In this document: positions 1 through 64,000 of the stretch, in pieces
Position numbering within the stretch: the stretch's first letter is position 1
How the letters are laid out: the number at the start of each line of letters is the position of its first letter
Assembly: GCA_977018835.1 (NCBI GenBank)
Contig: OZ361258.1
Location: 1,116,001 to 1,180,000 of the forward strand
Reading direction: 5' to 3'
Length of the DNA stretch: 64,000 bases
Source: Minutocellus sp. GHC0000111
Taxonomy: Eukaryota
Program-made: the position numbers and the translations under genes
The notes under the pieces: model-generated
Told to the model about the DNA's origin: nothing
Database searches by the model: none
Seen by the model: the letters and a program-made list of their open reading frames with translations, nothing else

Positions 1-34
1 CAAATCAATGCCCCCTTTCGAGAAATCAAACTAG

Positions 35-3000
35 TCAAGTAAATATATGGCTTACCATATCATCCCCAAGCTCGACACAGAGCCCAGGAGCTCCCTTTGG
101 AGTCAATTGTCCCTCCCCAAACGCCCAAATTTGTTTCGGGTTTGACGCATCACAAGGTTTTAATCCGAGGCCAATGAAATCTTCATTGTATAGAGATTCA
201 ATACACAGCGACTTGTCTTCGTTGAGAACGACCATAATATTTTCTTCAGAGAATTCGTGCATGTTTCTTGAGCAAGTATCGACACCGAACGCCTCCCACC
301 TTTGGTGGTATCCACCGACACATTCAGCTAGTGATACACTTTCGGGGTCCCATCTATCGTTGGAGTGAGCCTCGGCACAGAATGCTTCAGAACCAAAAAA
401 AACGGCGACGGCATTGTGAGATAATTCCATAGTTCCTGAATCATTTAGACGCCAGACTTGGCGGTCTGAATGTGGATTGCGCTTGGCAAGACGAAGGACT
501 TTGGAAAGCAGGAAGAAGTGAAGGCATTGCCATTAGAAGCGAAATGTATCAAACTCACATAGTAGGATCAAGTTCAATGCTGGCCTCGACATTTCTCACC
601 TGGACTATCCAACCACTTGCCCCCATGTCCAAAATCTAAGCAGGATTTAAGATGTACCTTGGGCCGTATGGCCACACCATCATCATTGCTTTCAATGAAC
701 CACAACTGAGAATCTTTTTCTTCTCCCCAATCCTCAGAACATCGATGAAGATGGACATTCAATGCCCTAGAACATTCAATGCCCTAGAATTTGCTTTCTT
801 TGGCTCTACTCTCAAACACCTATCATGAAATTTGATGACGCTAAACTCGTCCTCTTGCGGCTTTGGAGCCGGCCAGGGTCCATGGTATTGGTCAGCTGGG
901 ATGGCTAGGAACTCTTGGTGCTCCATGTTGGTATTACAATCTCTGAATGTAAAGACAGGATCAGCCTCAACATCACCTCCATCTCCCGAACGCGAGTCTG
1001 AACTCCCAAGTCCGTAGGAAAGACACAAACCTTTGCCATTTGTTACTTCGTGGTTCCACCGATTATTGTACGTGTACTTTGTTTCTGAGCGGGGTAGTCT
1101 GACCATGTCATCTTCAATGCGAAATTTCTGCCGTGCTCTACTTGAATCGCACCGAGATCTCTTGAGCTGCCCATTGACTCCTTCTTCGACGCAATAATTC
1201 ATGAAATATTCAGAAACGATGAGGACAAGATCGCCTGTCTGTATGTTTTGTTCAAAGTGAGAAATGTTCGGTGTGGGCTCCTCGTACTCTGTGGGATCTA
1301 CTAGGAGGAACGGAGTAAATCGGTCATCATATCTTTCATCGTAGATACTCAAGGTCGTACCAGGAGTAGTCCAGGCGTCCTCGCTGATACTCATGGAATA
1401 GCTTTGAGTCGGAGCGAAGCCCGCAAAGACGTCCTTTGTGTCATGGTCATAACCGTAAAAATACGAAGAAATTTTGCCACGAGACGAGATCTTGCTGGTA
1501 TCCCATAATTGAGAGAAACTACCATCAACACACTGTCCTAAGCGAAGAAGAGTCTTCTCCCTGTCATCTCCTAGCCCCTTTGACTCAAGTGAATTAATGT
1601 CCAGGCCCATTTGTACTGTGTAGCGACCAACACACAAGGTCAAGTCATCACTCGATCGCCAAACGACTTTATTTCTGCCCTCCTCGATGAAAAAATACTG
1701 GCGAACATCTATCGCATCGCACTCGGCTACAACAATGTCTCTCCCTGAGGCAACCGTATCACCTGCAGACACACAAAGACTTCGATCTTGTCTCAATACC
1801 ATCATCAACGGTGTATCATCGGGGCTGTCGCCATAACTGATCGAGGGCTTGTACAAGGCAGGACTCACTGCATCCCATTCAAATCTCTGAGGAAACCTAA
1901 GACTAAGCAATTCTATGCTGCTACCAAGAAGGGAAGATCCGTCGGAATACCCCACCAAAATTGGTGGCCATTCATGCATAACATGGGAGTATATCGTTGC
2001 TCTTCGGCGTGTCCACAGCTGAAATCTGTTGCCGTTCTGACATGGCTCGAGGTACAAGTCAATCGGTATGTTTTCTGGGTTAAAGTCTCGCGAATCCACA
2101 GCAATATCGACCACGCCATCGATTGATGATATCCCTACGCATAAATTTTTATTGGAAGCTGGACGCCAAATTCGAGGGTTGTCAGCATCACGCTTTCCCG
2201 GTGGAATGAAAAACCACTGCTGCAGAGGATTGTCTGATTCACAGCTGGCAATCTCAAGTGGCTGTCCCTCAGCAACTCTATTTTTCACTGCCATACAATA
2301 CTTGTCAACATGACCAAGCACAAGAAGCACAGGCAAATCGCCGGGGCTGTTACCATACCAATTGGGGTAGCCAGGGGCTACATACCTCTCGGGGTCTCTC
2401 TCTATCCATCCGGAAAATTGTTTGTATTGTGGCAATAAGTCGACCGCCTTTCCATCAGGGAATCCTGGTTCACCTTCGTATGATATGGCCATGGTGCTGA
2501 AAGTTTGCTCAGTGCGCAAGAATTGATCCCATCGCTGCCGCGGATTTTTCAGCTTGCAAGTCTCAAGCTTTGGTCGCAAGCCCCTTGTAGATTTGACTGC
2601 CTCTTCCGCCTCCTCTGCTGTACAGCTCCCATCGTTGTATGCATCTCGATCAATACAACGAGGAGCACCTGAAATACCAACGCACAACGTCAGATCTTTC
2701 TTTGGTCTCCACCTCTTGTCGCTCTCAAAGTACCATACTTGACTATCATCGTTGGGATCGCACGGTCTCATTGTAAGTTCTCTTCTTACTTTGACACCAT
2801 CGTCTGCCGATATGCAGAAGTTCTGATCATCCTCCAACGCCAGCAGCATGGGTTTGTCAGCTGGATCATTTCCGTACCAGTCCATCGTTAGCGGCGACCA
2901 TAGCGCACGATCGACTTGTATGGGGGTGGCTTCACCCCGTCCACTTCCTCGAATCGTACCGGCCTTCTGCCTGCCACCGCCGGCGCCACCGCGGGCTAAT

Positions 3001-3080
3001 GAGCCGCCGGCTAATGAAGCTACCAGAAGTAGCAGGGTGAGGCGGCTGAGCTGTCGAGACATGCGCATGTGATTTGTCAT
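35..3080 (-). pseudogene. Secreted multi-ricin-B (beta-trefoil, QxW-repeat) lectin-like protein, frameshifted; probably continues beyond the window start
   Basis: Hydrophobic signal peptide (LTLLLLVASLAGG). Repeated C-x-x...C...QxW units (QVW, QRW, QQW, QLW, QIW). A 17-bp tandem duplication at 755-788 shifts the frame. GT-AG intron 499-599 joins ...WLDSP/VLRLAKRNPHSDRQVW. A further GTAAG donor near 50-55 suggests more exons off-window. Confidence 0.75.
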
Positions 3081-3491
3081 GTTATTGAATTAATTCTTGT
3101 AGCTGTTATAAATTGTAGTTTGATTGTTGTGAATGAGGTGCAGTCGCATCATCGTTGTGAATGAGTTCTTTCCCACCTTGTTGACTGCCATGCCTTCTCG
3201 TGTTCGTTTTTGCAGTGAAGAAGTCAAGTGATGATGCCTCCTCTCGACTTACTCGACTCGAAATATGGGACTTGCCCCACGAACGGATTACGAGCCGTAC
3301 GTGTCGTACGTACGCCAGAAGAAAGGAGCAGTCAACTTGACTTCCTACTTTTGCTCACACCCACGAGTGAACCATCTTGCTTGATCGGAGAGTGCCCCGA
3401 ATCAATCATCCAATTCGATCAGTCCTACTTTTGTTGGATATGGTCGAGTATCCAAGTAACAGAAGCATCTATCTGCATTCAATCATTCACA

Positions 3492-4397
3492 ATGAACTCA
3501 TCGACATCATTCTCATCAGAGGGCGAGGATATGACATCGTCATCGATCTTTTCCAATTCGTCGCCCAAGAGCGTCGCTTGCATCAGCAGTCGTTTTGATC
3601 CCAGCCGCCTTGGCCAGTACCCACAAAAACTCTATCTTCCAAATAGTGTCGAAGAAGATTTCGATGGGAGTAAATCTGTCACTTCGGTGGCTTCAACTGC
3701 AACTACTACATCTTCTTTCACTACTGCTGGCTACAATGTCAATACCGAGCGAGCCAATCTTGTCCATACGGTAAACGAAAACGACGTCCTCTGTGGCCGT
3801 GGCAGAGGACCTGCCGGACACACCGGAAATGTCCGATTCCACGAGCTGGTTGCAGAAAAGCGCATGGCATACTTGACATGCACTGATCGAAAGGAGAAGG
3901 CCAATATTTGCGAAGAAATCATTGACGTGGTCAAGCGCAGTGGTGGACGATTTCTCAAAAAGATATTGGGAAGCCGTAGCAAGGCAAGTCCAAAGCTCTG
4001 GAAAATTGTCGATGATGCAAAAGCAAAGGCCAAGACTGGTCAGGCACTCAGAGAAGGATATACCAGAGAGACCGTGCTTCGAGCACAACTTCTCGCAAGT
4101 GTGGCTGATGCTGCAATAACATCAACCAGCAACAATAAGAGGAGCCACGCCGCAGATACCGAGGAGATTAGGAGCCACAAGAAGGCACGATATGATCAGA
4201 CTGATCAGATGAACGAGTTTCCCGTGCCAGTGCCGATGTGCTATGATGATGTACATTCAGCGGCGAAAGAGATTAGAACCCCGGCCCTCCCAGTCAAAGC
4301 CCTCCCTCTCAAGAAGCAGATCATGCGAAGGATGAAGGTGGATCTACTTCGCCAGAATCAACTTTATGCATTCCATGCGCTCAGGGGATGCCTTTGA
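3492..4397 (+). CDS. DUF6824-type (DVLCGRG...GN.RF) diatom putative transcription regulator
   Basis: Motif NDVLCGRGRGPAGHTGNVRFHELV...IIDVVKRSGGRFLK...W...A.AKTGQALRE. ORF is open from 3228; ATG at 3492 chosen as the likely start. Confidence 0.8.
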   Translation: MNSSTSFSSEGEDMTSSSIFSNSSPKSVACISSRFDPSRLGQYPQKLYLPNSVEEDFDGSKSVTSVASTATTTSSFTTAGYNVNTERANLVHTVNENDVLCGRGRGPAGHTGNVRFHELVAEKRMAYLTCTDRKEKANICEEIIDVVKRSGGRFLKKILGSRSKASPKLWKIVDDAKAKAKTGQALREGYTRETVLRAQLLASVADAAITSTSNNKRSHAADTEEIRSHKKARYDQTDQMNEFPVPVPMCYDDVHSAAKEIRTPALPVKALPLKKQIMRRMKVDLLRQNQLYAFHALRGCL

Positions 4398-4825
4398 GAG
4401 GTATCAGCAGTACAAATGTTGATGATATGTACATGCCGCATACTAGATCTGGACTAGCTAGAGTAATAGAACATATTAGATTATTCTTATAGGGACAATA
4501 ATTAAAATACGTACATGTAGAGAAATATTCGATCTATCACTACATCTCAGCTCAATGGACGAGTCCTCGAGAGGATCCCATCATGTGGCTGGGATCTCAT
4601 TGGAATTCCGCATGATAGGATTGGTTCCAATAATGCTTAACATAGAATATAATAGAATAGAATGTAGAACTGTAACAATTACAGTTGATATAAGTATATA
4701 AAGAATAGGAACAAATTACATGTGCTCGTTGTGCTCTTCACTGGAAATCTCTACCTAAAAAAGCGATGTGTCCCTGTGTCCCGTCCCAGACAAAGCAACT
4801 CGCTAGAGAATTGCACCGAACGAGT

Positions 4826-6507
4826 TTAAACAATAACGAAGGATGCAATGAATAGAGAGGCAGCGGTAATTAAGATAGAAGAATGATTATTCAAGCATTT
4901 CGGAAGAAAAGCCCCGCTCGTTACCTCTCCCGTGGTCGACGTCTCAAGATCTGCAATGTCAACAACTAAATCCATCAGGTTTTCGGGGCAGCTCCGATCG
5001 TACCCGGTGGTGAAAGGTACGGCACGTAGCAACCCAGCATCCTTCCACGCCGTGCACTCCTCGACGCTGTAGGAGGCCACGATTCCGCCGCCATTGGTGC
5101 CACCACTCTCTTTCAAGCAGAATGTGGTAGCGTGGACATTGTCCGGATCGAAGAGAACGTCGACGACCTGATTGGCCGGGGCTGGAGCAGAGTACCGGAC
5201 GCCCTCAAAGGGCGTGGGGCCTGGTCCACCGGGATTGTAGAGTCCGTTCCCTTTCGCAAAAGCCACAACGCTCACCCCTTCAAGGGTATTGACATCCCCT
5301 TCCACCAGAAGGGTAATGTCGATGTAATTGTCGGTGTCTTCTGAGTAGCACAGGTCGTATCCCTCCTCTTGAAGGAGGCCGAGATCGGCTAGGCCCAGGA
5401 CGGTTACCCGGGCTTGCGTGTCCGAGGGACCAGTCACCACGGTGGGTACGTTCTCGTCACCAATAGCAATGGCATTGGCTCCATCACCTGGGAACTGGAG
5501 AGAAAAGTACTCCGAAAATTGATCCGGCCGCAGTTCGGTGACGCCGTCCGGTGTCATGCCGCCAGAGTAGAAGAGGCGTAGGCGGTAGTGCCCGTACTCG
5601 GAGTCCGCTTGATTTGGGGAGGAAGCCTCTTTATTCACGAACAGGTCGACACCAGAATTGTTGGCCGCTCCTCTGATAGCCGATCCCTCGCCGTCGTTGG
5701 TCAGAGGCGAAAGGCGGGCCCCTACGAAGACGGGCCCCCCTCCCAAGAGGTCGTACGGGGTTTCGTCCGGAAGGGCCGTCCTTTTCAGTCCCCTTCCGGA
5801 CACCAACCGTCCGCCGGGACCGACGAAGAGCAGGTCGCCGACGATTTCCAGGCTCTCCATGCCCAGCCGGCCGTCCTCGCCGGGCAGGGCGCGGTTGATG
5901 AAGTCGTCGAAGATCACCAGGCAGTGATGCTCGTTGAACTCGTCGTTGGGGACGGTGGAGATGCACGAAGGGTGGAACTCCTCGCCGTCGCTCCGTCGGT
6001 ACAGGAGGTGCTCCCTCTGGACGGAACACGGGAGGACCGGCCAGGAGAAGCAGACGGGGAACCCGTCGAAGGCGTCCGGGGTCCGGTCGCAGTCCCAGAC
6101 CGCCATGGTGGCCATTGCCAGCTGGCCGCCGAACCGGGTCTGGCCTGAGATGTCCTCGAGGGTGGCAGGACATTCGTCGAGGGCCTCGTAGGCGGAGTCC
6201 CACGCCAGGCCGAGGGCGAGGGCGTCGGCCTTGGTCAGCGTCGCGTTGTTGCCGACGCCCGCAGCCGTGTCGACGCCGATGGACCCCTCGAAGCCGACGC
6301 TGGCCGAGAGGATCTCCAGCCGGGACGAGAAGAGATCGGCAGCGATGATGGCATCTCGGTCGGACAGTGCAAGGGAAAGGTGAAGGGGGGGCCCGGTTCC
6401 GCTGCTGCGCCTGCCTGCTGCGCCGAGCACCGGGGTCTGGCGAACACGAGCAGGATCAGGAGCAGGGGCAGGAACGACGGCTGAAGCAAGCGGACGCCGA
6501 CGGACAT
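4826..6507 (-). CDS. Uncharacterised secreted/GPI-anchored-type protein; signal peptide lies in a different frame from the main ORF (frameshift near 6370-6395)
   Basis: ATG at 6507 gives MSVGVRLLQPSFLPLLLILLVFARPRCSA. The main 534-aa ORF has globular motifs (DGFPVCFSWPVLP, LFYSGGMTPDGV, LGLADLG, EDTDNYIDI, YNPGGPG) and a hydrophobic C-terminal tail. Confidence 0.6.
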
Positions 6508-6903
6508 TTGAGGAGGCGTACTAGTAGGTAATTGATTATTGGCTGCAGGGATGATGATTCTATATTCTAATGCGATCGTACAGGTATCTTTCGGATAGTT
6601 TTCGGATAAATGAAGAGTCTTTGTGAAGTGCTGCTGCTGTGCTGCTGCGCGACACGCCGACCACGCACAAGAAGACGATGATGTCGCCTGTCTTTTTTGT
6701 TCGGCTTCTACATACATACTATCAATCGAGTGAGTCCATCCCGACAGATTACTGCTCCCTTGCGAAGCCGCCTAACGTACGTATCCACGTACGTACAAAG
6801 TTCGAGTGGCCGGCAGGCTCGAGAATGGTGAGGCCGGCCGGCGCGGCGGCGGCGCGAACACGCTGGGCAGACTAGACCCTGCCAAAAAGCCAAGGAGGGA
6901 GCC

Positions 6904-9900
6904 ATGAGTGGTATCGTCCGCTTCTTCGACTCGTCGCTGCCCCTGTGGGAGGCTGCCGATGGCGCTGCTCCCACTGCTGCTGGTGGAACTGTCGGCGGTG
7001 CTAGCGGAGATCAGACAGCGGCGGCGGCGGCGGCGCCAGCACAAGAGCATGGACAGCAAGTTGAGAATGATGATGGTGATGGCCCATCCTCTCGTGCCGG
7101 TTCTGGACCGGCAAACATTTCCGGTGCTGGCGATACTGCAAATGCAAATGCAAATGCAAACGATCCTTCTTCCACCAGTGCAAATTCAGAGAATGCCGGT
7201 GCGTCGAAGGATGATAATGGCGCCGCCGATGGTCAATCGGCTCCGTCGTCGAAACCAGGACCGACAATGAGCGTGGAGCAGTACGGCCAATCTCTCATAC
7301 CAACAGCCAGCGCCGATGCTGAGAATTCTGGAACGGTGGATACCGCCGCTGCAGATACCGGCGCTGTGACTGGCGACAATGTCACGATGGAAGTTGAACA
7401 GCCTGCAGCTCCTGCCGCTACTTCTAATGCACCATCCCTCACGTACGAGGAGTGGTCGGCCCTCCGCCGCAAAGCCTTTGAAAGGTACATGAACCGTCGC
7501 ATGGTCAGCCCTTCCTCGTCGTCTTCCTCGCAGTCATCGTCGTCGTCGACAAGTGATGGAAACAACAGAACGAAAAAGTCCAAGGGTGCAAAGGGTGACG
7601 GATCGCCGTCCCAAGATACGGCCGAGTCCTCTCTTTTGCTGTCGGCCTCATCTGGGTCGCCCGCCAGCAGTACCGGCTTGCTAAGTAGCATCGACGGCAG
7701 TCCAATGAAGCAGCAGTCTTTGGATAGTCCTGACGGCCGCAAGAAGGCGGATGCCGAGGCGGAGGGCAAGGGCGGTGGTGATGATGATGATGAAAGTCAC
7801 AATTCCATCGACGGGTCTCCCCTTCCAGAGTATGCTGCCGCCGAAGCCGATGGCGACGAGGATGGCGATGAAGTCATGGACGAGTCCATGTTCGACGATG
7901 CCGACATTCCCGAGACGGACATCTTCCAGGTCTTTGAGGACGATGCCGACTACCATCATGGCCGGGACCGTCCTCTGGAAACGCAGCCCGAGACGCAAGA
8001 GCAGATGCTGCCGGAAACGCAGGAGGATCCGCCCCTCCCGGTGCAGCAGTCGCAGAGCCAGTCACCCGAATCTATGTCGCAGTCTCAATCGCAATCGCAA
8101 TCTGAGTCGCAATCACAGATGATGGATACGCAGCCGCTGTTGGAGAGTCAGCCGGAAACTCAGCAGGAGGTAGGCGTCATGATGCTGGGTCAGGACAGTC
8201 AGCAAGATGACGACGACGACGAGGAGGAGGAGGAGGAAGACGTGGACGACCTGCCCGATACTCAAGATGCGACCCAGAAAAGTCCTAACGTGGTTCCCAT
8301 GGACGTGGAGGTTGCCGCCAACGTTGTTCCAGAATCAAGTACCAAGAAGAGAAAGAAGAGCGACAAGAAGAAGTCCGGTAAAAAGAAGAAGGAGGGGGAG
8401 GATGCCAATCGACGGAGGAGGAAGGATCGGCGCAAGATTCTGCACGAATCGCAGACGAGAGGTACGGCCAACACGGTGGAGCAGATCAACCTTCGCGTCC
8501 ACACGGTCAACCTTGGTCCGTGCCGTGTGGTGACCGCCTGGCCACTTCGCAAAACTAAGCGTCTGCATTGGCAGGCCGATACCGATTCTGCTCCTACCGC
8601 TTCAGCCAACGGCCATGAGGAGAATGGTACTGCCGCGCCAGCCAAGGGCATGGGTGGACTTCGGATACTGACCAGTCCCTATAAGGACTTTGAGGATGAT
8701 GGTCCGCTGGGCAACATCTACCGCTCGGTCCTCACTCTCGAGGTGGAGGAGGTCGTCGACGAGGAAAGGGAGGAGGCCCTACGAGAGCAGAGAAGACTCT
8801 TCCAACGACCATTTGAGTTGACCGACGATGTAGATGAGGAGGAGGCTTTTGACAAAACCAAGTATTCCGCTTACAAGACAGCGGTGCTCACCGCCAAGAC
8901 CAAGCGTCGCACCCGAGTATTTCTTTATGGCAAGTACGCCACCAAAGTGTCTCGTCTCCTGTCGGAATGGAAGTATCGCCTTACACCCAACAGCAAGACC
9001 TGTGCACTGGCCGGTGAGGGCAGAGAGGAAGTTTTGCTCTCGCTCAACAATGTCCCAGCCCGCTGTGTCCTTCCGTACTATGGTCGAACCTCCTCGGAAG
9101 CCCCCATACTTGACAACGAGCTTGGCCGATGCTCTAGGTATTGCCTCTGCATTGGCTCGAACTCCCACATGATGGTAACGAGTGAGGATGCTGAAGACGG
9201 AGAGAAGGAACGCTTCGATACGGTCAACTCGGTAGGCAGTGCCGCCGATCTGGAGATGAGAATCGTCATGGTCCGAAAAGAAGCGATGGCAGCTGTTGTC
9301 GGATCGCCTTCTCAGGTTGAGATACAAGTGCAGCATAGTGCGCCAAGTTCCACCTTCAAGAGCACTGCAGAGTCTATTCTGAGCCTATCAGCCATTGAAA
9401 GAAAGGAATCGGAGGGTACCGGACCGAACGCCTCTGATCTTGCTGCTCGTTACAGCGAGATCATTGTGAAAAAGGAGAAGAGGATGCAACAATTGATCGA
9501 TGAAGCCAGAGGCGAAGGTAGCAATAAGGATCAAGATGAGAATGTGGATGCAGCCCAGGGACAAGGAGCGGGTGGAAACGAGACTGGCGATCAGGCTGAA
9601 GCTCCCGTTGCGAACCCTGAGGAAGGGACTGCTGGCGAAGAGGGCGAGCAAGCGAGAAAGCGAAGACGCACATCGGTCCGTTATCACACGTTGGTAGGTC
9701 AATATTTGCTTTCTTCTTTCTATCTTTATCTTTTCCACTGATGACTTGCTCACCTTTTCGATGCACCTTTTCGATGCATTCATTCGATGCCATATTCATC
9801 AACACAGGCCGAGCTGCAACCATTCCTTGACGCCCTCAAGTCAAGAAAACAAGACATGCAGTCTGGAAGGCGTGCCTTCCATCGTTTTGATGACTCGACG

Positions 9901-11802
9901 AACGTTTATGCCATTGCTTTGAGTTCTTCTGCACCCTATCGGACGAAAAGAGGTGACTGGATGGTCAGTGTCCTCCTCATCGATGAGTCTCTTCCTCCCA
10001 CCAAACTTGTCAATGACTCCAACGAGAACAATTCGAATGCTGACAACACCCCGGCAAACCCATCGGCACATATCTACGTCCCATCGATCTCAATTAATAT
10101 ATTTCATCCAGACAAGTCCAAGCTGCCCGTAATCCGGTATGCTGGCGACGTCATCAGAGCGCATAGAGTCGCTGTGCAGGAATACAATGGCGATATCCAG
10201 CTCGTCGGCCGTCGCAACAGCTCATTTTACGTCGTCAGACCTCGTAATGAAAAGCTTATGATGGAAAATCCGCAGGGTCAGGGCTGGGTTGAATCCTACA
10301 CGGCGAGCAAACCGTCCATGCTTGACGTCGATGACTATCTACGAATGAGAGAACTTTGGCGCTGGGGCCGCAAGCGCTTCGGTGAGCACCCGATACTCCA
10401 TGGCAAAGAACGCATTTCGATAGCCGACGTTGGGCCGGTAGACGACTTGGAACGAGCAATGGCTGGTGTTCCGATAGAACGGACGGTAACAAATGGCGAT
10501 CTCATCGCCATGGTAACTGCAATCATTCCACAGCCACCCGAACAAGTCAGCGATCGAACTCCAAGGGCATTTCTTCGCTTGTGGGACGGAGCTGGCCGTC
10601 CCGAGTCTGATCCAATCCTCGTCGACAGTCTTGCCGCGAGACAAGCGATCCAAGAGGGAGATCCACCTTCCTCGGTCCTCACAGCAATTAGCGAAATTGT
10701 ACCTACTCTAACAAAAGGTGTCGGCGGTGACGGCGAAAGCGAAGGCTTTGAGCCTCCCAAGTGTCTTTGCGGACGAGTAGTCAACGTGGCTATCTGGGAG
10801 GCAGAACAGTGGGAGCGGATTCGAAGCAATGAAAGTGGCATTCGAGTTGGAAAGTTTGTCCGGCTGAAGAACGTCAATGATGGTCGTCTTGGTGCAGAGA
10901 ATCCCAAGCGATGTAAGTTTTATTGGATTTGTCGCTCCAGCTTGCGCGTTCGCCATATATTTTGTCGTCATTTCTCACAAACATTTTCTCTCTCTTTCTC
11001 TCTCCCCTTCTCTCTTCGACAAAATATTGCAGGCCTTATGGCTCACCAGAGGACGTCCATTGTTCCTGTGCCGGACCAATCGTTCGAGGTCAGGTCTCTT
11101 TTGCGGACACACAATGCTCGTATTATCAGGAAAGACCCACCCAATCCGAGCAGTGGTATCCTTCCTCTATCAGTACCGGCAGTCGAGGAGGCCGAAGCTT
11201 CTCGAGATGCCGAGGCCGCCGATGCGCAAGATCCTGCTGCCGAAACGAATAGACAGGGACCAAGCCCTGCAGTTGTCGCCGAGCCCCATGTTGCCCAACC
11301 TTCGTACCAGGCCGCCGCAACCGACACTGAGGAATTGTTTACGCTGGCCGAAGTGATTGGCGGCCCAGACGAGACCGAACCAGCAACCTTCAAGTCGCGT
11401 TTTACGGTCTACGGTACCATCCCTGAGGTCGATGTTGAGTCGGGTGACGGATTCAAAGATCTGTACGTACCGGCAGATCCGGACGACGAGACATCGGAAG
11501 AATTGGCTTATGAATTCAGTCTGAGTATCCGAGATGATTCGGCCGAAATCAATGTCATTGTACTGAACGACGTCGCCGAGACGTTCTTCATGTCCGTCAC
11601 TGCGTCGGACGTATGCAAGAAGGGTGGAACCCGGGGCGGTCGTCGGCGTCCCAAAGAATTCAATCGAGGCTTGAAAGACCTCAAAGCTGTTCTCGCTAAA
11701 GACGCGGTGTGGGAAGGGGACATTTGCACAGCCATTCTCGAAGATGAAAAGTTTTTTGTGTTGAAGTCGCTGACGCGAGTCAACGACGAAACGGGGGCAT
11801 AG
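6904..11802 (+). CDS. POT1: POT1-like telomeric ssDNA-binding OB-fold protein with a long acidic N-terminal extension
   Basis: OB1-like segment NVYAIALSSSAPYRTKRGDWMVSVLLIDES...SINIF....LPVIRYAGDVIRAHRV..QEYNGDIQLVG; second OB with LRLWDG...VGKFVRLKNV; C-terminal OB (FSLSIRDDSAEINVIV). Introns 9694-9807 and 10913-11032 (GT-AG) join the ORFs in frame. Confidence 0.75.
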
Positions 11803-11875
11803 ATAGATATTCATGATGTCTAAAGATTTGCTTATGTATGTATGGATTTGATCAGAGTGAGTTTTTGCTGCTCGT

Positions 11876-13830
11876 CTACATTCCCTTCATCATCATCTTC
11901 AAGTCTTTCTCGGCAGTGCCGGTTGGCATTAGATTGAACTCTTTTGATAGAAGATCAATGACACCGGGGGTCAGGTATGCCGGGATCGTTGGGCCTAATC
12001 TAATGTTTTTCACACCCATTGATAGAAGAGTGAGAAGAACCGCCGCTGCCTTCTGCTCCAAATGACTCACGGCGAGCGATAGGGGCAAATCGTTGACGCC
12101 ACAACCCAACGCCTTGGCTAACTCCGTTGCGACAACAACGGCAGAGTAACTGTCGTTGCACTGGCCCATGTCAAGAACTCGAGGGAGGCCGTTGGCGATG
12201 GTCGCACCCTGTAGCTTGGGGCTCTTGATGAAACGATTCTTTGCGCAGCCCAAGGTGAGAATGACAGAATCGGAAGGAGTTTCCTCGGCAAGGTCGGTAA
12301 AGTAATTCCGATCCCATTCGGTGCCATCACAACCTCCGATCAAGAAGATTCGGGAGAGGTCTCCCGTCTTGGCAGCCTCAATGATCTTCTCAGCCAAGGG
12401 TAACACCGCTCGGTGGTTGAAACCGACAGTGTTGAAACTGGCCGGCTCCACAGTCTTTGGGAAACCCTTCATATCCTGAGCCATCTGAATCACCTCGGAA
12501 AAATCACGGTCCTCACAGATGTGCTTGACGCCATCTACACCCACCTCATTCATCGAGAAGATCCGACTCTTGTAGGCTCTTCTGGGCTCAAGGATACAAT
12601 TGGTCGTCACGATGATTGGGCCGGGAAAGGTCGCAAACTCAAACTTTTGTGCCTGCCAGGCGGTGCCATAATTTCCTACAAGATGCTTGAATTTCTTCAA
12701 TTCAGGATAGGAGTGAGCTGGAAGCATTTCTCCATGAGTGTAAACATTGACGCCGGTGCCTTCGGTTTGGACCAAGAGCTCGTGCAGGTCCTTGATATCA
12801 TGGCCAGACACTAATATGGCCTTGCCTTCCACAGCAGTCGTTCGTACATCGGTCGGCTCAGCGTTACCAAACGACTCAGCGTGCGCGGTATCAAGCTGGG
12901 CCAAAGTGGTGGCATTGATTTCACCTACCTGAAGGCAGGTGGCCAACAGTCCATCGAAATCTGGCTCATTCGACGCAAGCTTGGTCCAAACCTCGTGCAA
13001 TGGCTTCATGATATTTTCCTCATCCATAAAGCCCATCGCATGTGCGTGGGCTGCATACGCGGAGACGCCCTTGGCACCGGCCGTGGCCAATTCATTGAGA
13101 GCATAGGCATCGTCGTGGCCCATCTTTTCCTTTCGGGCCAGCACGCCGACGGATTTGCCGAATGCCTCGAGCTCGTCGAGGGGAATATCTGGCGACAGGG
13201 GCAAGTCAGCAAGATCAGCAGACGGCGCGGTGCCACCCTTGGCAGCCACAAGAGACTCGAGTTCTGATTTTACTTTGAGACCATCCTGGATGATGTAGGC
13301 AATTCGTACCTGAAAACGAGTAACATGAATAAGTGAAGCATGAAATGTTTGTGAGGATGGATTTAATTCTCGTATCATGTTCCAGGCCAGAGTAATCTGG
13401 CCAATTGAATACCCTTCAACATATATAAATTCCTCACCTCGCTAAAGTTGACATTGGTCAAGGTTGCAAATGCCGCTTTCAGCGTCCACGCGTTGGCCTC
13501 GGCCATATCTTGTGCTGTAGCACCGGCATCTCTGGCCGCGACGCACCACGAGCTGACGCTCTTGATGAAGTGGACGAGGGCATCCTGGGCGTTGCTGGCC
13601 TCGGGACTTTTGCCGCACACGCCAATGGTGGAGCAACCGACTCCCTCGCGGGCCTGTTCGCATTGACGGCAAAACATGGCTGGATCTTGGGGGATGGCGG
13701 CGGCCTCGGAGAGGATTGGACTGGTCGACGAGGCGAGGGCACGGACGGCCTGGGCGCGGAAGGAGGAGGCCATGGCCGGGCGAGCGACTGCCCTAGCGGC
13801 GGATCGGGTGGCGAGGCGGCCGATCATCAT
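11876..13830 (-). CDS. hcp: Hybrid cluster protein (hydroxylamine reductase / prismane) with a mitochondrial-type presequence
   Basis: N-terminal CRQCEQ...GC...GVCGK cluster motif; SGHD, YTHGEMLPAHSYP, TTNC, GGCDG, LGCAK, DMGQCNDSYSA, EQKA motifs. Intron 13310-13437. Arg/Ala/Ser-rich N-terminus MIGRLATRSAARAVAR. Confidence 0.95.
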
Positions 13831-14123
13831 AGTTTTTGGATGAATTTTTTTTGCAGATCTGCTGGAAAAGACCGAAACTTCGAATAGGGATCCTTCATTC
13901 AAATACTCCCAAAATAAACATTGGGTTAATTTAGGGAAATAATATGTACGAGAGTGCATTGGTCTGCTCATCGTTCGGCTTCCATCCATAAATCGTCGCG
14001 TCGGAGCGAAGGAGAGAGGCAAGCTGGGGTTGGCACCATCTCGCCCAGAGAGAGTAAGATACAGCCTTCTTGTCTTTTAGAAAAAGCATATATTCGCCTC
14101 TGGTCGGCCAATTGAGCTGTGAG

Positions 14124-15566
14124 ATGCAGACCATTGTCAAGGCAGCATCGTCGGCATGCGGCAGCGGCGGCGGTAGCAAGGTCGGCCGAGAGTTCCTCCG
14201 CCGTCTCCGTTTTCGTCCTTTGCCGAATGATGCCGCTGCTGCTGCTGCCAATGTCGGCAAAAGAAGTGCATCCACGTTGAGCTGTTCATCATCAATCAAC
14301 AAAGGGAATGGAAGCCTTCGGTGGCATCCGGGACGAGGTGCTACTTTATCGGCACATGACATGCCGCTTTCGGCTGCTGCTACCGGCACATCGGCATCTG
14401 CATCGGCATTCGTCCTCCAGCAATCACTACGTCACTATTCCACGTCAAGTCCAACCCTTGGATCGAGAGGCAGAGGTGCCAGGAGAGGCAGCGAAAAGTG
14501 CACACGAAGGAGGAGAAAGAAGAGCGGCGGTGGCAGCGGCGGCAGCAGCAGCGGTGGTGGGTCGAGACGAGGCGGCAACAAGCCTTTGCTGCGGGGTGGA
14601 CGGGGGCGACGAGGAGGAGGCGGCGGCAGTGGTGGTGGAGGGGGCGGCAATCGATTGGATTTATTACCTCTTTCGTCAACAGATGGCGGCAGTGGTGGCA
14701 GTTATGATGCCTTTGGTGCATTTTCGTCTGCCAAGGATGAGTACGAGGCCTTGCACGGCGACAAGGGTGATGACTACGACGACTTTGACGGAGAGAGACG
14801 CCTCTACTACTACCAGACTCCAGATGAGGCCGACGAAGCCAATGGCGGTGGCATCGGTGACGTCCCACCGACCATCCTGTCCAAGATGGAATCCGACCCG
14901 ACGTACTTTCATGGTATGGAGGGATTGGCTCTGCAGTGGACCACTCCCAGCACCGACCCGCCGAGCCGGGATGTCCGGGTGCAGGCCGTCCTGCGTGATA
15001 TTATCCATCGGCAGAAGTTATCAGCTACTGCAAAGAAGAAGAAAGGGCAGGGCGTGGCGGACGGTGGATGGAATGGCAAGGTGGTCGTTAGGATCCCCAA
15101 GCATGAGGATGGAATCGAAGACCATGATGATGTTGGTATTAATTGTAGTGATGACGAAGAAATCGAAGACCCAGATGGTGTTGGTAGCAGTGACGAAGAA
15201 GACGACGATGGCGACGAAGAAGCAGAAGATCAACATGATGATGATACAAATGACGAAGATCTCGCGGCAGCCCCTACTAGTGGTATCCTGGAAGACGACA
15301 AACAAGATGTTGAAGAAAACGTCGAGACCGACGGTACTGAAGAAGACAATTCCTGTGAAAGTTCGTTAACTAGTGTCGACAAGACAAAAACGAGGAGAAC
15401 AAGCTACAATGTTTTCACAAAACTTCGAACCGAGCAGGTTAGAGAATCCAATGCCGACTTATCGCCGAGAGAGGGGAGGGACAAGGTCTTGTCCGAGTGG
15501 AGGGAGATGACCGACGAAGAGAAGCTCGTATGGAAAGCCAAGGCCAAAGATATGGGAGCTAGCTAA
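14124..15566 (+). CDS. Low-complexity protein with a C-terminal HMG box
   Basis: C-terminal RRTSYNVFTK...VRESNADLS.......LSEWREMTDEEKLVWKAKAK fits an HMG box; preceded by Gly/Arg-rich and Asp/Glu-rich tracts. Confidence 0.65.
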   Translation: MQTIVKAASSACGSGGGSKVGREFLRRLRFRPLPNDAAAAAANVGKRSASTLSCSSSINKGNGSLRWHPGRGATLSAHDMPLSAAATGTSASASAFVLQQSLRHYSTSSPTLGSRGRGARRGSEKCTRRRRKKSGGGSGGSSSGGGSRRGGNKPLLRGGRGRRGGGGGSGGGGGGNRLDLLPLSSTDGGSGGSYDAFGAFSSAKDEYEALHGDKGDDYDDFDGERRLYYYQTPDEADEANGGGIGDVPPTILSKMESDPTYFHGMEGLALQWTTPSTDPPSRDVRVQAVLRDIIHRQKLSATAKKKKGQGVADGGWNGKVVVRIPKHEDGIEDHDDVGINCSDDEEIEDPDGVGSSDEEDDDGDEEAEDQHDDDTNDEDLAAAPTSGILEDDKQDVEENVETDGTEEDNSCESSLTSVDKTKTRRTSYNVFTKLRTEQVRESNADLSPREGRDKVLSEWREMTDEEKLVWKAKAKDMGAS

Positions 15567-15695
15567 ATGCGATGCGCACGCTTTGATTCTACAGTAATAG
15601 ATTGAGTTTGAGTTTAATGAATGTGAGCTAGAATTATACTGCTACGAACTATAGTAGTACTTTTCCTGGTGCTATTTTCGGAATACTTGAAGATA

Positions 15696-18600
15696 TTAAC
15701 GGCGACATCTACCTCGTCCTCGGCCACCTCCACGACCCCCGCGACCTCTGCCTCGACCACCTCTGCCACTAGCCTTGAGGCGTTCACTTCCATGATACAC
15801 TCGAACTTTCTCTTGAATCAATGAATCAGTGCAGAAGTTACAAACATGCTTGGTCGAGCCATCTGGCAGCGGCGACGATCCCTCTTTCCATTCGATTTTC
15901 ATTAAATGGCATCCAGTCACCTCGTCAACACGATCCAATACAGTGACCTTCTCAACCTCCTTCGGAAAGTATATGATTGTAGGATCCCGAGTCGACACGA
16001 GCCGGTACTTATTTGGAGTAGGGTCGAGGACGAGAGCGCCACCAGAATCAGGATCCGGCGCGACGGTCCTCTCCTTGATGAGAGGGTGGTCGTCGGGATG
16101 GGGACATTCGAGGACGAGGGATCTCCCGCCAGCAGCTCGGCGTACCTGTCGCTCCTTGTGCTCGTCGTCTTCATCAAGTCCTTTGCCGCCAGTGCCCTCA
16201 TCGTGGCCGGGAAGGGACCAATCTTTCGAGTTGAAGCAATTCGGGCAAAGTGGGAAAGTCCGAGCTGGAGCACCACACTACGAAACGAAAATAAATAGAG
16301 CAATGAATATGACGATGAGAACCTATTTCGAAGAAAAGGTAGAGGGGACTCGTCCACCATAAAAAAACTTACCTGATACAAGCAAAGCTCAAAGCTACAG
16401 AGGGGACATTTCTGACATGTGGCTTGCTTGATTAGACCACCCGATGGCAATGGAAAGACTTCTTCGGTCCATTTGTTGTAGAGCCGAGGAGGAGGCCCGA
16501 CGATGTAGCTCAAATACCGACGAGTCTTTACACAGCGAGTAAATGGCTGACCAACATCTTGGAGCTTGGCGAAGCTGCTCCCGAATAACACGTCCATTTT
16601 GTTGACGTTTTCGACAAAGTTGGCAAACTTGGTGGCAAAGATATCGATCGCCTTCTTAAGAACCGCATCTTTGTCGGCCAGGCCCTTTGCAATCCTGTCG
16701 CACTCTTTTTCAATATCGGCCCTGACCTGAGGAAGAACCAGAGATGCGTCGATCAGATGATAACCATTTGCGAGGACAAGACCAAGCTTGGTAGGCACGA
16801 GCTTCCGGCCACTCGCCAGCTCGACATAATTTCGTTTGAGGATATTCTCTATATGCGAGGCAATACTAGCGTCTGTGGGAGGACGAGCAAAATTGTCGTT
16901 GTGATTGGAGAGGGGAATGATGTGAGGCATTCGATTATAAAATCCGCAAGCGTAATGTAATGTTCGAGACAATAGTGTCCCTCACTTACCTGTGCCAATT
17001 CCGTTCGCTTCCATCTTTCCGATGAGTTCACTTTCTGTGAGATACGAAGGGGGCGTCGTAAGCTTCTCTTTCACTTCGAGAGAAGCATATGATGCAGCGG
17101 AAGGAGCAACATTGACACCACCGGCCGACGAGGATTTTGAGGCAGCTGAAAACAGCGGAATAAGTTCTCCGACGCTGAACTCCGGAAAAGCCTTTTCCTC
17201 TTCATCTTCCAGGTCATCACCCTCCTCCTTATCACCGTACTGTTTGTGTTTTACAATTGCCAACCAACCGGCTTCCTTCAATTCCTTGCCAGCAAGGGTG
17301 AAGCTACCCTGTCCTTTTCCCTGCTCTTCGAGGATGTCAATTTTGAGCTCAACTCGTGTGGATGTCCAAACGGCATCGTGCGACACACTGGCAATAAAAT
17401 GCCGAGTACAGAGTTCGTACAGACGAGCCATATCGCCACTAAGTTCTCCAGAGTTGGCGCGGCAGGGCGTGATGGGCGGATGATCCCCCATGTCGACACC
17501 ACCTCGTGCCTTGTTGATTCCAGTGGCAAGTAAATCTCGGACGTAGCCCCCCCAGAAGTTATCTCTTGACTGCTCATGAAGGCATCCCTTGACATCGAAA
17601 GAGGTTGGGTAAGCAGTTGATTCTGTTCTGGGATAGGAAAGGTATCCGCTCTGAGAAATGAAAGTAGAACGAAGGAGAAGGAAAAAGAGGTGAGGAATCG
17701 GTAGGCATTCTTCTACATGCACGGAAGAGTGTCTGTAAGCGTTTACTTACCAGGTACAACCTCTCCGCACACTGCATCGCCGCGTGTGGGCCCATGCCGA
17801 GCGCCTTGGACGCGGCTTTGAGCATTTGGACAGTATTCAGAGGAGTTGGACGTCCTTGTTTCTTTTCCTTTGTGACAACGCTGAGGACTTCGGCCGAAGC
17901 ACCAGGCGTATCCTTACATAGCTGAACTAGAGCATTCGTCTTATTTTGGTTGAAGCTCCTGCCACTCGCCCACTGGGCTCGGCACATCCGGCCGCGCTTG
18001 AGAACGCCCAAGTCAAGCACCCAGTAGGGCGTTGGCTTGAACGTCTCAATTTCGATGTGACGCTGAACGCAGAAGCCGAGCGTAGGAGTTTGACAAGGTC
18101 CGTAACTCAATACCGCGCTGTCCAAATCTCCATATCGACCTTGAAAGTATCTGGTTTGGAAACGAGAGAAAGCCACGCCGACCTTGAGGTCAAGCTCCTG
18201 ACGAGCGTCCACACTCAACGATTGGCACTTGTCGGGCTTTCCCAATAAGCCATAAGCTTTCGAGATGTCAGACGGATTGATTGCCGAAAAGTATGCACGG
18301 TAGACACGGTCATAGTTGGCGACACCGCTGTCACCACCACTCTTCATCAGATGCATAATGCAGTCCAAAACTTCGAACGCAATGTTCTCACCCTCCCGAT
18401 CGCAATCCAACCACAGAACGACGAAATCGCACCCACGCGCTTCGGTCTGCAGATGCTTTACTACGGAGCCCTTTTGCGTCTTCTTGACGATTGGGGCATG
18501 GAACAATTCCGCTGGATCAACGGAGTCCCATGACTGGTACTCCGAGCCGAAATCGGTACCAAAGACATGGCCCGCCACCGACGTGACCTTGTGCGAGCAT

Positions 18601-19538
18601 CGTTCGGCATTCGGCGCCTTGGGGAAGTGCAGGTGCGGTATGTCATGCGTCGGAAGTGACCGGCCGCCGCCGCCAAAGTTGCACTGCGACGATCCCTGGA
18701 TGCTGGAAAGGCCCTTGGCAATGGCCTGGGCAATCGACGGCTTCTCGGCAATGTGAATGACGGATATCTTATTGCCCTTTCCGTACGAAAGAGGATTCGT
18801 CGTTTGCGGCTGTGACGGTGGTATGGCCGGCTGGAGCGGCGCATTCGTCGGTTTCGACGATGTTGCCGATTTTCCACCCTTCTTCTTCGATTGCTTGTCG
18901 TCCTTTTTCTTATTACCCGATTGGTTCCCGGCGTCCTTCTTCTTATCCTTCTTCGTACTGTCCTGTTGGTTTTGTTTCTCCTTCTTATTATCAGAGCCTT
19001 TATTGCCGCCCTTCTTCTTTTTGCTCTTCTGGTCGCCGGCTTTATCACCATTGTTGGTAGATTCCCCCGACACTTCCTTTGCCTCGTCAGCGGCACCCTT
19101 GCTGCCTCCCTTATTCTTGCTCTTGTTGCCTCTCCTGCTGTTCTTCATGCCACCCTTGTTACCACCATTCGTACCGTCTTGCTGATGAGCTGGAGCAGAT
19201 GCCGATGCTCCAGGCGGGACAAACTCACTGGCACCAGCACTGAGTTCGCTGCCGCCACCGGGATGGCCCGATGGATTCAACCGGTGCATCCCAATCGACT
19301 CCAGGTCGGCACTCGACAATGCGGCGGCGGCGGCACTGTCGTCGGCCCCTCGTTGCTCGCCCGCAGAGGATGACGATGCATTGCTCTGCTTCTTGTTGGA
19401 ATTGCCGCCGCCTCTGCCGCCGCCGCCACGGCCTCGGCCTCGACCCCTGCCACCGCGGCCACCTCGGCCTCTGCTGCCACCTCGGCCCCGTCCTCCGCCC
19501 GATCGGCCGCCCGACTGTTCGTTGTTGCTGCCGCTCAT
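15696..19538 (-). CDS. TOP3B: DNA topoisomerase III beta (type IA)
   Basis: TOPRIM AEKPSIA...TSVAGH...LWLDCDREGENI; ARQELDLKVG; SYGPCQTPTL; catalytic GYLSYPRTES; DHPPITP; GIGTDASI; C-terminal Zn-ribbon Cys pairs and an RGG tail. Introns 17651-17750, 16873-16989, 16278-16372. Confidence 0.95.
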
Positions 19539-20152
19539 TGCTTTGATTGGCGACGGTGCGTCGATGCGTATGCCTCATGTGTTGGTTTTCGGTAATAAAA
19601 ATCCCTAAAATTTATAATTTTTCCTAGTTTTCTAGTTTTACCAAAGATTTCGGAACACCTCCCACCCGACCCAGCCAGAGAAGGATTTTCTTGCAGGCTA
19701 CTTCCTACATGTACTCACAGGACCTACTAGCTAGTAAGCCTCGTTACCGGCACAAAGGGAGAGGAGGTTCCACGGCTCAAAAAGAAGAGAAAGCTGGGCT
19801 CGACAAAGCTGGCAATGATACCCGCGAAAAAGGCGAGCAGGCCTTCCTATCGCCTCGGCGAAACGGAATAGCTTTGGATCGAACTTGATTCAACAGGCTC
19901 AGAATCAGACAAGCTACAAAGATGAGAGCGAAGAGAAGGATGAGAACTGCTGCATTATGTGATTGCTGAAAAAGTGTATCCTCCGGAGTGGCCTTTAGTG
20001 CACATCTCAGAGAAGGAAGCGGAGAGCAAATTCCATAGCATATTTGATAGAAATCTTCTCAAGCGGCCCAATGACCTGGTCAAGAAGCCTATTGCTCTAA
20101 ACGAGCTAGCTACGTAGTAGACAGTGTCAACTCCGGAGTTACATTACGTTTT

Positions 20153-21526
20153 CTATCGACTTGTCACAGCCACTGCAGCCTGCGTTGGCTTGTAAATATG
20201 ACTGCCCCAGAACTGAGGCGTGCCATCGGCCTGGTAAATGGTGCTTTCTCCGCCATATCCATCCTGATACGAACTGTACGATGATCGGCCGCTACCACTA
20301 CGACCACTGCCACCACCTCCTCCCGCAGCATCTCCATCGCCAACCTTGACGTAGTAGTCACTCCGTCCCGCCATCTCAGGGGGCTGTGACCGTCCGTTGG
20401 CAATGCTAAAGTCCCTCACTTGGATGTACCCAATGATACTACAGTAGGCGCAGCTCATCCCCGTAATGAGGACCGACATGACCCACATGCCATATAAAGG
20501 GCGGGATCCGCACCACCTCTGTTCGATGACGACTTGATCGTCGTCAATTGAATCGTCGAGATAGGCGTAATCATTATCCTTCGCCGCCATGTCACTGCAA
20601 TAACCGACGATGAATACGGTGAGCCATGTGAACAGAATGAAGACGGCAATGCTGAGCTTCCATGGCCGACTCCGAGGACGCATGGACTGATATCCCGCCG
20701 GGTAAATGTACTTGATGGGCTTGCCAACGTAGGCATCACCGTAGTGCTCCTCGTAGGTAATATCGGGCAGGTGTGGGTCGGGCGGGCATGCCGATCCGCT
20801 TCCCGAGGCGTAAAATATTTGGCCGCCGTCACCACCACCGGTACTGTGCGTGCTGGCGGCGTCGCTTTGGCCAATGGCGGGGGACATCATCGGTCCACCC
20901 TCCCCACCTGCTGCTTGTTTGCCATTAGCAGGGATGGCATCGTGAGGACTCTGACCTACCTTTGTGGGCGGGACATATCCCTGCCCTTGCTGTTGTGGAT
21001 ATGGTTGCTGAGTCTTACCAGGTGATTCCTCCATGCTCGTCAGGTCCTCAAAGCTTGGCGGCTGCTGGTGTTGAGACTGCACCACCGTCGTTGCCCCACC
21101 CGAAATGTTGCCATTCCCACCTCCCCCATAACCACTTCCCGTGGCCGTAACCTCCGGCGTCCGTCTCCGTACCGACGACTCTCCACCCCCCAGCGCCGAG
21201 CCCTGCCCACGAGCATGAGCATCGTTCATGGGATTCTCATACCTGTTGAAAGTCTTGTTGTCCACGTCGCCATGGAGCGGGTCGGCCGTCTCCTGATAAT
21301 GCCGCATGGCGTACTGGTATTTTGCCGAAGCCGTCGAGGATCGCGAACCCGTCATGCCCAAGGAGGGTGGGGAGGTACTGCCGATGCCGCTGCCGAGACC
21401 ACTGCCACCGCTACCGCTAAAGCCCTGCAGGCCGGCCTCGTGGTCTTCGTCCAGCCCCACGTCGCCGGCACTGCTGTTGTCGCCGGGCTGCCGCCGTTTC
21501 TTCTTCATCCCCAGCATGCGCTTCAT
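20153..21526 (-). CDS. Hypothetical membrane protein (two predicted TM helices, disordered N-terminus)
   Basis: 457-aa ORF; hydrophobic segments LSIAVFILFTWLTVFIVGY and LYGMWVMSVLITGMSCAYCSIIGY flank a short acidic loop. Confidence 0.7.
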   Translation of the reverse strand: MKRMLGMKKKRRQPGDNSSAGDVGLDEDHEAGLQGFSGSGGSGLGSGIGSTSPPSLGMTGSRSSTASAKYQYAMRHYQETADPLHGDVDNKTFNRYENPMNDAHARGQGSALGGGESSVRRRTPEVTATGSGYGGGGNGNISGGATTVVQSQHQQPPSFEDLTSMEESPGKTQQPYPQQQGQGYVPPTKVGQSPHDAIPANGKQAAGGEGGPMMSPAIGQSDAASTHSTGGGDGGQIFYASGSGSACPPDPHLPDITYEEHYGDAYVGKPIKYIYPAGYQSMRPRSRPWKLSIAVFILFTWLTVFIVGYCSDMAAKDNDYAYLDDSIDDDQVVIEQRWCGSRPLYGMWVMSVLITGMSCAYCSIIGYIQVRDFSIANGRSQPPEMAGRSDYYVKVGDGDAAGGGGGSGRSGSGRSSYSSYQDGYGGESTIYQADGTPQFWGSHIYKPTQAAVAVTSR

Positions 21527-22056
21527 GGTTTATCGTAAGTGTTGGTGCGCCGCCAAGGTTTCCAGCAAAATCTGTGCAGTAAAGAAGTTGGAGTCTCTGT
21601 ATCTTTCCCTGGTCCGGCGAGACGGCAATGGTAGTAGGTGCAATGAAAACGCAATCTGTCCAACGTTCTCAAAACGACCAAAATAACGGCAATGCCAGGC
21701 AAGGACACGAGATGTGCTCGTTTTTGGAAAGTCGAACGGAGAAATTAATCGAGCCGCACACCTATGTTCTGCAGCGCTTCAGCTGACTGGGTGCTATTAG
21801 ACTAGTATCAACGCAGGTCGTCCCGATGAAGTACCGGTATGCCGCCGCTTGCACGTACTAGTATCGTTCGGCACTCCGCTCTTGCTTGTTTTGGCCATCG
21901 TTGACCTTATGGTCATATCCTCCGGGTTCTTTCTTTGAATGAATGAAAACGAAAAAACCAGTGACCTCATTTTTGGATTCGAAAAAGAACCCGGAACGAA
22001 ATCGCGAGACGCCACCAGCATGCACACGCGCCACTCAGAACACAAGCCAAGCAACA

Positions 22057-23576
22057 ATGACAACCCCAAAGAGTATTGAAGAAAAGAACAGTGTTACAAC
22101 TAATCAATCCACTAGTATGGAATTCAAGAGGACAAGCTATGCAATTGGTTCCGCGGGTATCACCGCCCGCCATGCATCTCCTGCTGATCCCGCCAAGCAC
22201 ACGCCAAAAGAAGCGGCACAAGCTGAACAGGAACAGAAGCATCAGCTGACATCTCCTACCTTTCGGCCCAATCTCGACGAGGCCTTTTCACACCATGTCC
22301 ATCATGTCGATAAAGACAAGGTCGATACAGAACTAGGTGCCAAATCGGTATCAGAACGGCTGTACGATGATGCCAAGCACCGGATGGAACAGCAGCAGAA
22401 GAAAAAGACTACCAACAAGCAAAGTAGCCCCAAGCAAAAGAAAAAGAACACCGCAACGTCGATGAGCAGTCCATTCCAACCCGACCTAAGCGAAGCGTTC
22501 TCGCATCATCACATCCATTCTGAGCGTGGTAAAGATACTAACAAACCAGTATCTGATCGCCAATATGAGGATGCTGTCCATCGAAAGCAGGAAATCGCAG
22601 CCGGCCACGTCGATGCGCACTGTCAGCACGAGCTGGACCGAGAGCGGTTGAAGGCTGGCAGTGGAGGCGGAGACGAAGATGATCACGTTCACCTCAAGAG
22701 TCCCCGCGAGCATCCCATGGCGACTGATCTATGTCCCAAGGCGGATTATTTGAGAAGGATGGGCTCGTCCATGTCGGTAGATGGTGGTTCAATCGAGGAT
22801 GGTGAGCTGAGATCAATGTTTCCTACCTGGGAGGCTGAATCATTTTGCAATATACACTCCGTTTGGCATGCATCCCACATACACTCATTAGCTCATCATG
22901 CCCTTTTGGTCTTCCATATACCACGCATAAATCTACAGGGATCTATCCCGATTCTTCTTTTTCTTCTTATGCCGGAGAAGACGACTTGATCGAACGTTGC
23001 GAGTGTGGAAATATCATCCAGCTTGATCTTGACCTTGACGCTGCAGTTCATCCCTCTCCAGCTACAGTTGGAGATGGAAACAGGAAAACCTTCTCTCCTG
23101 ATATCCGCGAAACACAAAAGGTAGTTGCTTCCCCTCGAAATGCTCATATTCACGCGAAGAAAGCAGATGAGAAGGATGGTGAGATCAGCAATACCGCGTT
23201 TGAGAGGCTCTATCAAGACAAGGAACAACGGGAGAGACGTCTAACGATGGAAAAGATTCGAATCAAGAAGGAGGATGAGAAGGAACTCACGTTTCATCCT
23301 CAAACCAATCTAAAGCACGACAAGGACAAAGAGAAGAGAAAGTCGGCTCGGAAGCAATCTATCGATGAGGTGAAGGCGCGCAAGCGTCAAAATTGCCTGG
23401 GGGCATCTGTCGTCAAACAAACCCAAGATATGGCAGTTGGCGAAGAGAGTGCTGCGGAATTATTGGAGAAGGATCTTCGTCTAGTAGAAGACGAAAATGA
23501 AAGTGACGAAATCAATGGGTCATTGCTCGAGCCGGGTGAAACCTTATCTGCTCTTGCGGCATCTCAGCCCCAGTAA
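22057..23576 (+). CDS. Hypothetical charged protein with repeated F.P.L...(E/D)R(L/Q)Y(D/E/Q)D motifs
   Basis: Repeats TFRPNL..SERLYDDA, PFQPDL..SDRQYEDA, TFSPDI..FERLYQD, LTFHPQT. GT-AG intron 22802-22938 joins ORFs 21943 and 22845 in frame. Start codon uncertain (21943 or 22057). Confidence 0.6.
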
Positions 23577-23720
23577 ACGTGTCTTGGTGTTACAAGCTTA
23601 TTTGTTGTGAGTTGCGAAAAAATGCGGAAATACATATCACTTAAATGTTATCATAGTTGGGCAAAGAGTTATACTAATTTGTTCTTGTATAATGATCTGT
23701 ACTTTCTTTTTTGGCTCGAT

Positions 23721-25871
23721 TCATTTCGATATAAAGATGCTGCCAAGCTTGGTAAGATCTTCGATTTCTTCATCTTCGGCCATAATATCAAATGGATCGA
23801 GGCCGTCTATTCCGGGTAGCTTGTTGATTTGCTCCAAGAAAGAATCGCGCTTCTCTTGTGCACCGTTCACCTCCGCGCCCGATGTGACAATTTCCGCTGC
23901 AATTTGGGAGTTTCTGTCGTCAAACTGTGGTGGTAGTGGTGTCTCAAGTGTTCCATTAGCACCAAGAATTTCGTTATAGGCGTGTGACACCATCGCAGCG
24001 CTCGAAGAAATTTCCATGGGTTCACTAATATTCGGAAAACCTTCCGAAGATAAGACAGCCGCTGGCTTTAACTCCGGCAGCTCCGACTCTTGCATTTCTT
24101 GTCCATACGTAGGCGCACTTTGATCGGCATTATCACCAACGGTTGCAGTCGTTCTTCCAGATGAATGTTGCTCATCTGTACCAAGCTCCTCCTCATCATC
24201 ATCAACATCATCGATCTCTGGTGACATCCTCATCTTTTTCTTCTTCTTTCTTTGATCCTCATGCTCGTGATCATATTCTTCCTGCCCCATTCGCTCCTTC
24301 GTGAGTCGAATTCGACGGCACAAGTTGTTAATGCGCTGCCTGAGTGATATGCCATCTTGATCAACCTTCTTGCCATTGAAGACATAACCCCCAACGACCA
24401 AAGCATCAAGCAGAGTCAACGACGGGTCATCCATTTTTGCCTGAGCCGCCTTTGCCATCCTTGGATCTGGCCGTCGTCCTTTGAACTTTGCCTTGCCCTT
24501 ACTCTCTTTGGCCTTTCTATTGTGCTGAGATATCGACGATTTCGCATGTAGTTTTGGCGATGGGACCTTGCGCTTGCTTTTGCTTTCGCTATTGATAGTA
24601 GGGTTTCGTGGTGTTGGGGACGATGGTGGAGGCGTTACCTTTGCCACTTTTGGCTTGATCTTACGGGTTCGTTTGGACTTTCGAGTCGATGGTGCTTCCT
24701 GGGGTAGCCTCCCGAGATCAGAGCTGCTCTCCTGAGCGATTCTGTTGGCGAGGAACTGATCCATGTTCAAAGTGATCGTCCCACCAAGCTCCACGGGCAG
24801 ACGTTCAATTGGCAAGCAGTAACCTTCTGCCAGATCTCGCAGTACTTTTTCCTGCGTCCCGAAGTGCATCTTGAATCTGAGCCGGAATTGCCTCCCAAGA
24901 ATCTGTTTCAGAACAGGATACATAACGAAATAGGCAACCTTGCTCGGATAACACAAGTGAATGCCACGAACCCGCACGGGCATTACTGATCCCATTACCT
25001 GTACGAGAAGTTTCATCTTTCTACTGTAGTGTTTCTTTTGGAGATTGCGACCATCTACGACGATGACAACACCGGCTCTTCGCACAGCGGGATCCTCCAT
25101 GCATGCCTCCAATAGGTACCACAATGCTTGGGCCTCCTGCCGGACACTGTACTCGGCAAAGTTCCGCCGAGCTGGCGATATGAAGATGATTGCTCGTCCG
25201 CATGTGTCCTTGACCGGCATGAGCTGAAATACTTTTCGTGTGGCCAGGTTGCCGGCCTCTTCTTTCATCGCCCCCGAAAGAGTCATCGGTCGATAACACA
25301 GGTCACCGAAAAGGCTGCTGCGGTATTCCCAATACCGAGCCAAGCGTCGCGACGCATGGCCAGTGTTGTTGTCCTCTCTCTCCAGAAATATCGCCTTGCG
25401 CTCTGGACCGACCTCTTCTGGACATTCCACCTCCGCTCGGCGGTATGCCTCCGTTTTGGAGGCAGGGAGCGACGACAGCGCTCTCCGAAGAGGTGAGAGT
25501 AGATGCGACACATCCCGATCGCTCAAACTCATTGCTGAGTCCTGCGCGGTACCGCTTGTGCCCGGGGTATTCCCCCGCAGATCGGACTGAGATGAAACAA
25601 TGTCATGGACAGTTAGCGATGCCATTTCTTTGCTCTCATCTTGCATTGTAAATGCAGGAGCCAGGTCGACATTGTCGTCGTCCCCATCGCCTTCTACGTC
25701 AAAGCTTCTACTTGCCGTACTGCCAAGCTCGTCGGTGTTGTGTACGTGATCATGGGCATGATCGGCGACGAGGGGCAAGTTTGTGCTACCGGCGGCATTC
25801 ATATCATGTTGAGGCGAGGGAGACCCCGCCTGTGGCGTTGAAGTATTATTGTTTGTCAGGAGTGGTTCCAT
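23721..25871 (-). CDS. CRAL-TRIO/Sec14-like lipid-binding domain protein with an additional basic C-terminal domain
   Basis: ASRRLARYWEYR..LFG, KDTCGRAII, GVVIVVD, MPVRVRGIHLC, LPVELGG are Sec14-type motifs. ORF open to 26183; start uncertain. Confidence 0.75.
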   Translation of the reverse strand: MEPLLTNNNTSTPQAGSPSPQHDMNAAGSTNLPLVADHAHDHVHNTDELGSTASRSFDVEGDGDDDNVDLAPAFTMQDESKEMASLTVHDIVSSQSDLRGNTPGTSGTAQDSAMSLSDRDVSHLLSPLRRALSSLPASKTEAYRRAEVECPEEVGPERKAIFLEREDNNTGHASRRLARYWEYRSSLFGDLCYRPMTLSGAMKEEAGNLATRKVFQLMPVKDTCGRAIIFISPARRNFAEYSVRQEAQALWYLLEACMEDPAVRRAGVVIVVDGRNLQKKHYSRKMKLLVQVMGSVMPVRVRGIHLCYPSKVAYFVMYPVLKQILGRQFRLRFKMHFGTQEKVLRDLAEGYCLPIERLPVELGGTITLNMDQFLANRIAQESSSDLGRLPQEAPSTRKSKRTRKIKPKVAKVTPPPSSPTPRNPTINSESKSKRKVPSPKLHAKSSISQHNRKAKESKGKAKFKGRRPDPRMAKAAQAKMDDPSLTLLDALVVGGYVFNGKKVDQDGISLRQRINNLCRRIRLTKERMGQEEYDHEHEDQRKKKKKMRMSPEIDDVDDDEEELGTDEQHSSGRTTATVGDNADQSAPTYGQEMQESELPELKPAAVLSSEGFPNISEPMEISSSAAMVSHAYNEILGANGTLETPLPPQFDDRNSQIAAEIVTSGAEVNGAQEKRDSFLEQINKLPGIDGLDPFDIMAEDEEIEDLTKLGSIFISK

Positions 25872-26230
25872 CCTGTTGCTTGTGGAAGGTTCGTCCTCCT
25901 CAATCTCCTGACTGACCTGCTGATACTTCCCTGTCGTTCGGCCAACTTGATGTCGGTCGAAGAGAAGCCCAGTGCGCGGTACAGTGAAGCAGCTGAAGAT
26001 TCGGTGTCGTACCACGTGCATCAATGCGAGAATAATAAAGCGCGCGGCCGGCCAAGTTCTGCCTGCTGCTGCTGCTGGCTCGCGCGCCAACCTGCAGTGT
26101 GGGATGGTTGGTGATGATGAGAGCAATGTTAGAATTGCAAAATAAATAAGTTCTAGCCAAAGTTTTAGACTCTCTACTACCATGGTAGCTAGTCTATGTA
26201 TTAATAGCTAGCTAGCTACTAGATCTAGTA

Positions 26231-26731
26231 CAGTCCGTTCTCACCTATAAGCAATTGGTAATAATTGCTTTTTAGGCGAGACCTAATATTTCGCCACCTC
26301 CTAAGCAATCTGAGACCTTATTGCTGGGCAATTGCTTAGTTTCAGCGCTGTGTCAGCAGTTTCCATCATCTCGGAAACTCATTTCTCGTTCGATGCGTAG
26401 TTGGTGGTGACTACTACAGGCTTCAGGACTTTGGCGAGAACGAAGTTTCATGCCTGTCGAAGGAAGCCTTTGGCACTCTTGCTACTGGTGAGAAGGAAGC
26501 CAACCTCGGTGTCAATCTAAGCGCGTGGTCTGTTGTGAAGCTGGAGCAAGGAAATGTTGACCTTTGTTCGACTTTACTACCGTAGTAGTAGCATTTTGTA
26601 ATTTTATTTAGCATCTGCCACGTCATCACTCAATAAGCAATTGCTTAGCCCAGACCCCAAATTTTCGGAGGTTGTAAGCAATTTGAGACCTCGGGCCCGA
26701 GTCTCAATTGCTTATAGGTGAGAACAGACTG
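26231..26731. mobile_element. Non-autonomous Tc1/mariner-like MITE (501 bp)
   Basis: 27-bp TIRs CAGTC(C/T)GTTCTCACCTATAAGCAATTG with 1 mismatch; TA on both flanks; internal subterminal TAAGCAAT(C/T)TGAGACCT repeats; no transposase ORF. Confidence 0.85.
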
Positions 26732-26869
26732 TACATGTACGTGTACCGGTACTAGTAGGTCTACCGGCGTTGCGCAGGCACGGGCCAGTGCATCAATCAA
26801 TTCTCTCTCTCGCCAATCAAAAAAATAAAAAGAAACACAGACAAGATAGATCTACTTAACCCTGTGCTC

Positions 26870-28453
26870 TCACAAATTCGCCTCGGCATGTGCCAGAATG
26901 TTCTTCTTGTACTCTTCATCTTTCATCATGTTCCGGAGGACACTCCAGGCAGCCTGGAAATCCACATCATCGTCCGTCCTAAGAAGCAAATCCGCAGCCT
27001 CGTTTGGATCCAGCCGAGGCTTGTTATCCTCGGCCGCATCATACTGTGATGTGTCCAACTTATCACCCGTCTTACTTTCGTCCAGCACTGGGAGATTCTT
27101 TGCCTGGAACAAGTCCATGAACATTACGTCGATATTGTCCTTCAAGAGCCACACCCACTTGCCAAAGAGAGGAAGGCCAAAGCGAAAACCAAGGGCTGTT
27201 CCATCGCCGGCCATGAGGAGCTTCAGAAAATCACTCTGTGGGTTGTATTTGGTCAGTGCATCCTTAGACTTTCCGGCGAGATATCCAGCCAAGTTCTCGA
27301 TGAGAATGGGTCCTGCTCGGACGGCATATACACCAGCCTTTGGGGGGCTTGGCTTGTTCTCTGGGAGCCCTTCAATGGTGCAGCAATCTCCAGCCGCAAA
27401 GATCTCCGGGTGCGACACCGATTGCAAAGTCGGACCGACGCGGATCCAACCTCTCTCTGATACGGCAATTCCACGCTCCCGGAGCTTGTCAGCAAGTGGA
27501 TGGCGGTTGGCGCCCGTTGCCCAGACGATATGACTGCACGGTGTCTTTTCTCCATTTTCCAGAGTGACCTCATCTTTGGTAATTTCCTGAACTTGCGCCT
27601 GATGTTGAACGTCAATGTTGCGATCCGACAAAATCTTGCGAAGTGCCTGACGGCACGGCAGAGTTTCATTCGGGAGTAGGTCATCACCAGAGTCCAGCAG
27701 AGTCACCTTCAACGTGCTACCGCTGCTGCTGTCATCCTCATTCGCAAACAGATAATTCCAGCGAGCTTTCATGGCAAGGCTCAATTCAATACCGGCAGCT
27801 CCACCGCCGACCACAACCACGTGGGCCCCGTCCTCCTTTTTCCACGACCCATTCTCCAATTTCGATTTGAGAACCTCTTCCTCGTCGGCGATGCGCTTGA
27901 CCAGATCCGAGATGGGCCTCGTGGGGATGGTGTACTCGGCCGCGCCGGGCGTTTCGTCCAGGCCGCGAGTTGCTGACCCAATATCAAATGAAACAGCGTC
28001 GTATTCGACGCATGTAGTGGTGTCATCGCCACCATCGACATCATTCAGATAAATCGTTTGTTTCTCGGGATCGACATCCACCACCGATCGCTTCATGAAA
28101 TCAATCGATGCCCATTCGGCCAGCGGTCGGAGATGGATCAATGTCTGTTCGGGAGTGTAAAGCTTGGAGACGCACCCGGGGACCATGCCGGAGTAGGAGG
28201 CGCTCTCCTGCGGATCGATGAGGGTAACATGAACGGATGCCGGTCGGGACAGTCGGTTGAGGGCTTTGATTACCTGGACGTGGCCGTGGCCGCCACCCAC
28301 AAGTACCAGGCGCTGCATGCTCTTGCCGTTGGAAGTAGGAGTAGAAGACGTAGACATGTGAAGGCGGAATGCAGATACGAATATGCGAGGTGCTTGTGCA
28401 ACGAAAATGAGGTATGCCAAGAGAAGGAATGAGGTCTTCACTGCAATATTCAT
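26870..28453 (-). CDS. FAD-dependent pyridine nucleotide-disulfide oxidoreductase (type found N-terminal to SelD), probably plastid-targeted
   Basis: LVLVGGGHGH, YSGMVPG, YDAVSFDIGS, VVVGGGAAGIELSLA, IFAAGDC, PKAGVYAVRAGPIL, VWLLKDNID. Signal peptide followed by VSAF. Confidence 0.85.
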   Translation of the reverse strand: MNIAVKTSFLLLAYLIFVAQAPRIFVSAFRLHMSTSSTPTSNGKSMQRLVLVGGGHGHVQVIKALNRLSRPASVHVTLIDPQESASYSGMVPGCVSKLYTPEQTLIHLRPLAEWASIDFMKRSVVDVDPEKQTIYLNDVDGGDDTTTCVEYDAVSFDIGSATRGLDETPGAAEYTIPTRPISDLVKRIADEEEVLKSKLENGSWKKEDGAHVVVVGGGAAGIELSLAMKARWNYLFANEDDSSSGSTLKVTLLDSGDDLLPNETLPCRQALRKILSDRNIDVQHQAQVQEITKDEVTLENGEKTPCSHIVWATGANRHPLADKLRERGIAVSERGWIRVGPTLQSVSHPEIFAAGDCCTIEGLPENKPSPPKAGVYAVRAGPILIENLAGYLAGKSKDALTKYNPQSDFLKLLMAGDGTALGFRFGLPLFGKWVWLLKDNIDVMFMDLFQAKNLPVLDESKTGDKLDTSQYDAAEDNKPRLDPNEAADLLLRTDDDVDFQAAWSVLRNMMKDEEYKKNILAHAEANL

Positions 28454-28772
28454 TTCGATCCAGGGCAAATGATGCGTCACCAGGTTCGCCGGTCCATCTC
28501 TTTCCCTCCATCCAGGCTCTTCGGCCTTGGGCATTTCTCCGATGATATCTAATCCCGTTTTTCAGTTTGGTCCCGACCCAATGGCAAAAAGTGGAACATC
28601 TTGCAATCAAAATGTAGACCACATACTTCGACTGTGCCACCACAGATTTCGTATTTTCAATGCCTCCCACTTGCTTGAACAAGCTCACAATCTCGCAATC
28701 CGCCAGTCGATCGCCAGTGAAAGCCCTCACAATTCAATCATCTACCGGTATCACAAACCAAATAATATAACC

Positions 28773-29892
28773 ATGCTCTTTTCCAACAAGACAACCCTTG
28801 GCCTCGTCGCCCTCTCCACTCTTGTTGCCTCGTCTGCCGCCACCGATGCCGTTCGTCTTGGCCGTCGCAATCTTGCCGCCAACGCGGAGCAGAACGTCGA
28901 GGGGGAAGATCTCAACGGCCTTCGCAAACTTGGAAAGAAGAAGGAGAAGAAAGGGAGAAAGACAAGGGCTCCCAAGGTCAAGAAGACGAGGGCTCCCAAG
29001 GGAACAACTCATCCGAAAACACAGAAGAGCGGCAAGTCTGGCAAGGCCGAAGGTGCCCTTTACGTGAGTTATCGAATTAGTACATTTTCATGAACTTTTT
29101 TGCTCCAAATGCATTTGCCCTTGCTCTCTTGGAATATCTGCACTGGTCTTTGGACTCTTTGATTGTAATATCGAATTTATTCTGCTTGTAATAATTGCAA
29201 CCGTACCGGTGATATATCTGACAATCAAATGTCTTGTTCCGATCATGCATTGCCATTCTACACAACTTCCACAGCACGCCGACCTTGGAACGTACGGTGA
29301 CTTCTACCTGCAGGTTACCGATCAGGGAACTATGAGCTGGGTCTCCGACTTGGCCAACCTGAACCACCTGCCCTACTTCAAACTCCCCACTAACCTTCCC
29401 GCCAACAGCGTTCCCGACCTCGGATATCACCTCCATAACAAGTGGGTCCAGGGCACCGGCACAAAATACGAAGATACCCAGGGCGGATGTGCATCTGACC
29501 ATACCGGCGGTCATTACGATCCCTACTTGGCCTGTGGTGGTGCCTCTGCTCAACCTGCTTCTAGCTGTATTCCAGTCCACGGTCTTAACTACAAGGCCGA
29601 ATACAACTGCTCTTATGCCGATTCCTGCTACAGCACATGCGAGGTTGGCGATCTTTCGGGCAAGTACGGCAACCTCGACGTTGACTATTACGGTGGCGTC
29701 CACAGCGTCGTTGAGCACGATCCCTTCCCCGCTCTTACGTGCCACTACGATGAGACCGGCATGGCGAACGATCCGTTCAAGTTTGCTTCCGTCGTTTTCC
29801 ACGCCCCTGGCGGCGACCGTGTCCTCTGCGGCAAACTCGAAAAGGTAGCGGATGGCAAGGGTGCCAAGAGCTCCAAGAGCAGCAGTTGGTAG
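28773..29892 (+). CDS. Secreted Cu-only-type superoxide dismutase-like protein with Lys-rich segments
   Basis: Signal peptide; intron 29064-29274 in frame; YHLH, GGHYDP, CEVGDLSGK, SVVFH, RVLC motifs. Confidence 0.8.
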
Positions 29893-30290
29893 ACCTGGCT
29901 AGAGGACGGCGCGTTTATCTTCGATGTACATATGTACGTATCTTTGAAATCGGGAGCCTTGCTGCTTTGTTTTCTGGAAACATTTCAGCTGTTGGAAGGC
30001 TGCGCGATATATGTAAGACATAGACCACTATAGACACAACTGACTTTTTCTTCTGGGCCTGATATATCGACTGATGCAGCAGTGTTTGCCATGTTTGCAC
30101 AGGCGCAAAGATGTTCAACGTATGCGTGTTGCATCTCTTTCCCTCAATAAATCATTGCTTGAAGGCAACTTGCCAACCGAAGAGGCGAAAAGATTAGATA
30201 TGCGTAGGAATTCATATGATGCAATGCAGAATCACCCTCACTGCACTTCAGCGATCATCGTCATCACCACGACAGCCCCGGACACATCGC

Positions 30291-30689
30291 TCAACCTCTC
30301 TTGGGCATGGAGATCACGACGTTGTTCTCGTCCACTCGAATCACCACCCTGTGAATGTCGGGCTGGATCTCGTCCATCACCTCGGCCGACACGGAGTCGG
30401 TGGTCTCGCCCTGGATGTAGTTGGCGCAGTCCTCCCCCTGCCACCCGACGCATTCCGGCCACGGTCCGTTCTGCGGATCGGGATTTCCGAACGCGTTGGT
30501 GTTGTCGACCACCGGCGCGGCCGTGGGGGGAGCGGTTGTGGGAGCGGCGGTGGGGGCGGCAGTGGCCTGGAGGTTCCCGATGCCCAATCCTAGTCCGGTG
30601 AGCTGCGCGGATGACGGTGCCGGTCCCTTCATCGCCGCGAGGACGAGGAAGCACAGGCATGTTCGGGTCAGAGAAGCGAGGGGATTCAT
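30291..30689 (-). CDS. Small secreted potato inhibitor I (I13)-type protease inhibitor
   Basis: Signal-like N-terminus, (TAAP)n linker, then GPWPECVG..GEDC...I......RVVIRVDENNVVISMPKRG. Confidence 0.75.
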   Translation of the reverse strand: MNPLASLTRTCLCFLVLAAMKGPAPSSAQLTGLGLGIGNLQATAAPTAAPTTAPPTAAPVVDNTNAFGNPDPQNGPWPECVGWQGEDCANYIQGETTDSVSAEVMDEIQPDIHRVVIRVDENNVVISMPKRG

Positions 30690-31114
30690 ATTGGTTGTTG
30701 GGGCAGGATGGCAGGATAAACGGCAGAATGGGCAGAGGAAGGCGGGACAGATCTCATCAGCAATGGCCCTTGACAAAGATAAGACGATGACCTCCAAGTC
30801 AGGGAAACACCAAATCCGAAAACTGAAATAGGGGGAAATGAACTATCATTTCGAACAATACTTTTATGCAAATTATAAAAGGGGTATACCATTATTAGGG
30901 AGATGGTTGATGCATACAGGGGGCAGTTTTCAGAAACTGGACGTCAAAACGACGTCACCCAGGTCTTCAGGTTTCTTGGTCCATCACGTGGGCGGGCCGG
31001 TGTCAGATCTGCCGAATTTTCTTTACCGCAAAACTCCATCGAACTCTGCACGGGGCGCAGCCGTGCTTCCACCTCATTTTTCGGGAAATATCGACAACAC
31101 ATTGCAAAATACCC

Positions 31115-31783
31115 ATGTTATTGAGTAAATTCCGCAACAATAACCGCCGTATCAACGATAATACCAGGAAGCCCAGCCGCTCCTCTTGGGCAGTAGGCGT
31201 GGGCAGGCGTAGGAAGGCCAGGATTGCCCCAGGCGCTTCGAACGACGAGGACGAGGTCAAGAAGCAGAAGCAGCCTACCAAGCCTAAAAAGAAGATGACG
31301 GCCACAACCAGCAGACGGGGCAAATCTTCCATGACATCCGGTCGTGTCAAGCGTTCCGAGACCAAGAATCACCCAGCCAACATCAACGTTCCCCTCGGAG
31401 TGATTGCCGTGGACGTCCCACCCCTCATGACACAGGACGAGCTGCACCGTGCCAAGAAGAAGTGCCACACCACGGCCCACCGTCTGCACAAGATCAAGCG
31501 TCGTCTTCTGCTGGATATCGCCGAGGAACAGAGCATGACCAGCGAGGCCACGTCCCACGCGACGCCATCCACTACTGCTTTGGTGGAGCGATCTGCTGAC
31601 GATCAGCCCATTACGACTACCTCCAACCGTCGTCCTCGCCGTGGCAGGAGGAACCGCACTGCGTCGTTCATGCCCCAGCACCAGAATAGTGACTCCACTA
31701 TGGAGACATTCTTTGGTGCCTCCAGCAGCAGCTTCGGTTCGTCGTTTGACGACACCGAAAATGCTGGTCCCGGTGGCGAGTGA
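31115..31783 (+). CDS. Hypothetical basic protein
   Basis: 222-aa ORF, Lys/Arg-rich with coding-like codon usage; no recognisable domain. Confidence 0.45.
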   Translation: MLLSKFRNNNRRINDNTRKPSRSSWAVGVGRRRKARIAPGASNDEDEVKKQKQPTKPKKKMTATTSRRGKSSMTSGRVKRSETKNHPANINVPLGVIAVDVPPLMTQDELHRAKKKCHTTAHRLHKIKRRLLLDIAEEQSMTSEATSHATPSTTALVERSADDQPITTTSNRRPRRGRRNRTASFMPQHQNSDSTMETFFGASSSSFGSSFDDTENAGPGGE

Positions 31784-32364
31784 AAACATTCGTAATCATA
31801 AAGCTTGCATCGAGTCGACTACGTGTAAGACCCACCGCATCGATTCAGACGCGAGGGCTGGCTGCTGAACATCACACCGTTCTAACAGTATGAGAAGATC
31901 TATTAGTTGTTTAGAGAAAAGAATCTTCGCCGGCCGGTCCTATATTTCATCGCAACTATATCTGTCTTCATCAAGAGAAACATGTCTTCCCACACGTAAA
32001 TTCCTCGCATGTTCATCTGCATTATCAACAAGACGCTTTACAAATCAGCAAAGAATGCCGCTGGCATGCCGCTGGTAGACATGGCTGCATAAGCTTCGTC
32101 TCTTTTTGTATTTTCCTATTCATTGATAGGTCCCTAGGGAGATCTGAAATTGCCATGACTTTGTCGAGAACACTTGTTATTGTGCCTTTCACACACACAT
32201 CTAAGGAGTTGGACGAAGCTGTTTATTTGGTCCTTATCGAAAATAATTAATTTTAGACAAAAATATTTTAGATGAGCTTCTACTGTAATGGAAGCCGATA
32301 TTTGCTTTTTTGCTTGAATGGGATATTTGCTTGAATGGGTGGGATTATCACCTGGAACAAATTC

Positions 32365-33543
32365 CTACAATCTCCGGGCCGTCATTTTCTTGATCCTGCC
32401 AATACGTTTAAACATCTCCATCTGAACCAAATGATCATAACTACGGAGGGCCTTATGGTTTTCCTCATAAGTCGAATCCAAACCTATACTCTCCTCTACC
32501 TTTACCTTCCATTTCTCTTGAGCTTCCAAAAAGACACTTTCTGAAGCTCCATTCCTATAGTCCTTCTCTAATCGTTCCTGGATTTGGTATAGCTTTCGGG
32601 CTTCTTTTTGTGCTGTGTCCGCAGCTTGTTTTGCAGCATTTGTTGCCGCCTCGATATTCGTGAATTGTTCGTAGAGAGTGAGCCAGTCGTTGATATACTC
32701 CCACTGTGGGCCCGTTTCCGGTGTGAAGGTTACTTCGGGAATTATTTGGGCCTCTGCCCAGCCCTCGATGTAGAGCATCATCCCTTTAATGTTGAAGTGC
32801 TCAATGATCGGTCCAGGAGTCTCTGGTGTGCACTGATATACATGTATCATTGACGCTCGGTCTGTCATCGCCTTGCTGAAGTCAGAACCGACGTAAATGA
32901 ACTTTGCCTTCTCCCACCGCTGGGGATAATAGGGCTGTTTCACGTTCATTTCGTGGCAATACAATCCCATGGTATTGGCTCTGCCGATGAAATTAGATAC
33001 ATCCAACTCCGACTCGAGGGCGCCTTCGATGTGCCATGGTGCACCGTAGGTCCCGCGACCCTGGCCATGAAGGCGGTCCCTGAACTCTTTGTACCCAAAC
33101 ACCAAGTCTTCATTGTGGGCAAGTCCGTGCCACCATAACACAATACTAGATACCCACCGGTCTCTAAGTGATTCACGCAAAATCGAAAGAAGAAAACATT
33201 GAAGTACTTTCAATCCTGTCAATTTGTCCCGAGAAAGAGCCAGTGTATGGAGTGGCGTGGGACGGATACAAGGATTGTAAGTGAAATTCTTCTGATTGAT
33301 GCGCCGTTCCAGATCCTCGTTGTGAGCCGCCAACCTTGGAATCTCACGGTCGATGTCAACAATGAGTGATTGGTGTTTTCGGAGTAGATTTTCGTGAGAA
33401 AGAGGTGGGTTCCTTTCGGCCTTTGGCCACTCTGATATCAGTTCGTGGGTTTCCCTTGCCCAGGGCGGTAGCTTATCGCTCTCATTCTCTATCTCGCGGC
33501 GGATAAGCGCCATTATATCAGAGTTGGAAGAGCCTGAGGCCAT
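32365..33543 (-). CDS. Hypothetical protein with coiled-coil termini
   Basis: Uninterrupted 392-aa ORF with globular-like composition; no family recognised. Confidence 0.6.
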   Translation of the reverse strand: MASGSSNSDIMALIRREIENESDKLPPWARETHELISEWPKAERNPPLSHENLLRKHQSLIVDIDREIPRLAAHNEDLERRINQKNFTYNPCIRPTPLHTLALSRDKLTGLKVLQCFLLSILRESLRDRWVSSIVLWWHGLAHNEDLVFGYKEFRDRLHGQGRGTYGAPWHIEGALESELDVSNFIGRANTMGLYCHEMNVKQPYYPQRWEKAKFIYVGSDFSKAMTDRASMIHVYQCTPETPGPIIEHFNIKGMMLYIEGWAEAQIIPEVTFTPETGPQWEYINDWLTLYEQFTNIEAATNAAKQAADTAQKEARKLYQIQERLEKDYRNGASESVFLEAQEKWKVKVEESIGLDSTYEENHKALRSYDHLVQMEMFKRIGRIKKMTARRL

Positions 33544-33730
33544 TTTGAAACAAAAGCAACATGGAAATTCTGCCGAAGAAATGAATGAATCGAATCAAGT
33601 GGAGTAAGTGGTGCAGGGGGAGGGGGGGGATTCTTCCACGTCTACGTCTGCATACATGCACTTTCTGGTTTGTTTGGCAATCAACGGAAACTGCAAAACG
33701 GAGTACCACTCCTAATACATAACCCCAAAG

Positions 33731-34573
33731 TCAGGTCGATCCATCTCTTCTCCCCACAACGGCCACAAAGGGATCGCCGCCAACTCCACACATACTCAAT
33801 AGCTGCGCCACGGCCCCCGTCCCGTCACCTCGCACCTCAATCTCTCCCTCGACAAATCCACCCGCCGCCCGCAGATAATCTGTCACCAGCCTCGACCGCT
33901 CTTTCATCCCCCGTTCCATCCACCCGACCAATGCCTTCTGGTAGAAGAACCGGTTGGTAAATGACACGACGCACAGGCCCGTGTCGGGTTTGAGTATCCG
34001 TGCCACCTCGGCAAACACCTGCTCGGGTTCCTCCAAATATTGCACACCGACGCAACACAGAACGCAGTCGTAGGTGCTGGTGTCGGCCAACCCCACGAAG
34101 CTGGGATTGTCGTTCAAATTTCGAACATATGCGTTTCCGTTCGTCATTCTTCGGGCTTCGTTGGCCATTAGTTCTTCCTCGTTCATCCCATGGACGTCGA
34201 TCCGTGCATAATGGTTGGATTGTACCTTTTGAGGGGGCAAATGACTGACGTGGCTGCTCATCATGTCGAGAATGACGGCATCCTTTGGCAAAAGTTCGTC
34301 GTAAAGTGCCGTCAGTTTGGCTATAAAGACATCGTCGGTATGCGTCACGAGGTTGGGACGAGAATAAAAGTCATTGTCTCTTTGAGTGTCGGACTTGGAC
34401 CGGTCCAGGGAGGTGAGACGTCCGATGGGCTGCCGGCGGAGGGTTGTGCCGCCGCCGCTGCTGCTGGAAGATGAGAGGGCCGAAGCGAATATTGGGCCGG
34501 TGTGGCAGACTGGCAGTAAAAGTAGAAGAGAAGCTAGTATTAGAGGCGAACGTTGGATAGCTGGGGCGAGCAT
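33731..34573 (-). CDS. Class I SAM-dependent methyltransferase (Methyltransf_11-like), signal peptide/possible plastid targeting
   Basis: D.DFYSRPNLVTHTDD, ILDMMSSHVSHLP, GMNEEEL..N, YDCVLCCVGVQYLEEPEQVFAEVARILKP, SFTNRFFYQKA, DPFVAVVG; hydrophobic N-terminus from ATG 34573. Confidence 0.85.
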   Translation of the reverse strand: MLAPAIQRSPLILASLLLLLPVCHTGPIFASALSSSSSSGGGTTLRRQPIGRLTSLDRSKSDTQRDNDFYSRPNLVTHTDDVFIAKLTALYDELLPKDAVILDMMSSHVSHLPPQKVQSNHYARIDVHGMNEEELMANEARRMTNGNAYVRNLNDNPSFVGLADTSTYDCVLCCVGVQYLEEPEQVFAEVARILKPDTGLCVVSFTNRFFYQKALVGWMERGMKERSRLVTDYLRAAGGFVEGEIEVRGDGTGAVAQLLSMCGVGGDPFVAVVGRRDGST

Positions 34574-34879
34574 TGCGCTGGCTACGAACTGATGACGAAT
34601 GCCATCGGCAACATGAGACCTTGCATGAGCGTTTTGCAATTCGAATCGAGTGATCGACAATCGACAATGCAGCTCGAGCAAAAAAGGCGGGAATTTTTTT
34701 AGCATTTTTCGGTTGTTGTTTTCCCATTTTTCAGAAACGCTCCCACCGGTTTGGACAGTTCGGTCTCCCTCCACTGCCTGCCTCCCTCGCGGTTGCTGGT
34801 GCATATTGTGCTCTGAATACTGCCGCTGCTGTGGCGGAAGCACAGTATAGCATAGCCGACCGGTCGGTTCGGGAGCACA

Positions 34880-35956
34880 ATGAGCAAACCTACGTCCCGT
34901 AATCGTCATCCGCTCAAGGGGATCATCAACACCAACGACGACCCTCTCCGCTGTGCCTCTTGCTCCGTGGTATTTCCTGATGGGCCGTACGGTATTTACG
35001 CTGTCATCTGTGATTCCTGCGGTAAAAAAAGCTGCAAAGAATGCGACAAGGCTGGTTGTGTCTACGAAAGTAAGGCCGATAGGTGCCTGCTGTGCAATGC
35101 ATCTGGCATTAGAGGCATTGGAGTGGCCAAAATGAGGGCCAAGAAAGGCCATGCGTGGGCTCAGCAAATGCTTGCTCACAGATTTAGTAAAGGCGAGAAA
35201 GTGCCAGAGTCCTATTATGAAGCAGTGCGATGGTACCGAAAGGCCGCGGCCGGGGGCTGTCCTATGTCGTGTTACTGCTTGAGCATTCATTACCACGAAG
35301 GAGCCGGTTGTAAGCGTGATGACTCGGAGGCCTTGAAATATTTGAAGCTGGCGATGGAGCTTGATTCGAGGTTGACGATTGTGGCATGCGATGGAATGGG
35401 CGCCATTGCATCCGATGACATTTCTGACGACCAACTTGGAGTGATCATCTCATCATTGCAACCACTAGCTCAAGAAGGATTTGCCGCAGCGCAGCACAAT
35501 CTTGGCCGAGCGTACTGGTCAACAGGACAATATGAACTTGGGCTAAAATGGGCGACTGCAGCCGCGCTAGAGGGCATTACACTTTCTGCCTTTGTTGCCA
35601 TGGATTGTTGCAGATTCATGAAACCTATCCCTCTTTGTCCCCAAGCGAGGTTTTGGTTGGCCATTGCAAGGAAGAGAGGAGAAGACAGTCGTCCGGGAAG
35701 AGCAATAGATATGGAGAAAGTTACTTCGGTGCTTCGTGAAATGAGGAAGATTTGCCAAACCTGCGGCATCCAGCTGAACTCGTGTACTCGAAAGCTCTGC
35801 AAGGGCTGCAAGACGTACTGCTACTGCAGCGTTGATTGCCAGAAGGTCCATTGGGATTGGCCAGAGGATGGTCACCGGGCTGAGTGCAAGGAAGTTATGG
35901 AGCTGAAAAAGAAACTCATTGAAACGCAATCACGAAAGAAGCGGGAGAAGTTCTAA
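34880..35956 (+). CDS. Sel1-like repeat protein with a C-terminal MYND zinc finger
   Basis: [32 protein letters not shown] Sel1 repeats; CQTC...[19 protein letters not shown]....H...C MYND. Confidence 0.85.
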
Positions 35957-36184
35957 TACTCTCCAACGTCGGGGTAGATTGTGCACTCGAGTACAGTTGC
36001 ATAAACTAAATTCTATATGTATATATTCTTCTATTTGCAATGTATCGTCGTATCGTATCGTTGTATCATGTATCATCCCAGCTCAATCAAAATAAAAAAG
36101 TGTTCTCTCGAGGTAACGGCAGCAAGTGGTGGAAGTAGGGGCAAAGAAGTCGGTCCTGGTACCAGCTACCTACCTAGCTAGGAC

Positions 36185-38203
36185 CTAGGGGGAGTAACCA
36201 GTGTCGTCGCGTTCATCCAACAAGTTGTCGACGATGGCTCGTATATCCTTGTTCTTTTGGATTATTTCATCCAGCGAATAAGATTCGGAATCCGACCTCG
36301 TACGGCGAGAACGAGAACGAGAGCGAGAGGCAAAGCGGGGGGTGCGAGAGCGGTCGCCACCGGGGACGGGGCTGGTACTGGCGGGTCTACCTCCGCCACC
36401 AGCGCCAGACGAGGCGTAGTCATCCTGAATTAATGTGTGGGAGTTTGATGAGAGGATATCGATGTGGGAGGAAAGGGTGAGATCGAGGCAAACGGTAGTT
36501 GGACAAAGTAGTTAGTTGAGAGAGAGCCGCAGCAGTAAAGAGAAAGCACCTACCATAGTTCCGCCGCCGCTGGCTGTACCTCTGCCGCCAGCACTGGTAC
36601 TGGGGCCACGGGCATCGTCAGGAGATGGGGAAGGGGAAGGCTTCCTGTCCGAGAACGAGGAAGTAGATGAGGACGAGGACGAGGACGGACTGGAGTCATC
36701 GCCACCATCGACATTGTATCCGGCAGCACGCAATGCTTGGCCCCAATTGGCCCCGGCGGTTTCCAGCCACTTAATGCCTTCGTCCATCTCGTCTTTGTCG
36801 GCTTGAGACAGCCCCTTGCGTCGGATAGGCTGGACAAAGAGATTGGAGTCAGAGAGATCGTCACCGGCAGTACCTCTGCCGCCAGCAGTGGTACTGGAAC
36901 CACGGGCAGTGCCAGGGGAAGGCTTCTTGTCCGAGAACGAGGAATCAGACGAGGAAGAGGACGGGCGAAAACCATCGGCGGCAGTACCGGTGGTGGGGGT
37001 GGTAGGAGGCTTGCGTTTGGCGGCAGCTTCGGCAGCAGCGTCGGCGGCGGCGACCTTGCTAGCAGCATCAAGGGCTTCGCGACCACCCGGCGAGGTCGCT
37101 GCGAACTGCATCAGGGTGGCAATTTCTCGGCCATGATCATCGAGCCGGGATCCATGCTGCAACGCACCCTCCTGGAGGCTACCGATCTGGACATTTTGCG
37201 TACGCCGATCCTCCTCGAGGTTGCGGACTTTGCCACCGAGCGTCTTGTGTCGGACCTGAAGGGTATAGATATCACCGCCTTGCTTCTTCAATCGCCTATC
37301 CGTCTTACCCTGATGGACCTGGATGTCAGAAATCTGCCCCCCTTGCTTCTTCACTACTCCCTCCAGCCCCTCCACCCGTCCCATCACGGCGTTGAAGGCC
37401 TGCTGCGACTGCTTCCGGTCCTTCTCGTAATCGGCATCACGCTTGGCTAGAGCAGCATCGAAATTGGCGTCACGCTTGGCCTGGCCTTCACCAAATCTTT
37501 CCATCATGACATTGACCGCACCAAAGGCAGTGTTGACTTGGTCGTGGGTGACCAAACCAGCGACAGGTTGTCCTGGAAGCATACCACCGGCGAAAGGAGC
37601 AGCAGCAGCGTTTGCAGCGGGACTGGGCGGGACTGAGTGAACGACCTGACCGGCGGCGAAGCCTGGCTGCTGCCCGGGGACAGGCCCTTGGCCGGGGACG
37701 AGGCCTTGGCCAGGACCGCCAACAGCAGCAACGGCATCGTCGAAGCCATTGAGAGCACCGACCGCCTCACCACCTTGAGCAGGGATATCAAGGAGAGGAA
37801 GGAGACTCGGAGGCAGGTCTGAGACATTTTGGAGGCCGAGACGAATGGCAGCGTTGAGGGCTTTCTTGGCCTTCTCCCAGCTCTTGGGATTATTCCTCTG
37901 CCTTGCGTAGGCCACTATTGCTGCCCTGTTGCGAGACAGATGAGGATACTGGCCCGGGGGGAAATCCGACAGCGTGAGTCCAGACGGATTAGGGGTGAGA
38001 GAAGCTGCGAGAACTGCCATGCACCATTGACGGCCTTCGGGGGTACCGAAAGTCAAGTAGTTGGTGCGTGGGCTAGGACTTGGTGCCGATGGCGCGACTG
38101 TATCCGTCGAAGTGGCGATAGCGAGGGCATTAGAAGCCGTCCCAGCCTTGGCAGCGGAGCGGGTCATGCGCCTGGTGGTATTGCTATTGTTGGGGGTCTT
38201 CAT
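36185..38203 (-). CDS. Hypothetical protein with a long heptad coiled coil and a Ser/Gly-rich duplicated tail
   Basis: 563-aa ORF. A GT-AG intron at 36425-36553 would add a last exon ending TAG at 36185. Heptad pattern VEGLE..V..Q...I..I.. Confidence 0.6.
36577..36965. repeat. Internal ~100-bp diverged duplication inside the CDS
   Basis: TACCTCTGCCGCCAGCA(C/G)TGGTACTGG..CCACGGGCA at 36577 and 36871; GGGGAAGGCTTC(C/T)TGTCCGAGAACGAGGA at about 36633 and 36915. Confidence 0.8.
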
Positions 38204-38520
38204 TGTCGTTTGTTGTTGTTTGGCTCGTGAGAGTGATTTGTGTGAGCTTCGTTTGGGGATGAAAAATCGGGCACGTCTGAACCGCCGCCGGCGGCGAGCG
38301 TCGAGACGATCACGCGGTCGACCACGACGACGATCATGGACTCCGGAGGCATTGCCAATTGATCCTAAAGTACCAGACTCTTGGGATTTTGTAATAAGTG
38401 CTGTATCAATCGATCGGAAGCTTGCGATGAGTGATGTTCCGTCGGCGAACTCTTATGCACTCAGACTATCACGAGATCACGCCAACGCACGCCATTGCAC
38501 GTGAATGCACGCTCATTGTC

Positions 38521-38791
38521 AATTGCCAAAGTCTATCCATACTCGGCCGATTCCAACAAATGAGGTACCATTCGAAAGCTCTCGACGAGTACTGTTCCAT
38601 CGGCTCATTGGCAGGTATCATCGTGCCCATTCTGGCTCAAAATGATCTCATGTCACAGCAATGTCCATGTTGAGATCACTACAGTGCACGCCGATGCACG
38701 ATAGTGCACGATTATACCAAATTGCCGAACTACGTCCATACTCAAACAATTCCAGCAAATGTGGTACCGCTGGAAAGCTCTCATCAAGTAC
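38521..38791. repeat. Two diverged 72-bp direct repeats, 199 bp apart
   Basis: AATTGCC...TCCATACTC...ATTCCA.CAAATG.GGTACC..T.GAAAGCTCTC..C.AGTAC at 38521-38592 and 38720-38791. Confidence 0.75.
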
Positions 38792-39320
38792 GAAACGATC
38801 GACCCGTCGGCGGGTACTGGATCGTGTTGCTGGGTGATGATTTGGCTTCCGGAACCATGGGCCTTTCGACGAGTTGCCGCAGCTTCCCAAAGAATGGAAA
38901 TGAAGCATAACGACGCCTTTCCATGCCCCAAACCTATCAAAAGATGCCTTGTTTGATATTTGTTACTCGTCATGCCAATTTAATTGGTGAGTTTGGCCGA
39001 GAACGCGAGAAGATGTGCTGTTGGGGGGTCGAAAAGATACGCAACGCACGCGCTCGGCGTGACCAGAAAAATTAAATTAATTTCACGCACGGGCGCCAAG
39101 ATATAGAGCCACTGCTACTATGCACACTGTGGGATGGAGAGCAGAGTTGCACCAGCATAGCAACATAACAGTCACCGCTTTGCAATCCTGACCCTCAAAT
39201 GCAAACCGGGGCTGTGCCGTCGTCGGTCGTCTGCAATCATCATCGTTACGCAGCAGAAACTCAGAGACGGATCGACGGACAGAGCTTCGTTCTTTCATGC
39301 CCATTTTTTCCCGCTCAACC

Positions 39321-42300
39321 ATGAGCGGCCAACCCAGCGCTCCCAGCGGCGGCGGCCGAGGAGGCGGAGGTGGCGGTAGGGGCAGAGGGGGCAGCAGTAG
39401 TCGTCGCGGCGGTGGCCGTGGCCGTGGAGGCGGCAGTCGACGCGGCGGCGGCGGCAAGCCCAAGGCCGAGCAGCAGCAGCAGCAGCAGTCATCGTCGGCT
39501 TCTGCCGGTCCGCCCGCGCCTCAAGCTGCCGCTGCCCCCTCGGGTGCCTCTGGCAATCCTCCCCCCGCCGCTGTCAAGCCCAACAAGAAGAGGCGCCCAA
39601 AGCCCAGCAAGCGCGATAAGGGTGCCAAGGGCGAGGGCAAGAAAAATGCCAGCAAGAAGCAACAGCAGCAGCAGCTAAGCCCCGAACAGCTCGAGGCCCA
39701 GCGCCAGGCCGAGGCCGAGGCAGCCGCCGCGGCCCAAAAGGCAGCCGCCGAGGCGGCCGAGGTGGAACGTCTGCGCAAGGTTGCCGAGGCGAGGAAGGCC
39801 AAGATCGAGGCCCTTCAGGCTGCCCTCCAGACGCGAGAGGGTGGGATCAAGGAACACGTTGCGACGCTCACGGCCTTTGCGACGACGGTGGAAGGTCACC
39901 GAGCCAGTCGGTCCAGGTTGCATCCTGAGACGTCGTTGCCGGCCATCCGAAAAGACTTTGTCGCCAAGAAGAAGGCATTGAAGAGCGATCTGAAGAAGTG
40001 CACCGCGTTCGTTAAGAAGGTACGAGGGTTTCGATTGAAAGAATAGTATTGTGTATGTATGTATCTTTTTAGTTTATGAGGCATTTACATGTGCTTCACA
40101 TTACTTTGTCGTCGTTGTTGCAATATGCATGTGATATCTCTCCGCAACGTCAATACTCACTTGCCCTGCAATCCAAACTCCCCCCCAACAACCCCCAAAA
40201 CAAAAAAAGGTCCGATCCACGGTGGTGTGGGACGATCCGTCCTCCCCCACCTGCACCAACCCGACGTCGACGCCCGTCGCCACCATGTGCAAGGACGTGA
40301 CGACGCTCAACTTGTCGCGATATGTCGATGAGATCGTCACGGCGATATTGGAAGTGCTGGCCACGCCCAAGACCAAGTTGGTGGACGTGCCGGGCATTGC
40401 GTTGGTATGCGCCGCCATGCACGAGAGATATCCCGACTTTTGTCCCGCCCTGGTCTCTGGGTTGGTAACGACCATTCGTTCGAGTGGTGGCGATGGTGGT
40501 GGTGGTAGTAAGAAGGGTGCCGAGGGTGCCGCAGGTTCTCCCAAGCATCGTCGAGTGTGCATGCGGCTGCTTACCGAATTTGTATTGCTGGGCATGGTGC
40601 AGGGACAGGACGTCAAGCCCATGGTCAAGTCCATCTCGGAGGCGGCCGGTGCTCCACCGTCGTCGGAGGTGTCGGCGGCCGTCGAGGATGCCACCGACGA
40701 TAGTGGTGAGGGAATCGTCGATCAGGAGGTCTTGCAGACCAAGCTATACCCCAAGTACAACGTTCAGGATGCCAACATGGTGGTTGGGTTCGCCAAGGCG
40801 GCGGCTTTGGAGGTATCGGGATACGTTCCCAAGACCGTGCGCGAGTCGATGGATGCGTTGCAAAAGGAGATCGATGATAGCAAGGCGGCCGAAAGCAGAC
40901 TCCATGCGAAGAAACAGGAGCAGAGCGTTTCTGTGGCCGCTAATGATCAGGGCGAGCGCACGGCCGATGCTGCCGCTTCTGACGGTGCGACGAACCAGAC
41001 CGATGAGGCTGTCGACGAAGATGCGTATTCCGTGGTATCTGCGTCCCTCCTCCAAAAGGCGGTCGATGCTATGGATTCTGCGAAGGCCCTGTCCACAGCT
41101 TTCGCGAACTTGGACAGCAATTCCATTGCTGTTCCACCCCACCCTTCCAGGTTGATTCGAACGCACCTGAGAGCAACGCACCATCAGCTATCGACGACTC
41201 TTGTGTCGACCCACGCCCGTCTGCTCAAACTCGAGAAGCGATGCGAGGCCGACCGACTGCTTCAGGGACAGCTCTCCGAGGCCCGGGAGAAGGGTTTGGC
41301 AGATGCGCAGAAGCTGGTCGAGAATTTGACCAAGTGGGTAGACGGACTCGCTGAATCGTTGGATCTTGCCGTTCCTACTCTTGCCAAGGAGGAAGAAGAC
41401 GAAGATCCCGACGCTGGCACTCGAGGTATTGAGCTTCTTGGAAAGGATACAGAAGAAGGGGGTGACCTCGGCCCGTATGATGACCCGGAGACCAAGTCCT
41501 TCTACACGGACATTCCAGATCTCCTCACTACCCTCCCTGCCACTCTCCTTGGTATGTCGCCGGAAGAAGTGGGGCGTAAGAAAGTGGAGAATGAGCGAAA
41601 GTATGGAGGAAATGGGGAGGCCGATGATGCCGAAGCGGATGCTGCAGCCCCAGATGTTGATGAAAGTGCTGCAGACGCATTTGAGGAAGCCGATGATAGT
41701 GGCGCCAAGGAGGATGGCGAAGGCAACCAGGGTGGTGATGACGAGGAGAATAAGGATACGCCGCACTACAAGCTGCAAGTGTTGCTGGAAGAGGAACTGC
41801 CCGAGTGTCACAATCGTACTCAGATCGATGCAATCGCAGAAAAGTTCTGTAGCAATCATGCAACGAGCAAGACGGCCAGGAAACGTCTATCTCGCACCCT
41901 TTTCCTCGTCCCTCGGGTTCGTCTTGACCTACTGCCGTATTACTCCCGCCTTGCTGCCATAATGGATCGCGTCTTTTCCGACGTCTCCGCGCCACTGGTG
42001 AAAGAGCTCGAGGCACAATTCCACGGACAAGCGCGCTGGAAGAAGCAACAACACCTCGAGAGTCGTCTCAAAACTGCTCGATTCCTCGGCGAGCTCACCA
42101 AGTTTCAAGTCGCACCCCCAATCGTTGTTATGAGGGCTCTTCGCCGCTGTTTGGATGACTTCTCTGGCTACAACATCGACGTCGCCTGTGCTCTGCTGGA
42201 ATCCTGTGGCCGGTATCTCTACAAGTCTCCTCACACGAGGTCGAGGATGTCGTCACTCCTCGACACCATGATGAGGATCAAGAAGGCCAAGAATCTCGAC

Positions 42301-44451
42301 GAAAGGGCAATCTCCATCATCAACTCGGCAATGTATCTTGTCAATCCACCCCAAACGACGGCTCGCAAGGATATCAAGGTCCTTCCGCCTATGGAAGCTT
42401 ATCTCAAGGAGCTGTTCATGGTTCGCCTCGGCCCGGAGGCCGATTCCGTCAAATTGGTGTCGAAGCAGGTTCAGCGTTTGCCTTGGTCTGATCCAACACA
42501 GGAGTGTGGATATCTGGTTGTCAAGTACATGCTCAAGGCGTGCCGGAAGGGCAGGTACAAGGCCATTGGAGCTGTTACCGCCGTGGCAGCAAATCTCAAA
42601 CGCGCCAAGCCGGAGGTACCAAGTAGACTAGCAGATACTGTTCTCGAAGAGCTTCAGTGGGCCTTGGACCATCCTAGCCTTCGAGACCAGCAGCGCACCA
42701 TCGTCTACGCTCGCATCCTGGGCGAGATGCTCCACTCGGGCCTTGTTCCAACATCCTTGGTGTTTGATGAGCTCTGCAAATTCATCAACCTTGGTCATGA
42801 GATCCCTCCCGCTCTTCGTGAAAGCAGCGAGAAGCATGTTGCCGAGGCTGAAAGGGGTGCGGCAGGCTCTTCTGCCTCGTCAGCTACAATGCCGAAATTC
42901 ATGGCGGCTGGCGGTGACATTTCTCAGGCCATTGCCGAAGATGAAGAAATGGAAGTGAGCGAAGATGAAGATGGCAACGGCGCTGGTGGCGACGAACAAC
43001 CTGGTGAGGAGCCAACAAGACCCACCGTCGTTGCAGTTTCCAAGTATTCGACGCACGATCCTCGTGTTCCTACGCCTCTCGACCCCCCAAATTCCCCCTT
43101 CCGGATCTCGTTGGCGTGCACTGTTCTCGAGACTGCATCTTCCGTCCTCGTGACAACTACCAACAAGGCCAAGCTCGGAGCGTTCCTCGCTGCTTTCCAA
43201 AGATACCTCTTCACCAAGGATACGCTTCCGACGGAAGTTGAATTCAATCTCCTTGATGCTTTTGATGTTTTGGATTCTCGTTGGAAGGAGAAGTCCAGTA
43301 GCAGCCGCCGACGAAGCAAGTCCGAGGGCGCTGGGGGTTTTACCCGTTATCCTACTTGGCTTGAGGCGCACAATGCCACCGTTGCCATCGAGGAAGCCCA
43401 AGCTCTGTCGAAAGAACGCATGGAGGCCCGTCTTCTCGCCCAAGCTGGAGTGGTTCCTGCCAGCGATGCCAGTCAAGCCGGAACTGCGGAGCTGGATGAA
43501 TTGGATGACGATATGGCGATCGTATCTGACGATGAGGGCGATGAGGCCTCTGACGATGACGATAGATCGCTCAACAGTGCCGACGAAATGTCCTTGGACT
43601 CTGAAGGATCTGGGGACAGTGATACGGAAGATGGCGATGACGATGATGAGTCAAGATCGGATGAAGACGAAGACGATGACGATGAGTCAATGGAGGAAGA
43701 TGTTGAAGACGAGATCGACGAAGAGGCTGAGGCTGCAGCGGCAGAGGAAGCTCACATGCGACAGATGGAGGATGATGCCTTCGAGAGAGAGCTCCGCCGA
43801 CTGACGATGGACGCCCTCGAAAAGGGCAAGGTGACATCGCGAGGCGCTGGGGGCAAAGTGTCGGACAACATGCCCGTCGCATCTCAACTCGTCATCAAGA
43901 AGGCTGCCACATCGACTTCGGTCACGACCCCCGATGGCTCTACTACCGCTACCAACCCCGCCCCGGTGGCGCTGGCTGGTCCGCAGGCAATGTCCTTTCA
44001 GCTCCTCAAGAAGGGTCACAAGGGCAAAGCCGAGACCAAGGAGCTCTCCATCCCCACGGATACTAACCTTGCACGCGCAGCCAACAAGCAGGACGACGAG
44101 GCGGCCCGAGAGCGCGACAAGCTCAAGGAGCAGGTTCTTCGCTATGCCGCCGAGAGCGCCGAGCAAGACGCTGCAGGAGGCAATGTCTACATGGAGCAAA
44201 CCAAGCTGCAGAAGATCCGAAACCGTCCTTTGACCAACGAAGCGATCGATAATGCTTTTGGCTCGTCAAACAGACGGCGCCAACAGGGCCAAGATCAAGG
44301 CGCAGGTCGCGGTGGAGGCAGCAGTGGCCGTGTCCCATTCTATTCGGGACGAGGTCGTGGAGGTGGAAGAGGTCCAACAGGACGGGGAGCAGGCCGGCTC
44401 TTCAATCCGGGAAGTTACGGACGCAGTACGAGAGACGATGATGATTTTTGA
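39321..44451 (+). CDS. UPF2: Regulator of nonsense transcripts 2 (UPF2; MIF4G domains)
   Basis: LKSDLKKCTAFVKK, LNLSRYVDEIV, YDDPETKSFYTDIPDL, RLDLLPYYSRLAA, RFLGELTKF, NIDVACALLESCGRYL, acidic tract, UPF1-binding C-terminal region. Intron 40020-40209. Confidence 0.95.
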
Positions 44452-44900
44452 AGAAACTTCGACATTTTCTCATGAGAGGATTATTTTGCACGAGAGATCG
44501 CTCCACCCATTGGCGTCCGAGAGGAGAACCGCGGGACTGCCGAGCTTTATCTCCTCCCTTCCAATAGCCTTTGATATCGGCGACGACGGCAAGAACCTGG
44601 GCCTACGTAGCTAGAGTCTAGCTCTTGGTCGCTACAGGTCTGGGCGGAAGTTTGTTCAGAGGAATCTTCGATAAGTGCAGACAAATCGCCATAATGCCGA
44701 TCTTCGCGCCACAATTTTTTGCTCATGATACGCTTCAGGGCGATTGTTAGATCTTGCAATGACTACTCATCGCATTCGCTTCTCTTCCTTTGACGATTCT
44801 AGGTTTACAGAGCGGAAGCCCAAAGCAGCCTCCTGAGAACTGCTGCAAAGCTAGACAATAGCTACGAGTCCAGTCATAAGGTTAGCTAATGGGATATATA

Positions 44901-45650
44901 TGTTAGTCCCAAAATGCGCACTGTCCCAGTTCGCGAACTGGGATCCCAGTTTGCGAACTGAGATTCATTTTTCCCAGTTTGCGCACTGGGCCCCAGTTCC
45001 CAAACTAGGATCTCAGTTTGCGCACTGATACTACCAGAATGGAAACTGAGATAAACACGCCAATCCGAATTTGGGAACCAGACGAGTTCGCGAACTGGAA
45101 CAAAAATGAATACCAGTTTGGAAACTGGCATTCTCGGCAAGTGTCAGAATGGTAACTGCCGGTGTTGGCTCATGCACAATGATTATGTACTGGTAGATCT
45201 ATCTACAATACAAGTTGCACTGTGCATCATATCTTGAATTTGCAAGCTACATGTACTGGTACAGTAGCAACATGATGCCGGCATAGCACAGATGCATGTA
45301 CAGTTCATGACTTATATTTGCCAGAAGCAGCTAGCTAGATATTATTATTTATTCACTATATGTATTTAGTATCAGCTAATGCCAATTTATTGAGTATCAG
45401 CTCCGGCACTAATGTCGTCTGGACGTCTGGACCAGGTTTGGGCTGTGTTGCTTCACTATGAAAAAATGAAGCGAGGAGAAGCAAAGGCGATATCATCCAT
45501 GCTAAATTTTCATTATTTCTCGATTGATCCCAGTTTGCAAACTGAGATTGTGCCTATGATCCCAGTTTCCAAACTGGGATAAATAAATCCTAGTTCGCAA
45601 ACTGGGATCCCAGTTCGCGAACTGGGACAGTGCGCATTTTGGGACTAACA
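44901..45650. mobile_element. MITE (750 bp) with 59-bp perfect TIRs, inserted in a (TA)n tract
   Basis: TGTTAGTCCCAAAATGCGCACTGTCCCAGTTCGCGAACTGGGATCCCAGTTTGCGAACT at 44901 and its reverse complement ending at 45650; many subterminal CAGTT....AACTG palindromes; TATATA on the left, long (TA)n on the right. Confidence 0.9.
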
Positions 45651-45657
45651 TATATAT

Positions 45658-45691
<34 letters not shown>

Positions 45692-45703
45692 ATATATATA
45701 TAT
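45651..45703. repeat. (TA)n microsatellite
   Basis: Nearly perfect TA run immediately right of the MITE. Confidence 0.95.
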
Positions 45704-45797
45704 CTACCCACATCAACAGAAGGAGAATTCATTTAGATCTAGTTTAATCACATGATTTTATGCAAAAAGCACTGTGCCTTGGTACACCCCAATTGTA

Positions 45798-47756
45798 TTA
45801 TTCTCTGCCATCAAAGTAAGTGGTGACGTTGCCAAAACGCTCCACTATTTGTGCATTGCGTTCCCTGATGCATGACGGATTTTGCTTCTTTTCACAGCAG
45901 AGGTAGTATCGTGGATCTCCCAGCTCCTGCAGCAGCTGTCCTCGAGTGTTGGAGGGTGCTGCACCACAGCCCGCCCTGATAAAATGCAAAGCGAGATTAT
46001 GAAAATGCGAACAGCCATTGCCGAGAATTGCGGTGCTATGAAGTTGAAAATATACTGTAGACATTGCTGAGTAGATGACATCGTACAGATCGTGCCCAAG
46101 GGCCTTCTGGGCTCTGGCATATTTCCCGGTCTCTGGAATTGCGCCAATGCTAGTATTCAACGAGACGAAGGTCACATCAAATGGCAATAACTTGTCCCTG
46201 CCATCTTGCTTCGAAGACAGCGGTTGTTTCGGATGATAAGAATACACATAGCTGTGGGCGTTGATTGTTTGCTTGAGGAAAGGAGTCGCTATTCTTCTTC
46301 CATTGTAAGGATAGTGCATCCATGTATTGGCCAAACGGCAGGCATTCCGATTCCCTGTTGCATTTGTCAGAACCGCGAATCATCATCCCTAGATTCGGCT
46401 CTGCATTAGCATCCCTCCCCCCGAAACTTTGACGAAGGCTTTCCTGTACCCGAAGCCTGATTTCATCCCCAATTTTGGGCCGAGGTCGAAGCAGATATAA
46501 CAAGAGCGCCGTTCTCACCGGCGAATTGGCAAGGAACTGATCTCCTAACCCCCCACCACCGTCAATGTCATCCAATATTGTTTCTGCTGCTTCTATCAGC
46601 ATCCTTCGCCATTTATGTGAAGGGCCGAGCTCATCGATCAGTTCCAAGGCTGTATTATACAGTGCTTGGACTGTGCTGTTCTGACTGGCCACGCATCTGC
46701 CGTGGTAAATGACCACACTAAAATGCGCTCATCGGCCTTGACATCCGGCCACTCCATTTTTCGTACCCATCGCCCCACCTCGACCCCGGTGGTATTGATG
46801 TCAGAAATGGACAATGCACATGGCGTTATTGGACGAAAGAAGCACTGACTGTCTCGTCGGGTGATGTTGTTTTCGTCGCACGTCAAAATCCAAGGCGGCG
46901 AGAAAACTCCGCTGCTGGATAGATGGCCCAAATCGTTGGCAAACACAACCGTTCGATTCATTGCTAGACCAACCAGCATGGCGTTCATGGTGTTGACGTT
47001 GTAAATCGATCCGAGTCCACCAATGCCAGCCTGCGGGACCACCAAGAACCGTCCGCCGGCACATTCATAGTCGGCCGATCCAACTTTGTGGGCGAGCAAG
47101 TCATCGGTGCATTTCGCGCTGTGCCGTCGCATGGCTGCCTCGCCTCGAGCATGTCGAGTTTGATGCCGGTAGATTGCGGCGTACAACAGGCGCATCTTCC
47201 ATACTTTTACTTCATCCTCATCATTTTTATTGCCTTCTGGTAGATTGCGAAACACTCCCTCTGGATGACAAATTCTTTGCTCGTCGATGATGCTTTGCAA
47301 AGTGTGTTCATCGAGTAATGGTGGAGCACCACCAATCCCTGAGCCAATTGCTCCCATCGCAATTGCGGCGGTGCCTTGCTCGTATCGTTCCTCAACGTTG
47401 GACAGACGAGGTCCCTCCAACCATTGCCTGGTGTTGTTGAGCCGACAAGATGACGATGACGATGACGAATGCTGGGCCGGTAAAACGGCCGACAGCAAAT
47501 CCGATCGGTGGTAGGTGCTGGGAAGGGACGGTAAATTCAAGACATCCTGCAGAAATGCTTTGGTAGACAAGAGCGACGATGATTCGAATTCGTGATGCTG
47601 GTGAGCCACCTGCCGATTTCCCCGGAGCGCATAGACCGCCGATAGGATGGCCAAAAGGCCGAGGCGAACTCCAAGCTGCTCGGACGTGGCGCCGCCGGCG
47701 GTATTGGAATTGGTGTTGGTACCGACGGTGGGATGCCGTCGCCGCGGCGGTTCCAT
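45798..47756 (-). pseudogene. Alpha-1,6-fucosyltransferase (GT23/FUT8/NodZ)-like type II membrane glycosyltransferase with two apparent frameshifts
   Basis: N-terminal TM (LGLLAILSAVYAL); GGLGS motif; QCFFRPITPC; GMMIRGSDKC.RESECLPF..YM; VFLSSE; LGNGCSHFH. Split over three overlapping frames with shifts near 46685 and 46207 and no intron evident. Confidence 0.65.
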
Positions 47757-47867
47757 TTGCTATTGCTGATTCGCCAACCTCTCTCGATGCACTATGCACT
47801 CTGCCATCTCGAGCCCAGATTGAGCCCAAGCCACCGCCCAGCCAGCACCGCCCACCCCACCGCTACA

Positions 47868-48010
47868 AGCACCTAGGCCTAGCTACGTAGCCTAGGTACG
47901 GTAGCTAGGCCTACCTAGGTACGTAGGCCTACGTACCTATGTAGGCCTAGCTAGACCGCCCCCCGGCCCCCCCGCCCCCAGACCGCCCCCCGGCCCCCCC
48001 GCCCCCGGGG
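47868..48010. repeat. Low-complexity palindromic (CCTAGG/TACGTA/AGGCCT) tract followed by a 27-bp C-rich tandem repeat
   Basis: AGACCGCCCCCCGGCCCCCCCGCCCCC at 47953 and 47980. Confidence 0.8.
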
Positions 48011-48454
48011 CCCCGGCTGGCCCGCTGGCCAACCGCGAAAGGAGTTTTTCGAGTGACGTGTACACGTACGAGAAACGATGCTACTACAAGTTAGCTACGT
48101 AAGTAAATGTAGGTACGTGTACGTCAGTTTTTCGAAAGATTAAACTCCTCAAAAGACACTTTTCACTACAATGATACCATGCCACGTAACTTTCTGGTTA
48201 CTAGGCCTACGTAGTATTACTGGGGTATTCTTTTCTTTCGAGACACATAGATCAGTCGCGTCATCAGGTCTGCAGGTCAGCACAAGTCGGCCCTTGGTCA
48301 GCACGCACACTTTGACTTTCCAAAGTGGTTTCCAAAAGTGGCGTCGGCTAGGCTCCGAAACCAAACAAAACGAGCAATGGCCCACAGTCGGAACAGAATA
48401 CATGTATGTAGGCTTGGATTGCAATATTGCGCAGTAGAGGCAAGCGATACTATC

Positions 48455-50449
48455 ATGAGCAACGACAACAACCACGATCCCAAACCGGGCGGAGAATCCA
48501 GGGAGGATGCCGCGTCGGTAGCCGGCGGCGGCAGCACGACCACCGGCGGAAGTTCCGCTTCGGCTTGTGCTTCGGCCGTGACGGTGTCGGCGGGAGCGGC
48601 AATGGAGACAGCGACTGTCCCCAGCTATCTGGAGGAGGAAGGGCAGGTGAATGCGAATGAGGACAGCCCAACGGCTTCGATGGGTGGCGAGGGTGTGTCT
48701 TCGTCGTCCGACGAGTCGGCGCGTAACAGAGACGACGAAACTCGTACGAAGCAGGAGGCTCGTGCACAACAAGGCTCGGAAGGAGGCACATGCAATGCAG
48801 CATCGTCGGCCCTACCGAGCAAGAATCCGCCACCAGACACAACCAGCACTGCAACAAACATTCCGGTTCTGGTCCGTCACGAGACCACGTCGACGACGGA
48901 TGCCATTGTTTCCACGACGACCGGCAGCGGGGGCTCATCTACCGGGCCTGCAGCTGCTGCTTCGGCTGCAGCTGCTTCAGGTGCTGCCTCCTCGTCGTCC
49001 TCGTCTCGTCCCCAGCCGCCAGAGTCGGGCTTTGCCATCCTCAGCCAGCGCGGTCTGGATACGTCGGCCATATCGAACATCCCCGGTGCCTTCCATGTGA
49101 TGCCGCTCCGGGCAGCAGCAGCAAGTTCGGCCTCCGCTGATAGAGATGGGCCACAGCAACCTTCGTCGGTGGGAGCAAGCGACGGGGGCAGATCAAATCA
49201 TGCTAGAGGTACGGGAAGGACGCTGCGACGACACGGCTCAGCCCGTCTAACAGAACATCCCTCGACATCGAATGTGTCCGGCAGCGGCGTGTCGGAAATC
49301 ACCCACGACGATACTGCCATGTCCAGCAGAGGCATCGGCAGCGAACGACAGGACAGTCGAAGGGGCAGTAATGGCGGGAACACCATCAACACAGCCAACA
49401 TCGATGTTGAGGTGGTGGAGGCTCGGCTCGTCGAGGAGGGTAGGAATGACACCGGTGAGCAGACAGGTAGCGACGGAAGCGAAGGAGACGCCACGGCGAA
49501 CGATGCCTCGCTGGTCATCCACGCCGTCAGAGAGTCCAAATACATCCGACGCTTCCATCTGTGCGGCAGGGAACGCTCTATCAATCTTCTGTCGACGGCG
49601 GCTCTCTTCGTCCTGTTCCTCGGCATGATCGTTGCTGTATCGGTGGCATCGTCCAGAAGATCCCAACCCGGCCCAGCCCCAAAGATACTCACGCGTGAAC
49701 GGGCCCTGGAGATCGTCAAGAACATATCCGATCCCGCTCTCCTCGACGACCCGACTTCGTCGCAGGGAAGGGCGCTTCACTGGCTTGTTGAGGAGGATGA
49801 ATTCTACGTTTCCCCATCCAACGAGCGGAAGGTCCTCCAGCGCTACGTCCTCGCGACGCTGCACTTTGCCGCCAACGGCGACGGACATCACTACAACGGA
49901 CGGCCCTTTGTTGGCCTTGGAGATGAGTGCGATTGGACTCGCACGCTGTGTGAAACGGCGGAGGAGGCCGAGGCAAATAATCCAGGCCAGAATGATGGCA
50001 AAGACGACGCCGATTCCTTCCGCGCCATCCGCCAGGTAGACCTCTCGTATGCCGGTCTGAATGGCACGATGCCCGAAGAAGTCGGCGAGCTCAAGGAAAT
50101 GGCCTTCCTCTACTACTCTGGTAATTCATTTCATTCCTCCATTCCCACCACCCTCGGCCGACTGTCGAAGTTGAAGCAGCTGGCCATAACGGAGAACCAA
50201 TTTTCCTCTTCTGTACCAACCGAATTGGGGAATCTCCAACAGCTTACTCTACTTGTTTTGGCCAAAAATGAATTCACAGGCACCATCCCTCTCGAGCTTG
50301 CCAATATGCGCCGCTTGTATTGGGTATTTCTGGACAAAAATCACTTCACAGGCTCCCTAGACCACCTTTGCGATCTATACACTTCATATTTGATCTCCGA
50401 CTGCCTCAGTGACAACCTTACGTGCTCCTGCTGCGACTACTGCGGGTAG
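48455..50449 (+). CDS. Type II membrane protein with C-terminal leucine-rich repeats (diatom-type LRR family)
   Basis: Disordered N-terminus with PGAFHV; TM LFVLFLGMIVAVSVA; cap SSQGRALHWL...LQRYVLATLHF...ECDW; plant-like LRRs (NxFxxxIPxxLGxL); terminal CSCC..C. Confidence 0.85.
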   Translation: MSNDNNHDPKPGGESREDAASVAGGGSTTTGGSSASACASAVTVSAGAAMETATVPSYLEEEGQVNANEDSPTASMGGEGVSSSSDESARNRDDETRTKQEARAQQGSEGGTCNAASSALPSKNPPPDTTSTATNIPVLVRHETTSTTDAIVSTTTGSGGSSTGPAAAASAAAASGAASSSSSSRPQPPESGFAILSQRGLDTSAISNIPGAFHVMPLRAAAASSASADRDGPQQPSSVGASDGGRSNHARGTGRTLRRHGSARLTEHPSTSNVSGSGVSEITHDDTAMSSRGIGSERQDSRRGSNGGNTINTANIDVEVVEARLVEEGRNDTGEQTGSDGSEGDATANDASLVIHAVRESKYIRRFHLCGRERSINLLSTAALFVLFLGMIVAVSVASSRRSQPGPAPKILTRERALEIVKNISDPALLDDPTSSQGRALHWLVEEDEFYVSPSNERKVLQRYVLATLHFAANGDGHHYNGRPFVGLGDECDWTRTLCETAEEAEANNPGQNDGKDDADSFRAIRQVDLSYAGLNGTMPEEVGELKEMAFLYYSGNSFHSSIPTTLGRLSKLKQLAITENQFSSSVPTELGNLQQLTLLVLAKNEFTGTIPLELANMRRLYWVFLDKNHFTGSLDHLCDLYTSYLISDCLSDNLTCSCCDYCG

Positions 50450-50749
50450 CTGCCTCGTCAAGGCAATTTTGATATATATGTACGACGTACCGAACTAAAT
50501 ATTTTCGAGGCATGTCCACATCCGACTTAAATATTATTCATCACACCGGCGAAACATCAATGGCAGACAGAACTGCAGAACGAACTTTGAAACAACATAA
50601 CTTCATTTTTGAGATACAGAAGACAGGTGCGAACAAACGCCAATACATGACAATTGACAAATTAATTTTGTAATACCATCTATTTATTTGTAGTTTAAGA
50701 GATCGATAACGGCTTCCTGGCTTATAGTCTAATCTCATTCTACGAGGTA

Positions 50750-53700
50750 TCAACATTCTCCCAAATCTTGCTCAGTCGTATGACGAGATCGGCGAGGTGG
50801 TCTGCTAGTAGATGCACTGCTGCTTGGCCTCGCCCTACTACTCGACCTACTCCGCGAAGCCCGTGCAGCATCTCGCGCTTTAGTTTCCGGCATCCGATCC
50901 GTATTCTTGTCAGCAGATGAAGACTTGGTCACCGTCAGAGACTTTTCTCCGTTGCCAGCGGTCTTGCTCACCTGTCTTGTTGCCCCCCAGCTAAAATCGT
51001 CCATTTTGGCAAACGAATACAAGGGAAGTATGAAGTAGAACAGGGGAACACCGGCAATCATAAAGACCAGGAAGAAGAAGAGCATATCCCATCTCGATCG
51101 GAGTAAAAAGATTACAACTTGGACGCCAAGAATTACTCCGTAGAGGATGAGCATGAGCATCGAAATGTCTTCTCCAGTTACAAAAACGAGGTAGATGAAG
51201 TAAACCGCATAGCACATACTAGCGGGCAAAATCATGGTAGCGATGAGATCGAGGATGACGATGGTCTTCATTGAAAGGCAGCATATTCCGCACATGGTCT
51301 TAACCTTGAGCAGCTCCAGCATATTGTGAAAGGTAGAGTTAATCCAACGGCGTCGTTGACTGAGCAAGATTGAGTAAGTATGAGGCACGATGGTCCAACA
51401 AGCCGCCTCTGGAACAAAGGATAGACGCATGTCCGGAAAGTTTTTTAGAAGCAGCGTAGTGAGCATGCGATCCTCGCCGAGGAAGTAGAGATTCTTTTCA
51501 TGAAGACTCTCAATGTCATTCCGGGCATACTCTGAGTAGACTTGGTCTTGGGCAATCATGCACCTTCCATCGGCGCTGAAGACTCGGCACATGGTAAAAC
51601 AGCCCGGAAGACATGTGACACATCCAAATACTGACTCGAATGCCTTCTTCATGTGGTGATTTGTATAATATTCGAACACTGCGAAAAGAAGAAGGGATTT
51701 TGATGTTAGAAATAGGAGGGTATCGCATAAGAGTGTCTACAGTTTCGCAGATCTTGGTATCGGCGATGCACATACAAATGTGACCTCCAGGTTCTTAGAT
51801 TGGTGAAATTTATCCGAGGATCACTGCTCTACCACACAGCAAACACTCACCTTGAAGCATAGTGATCAGGCTCTGATTCTTATTGTCAACTCGCGTCACT
51901 CCGCACAACGCCAGCACCTTCTCGTCCTTGTTCATATTCCACACCATGTGGTTGATGGAGTCCTCATGCACACGAGTATCGGCGTCGATGGTCATTAAAT
52001 ACTCGATATCATAAGCTGGGACCTGCAGCGAGTTCAAAGCACTGTTGATGGCTTTATCGAGCTCACAGAGCTCTCGCTCGTGGTGGATTCGATTGAATAG
52101 ACCGGTGATAATGAGCTGAGAATCTCGCTTGCCTCTATTCCCGGCTCTTCCACTTCCGCGTTCGCTCTCAATACCACGCTTGACGATGACGATGTATTTG
52201 AGGGACTTGCCACCTTTTTCGTACGTCCCAGAGTAAACATTCGCTCGGTTATTGGTGACAGTTCCGATGCTCTTGTAAGCGTAGGAAGAGTCCTCCTTGT
52301 CGTCGATATCGAAACCTAAAATTGTGGAAAGAGTCATTGGGGTCGACATGCTCTCTCCTTTGCCAGTGATGGTACCATCGGCAATCACGACCATCACCTT
52401 GTTGTCACTTGGATACTGGGTCTCGACAACGCTGTTGATGGTCTTGCGCAATTCTTTGTCACCTTCGTTGTAGCTTTTATAGGCAATAAATCGATTGAAA
52501 GAAGACAAAAGTTGGTAAGTCGAAGAGTAGCATTCGCGGCAACACGAGAAGAGCAAAACAGAATTAGTCCAAACACTTACCAAGGTACCATGATCATCAC
52601 TGGCGATTCTCCATCCTTTGCTGTGAAGCTTCGGTGAGGCCGAGCAAGGTAGAGTAGCGAGCAGATGCACTGCAAGACAAGTAGAGCTGCGACGAAGACG
52701 AGCATAACATACATAGCCATGTTGAGTGTCTGACAGGCTGCATTGCTACGCGTATCGACGACGCCGACGTAGAAGAGCTGGTCCATGCAGTCGAGGTAGT
52801 CGTCATTCTTATACAGCTTGGAATAGATCTCACTGGCATCCTCGTTGAGCTTGTTGACAATCATCGAATGCAGCGAGGGTGATAAGTAGGCATTGTCACT
52901 TTCGGTCGGATCCTTGATGACCTTGCCAGAATTCTCATCTCGCAGACCATCGACGTAGTTCGTTACATTGTAGACACGATCTTGAATGACAATCCAATCC
53001 CAATCGTTGCTGTCGTTCTGGAGTGTCGATCCACTAAAGGAAAGTTGGCCGACCTTGTAATCTTCGAACCACTTATCGACTCCTCTTCTAGCCTTGGACA
53101 CATCCTTGTGACACGGCAAACCAAGCAATTCATCGAGTTCCGTCATATCTACGCACTGATACTGACTGAAATTCTCCAAATCCTTGTCCGTATTGAGACA
53201 TTTGTTGGGAAGGTCGGCTGGAGGCGTTCGTGGGAAGATCTTGCTGCTATCCTTTCCCAGCCACTCGACAATACCATCGGAACCGCCGGGATGGATCTTC
53301 ATGTAGTCCTTTCATATCGTAAATGGTGCCATGGATCACCGTCCACGCTTCACGGTCCTTGGCCCAGATGTCTTGAAAAGTGTACGTGTCGGTCTCAGTG
53401 CAGAAGAAGAGGGGTATAAACCCAAAAAGACCAACAAAGAATGCGGATACCCAAAATACCACAATGCAAAGGGCAATTTTCTCCCTCCATGCCTGCTTAG
53501 CGGCCGGTCCGGACTTGCAAATGAGAAAGTTGGGAACGAAGAAGGCATGCAAAGGCAAAGGAGGCCCAGCATCGAGATCCGCACGACGTGCCCTTGTCCT
53601 AACTTGGTCCTTGCCATTGCTACCACCTCGTCGACTGCTTCTCTTCTTGTTCCAGCTACGGCTCTTCTTGAGTACCGGTGGGGCCGATCCGGTGACATTC

Positions 53701-54380
53701 CGGGCCGAGGGAAAGACATTGGTCGAGAATGCGTCGATGGAAGGGTCGGTATTGGTCCGTTCGCGGTTGGATGATGCGTTGTTGGGAAAGGACGCCTTGG
53801 GTCCGAGACCACTGTCATACATTTGGATCTTGGGCAGAGCACCGTTGTTGCGACTATCCCCATAATCATGCAGCTGCGTATCGACCGTGTAGGGAGTGGC
53901 GATGGTGTCGACATCATCGTCAATGGCATGACGATGAGAACTGGAAGTCATCATGGGCGGAGGAGGGGGCAAAGGTTGATTCTCGCCAGCAAAACTGGCA
54001 CTGGCGATCGATCCGATGGGGGCTGCACCACGGCCACGTCCACCGCCATCGCTGCTGCTGGTCCGGCTACGACCACGGCTGGCCTTGACCAGCTGCCTTT
54101 GGAGTCGATCGTTCTCCTTTCGTACTCGCTCGAGCTCGGCACTATGTGCCACATTGGCATTGGTCAGAGATTTCACCATCTTGACTTGTTCCTTGACGAC
54201 CTTGAACAGCTTCTGCTTGGTATCGCCCGTCATTCCCGTCATGCCAGTCTCGTCGGAGGTTGATCGAGCATCGGCCTGGATGGGATCTGGACGCGGATAC
54301 GCGTCGAGATGATGGTGGGCATATCCGAAGCTTACTTTGTTGGGATTGTTGTGGAAGGCCGAGGCGTCGTTAGGGTTCAT
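50750..54380 (-). pseudogene. CHS: Chitin synthase (GT2, division with cytochrome-b5-like domains) carrying a 1-bp frameshift
   Basis: KQAWREKIAL, HPGG (cyt-b5), VPCYNEG, GNRGKRDSQ, DADT, VTCLPGCF, LGEDRMLTT, SQRRRWINST, DDFSWG. Introns 52474-52580 and 51679-51850. Extra base at 53310-53312. Start uncertain (54380 or 54482). Confidence 0.85.
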
Positions 54381-55049
54381 CCGACGAAGAGTTGACGGGG
54401 GCGGTCGAGGCCATGGATGGGGTGCGATGTGAGAAGGGACCTGCGGTGGGAGCTGGAGGGTCGCGGTGGGTGCGACCCGCATGGTTGCCGGCACCGCCTC
54501 GACGGCTCTTGCCTTGCTGATTGTAGTGCGATGGTGCTGGCATGGGCTCGTCGTGGAAGTTGTACTCGTGGCGGGGCATGATTTGAGATATGAATTCGGA
54601 TTGCCAGCAATGACCGATGGTGTATCGATTTCTCGGCACGATCTGTTTTCTTTCGTGTTGGACGATCGACGAGGAGTTGCTTCTGTGCCAGACAAGTGGG
54701 AGTCGACTTCGCTGGTCCGGATTGGATATCGTCGATGGGAATGAAACCGAAACGGGAAGGATGAGTCAGCTTTCTCGAGAAGACGGAAGGGAAGTTTTGC
54801 TTGGGCCTGCTGCTGGTTGCCGCCGACGGCAGTTGGAAATGAAGTGCGCCGTGACCCAATACTCTCGTCATCGCCTCCCGCACGATTTGAGCCATTTGCT
54901 GGGGCTGCAGATTTGGCGAAAAAATTCGAATTGTTGTGCCAGTGACGGAAGACGTCCAGACTTTTCGACACTCCTGAACTGAATTTTCTCCTGGAATTAG
55001 CCTCAACTCTCAAATTAGAGGAGTAATTCAGCCATTTGAAGGCGGCAAG

Positions 55050-56201
55050 ATGGTGATTGAGCGCAAGGACGTCGACCCCCCCACCAACAAAGTATCGCTC
55101 TCTGATAGAAACGCGTCTTCCCTCGCTCCTCCGGGATCACATACTCCGACATACGCAATCATGGCCGGCCGAAGACGAACCGCCACTTCAGGCACATACC
55201 GTTCTTTCGCTTTCGTCATCAAGGCCGCCTCCTCCCTCCTCACGTCATTCTCGACCTACCAATGGATTGACCGAACCTTGCTGCCGATAATGCGACGAGA
55301 TGCCGTGCAGATGGTGAGTTTTTATTGTATCCTTAATGGTGACATGGCGTGATTCGTCAGGATGTATCTTGCTAATGCTTCAAGCACATAATTCAAATAT
55401 GCTTCAATTGCCAACTCTCACCAAAATTGATGCTTTCTCCATTGACTTTCGCAAACGCACCAGGCCCACCTCGACCCGACGGTAATTATCGCCGAACCAA
55501 TCCCAATTGATCCCCTCACAACCTACACACGCAATGTCATGATAACGCTTATCATCACATGTTGTGTCGGTTCGACACTTGTTGGGGCGGCCACAAAAGC
55601 ACAACAACATTCCGGCCATCGAGAAAGCATACCTGCATTTTTGCTGCGCTCATTGTGGAATCTTCTGCAGTCGCTCATTGTTTCGGTGCTTGGAATTGCA
55701 TTGTTGGGTTCGATTGTATTCCTGGCGGCAATACTTTGCGGGACGTCGCCTTGGGTAGACACAAGGCACACGATCCTGGCCTCGGCTTACGTCGCAACGC
55801 TGGCATTTGGACCGTCACTGATATTTGACGCAAGGCAATATTTCGGAGGATCATCATCACCGACCGAACAAATCAAGCGATTATTATGCGGGCCGCAGAG
55901 TCATACAAATGTGAAAGTCCCATCACCAGGACTTGGTGCCCTCAACAATCACCGCCAAAGCTTGTGTGACCGAATCGATTCCTGCGCCATGTATGGGACC
56001 TTCGTCGGATTGATACCCATCAGCATCCTGCGCATCCTTGATCACGGCGATCAGGCTCAAAGGTGGCCATTTCCGATGCTGCTGGGTGCTACTATTGGGT
56101 ATTTTGCTGGGTCTCTTGTTGGTATACTGTCTAGCTGTGTAATTCTGCTGCAAGGAAGAGGGACACCGACAAGGAAAGGCTCTCGCCCTAGTAGTGCATC
56201 G
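55050..56201 (+). CDS. PIGF: GPI-anchor biosynthesis protein PIG-F-like
   Basis: Multi-TM; ILCGTSP...HT, G..VG.IP..ILRILDHGDQAQRWPFPMLLG motif. Intron 55314-55463 in frame. No in-frame stop before the next ATG (56202). Confidence 0.7.
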
Positions 56202-57894
56202 ATGTTCAACCTCCTTGCTCTGATCAACCTCCTTTCCATCTGTGCAGGCATCCCATGCATTTCTGCATTTTATACTGGCTTGCCAATGCCGTCGCACAAT
56301 GCACGGCACCGCTCATTAAATCCTCTACCGCTACCCACCCTCTACATGGCACCAGCCGAGTTCACTTCCACAACATCCAAGTACCTCGATGCCATCACTG
56401 AAGTGTGCGATGGCGATATGCCAGCCAAAGAAGAATGCGGTGTCGCAATTTCATCTTATCTGGATGCTTTATCGGTTGGAGTTGCGGAGAGCGATAATGC
56501 GGTTGGAAGTGGAATTGCATCGTACCTGGATCTGGGCCTGGTAAGCACAGCGCCGATGCTGTTACCTCCTATTTGGGCGACGTGTCCTCCGGTACCACAT
56601 CTCCTCCAACTCGAGAGTCCATTGTTTCCTATTTGGATACGCTATCGAAGGTTGGATCAGAAGCCACATCGGATCTATTTATTGACAGAACAAAGGCACG
56701 AAGCTTGTTTGCAGTAGACACGACGAACAACGCCTCACCGCCAAAACAATCTGGACCAGGCTCGTACCTGGACGCTATTTCAGAGGTTTGTGAGCCACAA
56801 AAGGCAATGGAGCCCTGTTTGGAAGCAGTCACAAGCTACTTGGACAATCTCTCGCCAAATGATATCAGTCAAACGTCGCATTCCCTATCAAAGCCCACTA
56901 CATATCTGGGCTCAATGACACAACAGTCCGTACCCACCACCGAAAGCGCCCGAGCTGCCTCACCGTCCATGTTTCGGCAACCCTCAGAGCCCCAGGATCT
57001 TGCTCTTGAAAGTTGGTACAAAAGACATGCCATTGCAACTGGCTACGTCCAAGTTAGAACCACTGAGGAATCAGTCGGTGGCAGAGGTATGTTCTGGTCA
57101 TCGCCAGAAGCAGCAAAAGATGCACAGATTTTGGCTCGCATTCCCAAGCGATGCGTATTGGAAGCTTCATCGGCGAGGGCAAAGTGGCCAGAGGCGATGA
57201 ATTGGGATCACATCAATGACAAAAATCTAGAAATGATGGCAAGCGCAATGTGCGCCTACAGCCAAACTGACCCTGCCAGATTAGATTGGCGAGAGTGGAT
57301 TGACACCTGGCTCGGATTTGGTGGCGTGATGCCGCGTCCACTCAAGTCGTACTCGTCTGAAGAAATTCAATTTCTTGCGACTGCATCAGGAGCAACCTTT
57401 GCCGATGTATCAGTTGCCATCGAACTCAGATACAATGCAATGAAAAATGACGCGTTCAAGCTGGAATTCCCCTTCACCGATGGTGCCAAGGGTTTGACAA
57501 GTGATATCTTTGCCGACATGTACTCGGTTGTCGTCTCTCGATGTGCTGTAATGGGTCCGGCTTGGAACTATGCTTATGGGATAATTCCAATGCACGACAT
57601 GCACAATCACCCTCCACCTTCGGTCGAATCAAGCGTAGAGTTACATGCACTCGGCGATGTCAGACCGCACATCGAAGGGTTAGATGAAGAAGTTGAAAAT
57701 CTTATCCATCTCAGTGGAGTTGCCGACGCATCGCCTCCTCTTGATGACCAGGACATCTAGCCCGACGTGATATCCAGCCTGGAGAAGAATTGTATTTGTC
57801 ATACCGGGATGCTTCCGAAACCCAAGACCTGACCAGCAATGATCGCCTTTGGCTTCTATTTCAATACGGGTTCCCTTTGGTACCAGTAGAATAG
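56202..57894 (+). pseudogene. Plastid-type targeted SET-domain (Rubisco LSMT-like) methyltransferase with N-terminal SYLD repeats; two frameshifts
   Basis: Signal + ISAF presequence; GGRGMF, ARIPKRCVL, VVSR, IIPMHDMHNH. The C-terminal ARRDIQPGEELYLSY...LLFQYGF is in another frame after 57757. A first shift lies near 56532. Confidence 0.7.
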
Positions 57895-57983
57895 ATCTCA
57901 TTCTTAATTTCTAATTGCTACCTTTTGTGCTAATTTTTCATCGATACCTATTGCTCCAATACACGAATAATGTATAAAAGCGC

Positions 57984-58685
57984 TTATGAAAGAGCAAACA
58001 AGACAGAAACGAGCCCAGCTGCAAACATGCCAGATGAAATTATGCCAGCCCCAGAACTATCGAGACTGATAATATTGTCAGACTCAACTCGCGTGGGCGA
58101 TCCAGTAGGATTGCCAGCGTCTACGCTACTTTCCTCTCCACCATCGGCATCGCCATTCTCGGTCGTCACTACTTCGTCATTCGGGACAATGGTCGGAACA
58201 GTATCTAGAGGAGGTAAGGGCTCACTGATAGTGCTTCCACCGTTGACGCTACACATGTAGTTGGATCCCTTGAGCTGTTGTTGGAGTGATGAAAATACTC
58301 TGTCATGTTTTGTTGCCAGGCCAGCTTCACCACAACTGATGCCCACACACTCAGGCACATTAGTGGCTTGCACAGAAATGACGCTATTTTCATCCTGAGA
58401 GCAAGCGATGTTGACGTCGTAGTACAAGACTCTCCCCCCAGCGGTTGAACATGCGTCTAGAAATGCATCCTTGGCGGCGCATTCGTCGTAGTTGAACGAT
58501 ATCGTGCCACTTGTACTGGATGGCTGGCATTCCATCTCGACGCGATTGGCGGCATCTTGGAGGGCTCGCTGGCCGACGAGGGCCAAACTTTCCTGGGCAC
58601 AGCTCTCGGATATGGAGGCCAGAGTTGGCGTGAAAGTAGCCAAGGCTAGAACAGCCGTGATGGAGAGTTGGTAGTAGAAGAGCAT
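57984..58685 (-). CDS. Secreted Cys-rich, probably GPI-anchored surface protein
   Basis: Signal peptide, 8-Cys domain (…PECVGISC…), Ser/Thr/Pro linker, SSG followed by a hydrophobic C-terminal tail. Confidence 0.75.
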   Translation of the reverse strand: MLFYYQLSITAVLALATFTPTLASISESCAQESLALVGQRALQDAANRVEMECQPSSTSGTISFNYDECAAKDAFLDACSTAGGRVLYYDVNIACSQDENSVISVQATNVPECVGISCGEAGLATKHDRVFSSLQQQLKGSNYMCSVNGGSTISEPLPPLDTVPTIVPNDEVVTTENGDADGGEESSVDAGNPTGSPTRVESDNIISLDSSGAGIISSGMFAAGLVSVLFALS

Positions 58686-59149
58686 CGTGATTTATTCCAA
58701 GATTCCAATACGTGTAGGCGAAATGCGAAGGTTTGGGCCAGCAGCAACGCCAATGCCCGATGCGATGCCCAACACGGAGACGATGCTTGATGCCGTTTAG
58801 TATCATCTCACTCCCGGAAGATTGTCGTTGAGTCCTGGAATAAAAAAAATGGGACAGACAGAAGTACTAAAGTGGCACTAGAAACCCAGAAACTTTTGGG
58901 TCATTTCGAATGTTTTAATCAATTCGTGGAACGGAGCGGAGAAGGAGACCAACGACTTGATCGAGTTTCCTGGTCCGGCGCACGGCACCGCGCGCAAGAC
59001 ATGATACGCCGACCCACAATTTGAAGTGAACCCGGCTGCTGCGACTGCGCCTCAACTCATACGTGTCGACGGAGAAGACGACTTGCCAGCTCGGCTCCAG
59101 ATCCTTAGATTTCCAAGCACATAGTTTTCGTCCTCATAATTCGCCCAAA

Positions 59150-60040
59150 ATGAAATCATCCAAGTCCATCGCCACCACTACCTCCATCGCCGTCGCCTTC
59201 TGCGTCATCGCTTCGACCGCAAGTGGCAGCATATATGATGAGCCGTCCTGCAAGCTGGGCCTCAAGCGTTTGAACTCGGGCATGCCCAACAATGATCGAT
59301 CATCTAGTCGTCGACGAAGCCATTTGCGACGGTCCCTGGAAACTCGGCATCAACGAACACCAACAATTCGGTCTCTGGAGAGACGAGATCGGTTTGTACG
59401 ATCTCTTTGCTACCGGTGCTCACAAGGTTCAAGTCGCCGAGTCCGAAGACGGCACTGAATCTTATCTGACCGTTTACGGCATGACCGACGACGACATTGT
59501 GTGGGAAGTTGGCTGCGTTGATCAGTCACCCAATGCGACTGCCAAGCTCATTGTCATGAATGCCACGCACGTGGTTCGCTTCGCCGAAGAAGAGCGCCTC
59601 TGGAGCTACATGGAGGATGGGTCCAACAATCTGGATTCCAGATGAATTGTGATCAACAATAGTAACACTCCTTCGCCAGACGATGCTCCTACGATGAGCC
59701 CCGTAGCCATGCCAACCAAGGAACCGACTGGCTCAGATGAAGCTCCAACGGCCAGCCCCGTATCTACACCGACCGAGGACCTCGTCGATGAATCCTCAAG
59801 GGAAGACGACACCGATTTCTACGACTGTGAGCAAAACAATCCTTGCGGGGTGCAGAAGCACATCGATAACAACCAGTTCTATTTTCCGTCGAGCAATCCC
59901 GCAAAGTACATTCAATGTGGCATGAGTGCCGAAATGTGCTTTGTGAGAGACTGCGGACCGGGCACGCACTGGGATCAAGAGAATCAAATCTGCTGTTGGG
60001 CCGGCATGAACCTCTATTTTTCGTTGCTCTGCTCGGCTGG
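59150..60040 (+). pseudogene. Secreted protein with a C-terminal CBM14 (peritrophin-A) chitin-binding domain, disrupted
   Basis: Signal peptide; 4-bp GATC duplication at about 59294-59301; in-frame TGA at 59643-59645; PT-repeat linker; YFP.....KYIQC......FVRDCGPGTHWDQENQICCW. Confidence 0.75.
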
Positions 60041-60271
60041 TGTTGATAGCATGTGTGAGTACAGTACAACAAGTAGGATTGCTAAAGAGGTCCTAAAGCT
60101 AAGCTAGATAGATATAGCTAGTAGAGGTTAATAGGACCTACGTAGATGAAAAATGGGCCATCGGAGATGTCGTTGGCCCATGGATCAACGGTCAGGAGAG
60201 GGCACTGACGGTCTGATCACCGTACGTACCGTACGTATGTATACGTACGTACGTATCCCACGGCATCAACA
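60041..60271 (-). repeat. 3' LTR of the copia element (231 bp)
   Basis: Termini TGTTGAT...ATCAACA (7-bp inverted repeat). Preceded on the minus strand by a PPT-like CTGCGAGGGTG downstream of RNase H. Confidence 0.75.
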
Positions 60272-63200
60272 CACCCTCGCAGATCAATGACTAGTGCCAT
60301 TGAATCTACATGTAGAGTCCTAATTGGAATCTACATGTAATTAGACTGGTCGCATGTCGACATGGTAGCGGGCGGGATGGTGCTTTGTAAAATAATCGGC
60401 CAAATTTTGCGCTCCTTTCCGCCAGCACACCTGGAATTGTCGTTGCTCTATGCGATCTTGGACCCAGTAGAATCTCATGTCCATAGCCTTAGACCGTCTT
60501 TGCTTGACGGTTTTATTGGTGATTCCAGATGCTGTAGAGTTGTCAACGACGATAGCAGTAGGGGGCTGCGGGTGACCCATTTCTTCTAGTGCTGCCCGGA
60601 TTGGCACTGCATCTTTCATCACGTTGAAAAACAATCCTCCCAATTCGGCTTCAGCGGCTGAGGACATCACATGCTTGATGACAATGGCTCCATTCATTGG
60701 TGGCATGGGATCACTTGAGTCAGGCTGGCGGTGCGGGTCCTTAGGTCGGGAGCTTAGGTAGAAGCACCCTCCGAGCTTGCTTCTTGATTTCGGGGCTGAT
60801 AAGTAGGAGGCGTCGCTATGCACATGTGGGATCATGTCTGACTTGACGCATCGAATGACTGCGTCGGGATGGGTTGCAAGGTAATCTAGAAGCTTCTTGG
60901 CATCTTGTCGAGTGCGCTCGGTAGCTTTGGATTGTTCCGCTGAGATGCCATTGAGCGCCGGTAAAATTGTTGAATCAATTGCTCGACCATAGCACAAGGA
61001 GCTGCCCACCACCTGTTGAATTTCGTTGATGCCTTTGGCGTCGAGTGGTGGTGAGTCGTCTTCCGGTTCTGGCAGCTGGGGTCCCGGGCCATGCGTCGGA
61101 CGATTCCATTGACATGGCGCATGCTCGGGCCGTGAGGGGCGGTCGTGTTGGAACTTGTGGCGCATCTCCTTGACGTAGTTAGGCATAGATAGATCCACCC
61201 ATTTGGCCTGTAGTTCCACTAGAAATGAACACCACAATAAAGTCGGCCTTCCCAATCGGTAGTGATCTTGTGCTTGGAGTTGAGGGCCTGAATGAGATGG
61301 TCTGCATGCTCTTTCCCGACATGCTTTACTCCAAAATCGTCAACGGTTAGGCAAAAGGCAATTGGGCGGGTTTTGTGCCTCCAAAGGCCGGCAGCACGCT
61401 TGCAAGGGAAACAGCCATGGGGTTTGAGATGCTTGACAAGTTGATCGCAGGCTAGGCGCCCTGCCTGGGGTAATCCATGCATTCCGCCATCGATTCTGAC
61501 CAATACTCGACCATTCTTTACTTTGTCGTGGAGGTCGTAGGCTTCCATGACTTCGTCGGGGATGAGAGCTACTGGCGCCCACATCCATTCTGGCTCTGGC
61601 ATGGTGCTGTTGAGACAGAAGTCACTGATATCAACTCCCATGAAACGAGCGTTGTCTGTAGAGATGACGCTGTTGAAAAGTAACTTTGCAGTCAACATTT
61701 CAGCGGTCGGGGTCGAGACTGTGCCAGGGTAATGAATTTTGTCGCCTCCTGCAGTCCATCGAACTCGATTGGGATTTGGTTTATGGGAGCGATAGTCGGC
61801 GACAATGCGGAGGTATGTGGCTTTTCCCCCCCGAGGCAGTTCGGACCAGTGGACGAAAGGCATTGTATTGGAGGGAATGCTAGCACTGTTTCCAACTCGG
61901 CCGTCCGTTAGCCGTCCAATTTCATCGATGTTTGCTTGAATGAATTGGTCCCTCATGTTCGTTTTGAGGAGGTCGCGGTATTCAAGCATTGCACCAGCAT
62001 CGGGATGGACGACGGCGTTAGCAAAGTGTTGGAGGTTTGGTAAAGGCGAGAAAGCTGCCATGTTGGCCACGTGGTGGGTGCTACGACGAGATGATGGCCG
62101 TGGGGGAGGGTTCCGATGTGGAATGTACCCTCGCTGACGGTATGATCGTCGTCGAGGTGGTTTGGCGGTCGATGGTTTGGACTTGCTTGTCGATTTTGCT
62201 GGAGCTGGTAATGTTGGAGTGGTATCGATCGTTGGAGACTTGCGTTTACGTTGCCGACGGGAGGTGGGGGCATTGGAACTTTGATTGGATGTTACGACGG
62301 TTGCATCGTCGTCATGATTATCATCATCGTCGCCGTTGGGCTCGTCTACTGCAGCCAAAGGATTGTAGTAGTTGGAAGAAACTGACGAGCGAGGTGGCGC
62401 GTTGGATCGACGTGATCGACGGCTTTTAGTGGTGGCTGCATCACATGTGGAGGATTTTGCCACCCTCGGAGGTTGCTGGGGCTGAGGCAACGGAGCGTTG
62501 GGGTTGGAGACAAGGTGACGGCCTACTTCAGTCTCGTTCATCTCTTCTACGTCGTCGTCCTCGTATTTGATTTTGTAGTACTTATGCTTCTTGTCAAATG
62601 CAACGACTCTACCCTTGTAATTGCGATCTCCAAACACTTTGGCGACGATGGTACCGAGGCGGAATCGTTGGGAGTCGTCATCGTTCTCCAGCACCCTCGG
62701 AGCTGCGGTTGTCTGCATCGTCTCATCAGAGGCGGAGGTGGCAGATTCTGCTGGGGTCGCGCTGTTGAAAATCTCGGAGAGCTTTTCTAAAGCTTGACGA
62801 TGCTCGTCTCGAAGGGGAGCAAGGGGTGCCGCTGGATGTGGATTCTGTAGAGCGTGCAGGAGTTCATGAGCTGCGACTATTGCTGCATCGGCCGACGACG
62901 TTTTGGGTACCGGAATCATTTGGGGAGCCAGACGAGTGTGTTACCAGTGCGTTCCGCCCGAGTTTCCTCAATCCAAACCTTGTAACACCGGTAGTGTTCC
63001 ATGGCTGGACCGACATAGTACCCATCAACGCCATGCGGGGACCAAGAGCCGCGTGCCGAGGGCATCTCGTGAAAGATGACCTTGCATCCGAGGGGGCCGA
63101 GAGGCGTGCGATTGAAATCAAAGCCGCCATTGAGTTGCTCGTACGCTGATAGTCGAGGGTTGACTCGGGATGCTCTCAGGAAATTGAGGGTCATTACCGC

Positions 63201-64000
63201 CTGCTCCAGCAATTTATCCCACAAGATGAGGGGAAAGTCGGGATCGGTACCACAGAGAATCGCAATGAAATGATTCTTAAAGGTTCGAATGGCTCGTTCG
63301 GCCGCATTTCGGCGGTGGGAGTGCGTTGGGGTCAATTGAAAATCTACATCCTTTTCTTCCATGAACTCCTTCAGCTCTCGACTCACTTCATTATCCAATC
63401 GTTGCAATTTTGGGCGAAATCCTCGCTTGGAGAGGTATTCGAAAATAGTTTGGTGCGCTCGGCGCATTTCCGTTCCCGATCGGCTTTTCATTGGTTCGGC
63501 CAAGATGCTGTTGGAGTCATAGTCATAGACGACCATTATGTACTGGTGGCCAGAAATAGACGATGCCAAGAAACGGCCGGGCTGATCTGAGAAGATCTGG
63601 CCCGTTATGTCATGACAATCAGCAAAGACATAGTTGGTGCGCTGTTGGTGTTGTGCCGGGTGGAGATCCTGCTCGGTTTCGTCCACCCCAGGGAGAGATT
63701 TTGGCGTAGCCATCGACCGTTTGGGCTTGGTCGACCTGATGTTCTTGCGCTGCTGGTCTAAGTGACCTTTAATCATCGGTATCGACTGTGGCATGTGCTT
63801 ACGTACAAGCTTTGATGTGAGGCCTGGCCAAGATCTATAAAATCCCGCATCGATTGCTTTGCACCAGGTAGATAGCTGAGGACTGCCAGCGCACCAATGT
63901 AAAAAGGCTACACGTTCCGGAACCGTCTCCTGGGCAATTGCGGCGTTGGCAGCATGTTGGATGACGTTGGGGCCGGGGAGCGGCGACATGATGGGCGAGC
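60041..64000 (-). mobile_element. Ty1/copia LTR retrotransposon (diatom CoDi-like), 3' part, degenerate
   Basis: Domain order integrase (SDQPGRF, RLDNE, HRRNAAERAIRTFKNHF) - RT (RVRWTAGGDKI, G.PQAG, VDDFG) - RNase H (SDASYL, SSAAEAELGGLF, KAMDMRFYW, NLADYFTKHH). Frameshifts near 62918 and 61215. The element extends past the window end. Confidence 0.95.

Follow-up and report, generated by a model that had tools for sequence, protein, structure and literature searches.

The window, a stretch of 64,000 nucleotides from contig OZ361258.1 of Minutocellus sp., ends within a copia-type retrotransposon read on the minus strand (Table 1). Along its pol follow an integrase, a Tudor domain, a reverse transcriptase, and an RNase H, in the same order as in P0313, an intact relative of 1,399 amino acids that is 81–90% identical to the window pol. 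The position of the integrase ahead of a copia-type reverse transcriptase and RNase H is a feature of Ty1/copia elements, and it is found, like the Tudor domain, both in the window copy and in P0313. The part that we take to be the integrase, based on familiar motifs, has a weak match to SH3_retrovirus (E = 0.0026). PF07727 is found on many homologues of the reverse transcriptase; P0313 itself scores 24.5 bits, under the cut-off of 31.6. The window copy is broken. Its reverse transcriptase/RNase H part has a premature stop at 60341–60343 and a small in-frame deletion near 60680, and there are frame breaks near 61225, at the border of the reverse transcriptase core, and near 62940, where the break coincides with a homopolymer run. 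The 3′ long terminal repeat (LTR) is TA-rich and, at its U3 end, has a short tandem array of a four-base unit. Its ends were inferred from the inverted termini and from its position, because the window contains a single LTR. Judged by protein similarity, the window is diatom DNA: its topoisomerase III beta (TOP3B) is 65–73% identical to named diatom proteins (56% for the nearest named non-diatom protein), and another open reading frame matches a diatom pyrenoid family. Rfam gave no match within 59500–64000, and no relative was found among viral contigs.

Table 1. Features of the window, with coordinates counted from its first nucleotide.
Feature	Position	Strand	Remarks
copia-type pol	60341 to beyond 64000	minus	split over three frames
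3′ LTR	60041..60271	minus	231 bp; TG...CA; 7-bp inverted ends
Purine-rich tract, putative plus-strand primer site	60272..60280	minus	adjoins the LTR; proposed from position and composition
C-terminal reverse transcriptase and RNase H of pol	60341..61222	minus	85.5% identity to P0313 residues 1090–1399
Reverse transcriptase core	61225..62050	minus	561 homologues at E ≤ 1e-10, many with PF07727
Tudor domain PF21743	62521..62655	minus	E = 2.6e-12, 46.8 bits; between integrase and reverse transcriptase
Presumed integrase part of pol	62916..63998	minus	90% identity to P0313 residues 160–525; runs open into the window end
RTAY-free stretch	60253..61503		1,250 bp; longest in the whole window; over 3′ pol
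Non-synonymous TpA transitions inferred for the window copy	60426..63956	minus	23 (22 from the spectrum, plus QVCW)
Tyr sites with Cys/His: DFCLN, GMHG, LACDQ, GCFP, VKHVG	61617, 61479, 61449, 61413, 61323	minus	
Tyr sites with Cys/His: SKHKI, APCQW, PTHG, LCYG, IRCVK	61272, 61114, 61093, 60994, 60850	minus	
Tyr sites with Cys/His: GGCFY, QVCW, RAHQT	60766, 60427, 63455	minus	
Non-Tyr sites: MIPH, HPDAG, KRAAG	60829, 61998, 61395		Leu, Thr, Thr in close relatives and most sisters
MITE-like element, long inverted ends	44900..45650		control; 15 RTAY in 751 bp, not depleted
Host topoisomerase III beta exons	15917..18800	minus	control for Tyr retention

We searched for further copies of the element at the protein level. 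Three clusters (6, 113, and 3 members) are 94–96% identical to the window reverse transcriptase, and their members are located on contigs of 0.6–5.2 Mb. Probably they represent copies in this assembly or in one very close to it. Our sister set consists of 24 of these 122 members, taken as predicted proteins; some sister fragments on one contig may belong to a single element. A second protein search gave intact relatives, P0313, P0327, and P0314, with 88%, 83%, and 75% identity, respectively. We built the substitution spectrum on the 1,136 codon columns covered by at least five copies. Parsimony, applied without reference to TA, gave the ancestral codons, and differences in residue were converted to base changes, with the flanking context taken from the window copy for all sisters. 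A spectrum derived from proteins sees only non-synonymous, non-stop changes, with synonymous changes and stops being invisible to it. The outgroup tie-break mis-polarises about four non-TpA sites, a bias that runs against the finding. Site 61419, which is His in 17 of 17 copies, was handled as a fixed change of the family. At non-TpA sites, the copies differ by well under 1% at the protein level.

The original prediction held that this copy has Cys or His where copia proteins normally have Tyr, and that these and a few other departures are single transitions at TpA, giving TpG or CpA. All 16 of its example sites are indeed one TpA transition away from the residue of close intact relatives. At each of the 13 Tyr sites, the window has a TGY or CAY codon where P0313 encodes Tyr. 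The direction of change was also borne out, since the intact relatives carry Tyr, not Cys or His, at the Tyr sites. The ancestral residues had been taken from copia consensus motifs; at sites 61449, 61114, and 60766, Tyr is found in the close relatives and not in most distant copia, so that these three are ancestral to the family and not universal motifs. At 20 of the 27 positions where the window copy departs from a residue that the relatives and sisters share, the change is a TpA transition, a class that makes up 2,070 of about 88,300 non-synonymous opportunities. The 23 transitions of the window copy fall on both strands (13 sense, 10 antisense). In the 28 columns with Tyr in at least 60% of other copia proteins, Cys or His fill 135 of 325 cells in the family and 116 of 4,642 cells in 262 other copia proteins.

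The spectrum of the window copy and its 24 sisters agrees with the predicted TpA specificity. Among non-synonymous changes, A>G occurred at 323 of 2,070 TpA opportunities (15.6%) and at 49 of 10,812 (0.45%) in ApA, CpA, and GpA together, a 34-fold difference. The three other contexts are all low (18/3,193 or 0.56% for ApA, 23/3,516 for CpA, and 8/4,103 for GpA), and TpA accounts for 323 of all 372 A>G events. The result holds when each site is counted only once (108/171 changed at TpA vs 34/908 elsewhere, p = 3e-72). A:T>G:C changes dominate among the copies, with 372 A>G events vs 54 C>T and 60 transversions. Transversions at TpA are rare (5/4,191; 0.07% and 0.17%), and C>T stands at 0.42% overall, 0.42% at CpA, and 0.58% at CpG. 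Both strands are changed, as had been proposed: 189 of 1,051 opportunities on the sense strand (18.0%) and 134 of 1,019 on the antisense strand (13.2%). Sense-only RNA editing does not fit, because 134 of the 323 events are antisense, and neither does CpG decay, because C>T at CpG reaches only 0.58%. Ordinary decay of dead copies could be invoked, as these are broken and no longer under selection, and one could also imagine the reverse polarity, in which ancestral Cys and His became Tyr by a RIP-like C>T. We regard both as practically untenable: every other context changed at 0.05–0.65% vs 15.6% at TpA, and intact relatives have Tyr at all the Tyr sites.

The neighbouring bases refine the target. 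The base after the A has a strong effect (23.4% for TAC, 22.2% for TAT, 5.1% for TAG, and 1.7% for TAA), and at four bases the rates are 30.8% for RTAY, 13.6% for YTAY, 4.4% for RTAR, and 0.6% for YTAR. RT[A]Y describes the target better than TpA does. The choice between Cys and His at Tyr codons provides an internal check that is free of amino-acid bias. Tyr codons preceded by a purine, for which the antisense strand also reads TAY, gave 85 Cys and 91 His; those preceded by a pyrimidine, for which the antisense strand reads TAR, gave 47 Cys and 8 His (without site 61419, which has 17 His). The base at +2 has no such influence, with 11–16% whichever base is present and no effect of a following CG. 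Because the rate is independent of a following CG, 5mCG is not the direct context.

This spectrum bears on the possibility that the changes arose from error-prone synthesis or from modified thymine in chromosomal DNA, with a translesion polymerase inserting G opposite T while silenced DNA is repaired. An A>G after T is formally a T>C before A, and the data read the same whichever base was damaged. There is also a parallel in antibody hypermutation, where polymerase eta produces A>G at WA motifs. The spectrum of polymerase eta, however, would include AA sites and transversions, whereas the rate at ApA (0.56%) is 28 times below that at TpA (15.6%), where transversions stay at 0.07–0.17%. A nearly pure transition at TA agrees with what is described for an editor derived from TadA (10.1101/2022.02.09.479813). 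We consider this origin unlikely.

The copies differ strongly in how much they have changed. Tyr loss ranges from 3 of 24 sites in one copy to 24 of 32 in another, and the load is overdispersed among copies (χ2 = 104, df = 24, p = 5e-12), which differences in copy age would also produce. Cys and His are both present, in different copies, at 24 of 49 Tyr sites. Adjacent edits lie on the same strand in 107 of 223 cases, with 116.5 expected from permutations, so there is no strand coordination. Where two copies resemble each other most, it is because both are lightly changed. The mixture of Cys and His at single sites, the unequal loads, and the uncoordinated strands point to independent single hits on each inserted copy; at the level of these sequences, independent hits after insertion appear to fit better than a single processive pass. 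A 5′-to-3′ gradient was considered and is not claimed: the pooled Spearman coefficient is −0.67, yet within the 8 copies that span both parts the test is not significant (47/82 vs 42/59, p = 0.11), and the N-terminal part of pol, which precedes the portion in the window, is heavily changed as well (18/31 Tyr cells). In the window copy alone, 4 of 12 and 9 of 11 Tyr are changed in the two parts.

We then looked at the DNA of the window. The original caveat that bulk TA depletion is weak was justified: the observed/expected ratio of TpA is 0.55 in the element and 0.61 in the rest, and it fails as a discriminator between element and host. The RTAY motif is more informative. It is absent from the 1,160 bp of 60341–61500, where 8.8 were expected and none of 2,000 dinucleotide shuffles was as low, and the same stretch contains 47 of the product motifs RTGY and RCAY. 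Within pol, only the 3′ third is depleted; in the other two parts, middle and 5′, the counts are close to those of the shuffles (11 vs 10.7 and 8 vs 8.7). RTAY density in the reverse transcriptase/RNase H part is 2.9 per kb vs 11.1 ± 4.3 in 79 related metagenome loci, of which two have a share of TA in RTAY as low as that of the window. At 70 bp from the depleted pol, the LTR keeps 12 RTAY in 231 bp, more than the equivalent stretch of any of 64 related loci (0–7). The LTR is apparently spared, as read from one copy. We also aligned the DNA to a relative, L001, which gave 18 TA>TG/CA vs 9 in reverse (controls 16:11 and 14:10), and rejected it as a polarising outgroup because at 77% identity it is too distant.

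Host DNA keeps the motif, with 12.3 RTAY per kb overall. The original prediction had stated that neighbouring host genes keep their Tyr. In TOP3B, 20 of 21 conserved Tyr are retained and none has become Cys or His, although 11 lie in RTAY context, and HCP has no Cys or His at 9 shared Tyr (two alignments, by eye), both comparisons being confounded by selection. Together with the RTAY density of host DNA, these gene controls, within the limits set by selection, agree with a restriction to the element.

The apparent sparing of the LTR and the pattern of edits within copies are relevant to an origin during the retrotransposition cycle, either by editing of both RNA and cDNA or by biased errors of the reverse transcriptase on both strands. 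The element is a retroelement, as are all affected sequences that we observed, and errors placing G opposite T in both synthesis steps would yield both outcomes. However, the LTR goes through the same cycle and yet keeps RTAY, strand coordination is absent within copies, and the loss of 24 of 32 tyrosines, or of every tyrosine in other families, is too much for one cycle. Moreover, in the chlorarachniophyte Bigelowiella natans the target is non-retroviral DNA that mutates in place, according to a preprint (10.64898/2026.01.13.699255). Such an origin seems improbable to us.

Other copia families, known from short-contig assemblies, carry the signature as well. At least three Cys or His at conserved Tyr columns were found in 9 of 262 other copia proteins. 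Two of the outside proteins, 388 and 433 residues long and located on short contigs of JGI/IMG and ENA, lack Tyr entirely; the first of them (P0215, JGI/IMG) has Cys or His at 13 of 14 conserved columns. Two outside clusters, one of which includes a Logan member, have 12 of 20 variable columns and 17 of 67, respectively, in which the variation is among Tyr, Cys, and His, vs 0–2 in six control clusters. Strong Tyr loss is absent from all 80 metagenome loci (at most two Cys or His each). This would be expected of a patchy process, or where short-read assemblies have collapsed the copies.

These observations help to weigh a technical explanation, in which long-read base calling takes a chemically marked RTAY in transposon DNA for G or C and the error persists in unpolished repeats. 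The frame breaks of the window copy and its sisters lie at homopolymer runs, which suggests that residual long-read errors may remain in the assembly. The heavily changed sisters are all on megabase contigs, while relatives on short contigs are mostly intact, and substitutions driven by modifications are documented for nanopore assemblies (PMC11610603). Those errors, described in four bacteria, run in the opposite direction (C>T and G>A). The signature is also found in short contigs from other sources (P0215 and the two clusters), whose platform is not stated; assemblies into short contigs would collapse copies and mask the changes. Finally, the B. natans data were obtained with Illumina and Sanger sequencing (10.64898/2026.01.13.699255). 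We give little credence to an artefact: as assembled, the sequence does carry the signature, and the DNA itself very probably carries it too.

The best explanation, which we favour somewhat over the sum of the others given these sequence patterns, is a host adenine deaminase that acts on inserted chromosomal copies and is most likely of the TadA/ADAT type. The identity of the enzyme is our best guess, and we assume that it has a role in defence; no ADAT2-like candidate was found among the 14 open reading frames of the window that we scanned. The copia family would have spread recently, given copies that are well under 1% apart at non-TpA sites at the protein level. Silent chromatin would then probably mark its long internal coding region as foreign, and short sequences such as the LTR and the MITE would escape (sparing is seen for one LTR and one MITE). 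The enzyme would turn A into inosine in 5′-T-A-pyrimidine on whichever strand is exposed, and replication would fix G, so that the edited strand reads TG and its complement CA, which is the pattern observed. Hits may build up singly over many divisions, which would give unequal loads between copies. Catalytic and structural tyrosines become Cys or His, as observed; this would kill the element, and old relics may lose every tyrosine, as in the two such relics among the outside proteins.

A process of this kind has a precedent in print and is therefore not new in itself. In B. natans, Mettrop et al. describe de novo TpA>TpG/CpA mutations about 1,000-fold over background in two integrated virus regions, in mutation lines sequenced with Illumina and partly checked by Sanger (bioRxiv 10.64898/2026.01.13.699255). 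They propose an ADAT2-like enzyme as a candidate, cite amphioxus ADAT2 as reported to be active on DNA, and state that ADAR prefers U before the edited A. In both cases foreign DNA undergoes A:T>G:C changes at TpA, and neither strand is exempt. Activity there is uneven between lines; here the loads are uneven between copies, for which copy age could equally account. The TpA-poor coding sequences of B. natans are, moreover, enriched in reverse-transcriptase and transposase domains. Going by its sequence, the element agrees with the B. natans process in the dominance of A:T>G:C transitions, the limitation to TpA, the involvement of both strands, and the confinement to mobile DNA. The diatom process is probably the same. 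There are also differences. B. natans is a rhizarian alga, and the preprint, as far as its main text goes, does not deal with diatoms; its targets are single-copy virus insertions followed by mutation accumulation, whereas we describe an LTR retrotransposon family read from assembled sequence alone. The main text gives no context beyond TpA, which the supplementary mutation table may hold, and reports no sparing of LTRs, which is apparent here.

Repeat-induced point mutation (RIP) of filamentous fungi is C>T, from CpA to TpA, and creates TpA. It resembles the process described here in that context-specific transitions on both strands ruin transposon coding sequences. RIP hits repeats; here a multicopy family is affected, while the LTR and the MITE, both short, keep RTAY. 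The process is like RIP in its action, yet it lacks what defines RIP: it removes TpA instead of creating it by C>T, and C>T at CpA is just 0.42%. Edits by ADAR and APOBEC form clustered tracks on one strand. They are also host editing that inactivates retroelements, but here both strands are changed and the edits are not strand-coordinated. A likeness in chemistry is offered by ABE8e, an editor derived from TadA that in rice makes genome-wide A>G changes at TA on either DNA strand, with AA, CA, and GA strongly excluded (10.1101/2022.02.09.479813). ABE8e is engineered and natural ADATs edit tRNA, whereas the enzyme here is only putative. Diatom copia elements are reported to be silenced by DNMT5 methylation, in a study whose available text mentions RIP for fungi only (PMC9998398). 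The literature we searched, in which subscription journals were thinly covered, gave no report of a TpA signature in diatoms. What is new here is the copy-resolved spectrum, the RTAY motif, the apparent LTR boundary, the new lineage, and the new class of target.

We tentatively propose, at less than even confidence, that diatoms and chlorarachniophytes share a natural adenine editor. It would be a TadA/ADAT-family enzyme guided to silenced mobile DNA, acting at RTAY on both strands, wrecking the bodies of retrotransposons while sparing their LTRs, and stripping relics of their tyrosines. It could be an adenine counterpart of RIP across the SAR supergroup, masked until now by the collapse of copies in short-read assemblies. 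A natural DNA adenine deaminase, if true, would be of interest to the base-editing field, and RTAY is a four-base motif that any candidate enzyme must reproduce. The sharp LTR boundary, apparent in one copy, would constrain how targets are recognised. A young multicopy family also yields per-site rates, unlike single-copy virus insertions. For heritable, targeted A-to-G change of chromosomal DNA we found one precedent, in an unrelated alga (the 2026 preprint). With the diatom case, the process comes to include LTR retrotransposons as targets and stramenopiles, a group open to genetics, as hosts; in such genomes, transposon ages, GC content, and protein annotations are distorted.

At its 3' end, the pol of the copia element carries a short direct duplication. 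Compared with P0313, an intact 1,399-aa copia relative, the RNase H of the window family is truncated by this duplication, and the same end point as in the window pol is found in two sister proteins, i.e. predicted proteins of the family's other copies. A host ORF with a chitin-binding domain enters the LTR end, which places the element in, or directly behind, the 3' end of this CBM14 gene. Nearness to an active gene could explain the apparent sparing of the LTR.

Features of the window, with positions and strands
Feature	Position	Strand	Remarks
POT1/CDC13 telomere-binding domain gene	9745-11802	+	
Hybrid cluster protein (hydroxylamine reductase) gene	11876-14076	-	bacterial type; E=1.5e-128 vs solved bacterial enzyme
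646-aa ORF	36512-38791 (region, with preceding repeat)		internal repeat
120-bp direct repeat	38473-38791		precedes 646-aa ORF
MITE-like element, ~760 bp	44894-45700		long inverted ends
Host ORF, CBM14 domain	59646-60107	+	overlaps LTR end
Short direct duplication	60302-60340		pol 3' end
Tudor domain (PF21743)	62521-62655	-	in pol, between integrase and RT

The inverted ends of the MITE-like element consist of short palindromic subrepeats, and its insertion site is a TA microsatellite. The hybrid cluster protein has an N-terminal extension, and the 646-aa ORF lacks a Pfam match.

Two metagenome copia loci, L005 and L016, are strongly depleted in CpG (observed/expected 0.22), with CpA/TpG in excess (1.6). 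This loss of CpG with gain of CpA/TpG is a methylation-driven route to the same products as the TpA changes.

The pol also encodes a Tudor domain, for which we found no report in such copia pol in the literature searched. Its segment matched 15 of 118 long proteins from a phmmer search, a set that did not include the window's own copia family, all of them in the three closest clusters. The Tudor domain of this pol may serve as an inserted chromatin reader, comparable to the chromodomain of chromoviruses.
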